DNA of 64,000 nucleotides from Candidatus Aminicenantes bacterium (GTDB taxonomy: Bacteria > Acidobacteriota > Aminicenantia > Aminicenantales > Saccharicenantaceae). The DNA lies in the NCBI GenBank assembly GCA_013178315.1, contig JABLWX010000003.1:2855-66854 (forward strand). The letters are read 5' to 3'. The position numbers and the translations under genes were made by a program. Shown here piece by piece: positions 1 through 64,000 of this stretch (its first letter is position 1; each line of letters begins with the position of its first letter). Under the pieces are notes generated by a model. The model was given only the letters and a program-made list of their open reading frames with translations. It searched no databases and had not been told where the DNA came from.

Positions 1-1
1 G

Positions 2-445
2 GAAAGGGAGCGGGCCTGGGCCTCAAAGCAGACCCTTTTTCCCCGGGTGCTGGAACTCACGCCTAAACAGCAGGTTAATTACCAGGACTGGCAGTCCGAG
101 CTGGAGAAGCTTGGTTTCAGGCTGGAACCGATGGGTGGGCTCAGTTTTGCCCTGAAAGAATACCCCGATGTTTTCCGGGAAGAAGAAGCTTCGGACATCC
201 TGGTGTCTCTTCTGGAAGACGAAGAAGAAGGCAAATTCCAGACCAGGCGAGAAAAAATGATAGCCACCATGGCCTGCAAGGCGGCGGTCAAGGCCGGCCG
301 GGTCCTGGCCCGGGAAGAAATGGAATTCCTGGCCTCGGAACTGTTTTCCACGGAAACACCCGGCCTGTGTCCCCATGGCCGCCCGGTGATCATCAGGCTG
401 GACCGTTCCAGGATAGAAAGGACCCTGGGCCGGGAGCCGGAATGA
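2..445 (+). CDS. mutL: DNA mismatch repair protein MutL, C-terminal fragment (5' end lies outside the window)
   Basis: The frame is open from the window edge, so the listed start at 47 is an internal GTG. The C-terminus ...TETPGLCPHGRPVIIRLDRSRIERTLGR carries the conserved MutL C-terminal CPHGRP ending. Confidence 0.8.
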   Translation, partial: ERERAWASKQTLFPRVLELTPKQQVNYQDWQSELEKLGFRLEPMGGLSFALKEYPDVFREEEASDILVSLLEDEEEGKFQTRREKMIATMACKAAVKAGRVLAREEMEFLASELFSTETPGLCPHGRPVIIRLDRSRIERTLGREPE

Positions 446-514
446 GCCCCGGTTTCACTGTCCCCTGTTAAATTGACAATTTAAGGTCCTTTCTGTTAAC
501 ATTTTAGCTAAAAA

Positions 515-548
515 CCAGGGCGGGAAGGCCCTGGTGCTTTTTGATTTT
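515..548 (+). terminator. Rho-independent terminator after mutL
   Basis: CCAGGGC-GGGAAG-GCCCTGG hairpin (7-bp GC-rich stem) followed by TGCTTTTTGATTTT. Confidence 0.6.
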
Positions 549-560
549 CAGACCCGGAAA

Positions 561-635
561 CGGGGAGTGGCGCAGCCTGGTTAGCGCGCCTGCCTTGGGA
601 GCAGGAGGTCGTCGGTTCAAATCCGATCTCCCCGA
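561..635 (+). tRNA. tRNA-Pro (anticodon TGG)
   Basis: Folded by hand into a cloverleaf: acceptor CGGGGAG/CTCCCCG, D arm GCGC..GCGC, anticodon arm CCTGC-CTTGGGA-GCAGG, T arm GTCGG-TTCAAAT-CCGAT, discriminator A. CCA is not encoded. Confidence 0.9.
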
Positions 636-657
636 TTTTCTGATACGTGGCACCTGT

Positions 658-731
658 GCGCCTGTAGCTCAGTAGGATAGAGCAGCTGCCTTCTAAGCAG
701 CGGGTCGGGGGTTCGAATCCCTCCAGGCGCG
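658..731 (+). tRNA. tRNA-Arg (anticodon TCT)
   Basis: Acceptor GCGCCTG/CAGGCGC, D arm GCTC..GAGC, anticodon arm GCTGC-CTTCTAA-GCAGC, T arm GGGGG-TTCGAAT-CCCTC. A T-run follows. Confidence 0.9.
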
Positions 732-1241
732 TTTTTTATTTTCCCCTGTTTGGTGCCTTCCGGTATTCCAGCCATCCCGGGATAAGCCCGACCCTGGCTG
801 CAAACTTCTTTTTAGATATTTCAATCTGGCTGGTTCTTTCTGGTTCTGTGGGGTAATAGAAGAAAATAAAAGCAAAACCCGGGCCGGTTGATTGCACCGT
901 TGCTCGGTACCGGAAACCTTCCTCAGGAAGACCTAATTGCCTTACGGTTTCGGGAAGAGGGGATGAAAAGCAGTGAAAGAAGGCCTGGCGTTCGCTGGCT
1001 GCGAACGTTCTGGTTGTTATCCGGAACTCTGTTAATCAGGCACCCGGCACAGGAAATGCCTGCCTGTTATGCCCGGGAAGGGCCAGAGCCTTAGAACAGT
1101 CTTCCTGAAGTTAAGAGAGACGGGAAGGCCGCAAAATCAAAAGATGACATCAAAAAAAGAGAAAAACAGCAGGACCTGACAGGTTAAGAAGAAGGCTGGT
1201 GTTTAATTATTCAAAAAGGCTTAAGCGGGCATAAGGAAGTA

Positions 1242-2243
1242 TCAGCCCCGGGCTAACTGATATCTCTCGCGCAGGACGTCAACGCAGGCGTCAACAGCCG
1301 GGGGGTCATAGGTCAGGCCGCGGTTAACCTTTATTTCCTGGATGACCTCCTGAGGGCTGAAGGCCGAGCGGTAAGGGCGATGGGAGAGCATGGCTTCCAC
1401 CACGTCGGCCACGGCCAGGATCCTGGCCATGGGATGAATCTGGCCGTTCTTTAATCCCTGTGGATACCCCGAGCCGTCCAGCCGCTCGTGGTGCTGGTAG
1501 ATGATTTCAGCCACCGGCCAGGGGAATTCTATGGTCCGGATGATCTCATAGCCCACCCGCGGGTGGTCCTTGATCAGGCTGAATTCATGTTCGTTCAGGC
1601 GGCCGGGTTTGTTCAGAATTTCAGCCGGAACCGAGATCTTGCCCAGGTCGTGGACCAGGGCGGCCAGCCTTATTTCATCTATTTGTTCGGTCGGCAGCAT
1701 TAACCTGGTGGCAATAGACCGGGCCAGGTCGGAAACCCGGCGCTGGTGACCGGCTGTGTAGGGATCCCTGGACTCCACGGTCAGAGAAATGGCCTGGATT
1801 GTGGCCGACATGGTCTTCCTGAGTTTTTCCAGAGTCTGGTTAAGTTCTTCCTCAGCTTTCTTTCTTGAGGTGATATCTCTCAATATGGTCAGGGTCTGGT
1901 CCGGGTTTTCCTTGAGCTGGGAAGTGCTGGCCTCCACGTACCTGAGTTCGCCGCTTCGGGTTATGAGGCGAAATTCAACCAGCCGGGAATCTGAAGGAAG
2001 GCTTGGTTTGGCCGGAGCGGTCTTCCTGACTGAAAAAAGGTTACGGTCTTCCGGGTGAACCAGCTTCAAGAAATTAAAAGAGTTGGACAGAATTTCCTTC
2101 TCGGAGTAGCCGGTGAGGTGTTCAAAGGCCTGGTTGACGAATTCAAAACCGCGGGAAGAAACCACGTAGATGCTGTCCCGGGTGTTGTCGATTATGGCCT
2201 TTATTATTTCTCGGCTGTTATTCTTGATGTCATCAGCGGTCAT
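1242..2243 (-). CDS. PAS-domain HD-GYP protein (probable c-di-GMP phosphodiesterase)
   Basis: N-terminal PAS-like region, then an HD domain (HDLGK) and HHERLDGSGYP, the HD-GYP signature. I place the start at ATG 2243 (MTADD..), which has GGGAGAG 10 nt upstream. The longer ORF to 2351 has no RBS. Confidence 0.8.
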   Translation of the reverse strand: MTADDIKNNSREIIKAIIDNTRDSIYVVSSRGFEFVNQAFEHLTGYSEKEILSNSFNFLKLVHPEDRNLFSVRKTAPAKPSLPSDSRLVEFRLITRSGELRYVEASTSQLKENPDQTLTILRDITSRKKAEEELNQTLEKLRKTMSATIQAISLTVESRDPYTAGHQRRVSDLARSIATRLMLPTEQIDEIRLAALVHDLGKISVPAEILNKPGRLNEHEFSLIKDHPRVGYEIIRTIEFPWPVAEIIYQHHERLDGSGYPQGLKNGQIHPMARILAVADVVEAMLSHRPYRSAFSPQEVIQEIKVNRGLTYDPPAVDACVDVLRERYQLARG

Positions 2244-2550
2244 AACGTTATGCTCTCCCGCTTCCGAACATTTAGTCGGTCGGGAGTGACAAAAGTTGAA
2301 ATTTTTGTTTACAATCTTGAAAAAATTATCCAGCCGGATTATTATCCGCAAGCGTATCGGTTAAAGATGATGACGCAGAAGGGTTGATGCTGTTGAATAG
2401 CAGGGATTGTTTGAAGGTAGCCCTTTTGTGCCCCTTCAGGGGTGAGACAAAAAATGTTATTTTCACCCCCGGAATAGTCGTGATTGAGGATTGACCGGAT
2501 CGGACAACAAGCAGAAACTTGGTGCGCGATGGTAGAGGGCAAAATTTCCT

Positions 2551-2579
2551 TTGACAAATTTTGTCTTTGATGGTAGAAA
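2551..2579 (+). promoter_or_regulatory. Candidate sigma-70 promoter for pilB (TTGACA-17-TGgTAGAAA)
   Basis: Perfect -35 TTGACA (2551-2556), 17-nt spacer, extended -10 TGg + TAGAAA (2574-2579). It would leave a leader of only about 6 nt before the pilB ATG at 2592, so this is tentative. Confidence 0.3.
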
Positions 2580-2591
2580 GGTTCTTAAAAA

Positions 2592-4328
2592 ATGGCATCC
2601 AAACTCGGTGACATCCTGCTGAGGGAAAAGATTATCGATGCGGACCAGCTCAAGCAGGCCCTTGATTATCAGAAGAAGAATAATCTGCCGGTCAGTTCGG
2701 CTCTGGTAGCCCTTGGTTTTGTGACCGAAGAGGAAATAGCCCAGGCATTGAGCCGGCAGCTTGGCTATCCTTACATCGACCTTGACCAATTCGAAGTCTT
2801 TCCTGAAGTTATCAGCCTGATTCCCGCGGACGTGGCCAAGAAGTATATGGTCATGCCCATCCATAAGATTAAGTCCTTCCTGACGCTGGCCATGGTCGAC
2901 CCAACCGACCTGGAGGTTATCGAGGATATAAGGTTCAGGACCTCGTTGAGCATCCAGCCGGTCATTTCCACCGAAACCGGCGTGATGAATGCCATCAATA
3001 AGTACTATGGCGTCAGCGATGCTCTGAAGGTCAAGAAGCTTATCGAGGACATCGAGCTGGCCGACGAGGGCCGGATCAATGTCATTGACGAGAAGGAGCT
3101 GAACGAAGACTATAACATCACCGAGCTGGAACAGGCCAGCAACGAGGCTCCCATCATCACCCTGGTCAACCAGACCTTTATCGACGCCATAAAGAGGGGA
3201 GCCAGCGACGTTCACTTCGAGCCCTACGAGCAGCAATTCCGCATCCGCTACAGGATAGACGGTGACCTGTATGAAATCGCCGACCTGCCCATGAAGTTCA
3301 AGAACCCGGTCCTGTCCAGGGTCAAGATCCTGGCCAACATGGACATTGCCGAGAAGCGCCTGCCCCAGGACGGCCGTATCAAGATGCGGGTCAAGCTGGA
3401 GAACGGGAAGAAAAAAGAGGTGGACATGCGCGTCAGCTCTCTGCCCACCATGTTCGGCGAGAAGATCGTGGCCCGTATCCTGGACAAGGAAATGCTGCGG
3501 CTGGACCTGACCCAGCTGGGCTTTGAACCCGAGTCCCTGGAAATTTTCCAGGAAGCCATCCACCGGCCCTGGGGAATCGTCCTGGTCACCGGTCCCACCG
3601 GAAGCGGCAAGACCAACACCCTTTATTCGGCCATCTCCACTCTCAACACTCCCGACGTCAACATCATGACGGCCGAGGACCCCGTAGAATTCTATATCCC
3701 GGGGATTAACCAGGTCCAGATCAAAGAAGAGATCGGGTTGACTTTTGCCAATGCCCTGAGGTCCTTCCTGCGGCAGGACCCGGATATCATGCTGGTCGGA
3801 GAAATCCGTGACTACGACACCATCGACGTGGCGGTAAAGGCCGCCCTGACCGGTCACCTGGTTTTCTCCACTGTCCATACCAATGACGCTCCCAGCACCA
3901 TCAGCCGTTTGATCAACATGAACGTTGAGCCCTTCCTGATAGCCGACTCGGTCATCCTGATTGTGGCCCAGAGGTTGATCCGCCGCCTGTGCAAGAAGTG
4001 CTGTGAACCCCAGGACCTGCCAAAAAGGGCGCTCCTGGACATGGGCTTCGGGGAGAACGAGGTTGACGACCTGCACATCTTCAGGGCCCGGGGCTGCGAG
4101 GCCTGTAACAATACCGGCTACAAGGGCCGGACGGCTCTGTTTGAAGTCATGAAGATAACCGACGAAATTAAAGAGATGATCCTCAACCGGTCGACCACGA
4201 GGGAGATCAAGCGCCGGGCCATAGAAAACGGCATGATCACCCTGAGGCGGAGCGGCCTGATCAAGATCAAGAACGGGATCACCTCCGTTGAGGAAGTCCT
4301 GAGGGAAACCGTCAGGGATTGGGATTAG
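2592..4328 (+). CDS. pilB: Type IV pilus assembly ATPase PilB (GspE family)
   Basis: N-terminal T2SSE_N domain (LGDILL..IDADQL..AL), Walker A GPTGSGKT, Asp/His boxes, tetracysteine CKKCC..CEAC motif. Confidence 0.9.
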   Translation: MASKLGDILLREKIIDADQLKQALDYQKKNNLPVSSALVALGFVTEEEIAQALSRQLGYPYIDLDQFEVFPEVISLIPADVAKKYMVMPIHKIKSFLTLAMVDPTDLEVIEDIRFRTSLSIQPVISTETGVMNAINKYYGVSDALKVKKLIEDIELADEGRINVIDEKELNEDYNITELEQASNEAPIITLVNQTFIDAIKRGASDVHFEPYEQQFRIRYRIDGDLYEIADLPMKFKNPVLSRVKILANMDIAEKRLPQDGRIKMRVKLENGKKKEVDMRVSSLPTMFGEKIVARILDKEMLRLDLTQLGFEPESLEIFQEAIHRPWGIVLVTGPTGSGKTNTLYSAISTLNTPDVNIMTAEDPVEFYIPGINQVQIKEEIGLTFANALRSFLRQDPDIMLVGEIRDYDTIDVAVKAALTGHLVFSTVHTNDAPSTISRLINMNVEPFLIADSVILIVAQRLIRRLCKKCCEPQDLPKRALLDMGFGENEVDDLHIFRARGCEACNNTGYKGRTALFEVMKITDEIKEMILNRSTTREIKRRAIENGMITLRRSGLIKIKNGITSVEEVLRETVRDWD

Positions 4329-4337
4329 GAGGCATGA

Positions 4338-5450
4338 ATGGCAAAACCGATCTATGAACTGTTGAAAATTGCGGTGGAGGAGGATGCCAGCGACCTGCAC
4401 ATCACGGCCTACGTGCCGCCGCGGATCAGGGTCCACGGCAGGCTGAAGAACATAGACCACCCTCCCCTTCAGCCGGGAGAAACCCAGGACCTGATTTACA
4501 GCATCCTCAACGACAAGCAGAAAAAAATATTTGAAGAAAAGATGGAGCTGGACCTATCGTTTGGTATCAAGGAGCTGGGCCGGTTCCGGGTCAACGTCTT
4601 CAGGCAGAAGGGTTCGGTGGCCGCGGCCTTCAGGCGGTTTTTGCCGACCATGTGGAGCTTTGCCCAGCTGGGCATTCCCCAGCGGGTGGCCCAGCTCTGC
4701 TACCTGCCCCGGGGCCTGATCCTGGTCACCGGTCCGACCGGCTGCGGCAAGTCCACCACCCTGGCCTGCATGCTGGACCATATCAACCATGAACGGGATG
4801 TCCACATAGTCACGGTTGAGGATCCGATTGAATACTATTTCACCCCGAAGCGGGCTATCATCAACCAGAGAGAGCTGTTCACCGATACCCTGTCCTATGC
4901 CAACGCCCTGCGCTCGGTCCTGCGGGAGGACCCGGACGTGGTACTGGTGGGAGAGATGAGGGACCTGGAAACGGTGGAGGCGACCATGCGCGTGGCTGAA
5001 ACCGGGCACTTGACCTTTTCCACCCTGCATACCAACTCGGCCTGCGAGTCGATATCCAGAATCATCGACATTTTCCCCAGCCAGTACCAGGCCCAGGTCC
5101 GGGTGACCCTGTCCATGATCCTGGAAGCAGTTCTGACCCAGGCCCTGCTGCCCCGGGCCGACGGCAAGGGGCGGGTCCTGGCCATGGAGATACTGATCCC
5201 CAACCCGGCCATCAGGAACCTGATAAGAGAAAACAAGATTCACCAGATCTACTCGGCCATGCAGATGGGCCAGGAGAAATTCGGCATGCAGACCATGAAC
5301 CAGAGCCTGGCCAGCCTGTATTTCCGGCGCTTGATCACCCTGGATACGGCCATGGCCGTGACCTCCAACCAGGAAGAACTGATTGACATCATTCAGAGGC
5401 ATGAAGGAACCATGGTTAAAAAAGGAACCGGTTCTTTTACCGGGAAATAG
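4338..5450 (+). CDS. pilT: Twitching-motility retraction ATPase PilT
   Basis: Walker A GPTGCGKS, ETGHLTFSTLHTNSA, and the AIRNLIRENKIHQIYSAMQ motif typical of PilT. Confidence 0.9.
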   Translation: MAKPIYELLKIAVEEDASDLHITAYVPPRIRVHGRLKNIDHPPLQPGETQDLIYSILNDKQKKIFEEKMELDLSFGIKELGRFRVNVFRQKGSVAAAFRRFLPTMWSFAQLGIPQRVAQLCYLPRGLILVTGPTGCGKSTTLACMLDHINHERDVHIVTVEDPIEYYFTPKRAIINQRELFTDTLSYANALRSVLREDPDVVLVGEMRDLETVEATMRVAETGHLTFSTLHTNSACESISRIIDIFPSQYQAQVRVTLSMILEAVLTQALLPRADGKGRVLAMEILIPNPAIRNLIRENKIHQIYSAMQMGQEKFGMQTMNQSLASLYFRRLITLDTAMAVTSNQEELIDIIQRHEGTMVKKGTGSFTGK

Positions 5451-5484
5451 ATATGAGATTGAGAGATAAGTAAGGAGAAGGGCG

Positions 5485-6693
5485 ATGCCAGTTTATGTCT
5501 GGACGGGAAAAAATCGTTATGGTGACGTGGTCGGTGGGGAAAGGGTGGCTGAGTCCGTTGAAGAACTGACCAGGGCGCTGCAGAGAGACCAGATAGCGGT
5601 CATCAGCATAAAACCAAAGCGAGCCATTCCGGCTATTCCTTTCCTTAAAAGGGAAAAGGTCAGGCTTAAAGAGCTGGCCTTCTTCAGCCGGCAGCTTTCT
5701 GTTCTGATCGATGCCGAGCTGCCATTGATCCAGAGCCTGGGCCTGCTGGCCGAGCAGCAGAAGAACAGGTATTTCAGCCGGGTGATCACCGAGGTCAAGG
5801 AAGACGTGGAAGCCGGTTCGGCCCTGCACCAGGCACTGAGAAAGCATCCCAAGGTGTTTGACGACCTGTACTGCAATCTGGTGGCCTCGGGCGAGCAGAG
5901 CGGTTCGCTGGATACCATGCTGCGCCGCCTGGCCGATTACCAGGAAAGCATGATTAAGTTAAGGGCCAAGGTCCGCCAGGCCATGATTTACCCGGCGGCC
6001 ATTATCACCTTTGCCATACTGGTGGCCATCTTCATGCTGTGGAAGGTTATCCCGGTCTTCGGCAGCATCTACCAGGAACTGGGAGCCCAGCTGCCGGCCC
6101 TGACCGCGTTTGTCCTGGCCCTGAGCCGGTTTGTGCAGCGGTTCATCATCATCATCTTCCTCGGCCTGGTTGGCCTGGTTGTTGGTTTCAGGTACTGGCG
6201 GAAGACTCCTCCGGGGCGTGAAGCCGTTGACAGGGGGATGTTGAAGTTCCCGGTCATGGGCAATCTGATGAGAAAGATTTCCCTGTCCCGGTTCACCAGG
6301 ACCCTGAGCACCCTTATTTCGGGCGGCGTGCCGATGCTGGAAAGCCTGAAGATTGCTTCGACCACCACGGGAAACGTGATCATCGAGAGGCAGATCCTGA
6401 ATGCCAGGCAGATGGTTTCCGAGGGCAAGAGCCTGAATGATGCCCTGAAAGAAGCCGGGCAGGGGGAGTTCCCGCCGATGATGATCCAGATGGTCAACGT
6501 GGGTGAATCAACCGGTACCCTGGACGAAATGCTGGGTAAGCTGGCCAATTTCTTTGACGACGAGGTGGACGATGCCGTGACCTCGTTGCTGGCCGCCCTG
6601 GAACCGATGGTCCTGATTTTTGTCGGTGGTATCGTCGGCGGCCTGGTCATTTCCATGTACCTGCCGCTCTTTAACCTGATCCAGCAGTTCTGA
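5485..6693 (+). CDS. pilC: Type IV pilus inner-membrane platform protein PilC (GspF family)
   Basis: Two GspF-type repeats, 3 TM segments, 402 aa, located directly after pilB-pilT. Confidence 0.9.
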   Translation: MPVYVWTGKNRYGDVVGGERVAESVEELTRALQRDQIAVISIKPKRAIPAIPFLKREKVRLKELAFFSRQLSVLIDAELPLIQSLGLLAEQQKNRYFSRVITEVKEDVEAGSALHQALRKHPKVFDDLYCNLVASGEQSGSLDTMLRRLADYQESMIKLRAKVRQAMIYPAAIITFAILVAIFMLWKVIPVFGSIYQELGAQLPALTAFVLALSRFVQRFIIIIFLGLVGLVVGFRYWRKTPPGREAVDRGMLKFPVMGNLMRKISLSRFTRTLSTLISGGVPMLESLKIASTTTGNVIIERQILNARQMVSEGKSLNDALKEAGQGEFPPMMIQMVNVGESTGTLDEMLGKLANFFDDEVDDAVTSLLAALEPMVLIFVGGIVGGLVISMYLPLFNLIQQF

Positions 6694-6824
6694 GATCGGA
6701 GGCCAGAAAGCGAGGGTCTGACGGGCAGACCCCGGCGGCGGCAGCAGCGCGAATGGCTTGTGGGTCTGGTAATAGAGCCGGCCCGGGAGCCGGCAGAGAA
6801 AAGAATTAGGGCAGTTAGAAGGCC

Positions 6825-8111
6825 ATGAAAGAAAAGATCGAAAAAAAAGACCTTCTCCGATACATCCTGATCAGACTGCTCATCATCACCTCCATTCTGA
6901 TTGCCACCTTTATCATCCAGTATTCAACCGGGACAGATTTTCCGCCGGTCTTCATCATGGCCATAATCGTTTTCTACGGCCTGTCGCTGCTCTATTTCCT
7001 GCTATACCTGTGGGGCAAGTTCCTGGTGTTACAGGCTTACCTGCAGCTGATCTCGGACCTGTTGCTGATCACCTGGCTGGTCTATATCTCGGGCGGCATG
7101 TTCACGGCCACCTATTTCCTTTATATATTTGCCATCATTGCCGCCAGCCTGGTGATTTCGGAGAAGGCCACCTACCTGGCTGCCGGGTTGTCAGCGGTTC
7201 TGTTTGGCTTCCTGGTGGATGCCACCTATTTTGGCCTGATTCCCTATTTCCATCCTGACCAGGCGGTCAAGCAGGAATTCGGGTCGGTGCTGTTCAACCT
7301 GATCCTGGCCTGGGCCGTGTTTTTTGCGGTGGCCTTTTTCATGAGCTATCTAAGCCGCAGCTTGAAGAAGGCTCGGCACGAGCTGGAGCAGGCCCAGAAA
7401 GAACTTATCCTGAGGGAGCGCCTGGCTGAAGCGGGGCGGGTGTCGGCTACCCTGGCCCATGAAATCAGGAATCCCCTGGCCGCCATTTCCAGCGCTGTCC
7501 AGGTCTTAAAGTCCGAATATACCGGGAACGGGGACGTGGGTCGGATGATGGAAATAATCGTCCGCGAATCCAACAGGGTTTCCCAGCTGCTGGAGCAGTT
7601 CCTGGATTTCGCCACCCCGTCCAAGAAAATGTTCAGCGAAATTGACCTGGGGATGCTCCTGAACGAGACGCTGGAGATGCTGCGTTCGAGCGGAGAGCTG
7701 GACGGGAATAAGATCAGGGTGGACGGCAATTATCTCTTCCGGAGGATTGCTTACTACGGTAACCCCAATCACTTCAAGCAGATTTACTGGAACCTGATTA
7801 AAAACGCCATCAAGGCCATGCCGGAAGGCGGAAAGCTGAGTTTGAACTTCTACAACTCGCGGCGGGATGGCTTAAAAATAGTCATTACCGATAATGGATT
7901 CGGTATGAGTGAACAGGATAAAGAGAACCTGTTTGTTCCCTTTTACTCGGGCTTCGGCGAAGGGCGGGGACTGGGGCTGGCTACCGTCAAGAAGCTGGTC
8001 GAAGATTATGACGGCAAGATACAGGTGAATTCGGAAGTTGGCCGGGGCACCGAGGTTATCATCACCCTTCCCCTCGTGAATGAAAAAAAGAAAGGGGCAG
8101 AAGTAAGGTAA
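6825..8111 (+). CDS. pilS: Membrane sensor histidine kinase, PilS-like
   Basis: About 6 N-terminal TM helices, H-box LAHEIRNPL, N box NLIKNAIKA, G boxes DNGFGM / GRGLGL. Positioned between pilC and pilR. Confidence 0.7.
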   Translation: MKEKIEKKDLLRYILIRLLIITSILIATFIIQYSTGTDFPPVFIMAIIVFYGLSLLYFLLYLWGKFLVLQAYLQLISDLLLITWLVYISGGMFTATYFLYIFAIIAASLVISEKATYLAAGLSAVLFGFLVDATYFGLIPYFHPDQAVKQEFGSVLFNLILAWAVFFAVAFFMSYLSRSLKKARHELEQAQKELILRERLAEAGRVSATLAHEIRNPLAAISSAVQVLKSEYTGNGDVGRMMEIIVRESNRVSQLLEQFLDFATPSKKMFSEIDLGMLLNETLEMLRSSGELDGNKIRVDGNYLFRRIAYYGNPNHFKQIYWNLIKNAIKAMPEGGKLSLNFYNSRRDGLKIVITDNGFGMSEQDKENLFVPFYSGFGEGRGLGLATVKKLVEDYDGKIQVNSEVGRGTEVIITLPLVNEKKKGAEVR

Positions 8112-8126
8112 AAAGGCAGGACGAAG

Positions 8127-9542
8127 ATGGACACCATTTTAATCATCGATGACGAAAAGGGGCTGCTGGAAGTCCTGAACGTGGTCTTCAGGAAGGAAGG
8201 CTACGAGGTTAAGACTGCAACTTCCGGGGCCGAGGGCCTGGATATCCTCAACAGCAAATCGGTCGACCTGGTGATAACCGACATCCGGATGCCCCACATG
8301 AGCGGCATGGAAATTTTGAGGTACGTCAAGGAGAACCAGCCCGAGGTGCCGGTGATTGTCATTACCGCTTACGGCAGTATCCAGCAGGCGGTGGAGGCCC
8401 TCAAGGCCGGGGCCCTGGATTACATAGTCAAGCCGTTCGACGTGGAAGAGCTGAAGATACTGGTGGCCCGGGGGCTGGAGAGGAAGCACTTAGAGCAGGA
8501 AAACATCCTGCTTAAGAAGGACCTGAAAGAGAAGTACAAGTTCGAAAATATGATCGGCAAGAGCCGGTTGATGCAGGAAATATACCTGCTTATAGACAAG
8601 GTGGCCGGGACCGACAGCACGGTCCTGATTACAGGGGAGAGCGGAACGGGCAAGGAAATGGCGGCCAGGGCCATCCACAGTCTCAGCCGGCGGAAGGACA
8701 AGCCTTTTGTGACCATCAACTGCGCTGCCCTGCCCGAGAACCTGCTGGAGAGCGAGCTTTTCGGGCATACCAAGGGGTCTTTTACCGGGGCGATTTCTGA
8801 TAAAAAAGGCATGTTCGAGGTAGCCCACAAGGGGACGTTGTTCCTGGACGAAATAGGGGAGATGTCCCCTTGGACCCAGGTCAAGTTGCTGCGGGCCCTG
8901 CAGGAGAGAAAGATCAGGCGGGTCGGCGGGACGGAAGAAATCCCGGTCGATGTCCGGGTGATTGCGGCCACCAACCAGGATTTGAAGAAGCGGATTGAGG
9001 AAGGCAAGTTCAGGGAAGATTTGTATTACCGGCTGAACGTGATTTCCTTTGAGATGCCGCCGCTGAGGGAGCGGGTGGAAGACATTCCGCTGCTGACCCA
9101 GCATTTCCTGCAGAAGTACTGCCAGCAGATGGGGAAGAAGATGAAACGGCTGGCTCCGGAAGTGGTGGGGATTTTTGAGCAGTATTCCTGGCCCGGGAAT
9201 ATCAGGGAACTGGAAAATGTCATCGAGCGGATTGTGGCCATTGAAGACCGCGAGACCATCACCACGGCCTGTCTGCCGCCCGAGATGCTGGGCCTGGTTA
9301 AGAAAGATGAAATCAGGGTCGAGCTGGGACCAGGCTTTGACCTGAACCGGCACCTGGACGATATCGCCAAAAGGTATATAGTTAAGGCGCTGGAAAAAAG
9401 CGGGGGGCGGATGAAAAAAGCGGCCCCGATGCTGGGGGTGAGCTACCGCACCCTGCGCTATCTCATCGATAAGTACGAGCTAAAAGCGAAAATCAGGGAA
9501 GAAGAGAATAACCAGGTGGTTTCGAGTGGCAATGATAGGTAA
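8127..9542 (+). CDS. pilR: Sigma-54-dependent response regulator PilR (NtrC family)
   Basis: REC domain (DDE..DIRMP), AAA+ sigma-54 activation domain (GESGTGKE, ESELFGHTKGSFTGA), C-terminal Fis-type HTH. Confidence 0.85.
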   Translation: MDTILIIDDEKGLLEVLNVVFRKEGYEVKTATSGAEGLDILNSKSVDLVITDIRMPHMSGMEILRYVKENQPEVPVIVITAYGSIQQAVEALKAGALDYIVKPFDVEELKILVARGLERKHLEQENILLKKDLKEKYKFENMIGKSRLMQEIYLLIDKVAGTDSTVLITGESGTGKEMAARAIHSLSRRKDKPFVTINCAALPENLLESELFGHTKGSFTGAISDKKGMFEVAHKGTLFLDEIGEMSPWTQVKLLRALQERKIRRVGGTEEIPVDVRVIAATNQDLKKRIEEGKFREDLYYRLNVISFEMPPLRERVEDIPLLTQHFLQKYCQQMGKKMKRLAPEVVGIFEQYSWPGNIRELENVIERIVAIEDRETITTACLPPEMLGLVKKDEIRVELGPGFDLNRHLDDIAKRYIVKALEKSGGRMKKAAPMLGVSYRTLRYLIDKYELKAKIREEENNQVVSSGNDR

Positions 9543-9821
9543 GGCATAAATGTAAATAATAGAATCCCTGGCAACCAGGAAGAAAGTAACCGACCAATCA
9601 TGGTTACCCCCCGAACGCTCCTGTTCATTCGATTTAACTCAATTCTTATCTTTGCATAAATTTTAGGCGAGAGCCTAAGTTTCCAGCCTTAGGATTAAAA
9701 GTTAGGGTCAAAAAATATCTGAAAACCGCCCGGGATGGGGTAGTTATCAATCTGGAAGATACTCGGGTAGCCAGCTGGCTGGCAACCTGAAAATATGATG
9801 AATAATTTATAAAAAATAGAT

Positions 9822-9847
9822 ATTTGCCATCCTGTGCACGGGCAAAT
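9822..9847. promoter_or_regulatory. Inverted repeat ATTTGCC-N12-GGCAAAT, candidate enhancer (PilR) site
   Basis: Perfect 7-bp inverted repeat about 220 bp upstream of the sigma-54 promoter in an AT-rich 600-bp intergenic region. No known consensus was matched. Confidence 0.2.
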
Positions 9848-19229: not shown

Positions 19230-20576
19230 ATGAAACAAAATAAAATGAGCGGCGAAAAAAAATTTCTGAGAATTATCGGGAATAGAGTGACGGTGGTTGT
19301 GGGAGCAGTGATTATTTGGGGCTTTTTGTTTATGAATTCAGCCGGAAGGGCTCTGGCTCTGGCCGAAGCGGAAAGGCAGGAGGGGAAAGCCGCCCCACGC
19401 ATCGTGGCGATTAAAGCGGGCAGGATTCTGACCATGGCCGGCCCGGTCCTGGATAACGGCCAGGTCTTAATCGAGAACGGGAAGATTAAAGCGGTTGGCA
19501 GGGATATTAAGATTCCGGAGGAGGCCGAGGTCATCGAAGAGCCAGAAGGCTGGGTGCTCCCTGGACTGATAGATGCTCATTCTTCGCTGGGGCTGGTCGA
19601 TGAAACCGGCCGCAGCGAGAATGAAGAGCTTTCCGACCCGAACGTGGCCCAGCTGAGTGTTATTGATGGTTTCAATCCATTTGATAAGAGGATAGCCCAG
19701 GCCCGGGCCGCGGGAATCACGGCCGCCCTGGTAACGCCTGGCCGCAGGTCGGTCATAGGCGGTCAGATGGCTGCAGTCAGGCTTCGCGGCCAGACTGCCG
19801 ACCAGATGGTCCTGCTGTCGCCGGCCGGGATGAAGTTTTCAATCGGCGAAGGACCGAAGCAGGCTTTCGGGGAAAAGGGCCGGCTGCCTTCAACCAGGAT
19901 GGGGAACGTCTATGTCATCCGCCAGGCACTGCTGGAAGCCCGGGAATATGCCGGGCAGTGGTCAGCTTATGAAAAGAAGCTGGCCGGGGCTAAAAAAGAC
20001 AGAAAAGACGCGGCTGAGGTTCAAGCACCAAAACGGGATTTAAGACTGGAAGCCCTGGCCCGGGTGGTTAAGGGCGAATTAACGGCTTTTATAGAATGTT
20101 ACCGGTTGGATGATATCGGTGCGGCTTTAAGGCTGGTTGACGAGTTCGGCTTGAAGGCGGTCCTGGTGGGCTGCGCCGAGGGCTATCTTCTGGCCGGAGA
20201 AATTGCCAGGAGGAAAATACCGGTAATAGTCGGTCCTTTCGGCATCGGGCCCAAAAGGACGGAAACGGAGCGGGTTGAAATCAGCAACGCGGCCAGGCTG
20301 CACGGGGCAGGAGTTAAAGTTGTGCTGCAAAGCGAAGTTCAGTACGGGCTGGGAACCCTTGAAGAACTCCCGCTGTTAGCAGCCCTGGCGGTCAGGGGAG
20401 GACTGCCCGAGGAAGAAGCCTTAAAAGCCATTACCATCAATGCCGCGGAGGTGATGGGAGTGACGGGAAGAATCGGCAGCCTGGAGCCGGGGAAAGAGGC
20501 CGACCTGGTAATATTCAGCGGCCATCCTTTTGATTACCGCAGCCGGGTTAAAAGGGTTTTTATAGCGGGTGAATAA
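19230..20576 (+). CDS. Secreted amidohydrolase-family protein (paralogue 2)
   Basis: Same architecture (GLIDAHSSLG, GSLEPGKEADLVIF) and collinear with paralogue 1. I chose the ATG at 19230 over the TTG at 19200. Its C-terminus is about 10 aa shorter than paralogue 1, and the stop codon overlaps the left inverted repeat. Confidence 0.7.
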   Translation: MKQNKMSGEKKFLRIIGNRVTVVVGAVIIWGFLFMNSAGRALALAEAERQEGKAAPRIVAIKAGRILTMAGPVLDNGQVLIENGKIKAVGRDIKIPEEAEVIEEPEGWVLPGLIDAHSSLGLVDETGRSENEELSDPNVAQLSVIDGFNPFDKRIAQARAAGITAALVTPGRRSVIGGQMAAVRLRGQTADQMVLLSPAGMKFSIGEGPKQAFGEKGRLPSTRMGNVYVIRQALLEAREYAGQWSAYEKKLAGAKKDRKDAAEVQAPKRDLRLEALARVVKGELTAFIECYRLDDIGAALRLVDEFGLKAVLVGCAEGYLLAGEIARRKIPVIVGPFGIGPKRTETERVEISNAARLHGAGVKVVLQSEVQYGLGTLEELPLLAALAVRGGLPEEEALKAITINAAEVMGVTGRIGSLEPGKEADLVIFSGHPFDYRSRVKRVFIAGE

Positions 20577-20609
20577 AAACGGGGGACACAATACTCATTC
20601 CCCAATTTT
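20575..20609. repeat. Left arm of a perfect 35-bp inverted repeat
   Basis: AAAAACGGGGGACACAATACTCATTCCCCAATTTT. Its exact reverse complement occurs at 21096-21130. Confidence 0.95.
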
Positions 20610-21095
20610 CGTGAATTGTCGTTTTTAATTTATTGAGTCAGGTGCTTATTCACCAGGACAAAAGGAATCTGAAATGGATATTGCCGCCTTATAATTCTCT
20701 CTTTTCGGCCGGTTCCTTCTCATTGTTAATATCAAGTTTCAGGGAAAATAAAGAAAATAAAAAGGCTCATCAGACATTTTTGTGGGTATAAACAGGATTT
20801 TTTAAGGCACCGGGTGAGGTCTTAAGCTAAAACAAACAGCAAAGAACCTGGCTGGTCAATTATACGATTGACAAAGCAATTCAGAAGACCCGGGCTGGAT
20901 GGCCTCCGAGAAGCGTTCAGCGCCGGCAGTTTGAACTGGACTGTGAGGATAACAATTATCCAGGTTTGCCCATTAAAATCCCGTAAGCCCCAACAAAAAT
21001 TTACTCTGTGGCCCAAGTTTACGTTTCCGGTTCGGCCGGGGCAGAAACTTGTTCAGGTGGAATGGAAATCAAAAAATATGACATTTTTTGATAAA

Positions 21096-21130
21096 AAAAT
21101 TGGGGAATGAGTATTGTGTCCCCCGTTTTT
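21096..21130. repeat. Right arm of a perfect 35-bp inverted repeat
   Basis: AAAATTGGGGAATGAGTATTGTGTCCCCCGTTTTT, which is the reverse complement of 20575-20609. Confidence 0.95.
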
Positions 21131-21142
21131 TATGTTTATAAT
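21114..21142 (+). promoter_or_regulatory. Candidate sigma-70 promoter of the riboswitch-mat transcript
   Basis: -35 TTGTGT (21114-21119, inside the right TIR), 17-nt spacer, perfect -10 TATAAT (21137-21142). The riboswitch begins about 15-20 nt downstream. Confidence 0.45.
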
Positions 21143-21159
21143 AGAGGTGGCGCTGGCGT

Positions 21160-21292
21160 TCTCATCCTCTCATCCAGAGAGGCAGAGGGTTAACGCGCCC
21201 GAAGAAGCCCGGCAACCTGCCCCCGGCGGGGCAAGGTGCCAAAAGCGTTGAGTCCCGGCTCCGGCCGGAACGAAAGATGAGAGGAGTGGGGC
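21160..21292 (+). promoter_or_regulatory. SAM-I (S-box) riboswitch
   Basis: CTCTCATCCAGAGAGGCAGAGGGTTAACGCGCCCGAAGAAGCCCGGCAACC...AGGTGCCAAAAGCG...GAAAGATGAGAG matches the S-box core (P1 CTCTCATC/GATGAGAG, GAGGGA-type junction, GCCCGGCAACC, GGTGCCAA). It lies upstream of a SAM synthetase gene. Confidence 0.85.
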
Positions 21293-21472
21293 GAAAGCGA
21301 GCATCGCCACCAGGTCCCGCTCCTCTCGAGCAGAAGAGAGGCGCCTCGCCAGAGACAGCGGAGCGGAGACCGCGGTGGGAAGGCTGATTCTAAATCCGGC
21401 CTTATATTACCTGCCCGAATTTTCCCGCCTGGTATCCATCCCTGTAAATTCATAGTTTGGCTGGAGGAAAAA

Positions 21473-22672
21473 ATGTCTGGATACTATTTTGAAGTCCGGG
21501 AGGGACGGGATTTCCTGGCCGAAGAGATGCCCGTGGAAATCGTGGAGCGCAAGGGCAAGGGTCATCCTGATTCGCTGTGCGACGGGGCGGCCGAGGAACT
21601 TTCGGTGGCTCTGTCCGAGATTTATCGGCGGGAGACTGGAAGGATTCTGCATCATAACGTGGATAAAGCGGTCCTGGTCGGCGGAAGTTCCAGCGCCGGG
21701 TTCGGCGGCGGAAAGGTGAGTGAGCCGGCTCTTCTTTACATCGTCGGCCGGGCCACCTGCGAATACAAAGGCAAGAAAATCATCGACAACGAGTCCATAA
21801 AATATCTTGAAACCAGAATTGCCGGCTGGATGATGGGGCAGGTGCCCCATCTAAAAAAAGAACACTTCCAGGTCAAGCTCTTAATCAGGCAGGGCAGTGA
21901 GGATTTGACGGCGATTTTCGCCGACGACGAAAGGGCTCCCCGGGCTAATGATACTTCGCTGGCCGTGGGCTATGCCCCGCTCAGCCAGCTGGAAACCCTG
22001 GTTCTGGAAACCGAGAAATTCCTGAACAGCCCGGATGGCAAGCGCCGATTCCCGGCCCTGGGCGCGGACATAAAGGTTATGGGTGTCCGCAAGGGCGAAT
22101 CCATAAACCTGACCGTGGCCGCAGCCTTCGTGGCTTCCGAGGTTAAAGACAGGCCGGCTTACGACCGGATGAAAAAGGAAATGGCCGATTTCCTGCGGGG
22201 AGAATTTGTACGGCGTTATACTTCCCGGCCGGTTGAGGTAACCATAAATAATGCCGATACTTCTGAATCGCAGTATCTAACTGTAACCGGCACCAGCGCT
22301 GAATCGGGCGACGACGGCCAGGTAGGCCGCGGCAACCGGGCCAACGGCCTGATCACGCCCTACCGGCCAATGAGCCTGGAAGCGGTGGCCGGGAAGAACC
22401 CGGTCAGCCACGTCGGGAAGATATACAGCATAATGAGCCAGCTGATTGCCGACAGGATAGTGCAGGCCTTGCCAGAGACCAAACAGGTTTATGTCTATAT
22501 GGTCAGCCAGATCAATGAACCGATCGATGAGCCCCAGGCCCTCAACGTTGAGCTGTGGGGCCTGGATGCCAGCAAGGTCAGGGCAGAGGTTCGGAAAATA
22601 GCCGACGAAGTGCTGGGCAACTGGCGGGAGATCCGTGACGGCTTCATGAGCCGCCGCTGGCCAATCTATTAA
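21473..22672 (+). CDS. mat: Archaeal-type S-adenosylmethionine synthetase (methionine adenosyltransferase)
   Basis: [97 protein letters not shown] are collinear with the Methanocaldococcus-type MAT family. This is not the bacterial MetK fold family. Confidence 0.9.
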
Positions 22673-23023
22673 AGTGGTCGGCGAAGAATAAATTTGGAAC
22701 CCCTTTTTTCCTTGAGCTGTCAGACTTAAGTAACAAAAATTTTCGGCTGGCCGGCAGTCCATATTTTCGGTTTTCCACTGAGGCAGCAATATCGGTATCC
22801 ATTTTCCAGGTTTTTGTCATCAATTCTTTTCTTTATTGTGACATGAGTATTCAGGAAGATGTCCAATGCAAGGCAGCATATTAACAATAAAAATTCGCTC
22901 TTCCGTTTGATTTTTTTGCCTGTCTTTTAATTCCTTTGATTGGACCGGGAGCGGGATGGGCAGACTGGTTGGGAAGGTATTGAGTTCTTTGAACAAGTTC
23001 GGGAAGTATGTTTAATTCCCCTT

Positions 23024-25348
23024 TTATAAAAGGGGTTTAAGAGCCTCGGCCCCGGCCACACCGCTGTTAACGAGATAGCACTTCACCTGGTCCAGCAGGC
23101 GGCTGAAGAACATCCGTTGCATGGCCAGCTTGTCTTCATTCACCACCAGGAGATGCGGGTTAAAGAAGGGCTGGGCCTTGGCCGAGAGCGACTTGACCGC
23201 GCCCGAAGGCTCCCCGCTCTCCAGTATTCTCAGGGCTTCTTCCTTGCTGAGCTCCACCACCGCCGGCGACACCTGGTCGTTACGCAGGATTACCAGGCTC
23301 TTCAGGTTGGTTCTCCTGGTATAGCCCTGCGCTCCGGCCAGCCAGTTGGGGTCGAGCATGGCCTGGGACTCGCCGGAAGCCCGGAAGCAGTAGGGCGCGC
23401 CCTTGTCGAGCCGGCAGTCATCCTGCATGGGGCAGGTGCGGTCGGTGCAGTCCTCGCGCCTGGTGACCACGTTCTCGCACTTGCTGTGGTCAAAGAGCCT
23501 GGCCAGTTTATCATGGAGTTCAACGGTATTGGTGGGGATGTAAAATTTTCTCTCGACGGCGTCGGCCACCGCCCGGCTGCCCGAAAAGCGGACGAACACA
23601 ATCTCGTTGGTCTGGGCCTGGACTTTGGGCTGCTTGAGCAGCTCAAAAAACAGCTCGGTCTTCTTGGTTCCTGGCTGTCCGACCAGTATAAGGCCGTTTC
23701 CGTCCAGCCCCACGGCCATGCCCCGGACGGCATTTATGCCCAGGTGCTCCGAGGAATCAAGGACCATGCCCAGGGCCAGTTTCCGCAGTGGTCCGTAATT
23801 GTCTGTGTTAACCAGGATTCCGGTCCTGGTTTCCGGGTGGTAATAGGCCCGCGGTTCTCTTCCCGGCACCTGGTCCACCGCGTAAATCACGGCGTGCGGT
23901 TCCAGCCCGGCTTCTATCTGGCCCGGGAACCAGTTTTCCACCCAGAAGTCATAGAGATGGCCGACATTGGTCCTGAGCTGAACGATGGTGCCGTTGATGT
24001 TGGCATTCCACTCGTAGTAATTCTCGTAACCCAGGTGGCTTTCCATCTCGGCCACCAGGGCATCTCTCAGTTTGCCCTCGGCCACCACCTCCACCGGCAC
24101 CGATTTTTTTACCTTGGTCACGTAATTTTGCAGGTAAATCTTCTTAACTTTCTTGGCCGTCTTCAGCTGGCTCATGGCCTCGGCTATCCGGTCCATTCCT
24201 TTTTCCAGGTTTTCCATGGAGGTAGCGTAGGAAATGCGGATGTAATTGTCGGCCCCGAAAGCATCTCCTGGAACGATGGCCACCCTGGCTTCCCGCAGCA
24301 GGTAATAGGCCAGGCCGTAGGAATTCCTGATCTGGATACCGCCGGCTTCTTTCCCATAATAGGAGCTGACGTTGGGAAACAGGTAAAAGGCGCCCTGGGG
24401 CTTGAAGCAGGAAATTCCAGGAATCTGCTGCAGCCGCATCAGCACGTAGTTTCTTCTTCTCTGGAACTCGGCGGCCATGCGGTTAACTTCGTACTGGGGC
24501 CCGGCCAGGGCTTCGACACTGGCCTTCTGCGATATGGAGCAGGCGTTGGAGGTGGTGTGGCTCTGGATCTTGCTCATGGCGCTGATGATCTCGGCCGGTC
24601 CGGCCGCGTAACCTATTCTCCAGCCGGTCATGGAATAGGTTTTGGAAACCCCGTTGACTATGATGGTCTTCTTTTTCAGGTCTTCGCCCAGGGTGGCAAA
24701 ACTCACGAACTGGAACCCATCGTAGACCAGGCGACTGTAAATCTCGTCGGCGATGATGTAGATATCTTCCTTGCGGATGACCTCGGCCAGAGCCAGGAGC
24801 TGTTCCCTGGTATAGGCTGCCCCAGTCGGATTGCTGGGATTGTTCAGCACCAGGGCCCGCGTCGATGGGGATATGGCGGCCTTCAGCTGCTCTGGCGTCA
24901 GCAGAAAGCCGTCTTCCTCACGCGTTTCCACAATAACCGGCTTGCCCTTGGCCAGGTTCACGCACTCCGGGTAGGTCACCCAGTAAGGAGCCGGAATTAT
25001 AACTTCATCGCCCTCGTTGACGATGGCCTGGACCAGGTGGTAAAGGGAGCTCTTGGCCCCGGTGGAGATAAGAACTTCGCCGGGCCTGTAGTCCAGCCCG
25101 TAATCTTCCTTGAGCCTCTTGCAGACAGCCTTTCTCAGCTCAGGAATGCCGTCGTTTTCGGTGTACTTGGTGAAATTCTGCTCGATGGCTTTAACCGCCG
25201 CCGCCTTGACATTTTCCGGCGTCGGGAAATCGGGTTCGCCCACGCTCAGGTCGATAACATCGATGCCCTCGGCCTTCATGGACTTGGCCTTGGCCGAAAT
25301 CTTTAAGGTGGGAGAAGCTCCTATTTTGGTTACTCTTTCTGAAACCAT
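23024..25348 (-). CDS. Fusion protein: class I PLP aspartate aminotransferase (aa 1-~395) plus HPr-kinase-like P-loop domain (aa ~400-774)
   Basis: The N-terminal half has the typical AspC motifs (LSVGEPDFPTP, NNPSNPTG, SKTYSMTGWRIGY). The C-terminal half has RGMAVGLDGNGLILVGQPGTKKTELFFELL, collinear with the HprK C-domain HGVLV..G.GVLITG.SG.GKSE.ALEL. Confidence 0.8.
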   Translation of the reverse strand: MVSERVTKIGASPTLKISAKAKSMKAEGIDVIDLSVGEPDFPTPENVKAAAVKAIEQNFTKYTENDGIPELRKAVCKRLKEDYGLDYRPGEVLISTGAKSSLYHLVQAIVNEGDEVIIPAPYWVTYPECVNLAKGKPVIVETREEDGFLLTPEQLKAAISPSTRALVLNNPSNPTGAAYTREQLLALAEVIRKEDIYIIADEIYSRLVYDGFQFVSFATLGEDLKKKTIIVNGVSKTYSMTGWRIGYAAGPAEIISAMSKIQSHTTSNACSISQKASVEALAGPQYEVNRMAAEFQRRRNYVLMRLQQIPGISCFKPQGAFYLFPNVSSYYGKEAGGIQIRNSYGLAYYLLREARVAIVPGDAFGADNYIRISYATSMENLEKGMDRIAEAMSQLKTAKKVKKIYLQNYVTKVKKSVPVEVVAEGKLRDALVAEMESHLGYENYYEWNANINGTIVQLRTNVGHLYDFWVENWFPGQIEAGLEPHAVIYAVDQVPGREPRAYYHPETRTGILVNTDNYGPLRKLALGMVLDSSEHLGINAVRGMAVGLDGNGLILVGQPGTKKTELFFELLKQPKVQAQTNEIVFVRFSGSRAVADAVERKFYIPTNTVELHDKLARLFDHSKCENVVTRREDCTDRTCPMQDDCRLDKGAPYCFRASGESQAMLDPNWLAGAQGYTRRTNLKSLVILRNDQVSPAVVELSKEEALRILESGEPSGAVKSLSAKAQPFFNPHLLVVNEDKLAMQRMFFSRLLDQVKCYLVNSGVAGAEALKPLL

Positions 25349-25369
25349 GGCTTGCCTGCTTTTCCGGGA

Positions 25370-26806
25370 TTATTTCTTCTCGGGTTTCTTTTCCTGGGGC
25401 TCAGGCTTGGCCTCGGTGGCTGAACCCAGCTTGTCCCTCAGGAACTTGGCCAGGTCGGCCCCGGTCAGGGCCTTGAGCACCTCCGGCATCTGGGCCAGGA
25501 TCTGGGTTACCTGGCCGGTAATTTGGTTGGTGCCAAGCCCCTTGTCGCCGCCGATGACCACGATCTTGTCCACCTTGGCCAGGGGCTCGGCCACGGCCCG
25601 GGCCAGCTCGGGCAGCACCTTGATGAAGCTTTCCAGCAGGGCCGCCTCGTTGTATCTTTCCCAGGCCTGGGCTTTCTTCAGCATGGCCTCGGCCTCGGCC
25701 AGGCCGCGCAGCTTGATCTCGTCGGCCTTGACCATGGCTTCGAGCTTCATGGCTTCGGCCTTGCCCTTGCCCTCGGCCATCAGCCGGATTTCTTCAGCTT
25801 CGGCTTCGGCCTGGATCTGGTACTTGCGGGCGTCGGCCGGTTTCAGGACGTTGGCTTCCAGCTCTTTTTCCTTGCGCTTGATTTCCAGCTCTTCTATCTT
25901 GATGGCTTCTTCTTTTTCTATCTGCTTGACCTTGGCCTCTTCTTTCTTTATTTCCTGGCTGACCCGGGTGCGTTCCAGTTCATAGGAAAAATCGGCCTGG
26001 GCTTTCTTCTGGTTGACGAAGGTCTGGGACTCAGCCTTCTTGGCTTCGTTTTCCCACTGGGCCTTGGCTATCTGGGCTTCAGCCTGCAGCCTGGCCACCT
26101 CGGCTTCTTTTCGGGCCTGAGACGACTTGATGACAGCTTCTTTCTCGGTTTCGGCCTGGGCAATGGCCGCATCCCGCTTGGCCGCGGCAATTACCGGCTT
26201 GCTAAGGGCATCGATATAACCCTGGGTGTCGCTGATGTCCTTGAGTGAGAAACTCAGCAGGACCAGGCCCATGTTGGCGAAATCTTCCTTGGCGGCCTGG
26301 GCCACCCGCCTGGAAAATTCCTGGCGACCGCGGTAGATTTCCTCGACAGTCATGGTGCCGATTATTTCCCTGACCTTGCCTTCCAGCACGGTCATGGCCA
26401 CATCACGAATTCCTTCCTTTCCGCTTCCCAGGAACTGCTCGGCGGCCAAGCGTATGGCCAGGTCGGTAGAATCCACCTTGACCTGAGCTGCGGCTTCAGC
26501 CAGGATGGGAATGCCGCCATGGGTCAGGACTTCCGGCGTTTTGATATAAATGGTTATGACTTCGAGGGGCAGGGTATAGACCTTTTCAATGAACGGCCAG
26601 ACGAAGGTACCGCCGCCCAGTTTATATCTATAGCCAACTTTCTTTTTCGTCCCGTCGGGCAGGGTGACGGTTCTCTTGCGACCGCCGGCGATGATCAGGG
26701 CCTCGTTAGGTCCAACCTTCCGGTATTGAGTGGCCAGCACCACTCCCACTATGGCCAGAAAAACAACTATGGCGCCAATGATTATTAGCCAGGTGGTTAA
26801 AGGCAT
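25370..26806 (-). CDS. Flotillin / SPFH (band 7) family protein
   Basis: N-terminal TM, SPFH domain, and long Ala/Glu/Lys-rich coiled-coil flotillin repeats (EAEAEE.., AEAEAM..). It ends 21 bp upstream of the fusion gene on the same strand. Confidence 0.85.
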
Positions 26807-27000
26807 GATAACCTCCCTCCAACTATGATGATTTTATGATAAATAAGGGGACTGGCCTGAGACAGGGCATAACCCGACCGGGGAAAAAAGAAACACCTTC
26901 ACTTCTGGTCATGGTCTTCTGACTTACCCTTTTCAGGCTATTTTGAAAGGTCTTTTTTTTCAAGGAAAGATATTAATTCTTCCCATAATTAAAGTCAAGC

Positions 27001-28298
27001 CAAATTTTCATTCCGGTCAAGACATGGTATCCAGTCTAATGGGTCTGTTTGGAAGCGGCGCGGTGGTAGTCCGGCCATAGGGATTGGGGTGGAGGAAGCG
27101 GGGAGATTTATCAGGTTGGTACTTGAAAAAGCGGGGCTTCCTCCCTTAAAAGTTTTGTTAAAACTTTTAATGGAAAGGAGGAAACCCACCCACCAATGAC
27201 AAGTAATATATACCCCACTTACCAGGAGCTTGGCAAGAGTGCGCCGGTACTGGTCAGGAAGTTCGTGATCAGGGCCTATGAGGAGACGGGGAATATCTCC
27301 GAGGTGGCCAGGATGTTTGGGACCACCAGGAAGACGGTCCGGAAGGTGCTGAGGAGGTGGAAGGAGGGCGGGGAGGAAGGCCTTAAGGATCTGTCCCGGA
27401 GGCCAAAACGCTCTCCGCGGAGGACCTCAGCCGCGGTGGAGGCGATGATCGTGGCCGAGAGGAAGAAGACCGGCTACGGCCGGGACCGGATAGCCCGGAT
27501 ACTTCAAGAGAAGGGAGTAGAGGTAACGCCCTCTACCGTCCGTTATGTTCTGAGGCGATACCGACTGAGTATCAAGTACAAACGTTCCCGCTACAGGCGG
27601 AGGAACCGCTTCTATGATTTTGACTCACTCTATCCCTTACAACACTTCCAGGTTGACCTTAAGGAGGTCTATGACTCTACCACCCTTTCTGAGGAAACTC
27701 TGCGCTGGGCCAGGAAGCTGAACATCCCTCCCTATCAGTGGACAGCCATAGATGTGAAAACCCGGTTGAGGTTTATCTCTTACTCCTATGAGAAGACCTT
27801 CACCAATGGGCTGATGTTCATGCTGCTTATAATCTACTTTGTAAGAAGCTTTGCTCTGGAGCACAAGATAACCCTTCAGACCGACAACGGCGAGGAGTTT
27901 GGGGGTAAATCGGTAGAGAAGTTGGAGTATCTTAACAACAGGGTCTTTGCCCCACTGCGGGCCGAGCTGCTTCATATACCCAAGGGGAAGAAGGAGTACC
28001 AGGCCTTTGTGGAACGCTCCCACCAGACCGATGACAACGAGTTCTACATCCCGCAGATAGAGCGCTGTGTGGACCTCAAGGAGTTTTACCTGAGAGCCAT
28101 GAGATGGCAGTTTATGTATAATACGGTGCGGCATCACTCAACGCTGGGTATGACCCCCTTCAGGAAGTTGAGGATGGAACGAAAACTCCCCAGACTGGTG
28201 GCCTCGTTCCCGGTTATCCAGCTGGAAAAGCTCACCGACCTCTACCCAAAACTCTTCCCCCAACCTGGATACCATGTCTTAACCAACGACCTAATTTG
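27001..28298 (+). mobile_element. IS481-family insertion sequence
   Basis: Imperfect terminal inverted repeats: core GGTCAAGACATGGTATCCAG (27015-27034) versus CTGGATACCATGTCTTAACC (28265-28284), 19/20, with a further outer CAAATT/AATTTG match (27001-27006 / 28293-28298). They enclose a DDE transposase gene. I could not recognise a target-site duplication. Confidence 0.6.
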
Positions 28299-28527
28299 TT
28301 TTGGTGCTGAGGAAAAATTCGGGTCCCGAGGCACCAGTCGCAACTTTGCCGCTCGCTTTCAGGACAGAGTCATTTTGGTGGCAATGGTGAACCTGGAATT
28401 TTTTACTTCCGGATACTATCCGCATTTATCAGCCAGTATTTTTCCTGGAGTCAACTCTTTGGCCGGCATGGATTTTCCGCAAAAAACAGAATTTTCTGTT
28501 GCCGGGCCCGAGAATAAAATAAAATAA
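27196..28527 (+). CDS. IS481-family DDE transposase (the ORF reads through the right inverted repeat)
   Basis: N-terminal HTH (NISEVARMFGTTRKTVRKVLRRW), second HTH, and an rve-type core (FQVDLKE.., TDNGEEF, ERSHQTDDNEFY). The last 81 codons (28285-28527) lie outside the inferred IS end. Confidence 0.8.
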   Translation: MTSNIYPTYQELGKSAPVLVRKFVIRAYEETGNISEVARMFGTTRKTVRKVLRRWKEGGEEGLKDLSRRPKRSPRRTSAAVEAMIVAERKKTGYGRDRIARILQEKGVEVTPSTVRYVLRRYRLSIKYKRSRYRRRNRFYDFDSLYPLQHFQVDLKEVYDSTTLSEETLRWARKLNIPPYQWTAIDVKTRLRFISYSYEKTFTNGLMFMLLIIYFVRSFALEHKITLQTDNGEEFGGKSVEKLEYLNNRVFAPLRAELLHIPKGKKEYQAFVERSHQTDDNEFYIPQIERCVDLKEFYLRAMRWQFMYNTVRHHSTLGMTPFRKLRMERKLPRLVASFPVIQLEKLTDLYPKLFPQPGYHVLTNDLICFGAEEKFGSRGTSRNFAARFQDRVILVAMVNLEFFTSGYYPHLSASIFPGVNSLAGMDFPQKTEFSVAGPENKIK

Positions 28528-28550
28528 TCTCGGTCGGAGAGGAGGAGAGC

Positions 28551-30185
28551 ATGTTCGTAGAATCAAACCTGAAAAAAATTCGACTTGTGACTTCTGTTGT
28601 TCTGTCTTTCCTTGTCTTGTCCATATCGGCCGGGGCCGGTCAGATTTCAGGCCCGGGCCCGGTTTTTAACGTCAGGGATTATGGGGCTACCGGGGAAAAA
28701 TCCCAGAATGCCCGCCAGGCCATCCAGAAGGCTATAGAGGCCTGCGCCGCGGCCGGGGGCGGCCTGGTGTATTTTCCGCCGGGCGATTACAGCACTGGGA
28801 CCATCCACCTGAGAAGCCACGTCAGGATTTTCATCGAAGCGGGAGCCACCGTTTATTCTATCAAGGATAAATCCGCCTTTGACCGCGACGCTCTTTTCTA
28901 CGGTGAAGACCTGGTTAATGTGACCCTGGAAGGGCGGGGCGTGGTTGACGGCCAGGCCGGCTACGAGTGGCGGGAAAAGGGCGATTTCCACGACGACTTT
29001 ATCTACCCCAACCAGCTGGAGATGGAAAAGATCGGCCGGCCCCTGGTCCGCTCCTTTCCCAGGAATGACCAGTATGGAAAGCTGGTCCTGCTGCTCAGGT
29101 GCCGCGATGTCCTCATCAGGGGCCTATCGTTCATAGATTCGCCGAGCTGGACGATTCATCCCTACGGTTGTGAACGGCTGACCATCGACGGGGTTTACAT
29201 CCGTTCCAGCCTCAAGGAGGGAGTCTGGGCCGACGGGATAGACCCCGACGGCTGCCGGGATGTCCGCATTGCCAATTCCACGATCGAAACCGGTGATGAT
29301 GCCCTGGTTTTTTATTCGATGAACTGGTTTGGCCCGGCCCTGCCCTGCGAAAACATCACCGTGACCAACTGCCGGCTGTCGTCAGCCTCCAGCGCCATCA
29401 AGTTCTGCGACGGCAACATGAATGCCATCAGGAAAGTAACCATCAGCAACTGTGTTATTACCGATTCCAACCGCGGCCTGTCCTTCATGGTCTTTGATGG
29501 CGGGGTGGTGGAGGATGTGGTCATCTCCAACCTGGTCATAGAGACCAGGCGGCATGACTGGTTCTGGTGGGGAGACGGGGAGCCGATTCATTTTAACGTT
29601 AAAAAAAGGAGCGAGGTCCATAGAAACTGGAAAAAGGAAGACGACCGCCCGGCCGGAAAAATCCGCAGAATCTTGATAAGTAACGTGATGGCCAGGGGCC
29701 AGGGCTCAAGCCAGATTACCGGCCACCCGGAAAGTCCGCTGGAAGAGGTGACCATCGAAAACCTCAGGCTGGCCATTTCCCATGATCCCGGGGCTCCATA
29801 TGATAAGGCGGTCAATGCCCTGGAAGTCAGGCAGGCCAGAAAATTTCGCCTCAGAAACGTGGAGATAACCTGGGAGAAGCCGGAATACCAGAAATGGGAG
29901 AACGCGGTCTTGGTGGAAAATGTCCAGGACCTGGAGGTGGAAAATCTCAGAGCGCGCCAGGCGAAGATAAATGACCGGTCCGGGGCGGCCCTGGTCCTGG
30001 ATCGGGTACAGAGAGCCGTCGTCAGGAATTGCCGGGCGTTACCCGAGACTTCGATATTCTTGAAGATTGAGGGCCAGGACACCCGGGACATTTTCCTCGA
30101 CGGAAACGATCTCAGCCTGGCCAGGAAGCCAGTCGAGTTTTCGGGGGAAGTCACCGTTAAAAGTGTTAAGAAACCCAAAGATTGA
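28551..30185 (+). CDS. Secreted glycoside hydrolase family 28-like beta-helix protein
   Basis: Signal peptide, FNVRDYGATG...AIQKAIEACAAAGGG.VYFPPGDY N-terminal module, and ADGIDPDGCRDVRIANSTIETGDDALVF catalytic-type motif. Confidence 0.7.
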   Translation: MFVESNLKKIRLVTSVVLSFLVLSISAGAGQISGPGPVFNVRDYGATGEKSQNARQAIQKAIEACAAAGGGLVYFPPGDYSTGTIHLRSHVRIFIEAGATVYSIKDKSAFDRDALFYGEDLVNVTLEGRGVVDGQAGYEWREKGDFHDDFIYPNQLEMEKIGRPLVRSFPRNDQYGKLVLLLRCRDVLIRGLSFIDSPSWTIHPYGCERLTIDGVYIRSSLKEGVWADGIDPDGCRDVRIANSTIETGDDALVFYSMNWFGPALPCENITVTNCRLSSASSAIKFCDGNMNAIRKVTISNCVITDSNRGLSFMVFDGGVVEDVVISNLVIETRRHDWFWWGDGEPIHFNVKKRSEVHRNWKKEDDRPAGKIRRILISNVMARGQGSSQITGHPESPLEEVTIENLRLAISHDPGAPYDKAVNALEVRQARKFRLRNVEITWEKPEYQKWENAVLVENVQDLEVENLRARQAKINDRSGAALVLDRVQRAVVRNCRALPETSIFLKIEGQDTRDIFLDGNDLSLARKPVEFSGEVTVKSVKKPKD

Positions 30186-30311
30186 TTCCGGGCATGGTTT
30201 GCAGGCTGAGTTTATAATCAGATAAGGGCCCGGAAGCTGGCTGGCCCCGCTCAATTCCGGCTACACGGGGCTTGCCGTGAAACAGGATTGATGAAAGACC
30301 CCTCCTGGTTA

Positions 30312-30320
30312 TGATATAAT
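30312..30320 (+). promoter_or_regulatory. Extended -10 promoter element (TGaTATAAT) upstream of the OMP gene
   Basis: TG-A-TATAAT lies 26 nt upstream of the TTG start. RBS AAGGAGG lies between them. Confidence 0.4.
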
Positions 30321-30345
30321 AGCCCCAGAATTAAGGAGGGTTTCC

Positions 30346-30987
30346 TTGAGAAAGTCACTGCCGGCTTTTCTTCTCATTCTTGTCATCCTATCGTGCAGTC
30401 AGGCCCAGGCCGGGCGGATTTCGTTCGGGGTCAAGGGAGGATTAAACCTGGCCAACATCTCGGTTTCACCGAAGCCCATAGACGTGGCTGAATTTAAAAT
30501 GCTCCGGGGGTTGACCGGGGGGATATTTTTTTCAGTTAACTTCGGGCCGATGGCCATCCAGCCGGAATTCATGTACGCCAGGCGCGGGACCCAGTATGAA
30601 GCTTACATAGATGACGGCTTCTACAACGTCCACTGGCATCATGACTACCTGGAAGCCGTTCTTCTGTTGAAGTGGTCTATTATCAGGTTAGGCCCAACCC
30701 GGCCTTTCATTTTTGCCGGGCCGTCCTATGGCAACCTGAGCCGGGCCACCACGGTCATTTATGATACCGAAGGGACGGAAGTGGCCCGGGTTGATTCCCG
30801 GGATTATTTCAAGAAGGGCGAACTGGCGGCTGTCTTTGGTGGAGGTTTTGAATTCAGGGCGGGCCTGGCTAAATTCTGCCTGGAAGGACGCTATCACCTG
30901 GGCCTGTCCAGCGTGGCCCTGTCCGGTTTTGAAGTGGACTATATAAAAAACAACAGCCTGACCGTACTGGCCGGCGTTTCATTTTAA
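30346..30987 (+). CDS. Outer-membrane beta-barrel (porin-family) protein
   Basis: TTG start after AAGGAGG, signal peptide ending AQA, alternating-hydrophobic beta strands, and a C-terminal ...LTVLAGVSF aromatic terminus. Confidence 0.6.
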   Translation: MRKSLPAFLLILVILSCSQAQAGRISFGVKGGLNLANISVSPKPIDVAEFKMLRGLTGGIFFSVNFGPMAIQPEFMYARRGTQYEAYIDDGFYNVHWHHDYLEAVLLLKWSIIRLGPTRPFIFAGPSYGNLSRATTVIYDTEGTEVARVDSRDYFKKGELAAVFGGGFEFRAGLAKFCLEGRYHLGLSSVALSGFEVDYIKNNSLTVLAGVSF

Positions 30988-30994
30988 GGGGAAA

Positions 30995-31071
30995 TGGGGT
31001 GAGTGAGGGGATTCGAACCCCCAACCACCGGATCCACAGTCCGGTGCTCTAACCCTTGAGCTACACTCACC
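30995..31071 (-). tRNA. tRNA-His (anticodon GTG) with encoded G-1 and CCA
   Basis: The reverse complement folds as G-1 + GTGAGTG acceptor, GCTC D stem, CCGGA-CTGTGGA-TCCGG anticodon arm, GGGGG-TTCGAAT-CCCCT T arm, discriminator C, then CCA. Confidence 0.9.
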
Positions 31072-31295
31072 GTGAAGGGATTAGAATTTTCTCATCAAAT
31101 ACCCTGCTTGTCAACCGGCCGGACAGGCGCTCTGTCCTTCCAGAAGGTACTCCGGTGATTTGGCCCTGGGGTAACTTCATCCTCTGGTCCTGGATACGGA
31201 CAGGGACCGCGGGCTCAGGGCTCAAGAGGCGAGAACCAGAGAAATTTTGAAATCGCCCGGATGATGAAAATTCGCCCGACCCGCTCTGGCCTGGC

Positions 31296-32261
31296 TCAGC
31301 CCTTCTGTTCTTCGATCAGGTCGAGAATCTCTTCTGAATCCCGCCACTTTTCCCGTACCCGGACGCTCAGTTCCAGGAAGACCTGGCTCTCCAGGATTTC
31401 TTCCATCTCCTTCCGGGCTTCGCTGCCGATGGTCTTGATCAGGCTGCCCCTGCGGCCAATTATTATGCCCTTGTGGTTTTCCTTTTCCACCAGAATTTCA
31501 GCCTGGACCCGGACCAGGGGTCGGGCCGGCCTGGCGGGTCGGTGTCCGCTGGCCGGTTTTTCCGGCAGCTCGGTCCGCTCCATGGAGCGAATGACCACGG
31601 CCGTGGTATAGGGGAGTTCTTCCTCCACGTGGTTGAGGAGTTTCTCGCGGATTATTTCCGACAGCAGGAATTTTTCGGACTGGTCGGTGACCTCGTCCTC
31701 GTCATAAATCTTATCGGCCACCGGGAGATATTCATAGATCAGGTTTTCCAGCCGGTCGAGGTTATCACCCTTGAGGGCTGAGATGGGCACGATTTCCTTA
31801 AACGGCAGCAGGTCCTTGTAGCTGTCTATGATCAGAAGTATGTTTTCCTTCTTGACCAGGTCCACCTTGTTGATCAGCAGGAAGATCGGCCTGGTGACGT
31901 TCTTCAGGATATCCAGCACGTACTGGTCGCCGTGCCCGAACTTCTTGCTGGCATCGATCATCAGCAACAGCAGGTCGGCCGTTTCCAGCGAGGAATGGAC
32001 GTAATTCATCATTCTTCGGTTCATCAGGTGCAGGGGCTTGTGCACCCCGGGATTGTCGACGAAGACAATCTGGCCGCGGTCGGTGGTTTTTATGCCCAGG
32101 AGGCTGACCCGGGTGGTCTGCGGTTTGTCGGAGACGATGGCTATCTTCTGGCCGATAAGGTTGTTGACCAGGGTGGACTTGCCCACGTTGGGCCGGCCAA
32201 TCAGGGCCACGTAACCGGCCCGGTAGGTTTTCTTCTTTCTGGTCTGTTTTCTGGTGGCCAC
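31296..32261 (-). CDS. era: GTPase Era
   Basis: G1 GRPNVGKST, G2 QTTR, G3 DNPG, G4 NKVD, and a C-terminal KH domain (IIGRRGSLIKTIG). Confidence 0.9.
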   Translation of the reverse strand: MATRKQTRKKKTYRAGYVALIGRPNVGKSTLVNNLIGQKIAIVSDKPQTTRVSLLGIKTTDRGQIVFVDNPGVHKPLHLMNRRMMNYVHSSLETADLLLLMIDASKKFGHGDQYVLDILKNVTRPIFLLINKVDLVKKENILLIIDSYKDLLPFKEIVPISALKGDNLDRLENLIYEYLPVADKIYDEDEVTDQSEKFLLSEIIREKLLNHVEEELPYTTAVVIRSMERTELPEKPASGHRPARPARPLVRVQAEILVEKENHKGIIIGRRGSLIKTIGSEARKEMEEILESQVFLELSVRVREKWRDSEEILDLIEEQKG

Positions 32262-32262
32262 C

Positions 32263-33516
32263 TCACTCTCCCTTTTCAGTCTGGTTGTCTGCCTGCTTCC
32301 GGGTTACCCTGACCTTCCTGATGCTCTTGTCGTCAACTTCCAAAATTTCAAAGCTGACTCCGGCCAGCTCCAGCTTCTCGCCGGGACGGGGCAGCCGTCC
32401 CAGGTGTTGCTGGAGCAACCCGTTTATGGTCAGCAGGTTCTCGTCTGACAGCTCCCGGCCCAGCAGCTCTTCCAGGTCTTCCACCTCGGTTTCTCCCTGG
32501 ACCAGGTAGGTATCGGGCTTTTCGGCCACTATCTGCGGTTCCTCGGTGTCGTATTCATCCTGGATTTCTCCGACTATCTCCTCCAGCAGGTCTTCCATGG
32601 TCACCAGTCCGGAGACTCCGCCGTACTCGTCGACCACGATGGCCAGTTTCTGCTTGACCTTCTTGAATTCCTTCAGGAGCCTCTTGACAACCATGGTCTC
32701 CGGGACAAACATCACCGGCCTTACCAGGAAGTCTATCTTCCTCCCGGCCTGCTCCTGGTCGCTGAATTCCAGCAGGTCCTTGGCCATGACCATGCCCTGG
32801 ATGTTATCCAGGCGCTCGCGGTAGACCGGGATTCTTGAGTATTTTTCCCGGACGAAGACTTCCTTCAGCTGGCCCACGGTGGTTTCGATATCCACGGCCA
32901 CCACCCGGCTCCGGGGAGTCATGATTTCCCGGACCATCTGGTCGCCGAATTCCACCACTCCCCTCAGCAATTCGTTCTGGTCCTTTTCGATGATGCCTTC
33001 TTCGGTGGCCTCGTCGATGAAGGTCTCAATTTCTTCCTCGGTGGTTTCGTGCGTTCTCCAGGCTGCCTGGCGCTCTTCCTCTCTTCTCAGGAGAATCCTT
33101 GGCAGCAGCAGCAGGGGAGAAAGGATGAACTTGACCGGGAATAGAACCGGCAGGAAAAATCTCAGGTTCTTTTCCCCTAGGGCCAGCAGGAGCAACCTGG
33201 GAAGGTAATCGAAAAAGAGCAGGTACAGTGCCAGGAACAGCAGGAAAGCCCAGAAGGGCCAGCCGGCCAGGCCGGGGAAAACCAGTACGGTGTAAATCAC
33301 CACCGCCAGCAGGAAGGCAATCCGTCCGTAGTCTATGGCAATCTTGAGCTCGTCGTAGTGCTCGAGGATTTCTTCTTTCAGGGGGCTGTTTTCCTCGAGT
33401 ATCCGGGAGAAGCCGATCCTGGAATAAGCGGAAAAGACCACGTTCAGGAAAGACAGAATAAAGGTCAGAAGAAAACTCAGTATCAGTCCGACCAGCAGGA
33501 AGTCCGCCTGGCTCAT
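32263..33516 (-). CDS. Hemolysin-family / CNNM (DUF21)-CBS-CorC_HlyC membrane protein
   Basis: N-terminal 4-TM DUF21 region, a CBS pair, and a C-terminal CorC/HlyC transporter-associated domain. It occupies the conserved position between ybeY and era. Confidence 0.8.
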   Translation of the reverse strand: MSQADFLLVGLILSFLLTFILSFLNVVFSAYSRIGFSRILEENSPLKEEILEHYDELKIAIDYGRIAFLLAVVIYTVLVFPGLAGWPFWAFLLFLALYLLFFDYLPRLLLLALGEKNLRFFLPVLFPVKFILSPLLLLPRILLRREEERQAAWRTHETTEEEIETFIDEATEEGIIEKDQNELLRGVVEFGDQMVREIMTPRSRVVAVDIETTVGQLKEVFVREKYSRIPVYRERLDNIQGMVMAKDLLEFSDQEQAGRKIDFLVRPVMFVPETMVVKRLLKEFKKVKQKLAIVVDEYGGVSGLVTMEDLLEEIVGEIQDEYDTEEPQIVAEKPDTYLVQGETEVEDLEELLGRELSDENLLTINGLLQQHLGRLPRPGEKLELAGVSFEILEVDDKSIRKVRVTRKQADNQTEKGE

Positions 33517-33520
33517 GGTC

Positions 33521-33952
33521 TCAGCTCTTGTCCGCCCGGTAATTTTTCAGAAAGCTCGGGCGCACCCTGGCTTCCTCTTCTTCCATCCCTTTGAAATGCT
33601 CGAACCCCAGAAGGTGAAGGAAGCCGTGAATGGTCAGGATTTCAATTTCCCGCAGAAGCGAGTGACCCTGTTTATGGGCCTGCTTTCGGGCTACCTCGGG
33701 GCAGATGATGATGTCCCCCAGGTAGAATTTTCCGTCCGGTCCCTTTTCCTTCAGCGAAAAGCTCAGGACATCGGTCGGGCGGTCCTTGTGCCGGTATTTC
33801 CGGTTCAGCGAACGGATGGCCCGGGGCCCGACCAGGGTCAGAACCACCTCGGCTCCACTTACCCGGTAGCGACGGCCGAGCCGCTGCAGCAGGCTCTTAA
33901 GCCTTGTCAGGGGGACCGGGTTTTTCTTCAGTTTGTTTATTATTACGACCAT
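33521..33952 (-). CDS. ybeY: rRNA maturation endoribonuclease YbeY
   Basis: HGFLHLLGFEH zinc-binding motif, 143 aa. Confidence 0.85.
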   Translation of the reverse strand: MVVIINKLKKNPVPLTRLKSLLQRLGRRYRVSGAEVVLTLVGPRAIRSLNRKYRHKDRPTDVLSFSLKEKGPDGKFYLGDIIICPEVARKQAHKQGHSLLREIEILTIHGFLHLLGFEHFKGMEEEEARVRPSFLKNYRADKS

Positions 33953-36275
33953 TGTTCTTCTTATTTTCCTCTTTCTTTTCTATCTTTTTTTCAAAATCAA
34001 AACCGGGATACTTGGGCCGCGGATGGTAGATAGCATCCAGGGTGATCAGGAAGGAATTGGCGATGACCCGCAGGTCCTTGAGGGAAAATCCGCAATCGTC
34101 GAGCTGCCCGTCCTGGAGGTGGGCATTAAAAATTTCGGTAATGACCCGCTTGAGGTTCTGCCTGGTAGGGGAATGCAGGCTGCGGGCGGCCGCTTCCACC
34201 GAATCGGCCAGGAGAAGCAAACCGGCTTCCTTGCTCCTGGGGGTCGGCCCCTGGTAGCGGTAATCCTCGGCCTCGATCTTGTGGAGCTCCGGGTCGTATT
34301 TCTCCTTGGCTTTCTGGAAGAAATAACGGACGATAGAAGTCCCGTGGTGCTGGGCAATCAGGTCGGTCAACTGGCGGGGCAGCTTTAATTTGCGGGCCAG
34401 GTCAATTCCGTCCTTGACATGGTTGACGATGACCAGGGTGCTCAGCGAGGGAGTTAGCTCCCGGTGAACATCGAAGGGAGAGGTCTGGTTCTCGCTAAAA
34501 TATTCAGGTCTCTTAACCTTGCCGATATCATGGTAAAGCCCGCCGGCCTTGACCAGCATGGCGTTGGCATTGATCTTTTCGGCGGCTTTTTCGGCCAGGG
34601 TGGCCACGATCAGTGAGTGATGGTAGGTTCCCGGCGCTTCCAGGGCCAGCTGCCGGAAAATCGGCAGGTCGGAGTTGGTCAGCTCGTGCAGCTTGGTGGC
34701 CGTGATGAACCCGAAGATGGTCTCAAAAACAGGAACGAGGACAAAGGCGATGGCGGCGCTGACCAGGCCGCCAAAGATGGCGCTGAAGAGTTCGGTGGCC
34801 AGGCCGGTCAGGTCGGAAAAGGTCTGCCTGACCAGGTGAAAGATCAGGACCATGATGACCTGGAAGGGGGCCAGGACCATCAACCCGGTTTTGAGTATGG
34901 AGCTGCGGCTTGAAGCCAGGTAGTACCTGAGGCCATAGATGGCGGCGATCCCTCCCAGCAAGACAAAGAGCACCAGGAAGTAATCTCCGCTGAGCAGATA
35001 CCCGGCCAGCAGGCTATTTATCACGCAGTAGATGACTGCGATTTCGCTCCTGGTCAGCAGGGCAAAGATAAAGGTTCCGAACTGGAAGGGGAAGCCGAAG
35101 AGCAGGGCCTCTTTATCGACGTTGATGACCGATACCGAGGCTCCCAGGGCCTCGGCGATGAACAGGCTGGACTTGTAGGCCACAAAACCCAGGAAGAGGG
35201 TCAGCCCCATCATCTGCAGCAGGCGGAGTTGCTTTTCATCCCCGGTGACGTAGACGATGAAATTCCAGATGAAGAAGAAGATGATGGAGTACAGAACCAG
35301 CAGCCCGGCAAAATTGATCAACCAGTGCGGCTGGCTGCTTATTTTTTGATTGATTATGGCAATCTGGCGGATGACCTCGGGAGTGGCTTCGTCGCCCTTC
35401 CTGATAATAACCTTTCCTTTCTTGATGGTGTAATAAACCGGCTCCACCTGGTTCCTGGCCTTGAGGCGGCGGATTTCCGTTTCCGGGGCATCATAATTTA
35501 TGGTCGGCGCCAGAAAGGCTGGAGCCAGGGTTTTCAACAGGTTCCTGGTGCGGGCCGGGAGTTCCAGGGCGTTTATCTCGGAAACCAGCTGGGCCCGGGC
35601 TTCCCTCAGCTCCAGGATTTCGGCTGCCTTGAGCAGCTTTTCTTCCTTTCCCCTGACCACCAGCAGGCCTTTTTCCGGCTCCCCGTGGCTGAGCAGGCTG
35701 CGCGACAGAACAATTTCCTTTGACAGGACCGGGGCCAGGGTTTCGGCCAGCAACTGTTCCAGTTCCTGCGGGAAGCGCAACCTGGCCAGGTTGTTCAGGC
35801 TGGCCTCGTCTATGTCCAGGCCGAGGTTTTCAGACAGGTTCTTCTGCAGGTCTTTCAGGCTGAGGGCCGGAGTTGAGCTCTGCCAGGCCCGGCCGCTTTC
35901 AAAAAACTGCCTGATTTTTTCGCGGGTTACCGCGACTATCTTCTGGTTATAAAAATAGACGGGGGGAATGGTGGACTCGGCCTGTTCCCGGCGACGGTCG
36001 GTAGCCTGGCTGTCCTCCACAGTTATCTCCAGCGGTGAGATTATGTCCTTGCTGGCTATCTCTCCGGGCTTGATCGATGGCAGGGGGCGGGCCGGGAAAT
36101 AGGAGATGAAAAACGAGATTATGGCCGCGAAAACAATTATGTAAAAGATGGGACTCTGGATTATCTTTTTATGCCAGGCAACCTTCTCCTGGGGGCCGGC
36201 TTCCTTTTTCTTCCTTGGCGGAAAGATTTCCTCGCTCTTAAATAGCCGGAACTTGCGGAACTGGATGGTTTTCAT
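33897..36275 (-). CDS. 7TM-receptor HD/HDIG phosphohydrolase (PgpH/YqfF-like)
   Basis: Extracellular N-terminal domain, 7 TM helices, and a C-terminal HD domain (YHHSLIVA...GLYHDIGK...QHHG). Confidence 0.8.
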   Translation of the reverse strand: MKTIQFRKFRLFKSEEIFPPRKKKEAGPQEKVAWHKKIIQSPIFYIIVFAAIISFFISYFPARPLPSIKPGEIASKDIISPLEITVEDSQATDRRREQAESTIPPVYFYNQKIVAVTREKIRQFFESGRAWQSSTPALSLKDLQKNLSENLGLDIDEASLNNLARLRFPQELEQLLAETLAPVLSKEIVLSRSLLSHGEPEKGLLVVRGKEEKLLKAAEILELREARAQLVSEINALELPARTRNLLKTLAPAFLAPTINYDAPETEIRRLKARNQVEPVYYTIKKGKVIIRKGDEATPEVIRQIAIINQKISSQPHWLINFAGLLVLYSIIFFFIWNFIVYVTGDEKQLRLLQMMGLTLFLGFVAYKSSLFIAEALGASVSVINVDKEALLFGFPFQFGTFIFALLTRSEIAVIYCVINSLLAGYLLSGDYFLVLFVLLGGIAAIYGLRYYLASSRSSILKTGLMVLAPFQVIMVLIFHLVRQTFSDLTGLATELFSAIFGGLVSAAIAFVLVPVFETIFGFITATKLHELTNSDLPIFRQLALEAPGTYHHSLIVATLAEKAAEKINANAMLVKAGGLYHDIGKVKRPEYFSENQTSPFDVHRELTPSLSTLVIVNHVKDGIDLARKLKLPRQLTDLIAQHHGTSIVRYFFQKAKEKYDPELHKIEAEDYRYQGPTPRSKEAGLLLLADSVEAAARSLHSPTRQNLKRVITEIFNAHLQDGQLDDCGFSLKDLRVIANSFLITLDAIYHPRPKYPGFDFEKKIEKKEENKKNNGRNNKQTEEKPGPPDKA

Positions 36276-36281
36276 CTGGAA

Positions 36282-37226
<945 letters not shown>

Positions 37227-37287
37227 TTTATGGGATGGCTTGACCTCTGTCCATTCTGGAGTACATATCAGCTCTTCAGGTATCAAA

Positions 37288-37316
37288 ATTAAACCACGTG
37301 CGGTTTTTTTTGTCAA
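37288..37316 (-). promoter_or_regulatory. Sigma-70 promoter of the phoH operon (TTGACA-17-TTTAAT)
   Basis: On the minus strand: TTGACA (37316-37311), 17-nt spacer AAAAAAACCGCACGTGG, TTTAAT (37293-37288). Confidence 0.5.
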
Positions 37317-37748
37317 GACAACCCTTTTTTCCGCTTAAACCTGCCATTTAATAGATAGGTTGGCAGGAGGGGCCTTTTTCAATTTTTCCTCCTTTCAAAA
37401 AGACCAATCTTATTACCGGTGGCCGGGTAGCGGTTAGGAGATGCTTTCCGAGGCAATAATTCTGAGCTTGTTTCCTAAGCTTGAATAATTTGGCCCGGGC
37501 CTCGGCCAGTTAGCGCAGGGATGATGTCCGGGCAGAGGGGAGGACCTGGGAGCGGCCAGGTGGTAGATTGAGCGTTAAATATTATGACCGCGGATAGAGG
37601 TGGCCTGGACCTTGAACGATCGTTATATCCCGGCTTGTTTATGAATTTGAAAAATGAGCAAGGGAGCCAAGATTTCGTCTTCGGGCAGAGAGTCAAATTG
37701 TTTTTGTGGGGGAATCAGATCAAGGTCGGAAGGAAAGACAAGGTTGAG

Positions 37749-38855
37749 TTAAGAACTTATTTCTCTGAGATGGTTAAAAATATCTATTTTTTGAGATTCA
37801 AGATTCAGGACATAAAACTCGATTCTTTCTCCTTCTCTTCTCAGGAGAAAATCGAGACTTGAATAGGATAGGTCTTCACTCCAGTAATAGATCGCACTGA
37901 TGTTTCCGTTTAGGTCAAGGGCCATGATTTCCAGGCAGGGGTGAGTTCGCAAAATGTAAATATTATTTTCGAAACTTCTTATGGCGTTTATTACAATGAT
38001 GCGAGCCTGTGCTCTCTGGTTGGTGAGTAGAACCTCTCCTTTTCTATTGGCTGCAGCCTGACGATTCATGATCGGATGATCAATATGAAATTCTGTGAGA
38101 AGTTCGCCCCTTTTTGAATATCTGCGTATGATCGGATAATGCTTAAAGGCCACCCAGAGGTCCCCGGCATCACTGACAGAGATAACAATAGAGTTATCCA
38201 GATTAAAGTTCTTGTTGTCTGAGCTATAATTAAGGCAGTCTCCAAAAGTTGCCAGAAGTTCTCCTTTGTCTGTTAACAAATCTACTAGCCCAGTTGACGT
38301 CTGGTGAAAGGCAGGGGCACCAAAGAATAATCCGTCATTTGTGCGTTCCATTGATGTGTAGAACCTAAATAACCTGAAGCTATTAAGATGGTTACCGTTT
38401 TCATCGAACGATTGAATACGCATGTTTCCAAGTTCCAGCACCTGAAGCAGTCCATCGCCGGAGAAGGCCTTTACGGGCTGCATCAGCTCGCCAGGCCCCT
38501 GACCCGGCTTGCCAACTTTTCGGGTGATGTTTCCATGACGATCCATAATATAGATAAAATTTAGAATTGAATCGGGCAATATCAAATGTCCACTTGTACT
38601 CCAAGAAAGAGTTGTTACGCCCTTAAATAATATTTCTGGTGACTTGGAAGCTGACTCCAGGGGAATGGTTCTGTTCAGATATAGAGGCTTACATTTATCA
38701 GGGTATTTTTTTTCCATCCAGACCTTCAACTCTTTAAGTATTTTTTTCCTTTCATTTACGAAGTGTTCTTGGCCTTGGAAGGGGGTCAGACTAAGACCTG
38801 CAAGGAGAAGACAAATAAATAATGGTGGAACGAGATGTGGTCTGATTTTCTTCAT
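37749..38855 (-). CDS. Secreted six-bladed beta-propeller-like protein (NHL/TolB-like)
   Basis: Signal peptide and a repeated roughly 45-aa beta-sheet-like periodicity with D/G-rich turns. The family call is by eye only. The gene is markedly AT-rich. Confidence 0.45.
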   Translation of the reverse strand: MKKIRPHLVPPLFICLLLAGLSLTPFQGQEHFVNERKKILKELKVWMEKKYPDKCKPLYLNRTIPLESASKSPEILFKGVTTLSWSTSGHLILPDSILNFIYIMDRHGNITRKVGKPGQGPGELMQPVKAFSGDGLLQVLELGNMRIQSFDENGNHLNSFRLFRFYTSMERTNDGLFFGAPAFHQTSTGLVDLLTDKGELLATFGDCLNYSSDNKNFNLDNSIVISVSDAGDLWVAFKHYPIIRRYSKRGELLTEFHIDHPIMNRQAAANRKGEVLLTNQRAQARIIVINAIRSFENNIYILRTHPCLEIMALDLNGNISAIYYWSEDLSYSSLDFLLRREGERIEFYVLNLESQKIDIFNHLREISS

Positions 38856-38857
38856 GT

Positions 38858-39877
38858 TTATCTTTCCCGCTCAAGAACTGAATTAATGAAGGCACGCAAC
38901 TCGCTTATTTGCTGCATCTCGGGTCCCCACGATCTTAAAATAACTCCCCGGCTGTCGAGCATTACAGTCAATTCATTAAGTTCACTCTCTGAATATCTAG
39001 TTGCCAGCATATCCCATCGAGCTCTTAATTCAGGGGGAGCAAAGAGCACCGGAAATGGGATGTTGGCTTGTGTAACAAGGTTCCTTAAATCCTGGCCATT
39101 CATCCTATCCTTAAGGACCATAAAACAGCTTATATGATCGGGGTACTTATCCAATATTTCTTTAAATAAAGCCAGTATTTGCCCTCCCAGACATGAATCA
39201 CAAAAATTTATGAAAAGAGCGCCAAGGAAATATCTTTTTGTTGAGCCAGCAATGCATTCTATATTCTTGAATTCCAAATCTCCTTTCAAACTATGGCCGG
39301 GAGGCAATAATTCGTGAACCTCGAACTTAATATTTTTTATGTAATGATTGATAAATTTCTTGAGATGGGTTTCATATCTGTTGCCAATGAGACCCCTATA
39401 AAGGAGATTCCCCTTGTTGGAAAAGATATAAAAAGAACTTTGATACTGGGGAGCCCCAAATTTTCTTATAATTTTATCATAGGGGCCTGCTAAGAAGTAC
39501 AGGGCTGAAGCGAATTTCTGGGCGAGCACGGTTTCGATCTTATCTGCGGATACGACGACAGCGACTTTCAGGTCATTAAGATCATTTAAGACCTTTTCCA
39601 AGATACCCATATTGCTTTCCACATCGGGATCTAAAAATAATATAAGAATGGGCCTGTCCCTAAAGTCTCTTTTCAATGAATACGTCCGACCAGAGATGTC
39701 GCTCACTCGAAGGCCGGGCAGCTTTGTGGGGAGTATCTTGTCCTTTGAGGTTCCAGTAGACTCAGGTTTACAGGTAAATAGGGATAAAGAGAGAATGGTT
39801 ATAAATAAAAACAGCCACCCTCTTGAGCCCATATTTGGGAACCCTTTTAATTTTCTCTTAGCACTTTTTTTTTTCAT
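38858..39877 (-). CDS. Lipoprotein with tandem thioredoxin-fold (TlpA/redoxin-like) domains
   Basis: Start at MKKKSAK.. with lipobox LSLFTC. The first redoxin-like domain has no CxxC (ILILFLDPDVESN). The second retains FINFCDSCLGG (CxxC). Confidence 0.45.
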   Translation of the reverse strand: MKKKSAKRKLKGFPNMGSRGWLFLFITILSLSLFTCKPESTGTSKDKILPTKLPGLRVSDISGRTYSLKRDFRDRPILILFLDPDVESNMGILEKVLNDLNDLKVAVVVSADKIETVLAQKFASALYFLAGPYDKIIRKFGAPQYQSSFYIFSNKGNLLYRGLIGNRYETHLKKFINHYIKNIKFEVHELLPPGHSLKGDLEFKNIECIAGSTKRYFLGALFINFCDSCLGGQILALFKEILDKYPDHISCFMVLKDRMNGQDLRNLVTQANIPFPVLFAPPELRARWDMLATRYSESELNELTVMLDSRGVILRSWGPEMQQISELRAFINSVLERER

Positions 39878-40070
39878 GTCAAGCCCATGTGCCCGGCTCA
39901 AGGCAAAGGATAGGTTTCCGGCTAACGGAATGGGCTTATAAGTTTGTCCGGCCAGCCTCATTACTATACTATCCTGAAACTGGAAAGATGACATTCATCT
40001 GGCCAGGGTTGGCCTGGCCTTAAAGGTTGAAAAACCGGCGGTTCTGTTATATAAAATCATCTCAGGAGGA

Positions 40071-40289
40071 ATGATGGAAAAAGAGTTTACCCCGGTCTCC
40101 ATACCAACCTCTCTCTATAAAAAAATAGAAGAAAAGATCAAGGGAACCGAATTCAGCTCGGTCTCCAGCTACGTGACCAAGGTGCTCAGGGAAAGCCTTT
40201 CGAAGAACGAGGAAAACAAGGAAGTTTTCAGCGCCGAGGAAGAGGAAAAGATCAAGGAAAGGCTAAAAGCCCTGGGTTACATCGATTGA
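40071..40289 (+). CDS. Small ribbon-helix-helix (CopG-like) protein
   Basis: 72 aa. PVSIPTSLYKKIEEKI.. is a beta-strand plus two-helix pattern typical of RHH regulators, with an acidic tail. It lies 44 bp upstream of sat. Confidence 0.45.
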   Translation: MMEKEFTPVSIPTSLYKKIEEKIKGTEFSSVSSYVTKVLRESLSKNEENKEVFSAEEEEKIKERLKALGYID

Positions 40290-40332
40290 CAGGCTGAATG
40301 GTTCTCTTATCCCCGACCCAAAGGAGTACCCG

Positions 40333-41481
40333 ATGATACCACCGCATGGCGGCCAACTGGTAAATCGCCTGGCCGAACCTGGCCGAAAGGCTGAAATCCT
40401 GTCCAGGTCGGACGAGCTGGTTTCAATAGTTATCGACCCCGACCTGGTCTCTGACCTGGAAAACATTGCTACCGGGGTCTATTCACCGCTGACCGGGTTC
40501 CTGAACCGGGCTGATTTCCGCAGCGTCCTCAACCAGATGAGGCTATCTAACGACCTGCCCTGGACCATTCCGATAGTCATCGATGTGGACAGGGAACTGG
40601 CCGGCAAAATCAAGCCGGGCCAGGAGGTCCTGCTGAAGACAGAAGAAATGAAGCCGGTCGGGGTGCTGATGGTTGAAGACAGGTATGAATACGACCGGGA
40701 GGAATTCAGCCAGAAGGTCTACGGCACCACCGATCCCAGGCATCCTGGCGTTGGCCGGGTCCTGGCCATGAAGGAAGTTCTCCTGGGAGGACCGGTGGAA
40801 TTGCTGGAACTGGAGCCAACTCCCTATGACCGTTACCGGCTGTCCCCGAAGGAAACCAGGATTCTGTTCAGGGAAAAAGGCTGGAAGACGGTGGTCGGCT
40901 TTCAGACCCGCAATACCCCGCACCTCGGCCATGAATACGTGCAGAAGGCGGCCCTGACCTTTACCGACGGGTTGTTCATCAACCCGGTCATCGGCCGGAA
41001 GAAAAAGGGTGATTTCCGGGACGAGGTGATACTGGCATCCTACGAGGAGCTCATCAGGCATTATTACCTCAGGGAGCGAGCGGTCATGGCTATACTGAAG
41101 ATGGAGATGCGCTATGCCGGGCCGCGGGAAGCCATCCATCATGCCATCATCAGGAAGAACTTCGGTTGCACCCACATCATCATCGGCCGTGACCATGCCG
41201 GGGTAGGGAATTATTACCATCCCTATGCTGCCCAGGAAATCTTTGAGGAGTTTCCGGACCTGGGCATAGTACCGCTCTTTTTCAAGTCATTCTTCTTCTG
41301 CAAGAAATGCGGTTCCATCGAAAATGAAAAGACCTGTCCTCACGATTCTTCGTCCCATATCCAGTTTTCCGGGACGAGAATCCGGGACCTGCTGGTCAAG
41401 GGCGAAATCCCGCCGCCGGAACTGATGCGGCCGGAAGTGGCCAGAATCATCCTGTCTTTTGACAACCCGTTTAATGATTAG
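40333..41481 (+). CDS. sat: Sulfate adenylyltransferase (ATP sulfurylase)
   Basis: GFQTRNTPHLGHEYV and IIGRDHAGVG motifs. Confidence 0.9.
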   Translation: MIPPHGGQLVNRLAEPGRKAEILSRSDELVSIVIDPDLVSDLENIATGVYSPLTGFLNRADFRSVLNQMRLSNDLPWTIPIVIDVDRELAGKIKPGQEVLLKTEEMKPVGVLMVEDRYEYDREEFSQKVYGTTDPRHPGVGRVLAMKEVLLGGPVELLELEPTPYDRYRLSPKETRILFREKGWKTVVGFQTRNTPHLGHEYVQKAALTFTDGLFINPVIGRKKKGDFRDEVILASYEELIRHYYLRERAVMAILKMEMRYAGPREAIHHAIIRKNFGCTHIIIGRDHAGVGNYYHPYAAQEIFEEFPDLGIVPLFFKSFFFCKKCGSIENEKTCPHDSSSHIQFSGTRIRDLLVKGEIPPPELMRPEVARIILSFDNPFND

Positions 41482-41520
41482 AGCCGGGAGAGACTTCAAA
41501 CAGAAAGGTGAATTTGCCTC

Positions 41521-42891
41521 ATGAAAAAGCGACTTCTGGTGATAGGTCTTGATTGCGCGGCCCCGGCCCTGGTTTTCGACCGGGTGGCCGAGCTCCCCAA
41601 CCTGAAAAAACTCATGGATGCTGGTATACATGGAAAACTCAGAAGCTGCGACCCGCCCATCACCATCCCGGCCTGGATGGTCATGGCCACCGGGCGGGAC
41701 CCCGGGCAGCTCGGGCTCTATGGCTTCAGGCACCGCCGTGGCTATGAATACAACAAGATGTGGATTGCCAACTCCACCGCGGTTAAAGAAAAAACTGTCT
41801 GGGATTACCTCGGGGAGCAGGGCCGGGAGAGCGTGCTGGTGAGCGTCCCGCCCAGTTATCCGCCCAAGCCGGTCCGGGGAAAGCTGATTTCCTGCTTTAT
41901 CACTCCTTCCAGCGAACAGGCCTATACCTACCCGGCTGAGCTCCGCCAGGAAATTGAGGAGCGGTTCGGGCCATTCAGGTTTGACGTCACTTTCAGAACG
42001 GAAGACCGGTCCCAGGTGCTGTCAGAAATCTACCAGATGACCGAAAATCATTTTGAGGTGATAGGTTATCTTCTCCAGGATAAAAACTGGTCGCTGTTCT
42101 GGTTTGTGGAAATTGGCGTCGACCGGGTCCACCATGCCTTCTGGAAGTTCATGGACCGGGACCATCATCTCTACGAACCCGGTAATCCCTACGAAACGGT
42201 CATACCCGATTACTACCGTTTCCTGGATGAGAAAATCGGACAGCTGCTGGAGAAAGTTGATGACCGGACGGCGGTGCTGGTGGTCTCCGACCACGGGGCC
42301 AAGAGAATGAAGGGCGCCTTCTGCGTCAACGACTGGCTGATTGAACAGGGCGACCTGGTGGTCACCGAGCCGCCGCAGCGCGGGGAGAGCGTGGACAAAC
42401 TGAAGATCGACTGGACCAGGACCAGGGCCTGGGGCTGGGGCGGTTATTACGCCAGAATTTTCCTCAACGTGGAGGGACGAGAGCCCCAGGGAATAATAAG
42501 GCCGGAAGATTATGAAGCGGCCCGGGACGAGCTGGCCGAAAGGCTCCGGGCCATTCGTGGTCCCCGGGGTGAAGAATGGAAAACCGTGGTCATCAAGCCC
42601 CAGGAACATTACCCGGAGCTGAACGGAGAATATCCAGACCTGATGGTCTATTTTGACGACCTCTACTGGCGCTCGGCCGGGACCCTAGGTTACGGCACCA
42701 TGTACCTTGAGGAGAACGACACCGGGCCCGATGATGCCGTTCATGATTACGAGGGCATATACATACTCTATGACCCGAAGAAAAAAGGCGGCCGGGAACA
42801 AGACGCCAACATCCTGGATATAGCCCCGACCATTCTCAGGTTGCTTGAAGGCCCTGAGGTCCCCGGGCTCAGGGGAAAAGTGATAGAATGA
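41521..42891 (+). CDS. Alkaline-phosphatase-superfamily protein, nucleotide pyrophosphatase/phosphodiesterase (NPP)-type
   Basis: IGLDCA...DPPITIPAWMVMATG (metal-binding Asp plus Thr nucleophile context), later VVSDHG. No signal peptide is apparent. Confidence 0.65.
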   Translation: MKKRLLVIGLDCAAPALVFDRVAELPNLKKLMDAGIHGKLRSCDPPITIPAWMVMATGRDPGQLGLYGFRHRRGYEYNKMWIANSTAVKEKTVWDYLGEQGRESVLVSVPPSYPPKPVRGKLISCFITPSSEQAYTYPAELRQEIEERFGPFRFDVTFRTEDRSQVLSEIYQMTENHFEVIGYLLQDKNWSLFWFVEIGVDRVHHAFWKFMDRDHHLYEPGNPYETVIPDYYRFLDEKIGQLLEKVDDRTAVLVVSDHGAKRMKGAFCVNDWLIEQGDLVVTEPPQRGESVDKLKIDWTRTRAWGWGGYYARIFLNVEGREPQGIIRPEDYEAARDELAERLRAIRGPRGEEWKTVVIKPQEHYPELNGEYPDLMVYFDDLYWRSAGTLGYGTMYLEENDTGPDDAVHDYEGIYILYDPKKKGGREQDANILDIAPTILRLLEGPEVPGLRGKVIE

Positions 42892-42964
42892 TAGCCAGGC
42901 CCTAACCGGCCTTAAACCAGGATTCCTGGTGAATTTATACAAAGTAATAATAAGGAGTTCATAG

Positions 42965-43516
42965 ATGTGTCAGGAACAGAAAGGATTTACCCTGTGGTTT
43001 ACCGGGTTGCCCTGCTCCGGAAAATCGGCTGTGGCCGACCGGGTGGCCGAGATTCTTCGTGCCCATAACCTGAAGGTGGAAAGGCTGGACGGTGACGTGG
43101 TCCGCAAGAGCCTGTGCCGCGACCTGGGCTTTTCCAAGAAGGACCGTGACGAAAACATCCGCCGGGTGGCCTTCGTGGCCAAGCTGTTGACCAGGAACGG
43201 GGTGGCCGTTCTGACTTCATTTATTTCTCCCTACCGCGAGATCAGGGATGAAGCCCGGAGGGAGATAGGGGAATTTATCGAGGTCTATGTCAAGTGTCCG
43301 CTCGAGGTCTGCATGAGCCGGGATGTTAAGGGAATGTACCAGAAAGCCATCCGCGGCGAGATCAAGGAATTTACCGGCATCTCCGACCCCTACGAGGAGC
43401 CGGTCAACCCCGAGCTGGTGCTGGAAACCGACCGGGAGACACTGGACGAGAGTGCCCGGAAGGTCCTGGATTACCTGAAGAAATCTGGTTATCTTGATGA
43501 CCATGTTCATCTGTGA
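42965..43516 (+). CDS. cysC: Adenylyl-sulfate (APS) kinase
   Basis: GFTLWFTGLPCSGKS P-loop, LDGDVVR, and FISPY motifs. Confidence 0.9.
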   Translation: MCQEQKGFTLWFTGLPCSGKSAVADRVAEILRAHNLKVERLDGDVVRKSLCRDLGFSKKDRDENIRRVAFVAKLLTRNGVAVLTSFISPYREIRDEARREIGEFIEVYVKCPLEVCMSRDVKGMYQKAIRGEIKEFTGISDPYEEPVNPELVLETDRETLDESARKVLDYLKKSGYLDDHVHL

Positions 43517-43525
43517 GGCAGCCTG

Positions 43526-44473
43526 ATGCTCAAGTACAGTCGCTACCTGGTGACCGGTGGAGCCGGTTTTATCGGCTCCCACCTGGTGGAAAGACTGGCC
43601 AGCCTGGGCTGCCAGGTCCGGGTGCTGGATGATTTTTCTACTGGCAAAGAGGAAAACCTTTCTCACCTGGCCGGCCGGGTGGAAATCATCCGCGGCGACA
43701 TCAGGGATAGAGAGCTCTGCCAGAAGGCCGCCGAAGGCATGGAAGTGGTCCTGCACCAGGCTGCCCTGGCCTCGGTGCCCAGGTCAGTTTCAGAACCGCT
43801 CCTGGCCCATGAAATCAACCTGACTGGAACCCTGAACTTGCTGCTGGCGGCCGCGGAACAAGGAATCCGCAGCTTTGTTTTTGCCTCTTCTTCGGCCGTC
43901 TACGGCGACGACCAGACCTTTCCCAAGAAGGAAGGCCTGGAAGGGAAAGCCCTGTCGCCCTACGGTGCCCAGAAACTGGCCTCCGAGAAATACTGCCAGG
44001 TTTTCAGCCAGCTCTACAACTTCAATGCCGTCAGCCTGCGTTACTTCAACGTCTTCGGGCCCAGGCAGGACCCTGGTTCCCAGTATGCCGCGGTTGTTCC
44101 AATCTTCATCACCAGGATGCTGCGGGGCCAGCCGCCGATAATCTATGGCGACGGCCACCAGAGTCGCGATTTTATCTACGTGGAGAACGTGGTCCAGGCC
44201 AATTTGCTGGCGGCCAATGCTACCGATTTCCGCGGCGAGGTCTTTAATATAGGAACGGCTTCCAGAATTACGGTTAAGGAACTGGCTGCAATTCTGAATT
44301 CGTTGCTCGGGGTCAAGATGTCGCCGGTCTATGCTGACCCCCGCCCCGGGGACATCATGGAATCATATGCCGATATCAGCCGGGCCGAGCATCACCTCGG
44401 TTTCAGGCCAGAAGTTGATTTTGAAAAGGGATTGAAGCTGACCATAGACTGGTATAAATCCAGGATGGGCTGA
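43526..44473 (+). CDS. NAD-dependent nucleotide-sugar epimerase/dehydratase (UDP-hexose/HexNAc 4-epimerase-like SDR)
   Basis: GGAGFIGSH Rossmann motif, SSSAVYG, and the YGAQK catalytic YxxxK. Confidence 0.8.
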   Translation: MLKYSRYLVTGGAGFIGSHLVERLASLGCQVRVLDDFSTGKEENLSHLAGRVEIIRGDIRDRELCQKAAEGMEVVLHQAALASVPRSVSEPLLAHEINLTGTLNLLLAAAEQGIRSFVFASSSAVYGDDQTFPKKEGLEGKALSPYGAQKLASEKYCQVFSQLYNFNAVSLRYFNVFGPRQDPGSQYAAVVPIFITRMLRGQPPIIYGDGHQSRDFIYVENVVQANLLAANATDFRGEVFNIGTASRITVKELAAILNSLLGVKMSPVYADPRPGDIMESYADISRAEHHLGFRPEVDFEKGLKLTIDWYKSRMG

Positions 44474-44478
44474 GGTTG

Positions 44479-45465
44479 TCAGCAAATCCTTGGCAGGAGT
44501 TCCGAGGTCAGGGGTTCCAGGAGCCTCAAACCCCCGCTTGATGTCCGGAGCAGGGCTTCACCTTTCCGCCCGATTTTATCCTGGACTTCTCCGATGATGG
44601 CTGCCTCGCGGGAAGCTGCCTGCTTTTTAAGGACATTCAGTACCCGTTTGGCTTCGGATTCTTTAACCACCACGAGGGCCCGCCCCTCGCAGGCCAGGTA
44701 GAGCGGGTCAATCCCGAGGATTTCCACCGCCCCGCGAAGGGCCCGGGAAAAAGGAATGCTTTCTTCTTCGACCAGCAGGGGATAGCCGACCTTATCAGCC
44801 AGTTCGGACAGCACCGTGGCCAGGCCTCCCCGGGTGATATCCCGCATCCAGAGTACGCCTTTTTTCCAGAGGGGAAGGAGAAAAAGTAGCGGCCCGCAAT
44901 CGCTCCTGACCCGCGAAGATAGCCTGAAATTATTCCTGGCCAGCATGATGGCCAGGCCATGTTCGCCGACTGGTCCGGTCACCAGTATCTTGTCTCCCGG
45001 CCTGACCTTCTCAGGTTCCGGGCATCCCACCAGGTGTCCGACCCCGGCGGTGTTGATATAAATCCTGTCAGCCTGGCCGCGGGGGACCACCTTGGTATCG
45101 CCGGTGACGATACTCACCCGGTTCCTGGAAGCAGTCTTCCGAATGGAAAGCAGGATTTTTTCCAGGGTGGCCAGTTCCAGGCCCTCTTCTATGATCAGGG
45201 CCAGGGACAGGTATTCGGGCCTGGCACCGGACACCACCAGGTCATTAACCGTTCCGTTGACGCACAGCGTCCCGATATCGCCTCCCGGAAAGAAGATCGG
45301 GTCGACCGTGTAGGAATCAGTGGTCAGGGCCAGGCCGCCCGGCAGAAGGGCCGAATCATGAAGAGCTTTAAGGTACCGGTTCTTGAATACAGGCAGCAGC
45401 CTTTCTTTGATAAATTCCTGCATCAAGCGACCGCCGCTGCCCATTTCCAGGCTGACCTGTTTCAT
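44479..45465 (-). CDS. hypE: [NiFe]-hydrogenase maturation protein HypE
   Basis: AIR-synthase-like fold and a C-terminal ...LPRIC motif. Confidence 0.9.
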   Translation of the reverse strand: MKQVSLEMGSGGRLMQEFIKERLLPVFKNRYLKALHDSALLPGGLALTTDSYTVDPIFFPGGDIGTLCVNGTVNDLVVSGARPEYLSLALIIEEGLELATLEKILLSIRKTASRNRVSIVTGDTKVVPRGQADRIYINTAGVGHLVGCPEPEKVRPGDKILVTGPVGEHGLAIMLARNNFRLSSRVRSDCGPLLFLLPLWKKGVLWMRDITRGGLATVLSELADKVGYPLLVEEESIPFSRALRGAVEILGIDPLYLACEGRALVVVKESEAKRVLNVLKKQAASREAAIIGEVQDKIGRKGEALLRTSSGGLRLLEPLTSELLPRIC

Positions 45466-46601
45466 TGCTTTCTGCCTCCGGATGAATATTTATATTCGAT
45501 CAGGCAGGCGCCTTCGTAAGACACCATGCATGGACCCCGGGGATGGTCGGGATCGCAGGACCGGCCAAAGAGCGGGCAATCAACCGGCTCGATCAGGCCC
45601 TTCAAGACTTCCCCACACCGGCAGCCCAGCTTGAGAGGCTTAGCCGGTTGAAGGTGCAGGTCAAATTTCCTGACCGCATCCAGTTCCTGGAAGCGTGGTC
45701 TAAGGCGCAGGCCGCTTATCTTAATACGGCCCAGGCCGCGCCAGTCAGCCTCGTAAGGCTCCAGCATTTCTTCCATCAGGGCCAGGGCCCTGGGGTTACC
45801 CTCGGCCTGGACCACCCGGCGGTATTCGTTGGCCACTTCAGGGCGTCCCAGCCGGATTTGCCTGGCTACGGACAGAATGCCCAGGAGCACGTCGGCCGGC
45901 TCAAAGCCGGCTATGGCTCCCGGCACCCCGAATTTTTCGGCCACGAAGCGGTAGGCCTGCTGGCCGATGATGACGCTGACATGCCCCGGGTAGATAAAAC
46001 CGTCTATGGCCACTTCGCCCGATTCCAGGATGGCCTGGAGGGCCGGGGGAATCAACCACAGGGCGGCCAGCAGGGAGAAATTCTTAAGGTTCTCAGCGGC
46101 AGCCCGTTTGACGGTGAAGGCGATGGCCGGAATGGTGGTTTCGAACCCGGCTCCAAAGAAAATGACTTCCTTTTCCAGGTTTTTGACGGCCAGCTCCAGC
46201 GCCTCTTCCGGCGAATAGACAATTCTTATTTCCGAGCCCGGCGCGGGAACCGTGGTCTGCAGGGACCCGCGGGCCGTGGGCACCCTGGTCATGTCGCCGA
46301 AGGTGGCCACCAGGATGTTCTTCCTGGAAGTGACCAGGTCGATTATGGCTTCGTGGTAGTAATCTGGAGTTATGCAGACCGGGCAGCCCGGCCCGGAGAC
46401 CATCACCACTCCGGCTTCCCGCAGCAGGGGTTTCAGGCCCGAACGGTGCAGGGTCATGGTATGGGTGCCACAAACTTCCATGATTCTCAATGGACGGCCT
46501 ATGGTCCCGGTTTCAATGGATATGGCTTTAAGCAGGTTCCTGATGGTGGGAGCCGAGCGCCAGCCAGATAATAATTCCCGGGAAGGTTTTCTACGGGCCA
46601 T
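45462..46601 (-). CDS. hypD: [NiFe]-hydrogenase maturation protein HypD
   Basis: EVCGTHT, GPGCPVC, GFETT, and a C-terminal Cys-rich motif. It overlaps hypE by 4 nt. Confidence 0.9.
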   Translation of the reverse strand: MARRKPSRELLSGWRSAPTIRNLLKAISIETGTIGRPLRIMEVCGTHTMTLHRSGLKPLLREAGVVMVSGPGCPVCITPDYYHEAIIDLVTSRKNILVATFGDMTRVPTARGSLQTTVPAPGSEIRIVYSPEEALELAVKNLEKEVIFFGAGFETTIPAIAFTVKRAAAENLKNFSLLAALWLIPPALQAILESGEVAIDGFIYPGHVSVIIGQQAYRFVAEKFGVPGAIAGFEPADVLLGILSVARQIRLGRPEVANEYRRVVQAEGNPRALALMEEMLEPYEADWRGLGRIKISGLRLRPRFQELDAVRKFDLHLQPAKPLKLGCRCGEVLKGLIEPVDCPLFGRSCDPDHPRGPCMVSYEGACLIEYKYSSGGRKQ

Positions 46602-46604
46602 GGC

Positions 46605-46835
46605 TCAGTCGGCCGGGCTGATTTTTTCCAGCTCTTTGAAAAGTTTCAGGGTGCGGCGGGCTTCCTTCTGGTCAAGCCTGGAAATGGCAAAACCGGCATG
46701 CACAATTACCCAGTCGCCCACCTTGACCTCGGGGAGGAGGGAGAGGTTGGCCAGTACGGTCGTTCCCAGGTAATCAACTTTACCGGTACCATTGCCTTCC
46801 AGGCTGACCACTTTTCCGGGCACGGCCAGACACAT
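46605..46835 (-). CDS. hypC: [NiFe]-hydrogenase maturation chaperone HypC
   Basis: Begins MCLAVPGKV (essential Cys2) with GGAGGA 5 nt upstream. The listed longer ORF to 46907 is rejected. Confidence 0.85.
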   Translation of the reverse strand: MCLAVPGKVVSLEGNGTGKVDYLGTTVLANLSLLPEVKVGDWVIVHAGFAISRLDQKEARRTLKLFKELEKISPAD

Positions 46836-46900
46836 CTTTTCCTCCAGCCTGTAAGATACCAGAAAGGGCATACTCTGTCCATGCCCGTCCGGTCGCCTTT

Positions 46901-46929
46901 TTGACAATTCAACAGGCCCTCCTTATAAT
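46901..46929 (+). promoter_or_regulatory. Consensus sigma-70 promoter of uppS (TTGACA-17-TATAAT)
   Basis: TTGACA (46901-46906), 17-nt spacer, TATAAT (46924-46929). The first in-frame ATG (46937) is 7-8 nt downstream, which implies a leaderless or near-leaderless mRNA. Confidence 0.6.
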
Positions 46930-46936
46930 GTTTTTC

Positions 46937-47722
46937 ATGTTTGATACCCTGGAAGGCTACATAAAGCCTGGAACCGTTGAAGCAGAGCTGGTTAAACAGA
47001 TAGATTTTACCCGGCTGCCGGTTCACGTGGCCATAATTATGGATGGAAACGGCCGCTGGGCCCGCCAGAGAAACCTGCCCAGGACCGAGGGCCATAAAGC
47101 CGGCAGTGAATCGGTGAAAGAAGCGGTGGAAGCGGCTGCCCGCCTGGGAATTAAGTACCTGACTCTCTACGCCTTTTCTCGCGAAAACTGGAAAAGGCCG
47201 GAGGATGAGGTCAATACTCTATGGGGTTTGCTCAGAAAATACCTGGCTGAAGAAAGCCGGGTTCTCCTGGAAAATGACCTGAGGCTCAAAGTAATCGGGG
47301 AAAGAAATGGCATTCCTTACCTGGTCAGACGGGAGCTGGCCCGGGTGGAAAGGCAGACCAGGAATAACCGCCGGATGACGGTGGTGCTGGCCTTAAATTA
47401 TGGCGGCCGCCAGGAAATAATCAAGGCCATCAAGAAGATGGTTCGCAGAAAGAGCCGCCTGGAAGAAATCGACGAGAATTCGTTCGCCCGTTACCTGGAC
47501 ACCGCCGGAATACCAGACCCGGACCTGCTGATCAGGACCAGCGGGGAAATGCGACTGAGCAATTTTCTCCTCTGGCAGTCGGCCTACACCGAACTGTGGG
47601 TGACCCCGGTTCTCTGGCCTGATTTCCGGAAAAAGGACCTGCTGCAGGCGGTCGTGGATTACCAGAAAAGAGAGAGGAGATTCGGCGGGGTGGAACCGGT
47701 TCAGAAGAAAGGCAGGACTTAG
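46937..47722 (+). CDS. uppS: Undecaprenyl-diphosphate synthase (isoprenyl transferase)
   Basis: HVAIIMDGNGRWA, the RTEGH context, and ELWVTPVLWPDF. The listed TTG start at 46901 is the -35 box, so I place the start at ATG 46937. Confidence 0.85.
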   Translation: MFDTLEGYIKPGTVEAELVKQIDFTRLPVHVAIIMDGNGRWARQRNLPRTEGHKAGSESVKEAVEAAARLGIKYLTLYAFSRENWKRPEDEVNTLWGLLRKYLAEESRVLLENDLRLKVIGERNGIPYLVRRELARVERQTRNNRRMTVVLALNYGGRQEIIKAIKKMVRRKSRLEEIDENSFARYLDTAGIPDPDLLIRTSGEMRLSNFLLWQSAYTELWVTPVLWPDFRKKDLLQAVVDYQKRERRFGGVEPVQKKGRT

Positions 47723-47723
47723 C

Positions 47724-48530
47724 ATGGGACTCTGGCAGAGAACCAAGACGGCCATCATCATCCTGGGAGTTTTATTTGTCATAATTCAGTTCGCGCCACC
47801 CTGGGTTTTTTTCCTGGCCCTGCAGCTGACCATCATCGGCGGCCTGCTGGAATTTTACAGCCTGAGCAACAGGCGCAAGTTTTACCCAAAGAAGCTCCTG
47901 GGCTGCCTGTTTGCCCTGATCATCGGGGCCACTTTTTATTTTGACAGCTTTCCTTTCCTGCTGGGCTTCACGGTCATGACCCTGATCACCTTTGTGTATT
48001 ATGTGATAGATACCAATACCCTGGAAAAGCTGGCCCTGTTTCCCGGTTCTTTCAGCCTGACCTTGGCCGGCCTGGTCTATGTCAGCCTGACCATGAATTT
48101 TCTCTACTGGGTCAGGCGTGACTTCGGCGTGCTCTGGCTTTATCTTCTGTTTGCGGTCATTTCACTGGGAGATACCGGGGCCTTCCTGCTGGGTAAAACC
48201 TTTGGACGGAGAAAGATGACTCCCATTGCCAGCCCCAACAAGACCTGGGAAGGAGCCCTGGGAGGCCTGCTCTGGGCGGCGGGCGGTGGCTGGCTGGCCA
48301 GGACCGTCCTTCTGCCCCGTTTTCCGCTGCTGGAGATTATCGTTTTGAGCGTCGTGGTTCATGCCGCAGCCCAGGTGGCCGACCCCCTGGAGTCCCTATT
48401 CAAACGGGCAGCCGGAGTCAAGGATTCTTCCAACCTGGTCCCGGGGCACGGTGGGATCCTGGACAGGATAGATAGCTTTACCCTGGCTGCTCCCGTCTTT
48501 TATTATTTGAAACTCCTGATCATGAAATAA
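47724..48530 (+). CDS. cdsA: Phosphatidate cytidylyltransferase
   Basis: Polytopic membrane protein with SxxKRxxxxKD-like SLFKRAAGVKDSSNLVPGHGGILDRIDS signature. Confidence 0.8.
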   Translation: MGLWQRTKTAIIILGVLFVIIQFAPPWVFFLALQLTIIGGLLEFYSLSNRRKFYPKKLLGCLFALIIGATFYFDSFPFLLGFTVMTLITFVYYVIDTNTLEKLALFPGSFSLTLAGLVYVSLTMNFLYWVRRDFGVLWLYLLFAVISLGDTGAFLLGKTFGRRKMTPIASPNKTWEGALGGLLWAAGGGWLARTVLLPRFPLLEIIVLSVVVHAAAQVADPLESLFKRAAGVKDSSNLVPGHGGILDRIDSFTLAAPVFYYLKLLIMK

Positions 48531-48547
48531 ACTGAAACCTGGACCTC

Positions 48548-49729
48548 ATGAACAAAAGGAAAAAACGCCTGGTCATTCTCGGCAGCACCGGTTCCATCGG
48601 GCAGAGCACCCTGGATGTTATCCGGCGCTTCAGGGACAGGTACGGGGTGGTCGGGCTGGCTGCCGGAAGAAACTCAGGGCTTCTGGCCCGGCAGGTAGAA
48701 GAGTTTCAACCTGAAATCGTGGCGGTAGAAAGCGAGAAGCAGGCCGGGGAACTCAGAAGAAACCTGGGACGTTCCAGGGTGAGGATTCTATGCGGAGAGG
48801 CGGGCTACGAAGAAATAGCTTCGGTCGCCACGGCAGATATGGTGGTTTCGGCCATCACCGGAATAGCCGGGCTGAAACCTACCCTGGCTGCCCTCCGGAA
48901 GGGAAAGGACCTGGCCTTGGCCAACAAGGAATCCATGGTTGTAGCCGGGGACCTGATCAGGAAAATCGCGGCCAGGACCGGGAGCCGCATCATTCCAGTC
49001 GACAGCGAGCATTCGGGCGTCTTCCAGTGCCTTCGTGGCCGCGATAAGAAATTCATTAAGAAGGTCTATTTGACCGCCTCCGGCGGCCCCTTTCTGCGGG
49101 TGCCGCTCGAGGAACTGTCCACCAAGACCCTGGCCGAAGCCCTGAGGCATCCCCGCTGGAAAATGGGTCAAAAGGTGACCATCGATTCGGCCACCATGAT
49201 GAACAAGGGGCTGGAACTCGTTGAAGCCAGGTGGTTGTTCAACCTCCGGCCGGATCAGCTCGGGGTTTTGGTCCACCCCCAGAGCATCGTCCATGCCCTG
49301 GTTGAATTCCTGGACGGTTCGGTCCTGGCCCAGTTGAGCCAGACCGACATGAGAATCCCGATCCAGTATGCCCTGAGCTACCCGGAACGGCTGGAATCTC
49401 CGCTGCCCTCTCTGGACCTGGCCGAAGTTCGTTCCCTGGAATTTTTTCCGGTCGATGAACAGAGGTTTCCGCTTTTCGGGCTGGCCCGAAAGGCCCTGGC
49501 CGCCGGCCTGAGTTTCCCGGTGGTGTTGAACGCGGCCAACGAAGTTTCGGTCCAGGCCTTTCTGGAAGAGAAGATTTCTTTCGGCCAGATTTTTGAGATA
49601 GTAAGCTATTGTCTCAATCACCACCAGCCCCGGGCTCTGGCTGAACTGGATGATATCCTGGCCGTCGACCGGGAGAGCAGGGGACAGGCCCAGCTATACC
49701 TAAAAAAGATGAAAGGGAACATAACATGA
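48548..49729 (+). CDS. dxr: 1-deoxy-D-xylulose-5-phosphate reductoisomerase
   Basis: ILGSTGSIGQSTLDV, LANKES, DSEHSGVFQC, and NKGLE motifs. Confidence 0.9.
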   Translation: MNKRKKRLVILGSTGSIGQSTLDVIRRFRDRYGVVGLAAGRNSGLLARQVEEFQPEIVAVESEKQAGELRRNLGRSRVRILCGEAGYEEIASVATADMVVSAITGIAGLKPTLAALRKGKDLALANKESMVVAGDLIRKIAARTGSRIIPVDSEHSGVFQCLRGRDKKFIKKVYLTASGGPFLRVPLEELSTKTLAEALRHPRWKMGQKVTIDSATMMNKGLELVEARWLFNLRPDQLGVLVHPQSIVHALVEFLDGSVLAQLSQTDMRIPIQYALSYPERLESPLPSLDLAEVRSLEFFPVDEQRFPLFGLARKALAAGLSFPVVLNAANEVSVQAFLEEKISFGQIFEIVSYCLNHHQPRALAELDDILAVDRESRGQAQLYLKKMKGNIT

Positions 49730-51054
49730 CCATACTGGGCACCATCGTTGCATTCTTGATTGTTTTCGGAATCCTGGTATTCGTCCATGAGTTCGGTCAC
49801 TTTTTCATGGCCAAGCTGGTGGGCGTCAAGGTGGAAGTCTTTTCCTTTGGCTATGGCAAGAGGCTTTTCGGCCTCAAAAAGGGAGACACCGATTACCGGG
49901 TCAGCCTGATTCCCATGGGGGGCTATGTCAGGTTGCTGGGAGAGGGCATGTTCGAGAAGGACCGGCCCATATCCCCGGATGATTTCATGGCCAAGAACCG
50001 CTTTGAGAGATTCCTCATCCTGGTCATGGGTTCCATCATGAATATCCTGCTGGCCATAGTCCTGGTGTCCATCCTCAACATGGTCGGAGTAACCGTTCCC
50101 GAGTACCAGGAGCAGGTCCCGGTGATCGGCTGGGTCGACCCGGGTTCCCCGGCCGAGAGAGCCGGCCTGCTGGTTGGAGACGAAATCCTGGAAATCAACG
50201 GCCGGGCGGTGAAGACCTGGAGCGATGTGGAAATTGCCGTCGGCTCCAAGCCGGAAAAAGATATCCTGGTAACCATACGAAGGGGAGGGGAGAGGCTGCA
50301 GGTTCCGCTGAAGACCGACAAGATCACCAGGTACGAGATGGGATATGCCGGGTTCCGGGCTCATATCCTGACCCAGATCATGATGGTCAACCCCGGCTCG
50401 CCGGCGGAAAAAGCCGGGCTGCAGCCGGGTGATGTGATCCTGGCGGTCAACGGCGAGCCGGTCTTTTTCTACAATTTTGTTAAGAAGATCGAAGAAAGCC
50501 CGGAAAAACCCCTGGTGCTAACGGTGGAAAGACAAAGCCAGAGGCTTGACCTGACAGTCATTCCAAGGAAGGAAGGGAACGTGGGCAAAATCGGAGTTCT
50601 GCAGGGGGCCAAGTCGGTCACCCGCAAATATCCCTTTTTTGCCGCCCTGGGCCAGAGCCTCAGGGAAAATGCCCGCAATACCTTCCTGGTCTTCAACTTC
50701 CTGAAAGACCTGTTTACCGGGCAGGCTTCGACCAGGCAGCTGGGCGGGCCGATTGAAATCGCCAGCCTGTCTCACGCGGCTATGAAGATGGGCCTGCTGG
50801 CCATGATGAGCTGGATTGCCATCATCAGCCTGCAGCTGGGCATCCTCAACCTGCTACCCATTCCGGTATTTGACGGGGGTCAGATTTTTGTCCTGATGAT
50901 CGAGGGACTGATCAGAAGGGACCTCAGCCCGAAGATGCGTGAAATCTGGATGCAGATTGGCTTCGTGATTTTCGTCTTCATAATCGTCTTTGTCATCCTG
51001 AACGATATTGTCAAAAGATTACCCAGCGGCTGGAAGAGCCTGGTTCCATTCTAA
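49726..51054 (+). CDS. rseP: Site-2 zinc metalloprotease RseP (M50)
   Basis: HEFGHF motif, two PDZ domains (GSPAERAGL, GSPAEKAGL), and the NLLPIPVFDGG motif. Confidence 0.85.
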   Translation: MTILGTIVAFLIVFGILVFVHEFGHFFMAKLVGVKVEVFSFGYGKRLFGLKKGDTDYRVSLIPMGGYVRLLGEGMFEKDRPISPDDFMAKNRFERFLILVMGSIMNILLAIVLVSILNMVGVTVPEYQEQVPVIGWVDPGSPAERAGLLVGDEILEINGRAVKTWSDVEIAVGSKPEKDILVTIRRGGERLQVPLKTDKITRYEMGYAGFRAHILTQIMMVNPGSPAEKAGLQPGDVILAVNGEPVFFYNFVKKIEESPEKPLVLTVERQSQRLDLTVIPRKEGNVGKIGVLQGAKSVTRKYPFFAALGQSLRENARNTFLVFNFLKDLFTGQASTRQLGGPIEIASLSHAAMKMGLLAMMSWIAIISLQLGILNLLPIPVFDGGQIFVLMIEGLIRRDLSPKMREIWMQIGFVIFVFIIVFVILNDIVKRLPSGWKSLVPF

Positions 51055-51065
51055 TTGGAAAACCC

Positions 51066-52190
51066 ATGAGCCAAAAGCCAGAACTTTACCCGAGGCGCCG
51101 GACCAGGGCCATCAGGGTTGGGTCGGTGGTAATCGGGGGCGGAGCTCCTGTGGTCGTTCAGTCCATGACCAAGACCAGGACGGCCGATGTTCGGGCCACG
51201 GTGGCCCAGATTAAAAGGCTGGAGCGAGCTGGCTGCAGGCTGGTCAGGGTGGCTGTTCCCGGGAAGGACGATGCCCTGGCCATCAGGGAAATAAAAAAGA
51301 GAATATCAATTCCGCTCATCGCCGATATCCATTTCAACCCCCGGCTGGCCATCCTGGCCCTGGAGGCCGGGGCCGATGGGTTAAGAATCAACCCGGGCAC
51401 CATCGGTTCCAGAGAAAAATTAAAAGAAGTGGTTCGCCTGGCCGCCGAACGGAAGGCGGCCATCCGGGTTGGAGTAAATTCCGGTTCACTGGAAAAAGAC
51501 CTGCTGGTCAGGTACGGGCAGGTAACGGCCGAGGCCCTGGTCGAAAGTGCCCTGGGCCAGGTCAGGCAGCTCGAAGACCTGGGCTTTCATGAAATAAAGA
51601 TTTCGCTCAAGGCCTCGGATATTCGCCGCACGGTGGAAGCTTACCGGCTCCTGGCCGACCGGGTTGATTACCCATTTCATGCCGGTATCACCGAGGCAGG
51701 TACCCTGCTTCGTGGGAGCATCAAGTCGGCAGCCGGGCTGGCCCTGCTACTCAGCCAGGGCCTGGCCGATACCATCAGGGTGTCGCTGACCGCGCCGCCC
51801 GAAAGGGAAGTTGAGGTGGCCTATGAAATACTTAGAAGCCTGGGCCTGGAAAGCCGGGGTATAAACTTCATTTCCTGCCCGGGCTGTGGGCGAACCGAAG
51901 TCGACCTGCGAAAAATCGCGACCGAAGTTGAGAAGAAACTGGCAGGGATAACCGCCGGGCTGACCGTGGCTGTCATGGGCTGCCCGGTCAACGGTCCGGG
52001 TGAAGCCAGGGAAGCTGATATTGGAGTGGCCTGCGGCCGGGAGGCCGGGGTAATCTTCAAGCGCGGCCTGGTGGTTAAGAGGGTGCCCGAGCCGGAGATC
52101 GTGGCCGCCCTGGTCCGGGAAGTTGAGGCCATGGCCAGGGAGCTGGAGAAAATGGACCCTGATGTTATTGATAAAGGGGAAAAGGAGTAG
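51066..52190 (+). CDS. ispG: 4-hydroxy-3-methylbut-2-en-1-yl diphosphate synthase
   Basis: RVAVP, ADIHF, RINPGT, and CPGCGRT..GCPVNGPGEA Fe-S motifs. Confidence 0.9.
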   Translation: MSQKPELYPRRRTRAIRVGSVVIGGGAPVVVQSMTKTRTADVRATVAQIKRLERAGCRLVRVAVPGKDDALAIREIKKRISIPLIADIHFNPRLAILALEAGADGLRINPGTIGSREKLKEVVRLAAERKAAIRVGVNSGSLEKDLLVRYGQVTAEALVESALGQVRQLEDLGFHEIKISLKASDIRRTVEAYRLLADRVDYPFHAGITEAGTLLRGSIKSAAGLALLLSQGLADTIRVSLTAPPEREVEVAYEILRSLGLESRGINFISCPGCGRTEVDLRKIATEVEKKLAGITAGLTVAVMGCPVNGPGEAREADIGVACGREAGVIFKRGLVVKRVPEPEIVAALVREVEAMARELEKMDPDVIDKGEKE

Positions 52191-52197
52191 CGGGCAG

Positions 52198-53058
52198 TTG
52201 AGACCAACAGCCGGAAAAAAGCGCGGCCTGAGTAAGAACCTGAATAAAAAAGCGACATTTGCCAAGTATCAGCGCCTCGTTGAAATATTGAAATCATTTG
52301 ACGGCCTGCTGGTAGCCTTTTCCGGGGGAGTGGATAGCAGCCTGCTGCTAAAGGCGGCGGCTGATTCCGGGGCCAAGGTCCTGGCCGTCACCGTGGATTC
52401 GCCCATCTACGACCGCCAGGAGATAAGAGAGGCCCGGCAGATAGCCAGCAAACTCGGCGTTCCTTTCCGGCTGATTAAGTCGGACGATTACCTCAGGGAG
52501 GATTTTAAGAAAAACGACCTCCTGCGCTGTTACCACTGTAAGCTGGCCATTTTTACCAGGCTCAGGGAAATTGCCAGGAGTGAAGGACTGTCCGCGGTGG
52601 TGGAGGGATCCAACCTGGATGACGAGCGCGATTACCGTCCGGGCCGGAAGGCCCTGGCCGAGCTGGGCATCGGTTCTCCCCTGAAAGAAGCCGGGCTGGG
52701 CAAGGCGGAAATCAGGTTTCTGGCCAGGTCCTTTGGTCTGCCCAACTGGGACCGGCCGGCCAATGCCTGCCTGGCTACCAGAATACCTTACGGGCAGCCA
52801 GTGGAGCTGAGGTGGCTGGAAAGAATTGCTGCCGGTGAAACCTTTCTGAGGAAAATGGGCTTTTCGCAGGTCCGGCTGCGCCACCATGGCGAGCTGGCCA
52901 GGATTGAAGTCTGGCCTAATGAGCTGGCTCTGGTCATCAGTCAGCCCAGCCGGGAGAAGATCGTACGCCGGCTGAAGAAGCTTGGCTGGAAATATGTTGC
53001 TTTTGACCTGGAAGGTTATCGCACCGGAAGCCTGAACCCGGGCGGTCTGAAAACCTGA
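52198..53058 (+). CDS. larE: PP-loop ATPase, LarE-like sulfur transferase
   Basis: LVAFSGGVDSS PP-loop and the ANACLATRIPYG Cys motif. I propose a TTG start at 52198 (AAGGAG 10 nt upstream), because the ATG at 52123 lies deep inside ispG. Confidence 0.65.
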   Translation: MRPTAGKKRGLSKNLNKKATFAKYQRLVEILKSFDGLLVAFSGGVDSSLLLKAAADSGAKVLAVTVDSPIYDRQEIREARQIASKLGVPFRLIKSDDYLREDFKKNDLLRCYHCKLAIFTRLREIARSEGLSAVVEGSNLDDERDYRPGRKALAELGIGSPLKEAGLGKAEIRFLARSFGLPNWDRPANACLATRIPYGQPVELRWLERIAAGETFLRKMGFSQVRLRHHGELARIEVWPNELALVISQPSREKIVRRLKKLGWKYVAFDLEGYRTGSLNPGGLKT

Positions 53059-53062
53059 AGAT

Positions 53063-54046
53063 TTACAAAACCGATGTCTTCTCAACCGGCTCCACCAGGT
53101 GGGACGGCCTTTCCCCTCTCAATCCCTGGAGCAGGTTCTCGACCGCCATGAAACACATCTTCTGCCTGGTTTCCCGGGTGGCGCTGCCGATATGGGGCAG
53201 CAGGACCACGTTATCCAGCTTCGGTAGTTCAGGCTCAATGGCCGGTTCGTTTTCATAGACATCGAGGCCGGCTCCCCAGAGCTGTCCCGTCTTCAGGGCT
53301 TCAACCAGGGCCTTTTCATCGACTATGGGACCACGGGCCACGTTGACCAGGACGGCTGTTTTCTTCATCAATTTGAGCCGCTCGGCAGAAATCAGGTGGT
53401 GCGATTCCGGAGTCAGCGAAGCATGGATGGAGATAATGTCGGCCTCCCTGAGCAGGTCATCCAGTGATCGGAATTCCACCCCCAGCTCTTTTTCCAGGGA
53501 GGCTTCAAGCCGTTTGGGGTCCTGGTAAATTATCCGCAGGTTGAAGGCCCTGGCCCTCCTGGCAACGGCCCGACCTATTCGCCCGAAACCTATCAGGCCC
53601 AGGGTCTTACCCGAAAGTTCCAGGCCCAGGAACAGGTCAATCTTCCAGCCCCGGAACCTGCCTTCCCGGCAGAAACGGTCGGCCTCGACCAGGCGCCTGG
53701 TGGTGGCCAGGATGAGGGCCAGGGTCAGGTCGGCCGTGGCCTCGGTCAGAACGTCCGGGGTATTGGTGACCAGCAGGCCCCGGCTCCAGGCATCCTTGAG
53801 GTCGATGTTATTAACCCCGACTGCGCAGTTGGAAATGATTTTCAGTTTCGGGGCCCGGTCCATGACCTCGCGGTCAATGGCATCGGTCAGGAAACAAAGA
53901 AGTCCCTGCTTGTCTTCTATCCTGGCGAGGAGCTCTTCCCGGGGAAGAATCATCTCTTCCGTGGCCAGCTCCAGGTCCACCTGGCTGGCCAGGTAATCCA
54001 TGGCTTCGGGAAGGAGCGGGTGAGTTAACAGTACTCTTGGTTTCAT
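53063..54046 (-). CDS. D-isomer-specific 2-hydroxyacid dehydrogenase (glyoxylate/hydroxypyruvate reductase-like)
   Basis: GLIGFGRIGRAVA NAD motif, NVARG, and the HIGSAT catalytic His context. Confidence 0.8.
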   Translation of the reverse strand: MKPRVLLTHPLLPEAMDYLASQVDLELATEEMILPREELLARIEDKQGLLCFLTDAIDREVMDRAPKLKIISNCAVGVNNIDLKDAWSRGLLVTNTPDVLTEATADLTLALILATTRRLVEADRFCREGRFRGWKIDLFLGLELSGKTLGLIGFGRIGRAVARRARAFNLRIIYQDPKRLEASLEKELGVEFRSLDDLLREADIISIHASLTPESHHLISAERLKLMKKTAVLVNVARGPIVDEKALVEALKTGQLWGAGLDVYENEPAIEPELPKLDNVVLLPHIGSATRETRQKMCFMAVENLLQGLRGERPSHLVEPVEKTSVL

Positions 54047-54059
54047 GCCGGAGCTCCCT

Positions 54060-54767
54060 TCAGGAATTAAATATTAAAGGATAAAAATATTGAGCCGTGG
54101 CTGCCAGAACTTCCTGGCCGTGGCTGCCGTTTTTCCAGCGTCCGCTGAACAGCTCGTCCGAGACAATGAACAGGCCGGCTGCTCTCAGACGGTAAAAAGC
54201 GGCGAAGGACAGGACGGCCGAGATTTCCATGTCCACGGCCATGATTTTTTTCCACTTCAAACTTTTCATCCAGCTGACTGTTTCCCGGTAGGGGGCATCG
54301 GTGGAGACGATGGCTCCTTCGGTCCAGGTGAGGTTATTCCTCGATAGAAACTGCCTAAGTTCCTTAATTACCCCCGGCGAGGGGAAATAAAAGCCGTTCC
54401 TGGCCCGGGAGTAATGACGGGAGGTGCCTTCCTGGCTCAGGGCCTTAACCGGGAGAAAGACCTGCCCGATCACCAGCTCTGGAGAAAGAGAACCGCAATA
54501 GCTCAGCAGCAGGATTTCTCTTAGCCCGAGCTGTCTTATTTTTTCCAGGGCCATGATACCGGCCGGGGCGCCCAGGCCTCCCAGCAGCACGGCTGCCCGG
54601 TCCAGCAAGAAAAGCCGGCCGGGTCCAACAGTTAATCCGGCTGAAGCCTCCCGGGATAAACGGCCCGGAAGCTCGCTGTCAGGAAAGAATGGAAAATAGA
54701 TCAAGCGGCCTGCGGGCAAGGGGGGGCCAGAGAATTCCGGCCTGGTAATGGAAGGCTCCTTTCTCAT
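54060..54767 (-). CDS. PNP/UDP-family nucleoside phosphorylase-like protein
   Basis: GLGAPAG...SYCGSL...AVDMEISAV pattern resembles phosphorylase family 1. The match is weak and by eye only. Confidence 0.4.
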   Translation of the reverse strand: MRKEPSITRPEFSGPPLPAGRLIYFPFFPDSELPGRLSREASAGLTVGPGRLFLLDRAAVLLGGLGAPAGIMALEKIRQLGLREILLLSYCGSLSPELVIGQVFLPVKALSQEGTSRHYSRARNGFYFPSPGVIKELRQFLSRNNLTWTEGAIVSTDAPYRETVSWMKSLKWKKIMAVDMEISAVLSFAAFYRLRAAGLFIVSDELFSGRWKNGSHGQEVLAATAQYFYPLIFNS

Positions 54768-54875
54768 TTTTCCCTCTGAAATTACCAGAAAAATGGCCCG
54801 GAGGCAATTCCCGGCTGAAGTCCTTTAGTTTTACAAAGGTAAAGAGCTGGATTAAAATTCTGGGCAAAGGACGTT

Positions 54876-55841
54876 ATGGTTTATCGGCTCATAAAGCTCA
54901 GCGACCTCAACCTGGAAGACAGGCGATTCCGCTTCACCCTGAACCCGGTCGACCAGAGACTCCTGCGCTCCGTCGGGGCAATTGGGGTGCTGCAACCGGT
55001 GATCATCACAGCCCGGCAGGACCGCCAGGTGCTGGTTGACGGCTGGAGGCGGGTTGAGGCGGCCCGGTCCTGCGGACTCGAAGAGCTTCCGGCGCTGGAA
55101 ATAGCAGAAAATATCGGCGACCTGGCGGTCTTACTGGTGGCTTTTTTTGAGAATTATGCAAAGCGGCCGTTCAGCCTGGCCGAGAAATCTCTGGCCATAA
55201 GAAAATTTTACGACTTCCGGCTCGGGGCAGACGAGATCATCGAGCGGTTTCTGCCCCTCCTGGAACTGCCGCCAGAACGCCGGATGCTGGAATTGATGCT
55301 CGAAGTCTCCCTCCTGGGGGAAAGGTTTCTGGAAGTAATCCACCGCCGGGATTGGAAGCCGGTTACCGTCGAGCTGTTGCTGGGTTTTCCCGAGGCCGAA
55401 AGAGCCTGGCTCTTATCGCTGATTGAAAAATTAACTCGCAACCAGCAGCGAGAAATAATAGAAAATTTTTATTTGCTTAAAAGAAAGACGGGAAAATGCC
55501 TGGAAGACCTGGCCAGGGAGGAAAAACTGGCCGGGCTGACCGGGCGTTTGTTAAAAGGAGAAATCTCGGCTGCTGACCGCCTGCTGGCCGCCCTGAGGGA
55601 GGAAAATTCCCCGCTTCTATCGGGGTTGCACCGGGCAATCGAGGCTGAGGTCAGGACTCTCGGGCTTCCGCCAAAGGTCCGGCTGGATTACGACCGCGCC
55701 CTGGAAGAAACAATTTTGCGAATCAGCCTTGAAGCCGGGGAAGTCACGGACCTTAAAGAAGCGCTGCAGTCTTTATCAGAGACCCTGGAGAAGAAGGAGT
55801 GGAGGCGGCTATTCCAGCTTCTTCACTATGAAGGGGAGTGA
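54876..55841 (+). CDS. ParB N-terminal (ParB/Srx) domain protein
   Basis: GVLQPVIITARQDRQVLVDGWRRVEAA is the ParB-N box (GxxRxxA). The rest is helical with no recognisable HTH. Confidence 0.6.
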   Translation: MVYRLIKLSDLNLEDRRFRFTLNPVDQRLLRSVGAIGVLQPVIITARQDRQVLVDGWRRVEAARSCGLEELPALEIAENIGDLAVLLVAFFENYAKRPFSLAEKSLAIRKFYDFRLGADEIIERFLPLLELPPERRMLELMLEVSLLGERFLEVIHRRDWKPVTVELLLGFPEAERAWLLSLIEKLTRNQQREIIENFYLLKRKTGKCLEDLAREEKLAGLTGRLLKGEISAADRLLAALREENSPLLSGLHRAIEAEVRTLGLPPKVRLDYDRALEETILRISLEAGEVTDLKEALQSLSETLEKKEWRRLFQLLHYEGE

Positions 55842-56929
55842 TGGCTGGACTTAGGATAAAAAAGGTCTGGGTGGACCGCAAGGTGGAAAAGGACGGCCTG
55901 ACCCGAAAACTGCTGGATGGGCTGGCTGGCCGCCCGGTGGAAATTGTGGACAGCGTCGAAGCCGTCAGGCGGTTCATCCGGCAGCATTCCGACCCGGTGG
56001 GGGAGAGTAAGCAACATCTATTCATTACCGCCCAGCCATCCTTCATCCGCCCCTGTCCCTGCACTCCTGGCTGCCTGGGGTGTGGCTACTGGACAATTGA
56101 CCTGGACCTTAACTGTCCATTCGATTGCAGTTACTGCATACTTCAGGATTACCTTGACGGCCAGCCACTGACGGTGGCCGTTAACCGGGAGCAACTGGGC
56201 TCGGAACTGGAAGAATTTTTCAAGCAAAGGCCATCAGGGATAACCAGGATAGGAACCGGGGAACTGGCCGACTCCCTGGCCCTGGACGAGCTGACCGAGA
56301 ATTCAGTCTTCCTGATAGAGAGATTCAGGGATCGGCCAGGATTCTGGCTGGAACTCAAGAGCAAGGCCGGCCTGCCGCCCGCCCTGCTGCGGGTTAGCCC
56401 GGCCGACAATGTAGTCCTGTCCTGGTCGCTAAATCCGCAGGCGGTAATAGCTTCAGAAGAAAAAGGAACGGCCGGGCTGGAAGAAAGGTTGCGGGCGGCA
56501 AGCAGGGCAGTCGGTCATGGCTACCGGGTGGGCTTCCATTTTGACCCCATCCTCCACTACCCGGGCTGGCACCAGGATTATGAACGAGTGGTAGAAGCGA
56601 TTTTCCGGCTGGTTCCGGTTGAGGCCATTGCCTGGGTCAGCCTGGGCAGCCTGCGCTTTCCCCCCGGCCTGCTGCCCCTGGCCAGGAGGCGTTTCCCGCA
56701 GAGTCGCATCTATGAGCATGAGTTCATCAGGTCTGCGGAAGGGAAATACAGGTACCCGCGACCACTTAGGCAGTGGCTTTACAGGCAGCTGGCCGAAATG
56801 TTTGCCGGATTCGGGGCAGAAGACCGGCTTTACCTGTGCATGGAAACGGTTGAGGTCTGGCGGGAATTTTATGGGAAAATAAAAAGGGGAAGGCAAAACC
56901 TTGCCTTCCCCTTTCCCTGGCAATGCTAA
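55838..56929 (+). CDS. Radical SAM enzyme of the spore-photoproduct-lyase (SPL/SplB) family
   Basis: CPFDCSYC (CxxxCxxC, nt 56114-56137) preceded by PCPCTPGCLGCGYW, then ILQDYL..., in the SPL-family arrangement. The start codon (GTG 55838 / ATG 55841) overlaps the upstream TGA. Confidence 0.65.
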   Translation: MMAGLRIKKVWVDRKVEKDGLTRKLLDGLAGRPVEIVDSVEAVRRFIRQHSDPVGESKQHLFITAQPSFIRPCPCTPGCLGCGYWTIDLDLNCPFDCSYCILQDYLDGQPLTVAVNREQLGSELEEFFKQRPSGITRIGTGELADSLALDELTENSVFLIERFRDRPGFWLELKSKAGLPPALLRVSPADNVVLSWSLNPQAVIASEEKGTAGLEERLRAASRAVGHGYRVGFHFDPILHYPGWHQDYERVVEAIFRLVPVEAIAWVSLGSLRFPPGLLPLARRRFPQSRIYEHEFIRSAEGKYRYPRPLRQWLYRQLAEMFAGFGAEDRLYLCMETVEVWREFYGKIKRGRQNLAFPFPWQC

Positions 56930-56944
56930 GGAAGTTACGGGGTC

Positions 56945-57370
56945 TTATTCACCCTCAGTCGCTTTCCTCTCTGTGATTATTCCGACGAGTTCAATCCCGG
57001 CTTCGCGGATCATGTCGATGACATCGATCATTTTGCCAAATTCCAGGTTAGCATCAGCTCTGATGTAGAGTTTCTTCTCAGCGGCCTGCAGGAAGGCTTC
57101 TTCCAGGGCCATGGTCAATCCTTCCAGGGTCACTCTCTGTTCTTTCAGGAAGAGCGTCCCGTCGGCTTTTATCGACAGGACCACGTCTGGATTATCTGGC
57201 ATCTGGGTGGTATTAAGAGCCGAAGGCAGCTGGACATCAACTCCCTTCTGAACCAGCGGGGTGACCACCATGAAGATGATCAGAAGGACCAGGAGAACGT
57301 CACAAAGAGGAACAACATTGGGTTCGGACTTTACGGTTTCTTTTCCACCCATTGATACTGTGAAACCCAT
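56945..57370 (-). CDS. exbD: Biopolymer transport protein ExbD/TolR
   Basis: Single TM with the conserved Asp (PLCDVLLVLLIIFM), 141 aa, downstream of exbB. Confidence 0.85.
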   Translation of the reverse strand: MGFTVSMGGKETVKSEPNVVPLCDVLLVLLIIFMVVTPLVQKGVDVQLPSALNTTQMPDNPDVVLSIKADGTLFLKEQRVTLEGLTMALEEAFLQAAEKKLYIRADANLEFGKMIDVIDMIREAGIELVGIITERKATEGE

Positions 57371-57407
57371 TGTTTTCCTCTCTCAGTAAATTTCCAGCAC
57401 CCGGAGG

Positions 57408-58082
57408 TTACTTGCCGGAAGTGCGGATGAAATAGTCAACAATCTGAGAGGTGGTGTTTTCCATCTCAGTATTGTAGACCTCGATCTTGGTGTTCAGAGA
57501 GTTGAAGGTCCAGAGGGCGATAACGGCCACGGCAATACCGAAAGCTGTGGTGACCAGAGCTTCGGCGATACCGGCAGCCACCGCACCGATTCCACCGGAC
57601 CCGGTCATGGCCATTCCGCGGAAAGCATTGATGATTCCGAAAATGGTTCCGAACAGTCCGATGAAGGGGGAAGAGGTGGCGATGGTCGCCATGATGCTCA
57701 AACCTCTCTTCAGTTCCTGGGTGAAGAGGGAACGAGCTCTCTCGCAGCCTCTCTGGGCGGATTCAATCTGTTCTTCCACGGTCAGGTTGGAATCCTTGGC
57801 GCCCAGGAATTCTTCGATACCGGCAGCGGTAACTCTGGCCAGATGGCTGACTTTATTTTCCTTCTTGGAAGCCAGAGCCATAGCTTCTTTGAGCTGTCCG
57901 TTCTTCATTAGTTCAGCCAGCTTGGGGGCCACAGCCAGAGATTTTTTCCTGGCCCGGGCGAAGACCAGCTGACGTTCAATAAACAGATAGATGGTGATAA
58001 CCGACAGGAGAATCAGGATGATGGCAACTGTTTTTGCCACTACTCCCATGGCCTGCCACATTTCAATCAAACCGAATTGCAT
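57408..58082 (-). CDS. exbB: MotA/TolQ/ExbB proton-channel protein
   Basis: 3 TM helices and the GLFGTIFGIINAF motif. Confidence 0.85.
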   Translation of the reverse strand: MQFGLIEMWQAMGVVAKTVAIILILLSVITIYLFIERQLVFARARKKSLAVAPKLAELMKNGQLKEAMALASKKENKVSHLARVTAAGIEEFLGAKDSNLTVEEQIESAQRGCERARSLFTQELKRGLSIMATIATSSPFIGLFGTIFGIINAFRGMAMTGSGGIGAVAAGIAEALVTTAFGIAVAVIALWTFNSLNTKIEVYNTEMENTTSQIVDYFIRTSGK

Positions 58083-58127
58083 GACTAAAACCTCCTTTTA
58101 AATATCGAAAGCCATTGTTAGCTTTTC

Positions 58128-58910
<783 letters not shown>

Positions 58911-58972
58911 GCTATGGAATAGGTTAGATTAAAGTATAAATTAAATTCCTCGATTTTACAAGTAAAATTTAA

Positions 58973-60136
58973 TTATTTATGCAATTTTTTCTTCTTGAAA
59001 TACTGGTTCCAGAACAGCACCACGGGGCAGGAAAGGAAGATGGTGGAATAGACGCCTTCGATGGTCCCGATGAGCATCAGGAAGGCAAAGTCATTGATGA
59101 CCTGGCCCCCGAAAATGTAAAGGGAAAGAACCGTCAGGAAAACCGTTCCGGAAGTGATCAATGTTCGCGAGAGATTCAGGTTGAGCGAGAGGTTCATGAT
59201 GTTTTCCAGTTTCTCTTTCCTCATGGTCCTCTGGAGCTCCCGGATTCGGTCGAAGATAACAATGGTGTCGTTGATGGAAAAACCGACTATGGTCAAAAGC
59301 CCGGCTATGATCGGCAGGTTGATTTCTCTTGGAGTGAAGGAATAGATGCTCATGGTGATCAGAACATCCTGGGCCAGGGTGAAAATGGCCGCCGCGCCGT
59401 ATTCAACTCCCTTGAATCTTAAGGCAATGTAGACCAGCATGCCGATCAGCGACCAGATGATGGCCTGGGTGGCCTTCTTTCTCAAGTCTTTGCCGACCTG
59501 GGGGCCGACCGTTTCCCGGCTGAGGACCGTCATCTTGCCCAGGAAAGTCCTGTTCTGGAGGAGGCTGGTCACCTCACCGGGCAGATTGAGTGGCTCACGG
59601 CTCAGCTCATCCCAGCTGGCTATGATTCCATTTTCAGTTCGATAATTAACTATCTTGTTGGCCAGGTTCTCGGCCTCGTCCGGGGCCACGCTCCTCAACA
59701 GATTGGTCAGGCTGGTCCGGTCAATGTTGTTCAGGTCCAGCAGACCCTGGGCCAGTTTTTGCCTGTCCTCTTCTCCCTGCAGGGACTGGATTACCCGGTC
59801 GGCCAGGATCTGGTGGCTTTCGATTTCCTGGTCCTGGGTGGTGGTCCTTTTTTCCATGGTCCGGATCTGGAATTCCCTGCTTTCTTTTCCGGCTTCCTGG
59901 ATGATGCTGTCGCCCAGCCCGACTTCAGACAGAAGTTTTCTGACCTCGGACACGGAAACGGGTTCTTTGAACATAACCCTGATCAGGGTTCCTTCTCCGA
60001 AATCGACGCCCAGCTTGAGTCCCTTTCCGACCAGGATGTTGATCAGGCCGGCCACCACGATGACCAGGGTCACGGCCAGGGCAATCCACTTGTATTTTAA
60101 GAACGGAATGTTGGGGGTTTTTTTGAAGATTTGCAT
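58973..60136 (-). CDS. secF: Protein translocase subunit SecF
   Basis: SecD/SecF C-terminal 6-TM module, directly downstream of secD. The periplasmic loop is longer than usual (387 aa total). Confidence 0.85.
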   Translation of the reverse strand: MQIFKKTPNIPFLKYKWIALAVTLVIVVAGLINILVGKGLKLGVDFGEGTLIRVMFKEPVSVSEVRKLLSEVGLGDSIIQEAGKESREFQIRTMEKRTTTQDQEIESHQILADRVIQSLQGEEDRQKLAQGLLDLNNIDRTSLTNLLRSVAPDEAENLANKIVNYRTENGIIASWDELSREPLNLPGEVTSLLQNRTFLGKMTVLSRETVGPQVGKDLRKKATQAIIWSLIGMLVYIALRFKGVEYGAAAIFTLAQDVLITMSIYSFTPREINLPIIAGLLTIVGFSINDTIVIFDRIRELQRTMRKEKLENIMNLSLNLNLSRTLITSGTVFLTVLSLYIFGGQVINDFAFLMLIGTIEGVYSTIFLSCPVVLFWNQYFKKKKLHK

Positions 60137-60137
60137 T

Positions 60138-61673
60138 TTAGATACTCAACCTCTTGGCGTTAGTTGGTACAAAGGCATCAAAAATAAACCTGGAAACGAA
60201 GACCGCGGTGAACAGGTTGGCCACCAGGCTGCAGATCAGCGTTACCGCGTAACCTTTTATGGGGCCCGTCCCGAACTGGAAAAGAAAAACAGCCGAAATG
60301 ATGGTGGTCAGGTTGGAGTCGAAAATGGCCGAAAAGGCCCGGGAAAAACCGGTGGCGATGGAGCTGGTAATATTCTTCCCGACAGCTATTTCTTCCTTGA
60401 TTCTCTCAAAGATAAGGACGTTGGCGTCCACGGCCATGCCGATGCCCAGGATGATGCCAGCGATGCCGGGCAGGGTCAGGGTGGCCTTGAAGTAGCCCAT
60501 GGCCCCGAAGATTATGATTTCATTCAAGATCAGGGCGGTGATGGCATTCAGGCCGGAGAGCCGGTAGTAGAAAATCATGAAAACCATGACGGCAAAAATG
60601 GCCACCAGTCCGGCCATCAAGCCCTGTCTGACCGAGTCTGAGCCCAGGGATGGACCCACGGTTCTTTCTTCAAGGTACTTGATACCGGCCGGCAGCGCTC
60701 CGGCCTTGAGGATGACCACCAGGTCATCGGCTTCTTCGGGAGTGAACCTTCCCTGGATGATACCGGAATCGGAAATCCTGGCTTCTATGACCGGCGCGGA
60801 TTGCAGGCGACCATCCAGGATGATGGCCAGCTGCTTGCCGATATTGGCTCCGGTGACCTGTTCAAACCTCTTGGCCCCGTCCGGGTTCAGGGTGAAATGC
60901 ACGGCCGGGTTATTCCATTCGTCAACTCCCCGCCTGACGGTCCTGAGGTCCTTGCCGGTTACCGTGGCCACCTTGCTGACCAGGTAATAGCCCTGGGTCC
61001 CACGCTTGGGGTCGGACTTGACCACCTCGGCATCTTCCGGCACCTTACCCCCGAAGTCCCGGAGCAGGGTTTCCTCGTCCGGGGCCGGTCCGGCCTTGAC
61101 CAGCTTGAATTCCAAGACAGCGGTCACCTTGATCAGGTTCTTGACGCGGTCTGGATCTTCAATGCCCGGGAGTTCCACCACTATTCGGTCCGAACCCTGC
61201 CTCTGGATGACCGGCTCGGCCACGCCGAACTGGTCAATTCTGTTCCGGATGGTCTCCAGGGTCTGGGTCACGGCCAGGTCCCTGAGATACTGGGCGGCCA
61301 CCATCTTCAGGTTAAAAGTCAACCGGTCGCCGCTGAAGGAATAATCCCAGTCCCGGGTATACTGGTCGATGAGGTCCCTGGCTTTTCCTTCCTGGTCAAC
61401 CGGTATGCCCCTGAAATAAAAACGGCCGGGCTTTTCCTTGTTGGCCTCCAGGTAGGTTATGTTGTTTTTCTTGAAGACTTCCTCGAACCTTGACAGCTGC
61501 TGGTCAGTTTCAACGTTGACCGCATCTTCGGTTAAGACCTGGAGAACCAGGTGGGTTCCACCCTTGAGGTCCAGGCCCAGCTTGATCTTATCTTTCGGGG
61601 GATAGACCAGAAAGAGGCAAAGCCCGATAACCACGACGATGATAGCCAGTTTCCATTGAAGGTTCTTTTTCAT
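60138..61673 (-). CDS. secD: Protein translocase subunit SecD
   Basis: N-terminal TM, a large periplasmic domain, and a C-terminal 5-TM module with the LTLPGIAGIILGIGMAVDANVLIFERIKEE motif. Confidence 0.9.
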   Translation of the reverse strand: MKKNLQWKLAIIVVVIGLCLFLVYPPKDKIKLGLDLKGGTHLVLQVLTEDAVNVETDQQLSRFEEVFKKNNITYLEANKEKPGRFYFRGIPVDQEGKARDLIDQYTRDWDYSFSGDRLTFNLKMVAAQYLRDLAVTQTLETIRNRIDQFGVAEPVIQRQGSDRIVVELPGIEDPDRVKNLIKVTAVLEFKLVKAGPAPDEETLLRDFGGKVPEDAEVVKSDPKRGTQGYYLVSKVATVTGKDLRTVRRGVDEWNNPAVHFTLNPDGAKRFEQVTGANIGKQLAIILDGRLQSAPVIEARISDSGIIQGRFTPEEADDLVVILKAGALPAGIKYLEERTVGPSLGSDSVRQGLMAGLVAIFAVMVFMIFYYRLSGLNAITALILNEIIIFGAMGYFKATLTLPGIAGIILGIGMAVDANVLIFERIKEEIAVGKNITSSIATGFSRAFSAIFDSNLTTIISAVFLFQFGTGPIKGYAVTLICSLVANLFTAVFVSRFIFDAFVPTNAKRLSI

Positions 61674-61709
61674 CTTGACCTATCTCTCTGCTGGATTTGT
61701 TACGAAAAA

Positions 61710-62057
61710 TCAGGTGGTTTCCTTGGTCTCGGTTTTTTCCTTGTCGGTTAGAATGATGGCCACGGCGCTCTTGAGGATGTCAACCTTGACGTTGGCCGCG
61801 ATCTTGAGCTCGATCCGGTCCGGGTGGACGTCCATGACCGTGCCGAAGATCCCGCCGCTGGTGATGATGCGGTCGCCCGGCTTCAGGTTGGCCACCATCT
61901 GCTGGTGCTGTTTCTGTTTTTTCCTCTGGGGCATGATGATCAGGAGGTAGAAAATGACAAAGACCAGGATGAAGGGCAGAAGCCCCACCAGCATGTTGCC
62001 CTGGCCGGCGGGAGCGGATTGCTGCCCGGAAACGCTGAATAAGGTTAAAAAACTCAT
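61710..62057 (-). CDS. yajC: Preprotein translocase subunit YajC
   Basis: Single TM followed by QRKKQK..H..M...L..GD.IIT.GGI.G.V. Confidence 0.8.
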   Translation of the reverse strand: MSFLTLFSVSGQQSAPAGQGNMLVGLLPFILVFVIFYLLIIMPQRKKQKQHQQMVANLKPGDRIITSGGIFGTVMDVHPDRIELKIAANVKVDILKSAVAIILTDKEKTETKETT

Positions 62058-62066
62058 TTTTGTATC

Positions 62067-64000
<1,934 letters not shown>

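Follow-up and report, generated by a model that had tools for sequence, protein, structure and literature searches.

An aspartate aminotransferase fused to a compact PEPCK-superfamily module, with flotillin as neighbour, in Candidatus Aminicenantes

The fusion gene and its aminotransferase half

The window analysed here, a stretch of 64,000 nt from a Candidatus Aminicenantes bacterium, contains a minus-strand ORF of 774 aa with an ATG start (23024..25348), which comprises a class Ib aspartate aminotransferase (AspAT) domain (aa 1-395, 24164..25348), a Lys-rich inter-domain linker (KTAKKVKKI, about aa 396-404, 24137..24163) and a compact PEPCK-superfamily module, here called mini-PEPCK (aa 405-774, 23027..24136), all read from the minus strand. 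A flotillin (SPFH/Band 7) gene (25370..26806, minus; Pfam Band_7 E=1.7e-30, plus Flot) lies 21 nt upstream on the same strand. The ORF list bears out the 774-aa frame at 23024-25348 (minus) given in the first-pass annotation, and the Lys-rich linker that it described is present as KTAKKVKK at about aa 396-404. This linker is the least conserved segment of the protein (57% mean pairwise identity), and residues 400-408 have pLDDT<50 in the full-length model.

Some databases call the halves as separate entries, e.g. at locus L002, and many homologue matches look truncated, which could suggest that separate genes were merged through an assembly chimera or an overlooked frameshift, the scenario that the first-pass annotation itself had set against the fusion. 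However, the split in L002 comes from a 1-nt frameshift in a long-read assembly; the shift lies within the aminotransferase, whose C-terminus continues there in frame into the mini-domain. Both halves lie in one frame, as a single continuous ORF, in 80/80 GTDB loci, with a length of 776-816 codons wherever the contig permits, and 120 full-length fusion proteins of 774-812 aa were collected. An independent contig of 5,935 nt spans positions 22900-26900 with 0 differences from the window, the fusion shows 0 indels across four sequencing runs, and the junction, where coverage had seemed worth checking, is crossed by contigs of independent runs with an indel in none. An artefact is thus rejected, its probability being negligible.

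The gene is conserved in >500 Aminicenantes-type species, and the >1,000 fusion protein clusters, from >500 species-level genomes, are annotated merely as "aminotransferase". Given a mean identity of 65.5% among the fusions and many invariant residues, purifying selection on the fusion gene is evident. Among papers on Aminicenantes or Saccharicenans that concern AspAT, PEPCK or oxaloacetate, and among those on PEPCK-like or HprK fusions, none describing the AspAT–mini-PEPCK architecture was found.

Pfam PF00155 (Aminotran_1_2) matches aa 30-388 over profile positions 2-361 of 361 (E=2e-82), and the Schiff-base lysine K236 in SKxxxMTGWR (PLP-binding; nt 24641-24643, minus), the cofactor ligands N173, D201 and Y204, and R371, which binds the alpha-carboxylate, are each invariant in 121 fusions, in agreement with the first-pass description of residues 1-~395 as a complete class I PLP aminotransferase. 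Like the class Ib AspATs AatB 6F35 (Sinorhizobium; the closest PDB match, E=9e-115), 1BKG (Thermus) and 5WMH (Arabidopsis Asp/prephenate), with which it aligns end to end (E=9e-115 to 1e-95), the fusion keeps every PLP/substrate residue checked; unlike it, these known enzymes are standalone dimers of about 385-410 aa, and none of those compared has a C-terminal PEPCK-like module. Judged from these residues, the N-terminal half is an intact class Ib AspAT. Because its scores fall under the curated equivalog cutoffs (NCBIfam aspartate transaminase PRK06107, 463 bits vs 617; the archaeal AspAT model, 427 bits vs 550), its exact amino-donor specificity is put forward as a prediction; the predicted activity is Asp + 2-oxoglutarate <-> oxaloacetate + Glu.

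The C-terminal half as a compact PEPCK-superfamily module

The module starts at a conserved LxNxxTxVK motif, the same as at the N-terminus of its standalone relatives. Single-sequence searches of the C-terminal half in Pfam and PDB gave nothing useful; in the window protein it has no Pfam match and no NCBIfam match above cutoff (PEPCK model NF006821, E=0.024, 13 bits vs a cutoff of 369), and the mini-PEPCK module is covered by no Pfam or NCBIfam family and so far unannotated. The AlphaFold2 model of this half (pLDDT 91.9, pTM 0.90) gave, in Foldseek, a top 35 of PDB matches that were all ATP-PEPCK (E=1e-17, TMq 0.73, about 410 aligned columns), and superposes over its whole length, including the part before the P-loop, on both domains of ATP-PEPCK. 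With hhalign, a diverse family alignment (A2) matched E. coli PckA 87-469 over 339 columns (Prob 96.6%, E=6.7e-10), against a probability of only 16% for a narrow alignment (A1). As modelled, the C-terminal half is a compact two-lobed module of the PEPCK superfamily. The full-length fusion model (pTM 0.51) leaves the linker disordered, renders the monomeric AspAT half weakly, and shows no confident signal for inter-domain geometry or for a channel between the active sites.

The module has the same overall two-lobed fold as ATP-PEPCK (PckA, EC 4.1.1.49; E. coli 1AQ2, Thermus 2PC9), and its motifs are collinear with those of PckA (RxxTE..F..NMF, YGG..KK, H-strand, Walker A, kinase-2, E..Y..KT, LENV, LTADAFGVLPPVS and YLVNTG). 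It is however shorter, with 374 aa vs about 540 aa, and differs at both ends: the segment before PckA residue ~87 is missing, so that the oxaloacetate/PEP-binding R65 has no counterpart in the family alignment, which begins there, and the adenine-binding C-terminal subdomain (PckA ~449-540) is missing as well, the alignment stopping at PckA 469 and the fusion protein terminating 13 residues past YLVNSG, the equivalent of PckA YLVNTG. Unlike PckA, the module is fused to an aminotransferase, carries a four-Cys insertion and remains below the Pfam/NCBIfam PEPCK thresholds.

Residue equivalences were taken from the family-profile alignment to E. coli PckA, and conservation was counted in 121 fusions. 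The string quoted in the first-pass annotation, RGMAVGLDGNGLILVGQPGTKKTELFFELL, corresponds to aa 542-571 of the 774-aa ORF, and coordinate arithmetic places its Walker A/kinase-1a loop GQPGTKKT at aa 557-564 (23657..23680, minus), as had been stated. Compared with the consensus G-x-x-G-x-G-K-[ST], the Lys and Thr are kept (K563 = PckA K254, 121/121; T564 = T255, 117/121) and Gly253 is replaced by Lys at position 562, where the fusions have K67 R35 N14 G5. Calling this Walker A degenerate was right for the altered preceding Gly, a family-variable position, and overstated for the loop as a whole, in which the Lys and Thr are retained. Arg542 (23723..23725, minus) occupies the position of the PEPCK Mn ligand His232 and of the HprK catalytic His, being Arg in 121/121 fusions and His in most standalone relatives. 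Asn581-Glu582 (23603..23608, minus) align with the kinase-2 pair Asp268-Asp269, which is DD in canonical relatives, the first position being N in 113/121 and the second D89 E32. PckA Lys212 corresponds to Arg522 (Arg in 121/121), Lys288 to Pro605 (Pro in 118/121), the Mn ligand K213 to K523 in the window protein (Ser in 99/121), and the oxaloacetate/PEP-binding R333 to Gln662 (H99 Q15 Y6 R1 across the fusions). The Mn2+ ligands K213/H232/D269 with the Mg-associated D268 are not kept as a set in the 121 fusions.

Other positions do not vary: the P-loop Lys, E599 (PckA E282 equivalent), E625-N626 (E311-N312) and Tyr518 are invariant, and GxPGTxKT, E599-R600-K601, D666-P667-x-W669 and N730-P731-H732 are strictly conserved. 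The core substitutions are identical in fusions with and without an adjacent PEPCK, and more canonical mini-domain residues in genomes without an adjacent PEPCK were tested for and not found. The four-Cys insertion, C634-x4-C639-x5-C645-x8-C654 (23387..23449, minus; each Cys 121/121), is a putative metal site that is absent from PEPCK and deleted in some standalone subclades, and its region is modelled less confidently (pLDDT 78-83).

HprK and PEPCK have a common P-loop core, and the first-pass annotation had read the C-terminal half as HprK-like. HprK entries indeed lead its PDB sequence-profile matches (E~0.003), weak Pfam Hpr_kinase_C matches occur in 16/58 and 20/84 relatives beside weak NCBIfam HprK-related ones, and a strand-Gly-x-Gly-strand-Walker A-helix segment is shared with the HprK C-terminal domain (PF07475; 1KO7, 1JB1, 1KNX). 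However, this likeness is limited to about 55-66 residues around the P-loop, against about 340-410 positions for PEPCK, and ahead of the P-loop the module is PEPCK-like, not HprK-like. On the window protein, the HprK profile TIGR00679 reached E=0.09 and 12 bits vs a cutoff of 240, and PF07475 gave no match; the catalytic His before the P-loop is replaced by Arg542 and the Asp-Asp after it by Asn581-Glu582. Profile and structure searches thus gave different leads, HprK at the top of the former and ATP-PEPCK throughout the top 35 of the latter, so that HprK-likeness stands at the superfamily level and falls for an HprK-type kinase domain, as the whole length superposes on ATP-PEPCK. Among the neighbours scanned (17.5-36.3 kb of the window), no HPr/PTS, RiPP precursor, maturation or lasso-peptide kinase genes were found, and the proposed peptide/RiPP kinase role finds no support in a setting of flotillin, SAM synthetase, an IS element and amidohydrolases. 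A kinase that phosphorylates a protein, a RiPP substrate or the aminotransferase itself is largely refuted by the fold and profile results and is very improbable.

Gene neighbourhood and relatives of the fusion

Flotillin is found directly upstream, at 5-60 nt, in every Aminicenantes locus with sufficient flank; L093 and L094, two distant relatives in which the remaining synteny is lost, have it upstream as well, at a distance of 18 nt. No terminator-like site was detected between the flotillin and fusion genes on the minus strand (counts in the promoter/terminator scans were not above those in shuffled sequence), and contigs from RNA runs extend over both genes; flotillin is a probable co-transcribed partner of the fusion. 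The other neighbours in the window are SAM synthetase, an IS transposase, amidohydrolases, a GH28-like protein, an OMP, Era, CorC and an HD protein.

In 16/80 GTDB loci, the next gene downstream of the fusion is a true PEPCK, with full-length NCBIfam PEPCK coverage (E=7e-85) and all core catalytic residues present. The cognate PEPCK in genomes with this operon, such as CP070825.1 and Ca. Aminicenans sakinawicola, has 610 aa. When the association was tested in reverse, 3/3 PEPCKs from long contigs, one closed genome included, had the fusion 10-108 nt upstream, and in a distant fused relative PEPCK_ATP is divergently adjacent to the flotillin->fusion pair. The arrangement flotillin -> fusion -> PEPCK is found across a major Aminicenantes clade, while about 50 GTDB loci with >=2 kb of downstream flank, those of the window's genus (Saccharicenans) included, contain no adjacent PEPCK. 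General Aminicenantes synteny around the loci (RNase PH, epimerase, GT2, gmhA) weakens part of the inference from context. Gene context ties the fusion to the oxaloacetate/PEP node, and the frequent adjacency of a true PEPCK suggests that AspAT and PEPCK, which make and use oxaloacetate, are physically coupled. The "metabolite-sensing or two-step enzyme" also proposed in the first-pass annotation comes nearer to this context, with its true PEPCK, than the kinase reading does.

Uncharacterised standalone mini-PEPCK proteins of about 350-420 aa (e.g. P0120, P0121 and P0127) are members of this family, with E-values as low as 1e-109 vs the family profile, with the same domain limits and motifs and, in some, the four-Cys insert. 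They differ from the fusion in keeping the canonical set of Y, K, IHG, APTGTGK[ST]T, HSDDW and R at the R333 position, in lacking an aminotransferase, and in having neither flotillin nor PEPCK adjacent in the loci examined; the canonical ones look catalytically competent by their residues. An apparent NfeD/SPFH link of one standalone locus (L084) was rejected, the neighbour being an SppA-type S49 peptidase whose NfeD1b_N match comes from the shared protease fold. The context at a Zixibacteria locus (L095) was left out, as a stretch of N cuts the 5' end of the gene there. His, G-K-[ST] and the equivalent of R333 are still present in deep members of the fused clade, so that the ancestor may have been active.

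An independent fusion, of the P0130 type (899 aa, archaeal-looking contigs, one ORF in 3 assemblies), joins a mini-domain directly to a bona fide PEPCK (416 bits vs a cutoff of 369). As in the AspAT fusion, its mini-domain has Arg at the H232 and K212 positions and N-D at kinase-2, and is covalently joined to another oxaloacetate-handling enzyme; unlike there, it stands N-terminal to its partner, which is PEPCK rather than AspAT, and has a P-loop that is degenerate throughout (GSSENDIAT). A crude NJ tree places it outside the AspAT-fused clade.

Possible coupling of aspartate, oxaloacetate and PEP

The best explanation, plausible but tentative, is that the mini-PEPCK module serves as an adaptor or ligand sensor coupling AspAT to true PEPCK. 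AspAT would make or consume the oxaloacetate that PEPCK consumes or makes, and the remodelled, paralogue-derived module, most likely without standard ATP/Mn-dependent carboxykinase chemistry, would offer a cationic pocket that could accommodate oxaloacetate, PEP, phosphate or pyrophosphate. By linking the aminotransferase to true PEPCK, it would let aspartate <-> oxaloacetate <-> PEP run as a coupled unit, possibly on a flotillin scaffold, in which labile oxaloacetate would be protected. Since no PEPCK gene adjoins the fusion in Saccharicenans, the partner there would be encoded away from the fusion locus. An elaborated form, in which a pseudoenzyme adaptor docks AspAT onto PEPCK with both on a flotillin scaffold, as a membrane-raft aspartate -> oxaloacetate -> PEP metabolon with the four cysteines as a redox/metal switch, is unlikely.

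The strictly conserved motifs of the module would be compatible, too, with a site that is still catalytic but has changed its chemistry, and a true bifunctional enzyme, with Arg/Lys side chains standing in for the Mn2+ site, is possible though doubtful. Such an enzyme might convert AspAT-derived oxaloacetate to PEP, simply decarboxylate it, or work in reverse (PEP + CO2 -> oxaloacetate -> aspartate), and, as the adenine pocket is missing, the phosphoryl donor may be a non-adenine one such as PPi, PPi/Pi being used by HprK/P of the same superfamily. The whole PEPCK fold is kept under strong purifying selection together with the P-loop Lys/Thr, E599, E625-N626 and Tyr518, the competent-looking standalone relatives and the more canonical deep fused members are in line with activity, and no separate PEPCK is adjacent in the window's genus. 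On the other side, Arg replaces both His232 and Lys212 in every fusion, Asp268, Lys288 and R333 are nearly always replaced (R333 kept in 1/121), and the R65 loop and adenine subdomain are gone. Moreover, a second PEPCK activity would be redundant in the many genomes where an intact PEPCK lies right beside the fusion, and the P0130 mini-domain, which has lost its P-loop, is still kept fused to a real PEPCK. Flotillin could instead be the main partner, with the C-terminal half mainly recruiting or oligomerising the aminotransferase on flotillin membrane microdomains, e.g. near amino-acid transporters, and PEPCK ancestry being incidental. The constant upstream flotillin, its persistence in the two deep relatives and the RNA contigs over both genes speak for this; however, it leaves the recurrent PEPCK adjacency and the PEPCK fusion unexplained, the standalone relatives are not beside flotillin (the NfeD-like neighbour of L084 being only apparent), and the protein showed no membrane-binding feature, which makes it quite improbable.

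Half of each fusion annotated as "aminotransferase" is an unrecognised PEPCK-superfamily domain, in a lineage that is globally abundant, uncultured and anaerobic, and the standalone family, with catalytic residues intact and without the adenine pocket and R65, represents an uncharacterised branch of carboxykinase-like enzymes. Through its constant pairing with the fusion, flotillin offers a way to test what is organised by bacterial flotillins, and if the metabolon reading were true, it would be the first bacterial flotillin-organised central-metabolic channel. If the coupling of AspAT and PEPCK is true, it would give aspartate a dedicated way into gluconeogenesis, or let PEP be turned into aspartate with conservation of ATP, represent a natural case in which a degenerated paralogue of an enzyme serves to channel oxaloacetate, and change the metabolic reconstructions of Aminicenantes.

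One gene for an aspartate aminotransferase and a C-terminal module

The gene at 23024-25348 on the minus strand of the window (774 codons, ATG start) joins two halves in one polypeptide. Aminotran_1_2 of Pfam matches residues 30-388 (E=2e-82), and the N-terminal half aligns end to end with the AatB structure 6f35 (E=9e-115), as well as with Thermus aspartate aminotransferase and the plant aspartate/prephenate aminotransferase. K236, N173, D201, Y204 and R371 are invariant among 121 fusions, and by sequence this half is a class Ib aspartate aminotransferase; since its scores fall short of the equivalog cutoffs in NCBIfam, aspartate specificity is probable rather than proven.

The first-pass annotation had allowed for a missed frameshift or an assembly join, but an artefactual joining of two genes could be effectively excluded, since the aminotransferase and the C-terminal module form a single same-frame ORF in 80/80 best loci of a scan of GTDB species representatives, an independent contig spans 22900-26900 with 0 differences, and no sequencing run checked contained an indel in the fusion region. 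Fusion ORFs in these loci have 776-816 codons where the contig permits, and relatives are encoded in at least 501 genomes of that scan. The sole locus with halves called as separate genes, L002, has a 1-nt frameshift within the aminotransferase, and its C-terminal module continues in frame from the aminotransferase C-terminus. Searching with the full protein gave 1,172 clusters at E<=1e-150; in the best 120 of these every protein has 774-812 aa and is publicly labelled 'PLP-dependent aminotransferase' only. Metatranscriptome contigs are present across both halves and the upstream gene. A perfect 8-bp hairpin, CCCCTTTT-AT-AAAAGGGG (23022-23039, minus strand), overlaps the fusion stop codon; it lacks a T-run and is absent from the terminator scan output.

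Fold and remodelled active site of the module

Residues 401-774 have no Pfam match and give faint NCBIfam signals only (PEPCK E=0.024, HprK E=0.09). For a structure model built on a 58-sequence alignment (pLDDT 91.9, pTM 0.90), the 35 top Foldseek PDB matches were all ATP-dependent PEPCKs (E=1e-17, TMq 0.73, ~410 aligned columns), followed by GTP-PEPCKs, so that all 374 residues, beyond the P-loop core, are predicted to adopt the PEPCK architecture. An exhaustive profile search of this mini-PEPCK family yielded 502 cluster representatives; among the 84 long ones, Pfam Hpr_kinase_C matched 20 and PEPCK_ATP 7, and a diverse family profile matched residues 87-469 of E. coli PckA (96.6% probability, E=6.7e-10). 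The P-loop peptide quoted in the first-pass annotation does occur in the fusion ORF, with GQPGTKKT at nt 23657-23680, and the HprK-like domain proposed around it retains a faint signal; this similarity is limited to ~60 residues at the P-loop, however, while the whole C-terminal half is PEPCK-like, and an HprK-type protein or peptide kinase can be effectively excluded. Two parts of ATP-PEPCK are missing from the module, the adenine-binding subdomain and the segment with R65. Modelling of the full-length monomer (pTM 0.51) gave no usable inter-domain geometry.

When PckA residues were mapped onto the window protein and counted over 121 full-length fusions, K254 and T255 corresponded to K563 (K in 121/121) and T564 (T in 117/121), and the preceding G253 to K562 (K67, R35, N14, G5). 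H232 and K212 are replaced by R542 and R522, both Arg in 121/121, and K213 aligns with K523, a position occupied by Ser in 99/121. D268 has become N581 (N in 113/121), D269 E582 (D89, E32) and R333 Q662 (H99, Q15, Y6, R1), while K288 and Y207 align with P605 and N517, near the invariant R600-K601 and Y518, respectively. Four invariant cysteines (C634, C639, C645 and C654) lie within an insertion. Mean pairwise identity is 65.5% for the module versus 74.8% for the aminotransferase half, and the module is, judging from these alignments, under purifying selection.

Most standalone relatives (350-420 aa) differ in having the canonical Y, K, IHG, APTGTGK[ST]T and HSDDW, with Arg at the R333 position. 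The deepest aminotransferase-fused members in a crude NJ tree also keep the His, G-K/R-[ST] and the R333-position Arg, indicating that the remodelling was progressive. Elsewhere in the family, in P0186 (754 aa), the Walker A loop of a canonical ~550-aa member is interrupted by an intein (APTGTGKS | intein | T; PF14890, E=1.5e-16). A standalone subclade (P0159, P0192, P0210, P0217, P0242, P0245 and P0253) has entirely lost the P-loop, His and Asp-Asp, keeps the four-Cys insertion and is likely, from its sequences, to consist of pseudoenzymes. A conserved 62-aa ORF directly precedes a canonical standalone gene in two loci (L084, 504-692; L085, 2640-2828); the ORF directly 3' encodes a full S49 (SppA-like) peptidase in L084, and in L085 it is truncated by the contig end and carries no annotation. 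In L003 (905-2611), the most distant standalone member, P0114 (314 aa, GGSGAGKT, without the Cys insert), is encoded directly 3' of a histidine-phosphatase (His_Phos_1) gene. For the homologue in CP070796.1, a closed Zixibacteria genome, the stored sequence has an N-run in place of the gene's 5' part (locus L095, about 6840-7000), and a nucleoside-diphosphate kinase gene follows.

Flotillin and PEPCK as recurrent neighbours

The fusion gene is recurrently associated with flotillin and a catalytically intact PEPCK. The gene immediately upstream, in the same orientation, encodes flotillin, with a gap of 21 nt in the window; this arrangement recurs in all Aminicenantes loci with enough flank and, with 18-nt gaps, in two deep-branching fused relatives (L093 and L094) sharing no other synteny. 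Downstream, in 16/80 GTDB loci, the product of a same-strand gene (609-632 aa) is homologous to PEPCK over its full length (NCBIfam NF006821, E=7e-85) and has Y207, K212, K213, H232, S/T250, G253, K254, T/S255, D268, D269, K288 and R333 all in place. Such PEPCKs are widespread in Aminicenantes (1,343 clusters), and the reverse test placed the fusion 10-108 nt upstream of PEPCK, with flotillin before it, in 3/3 cases on long contigs, one being a closed 4.43-Mb genome. In L093 a PEPCK_ATP gene divergently adjoins flotillin and the fusion. An independent, direct joining is seen in P0130 (899 aa, identical single ORF in three assemblies, archaeal-looking neighbours), which combines the mini-domain with a bona fide PEPCK (416 bits versus a cutoff of 369); in this mini-domain Arg occupies both the H232 and the K212 position, kinase-2 reads N-D and the P-loop is fully degenerate. 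The PEPCK association is more telling than the flotillin context.

No PEPCK gene occurs within the 64-kb window. The window matches Candidatus Saccharicenans at 95% identity. In this genus the fusion is followed instead by a convergent archaeal-type S-adenosylmethionine synthetase gene (21473-22672, plus strand; PF01941, E=2.8e-137), which here lies in a bacterial genome and which only Saccharicenans-like loci carry at this site. Upstream of the synthetase gene is a tandem pair of amidohydrolase-family genes (464 and 458 aa; 17555-20576, plus strand). Some 200 nt ahead of the start of the flotillin gene is an IS element (27015-28284), whose 20-nt inverted repeats (27015-27034 and 28265-28284, 95% complementary) enclose a transposase that contains HTH_28/HTH_29/HTH_32 and rve_3 domains; its ORF as listed (27196-28527, plus strand) extends ~240 nt beyond the right repeat. 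Two low-GC islands (0.42-0.46 versus ~0.55 elsewhere) may be horizontally acquired, one at 10001-16000 with YfhO-like, DUF362, UbiA prenyltransferase and methyltransferase genes, the other at 38001-40000 with a beta-propeller (DUF5128-like) protein and an unassigned 378-aa ORF.

Possible role of the module

The gene encodes an intact aspartate aminotransferase in covalent linkage with a compact module of the PEPCK superfamily, whose active-site region is conserved but remodelled. Neither the fold nor either parent family is new; the mini-PEPCK family is unannotated, without a Pfam or NCBIfam model, and our literature searches found no description of the architecture. The fusion of this family to the aminotransferase and the flotillin/PEPCK operon appear undescribed.

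Oxaloacetate is a product or substrate common to aspartate aminotransferase and PEPCK. Given this shared metabolite, the absence from the module of the adenine pocket, the Mn ligand and the two substrate arginines, and the frequent proximity of an intact PEPCK, the most economical reading, held tentatively and at slightly less than even confidence, is that the module could be a paralogue-derived adaptor or ligand sensor. A serious rival, albeit a less likely one, is that the module is still catalytic with altered metal-independent or PPi-type chemistry, especially in genera without an adjacent PEPCK such as Saccharicenans. Recruitment of the aminotransferase to flotillin, as the upstream gene might suggest, is a third and rather improbable role. 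As an adaptor or sensor, the remodelled module would couple aspartate aminotransferase with PEPCK at the oxaloacetate/PEP node.
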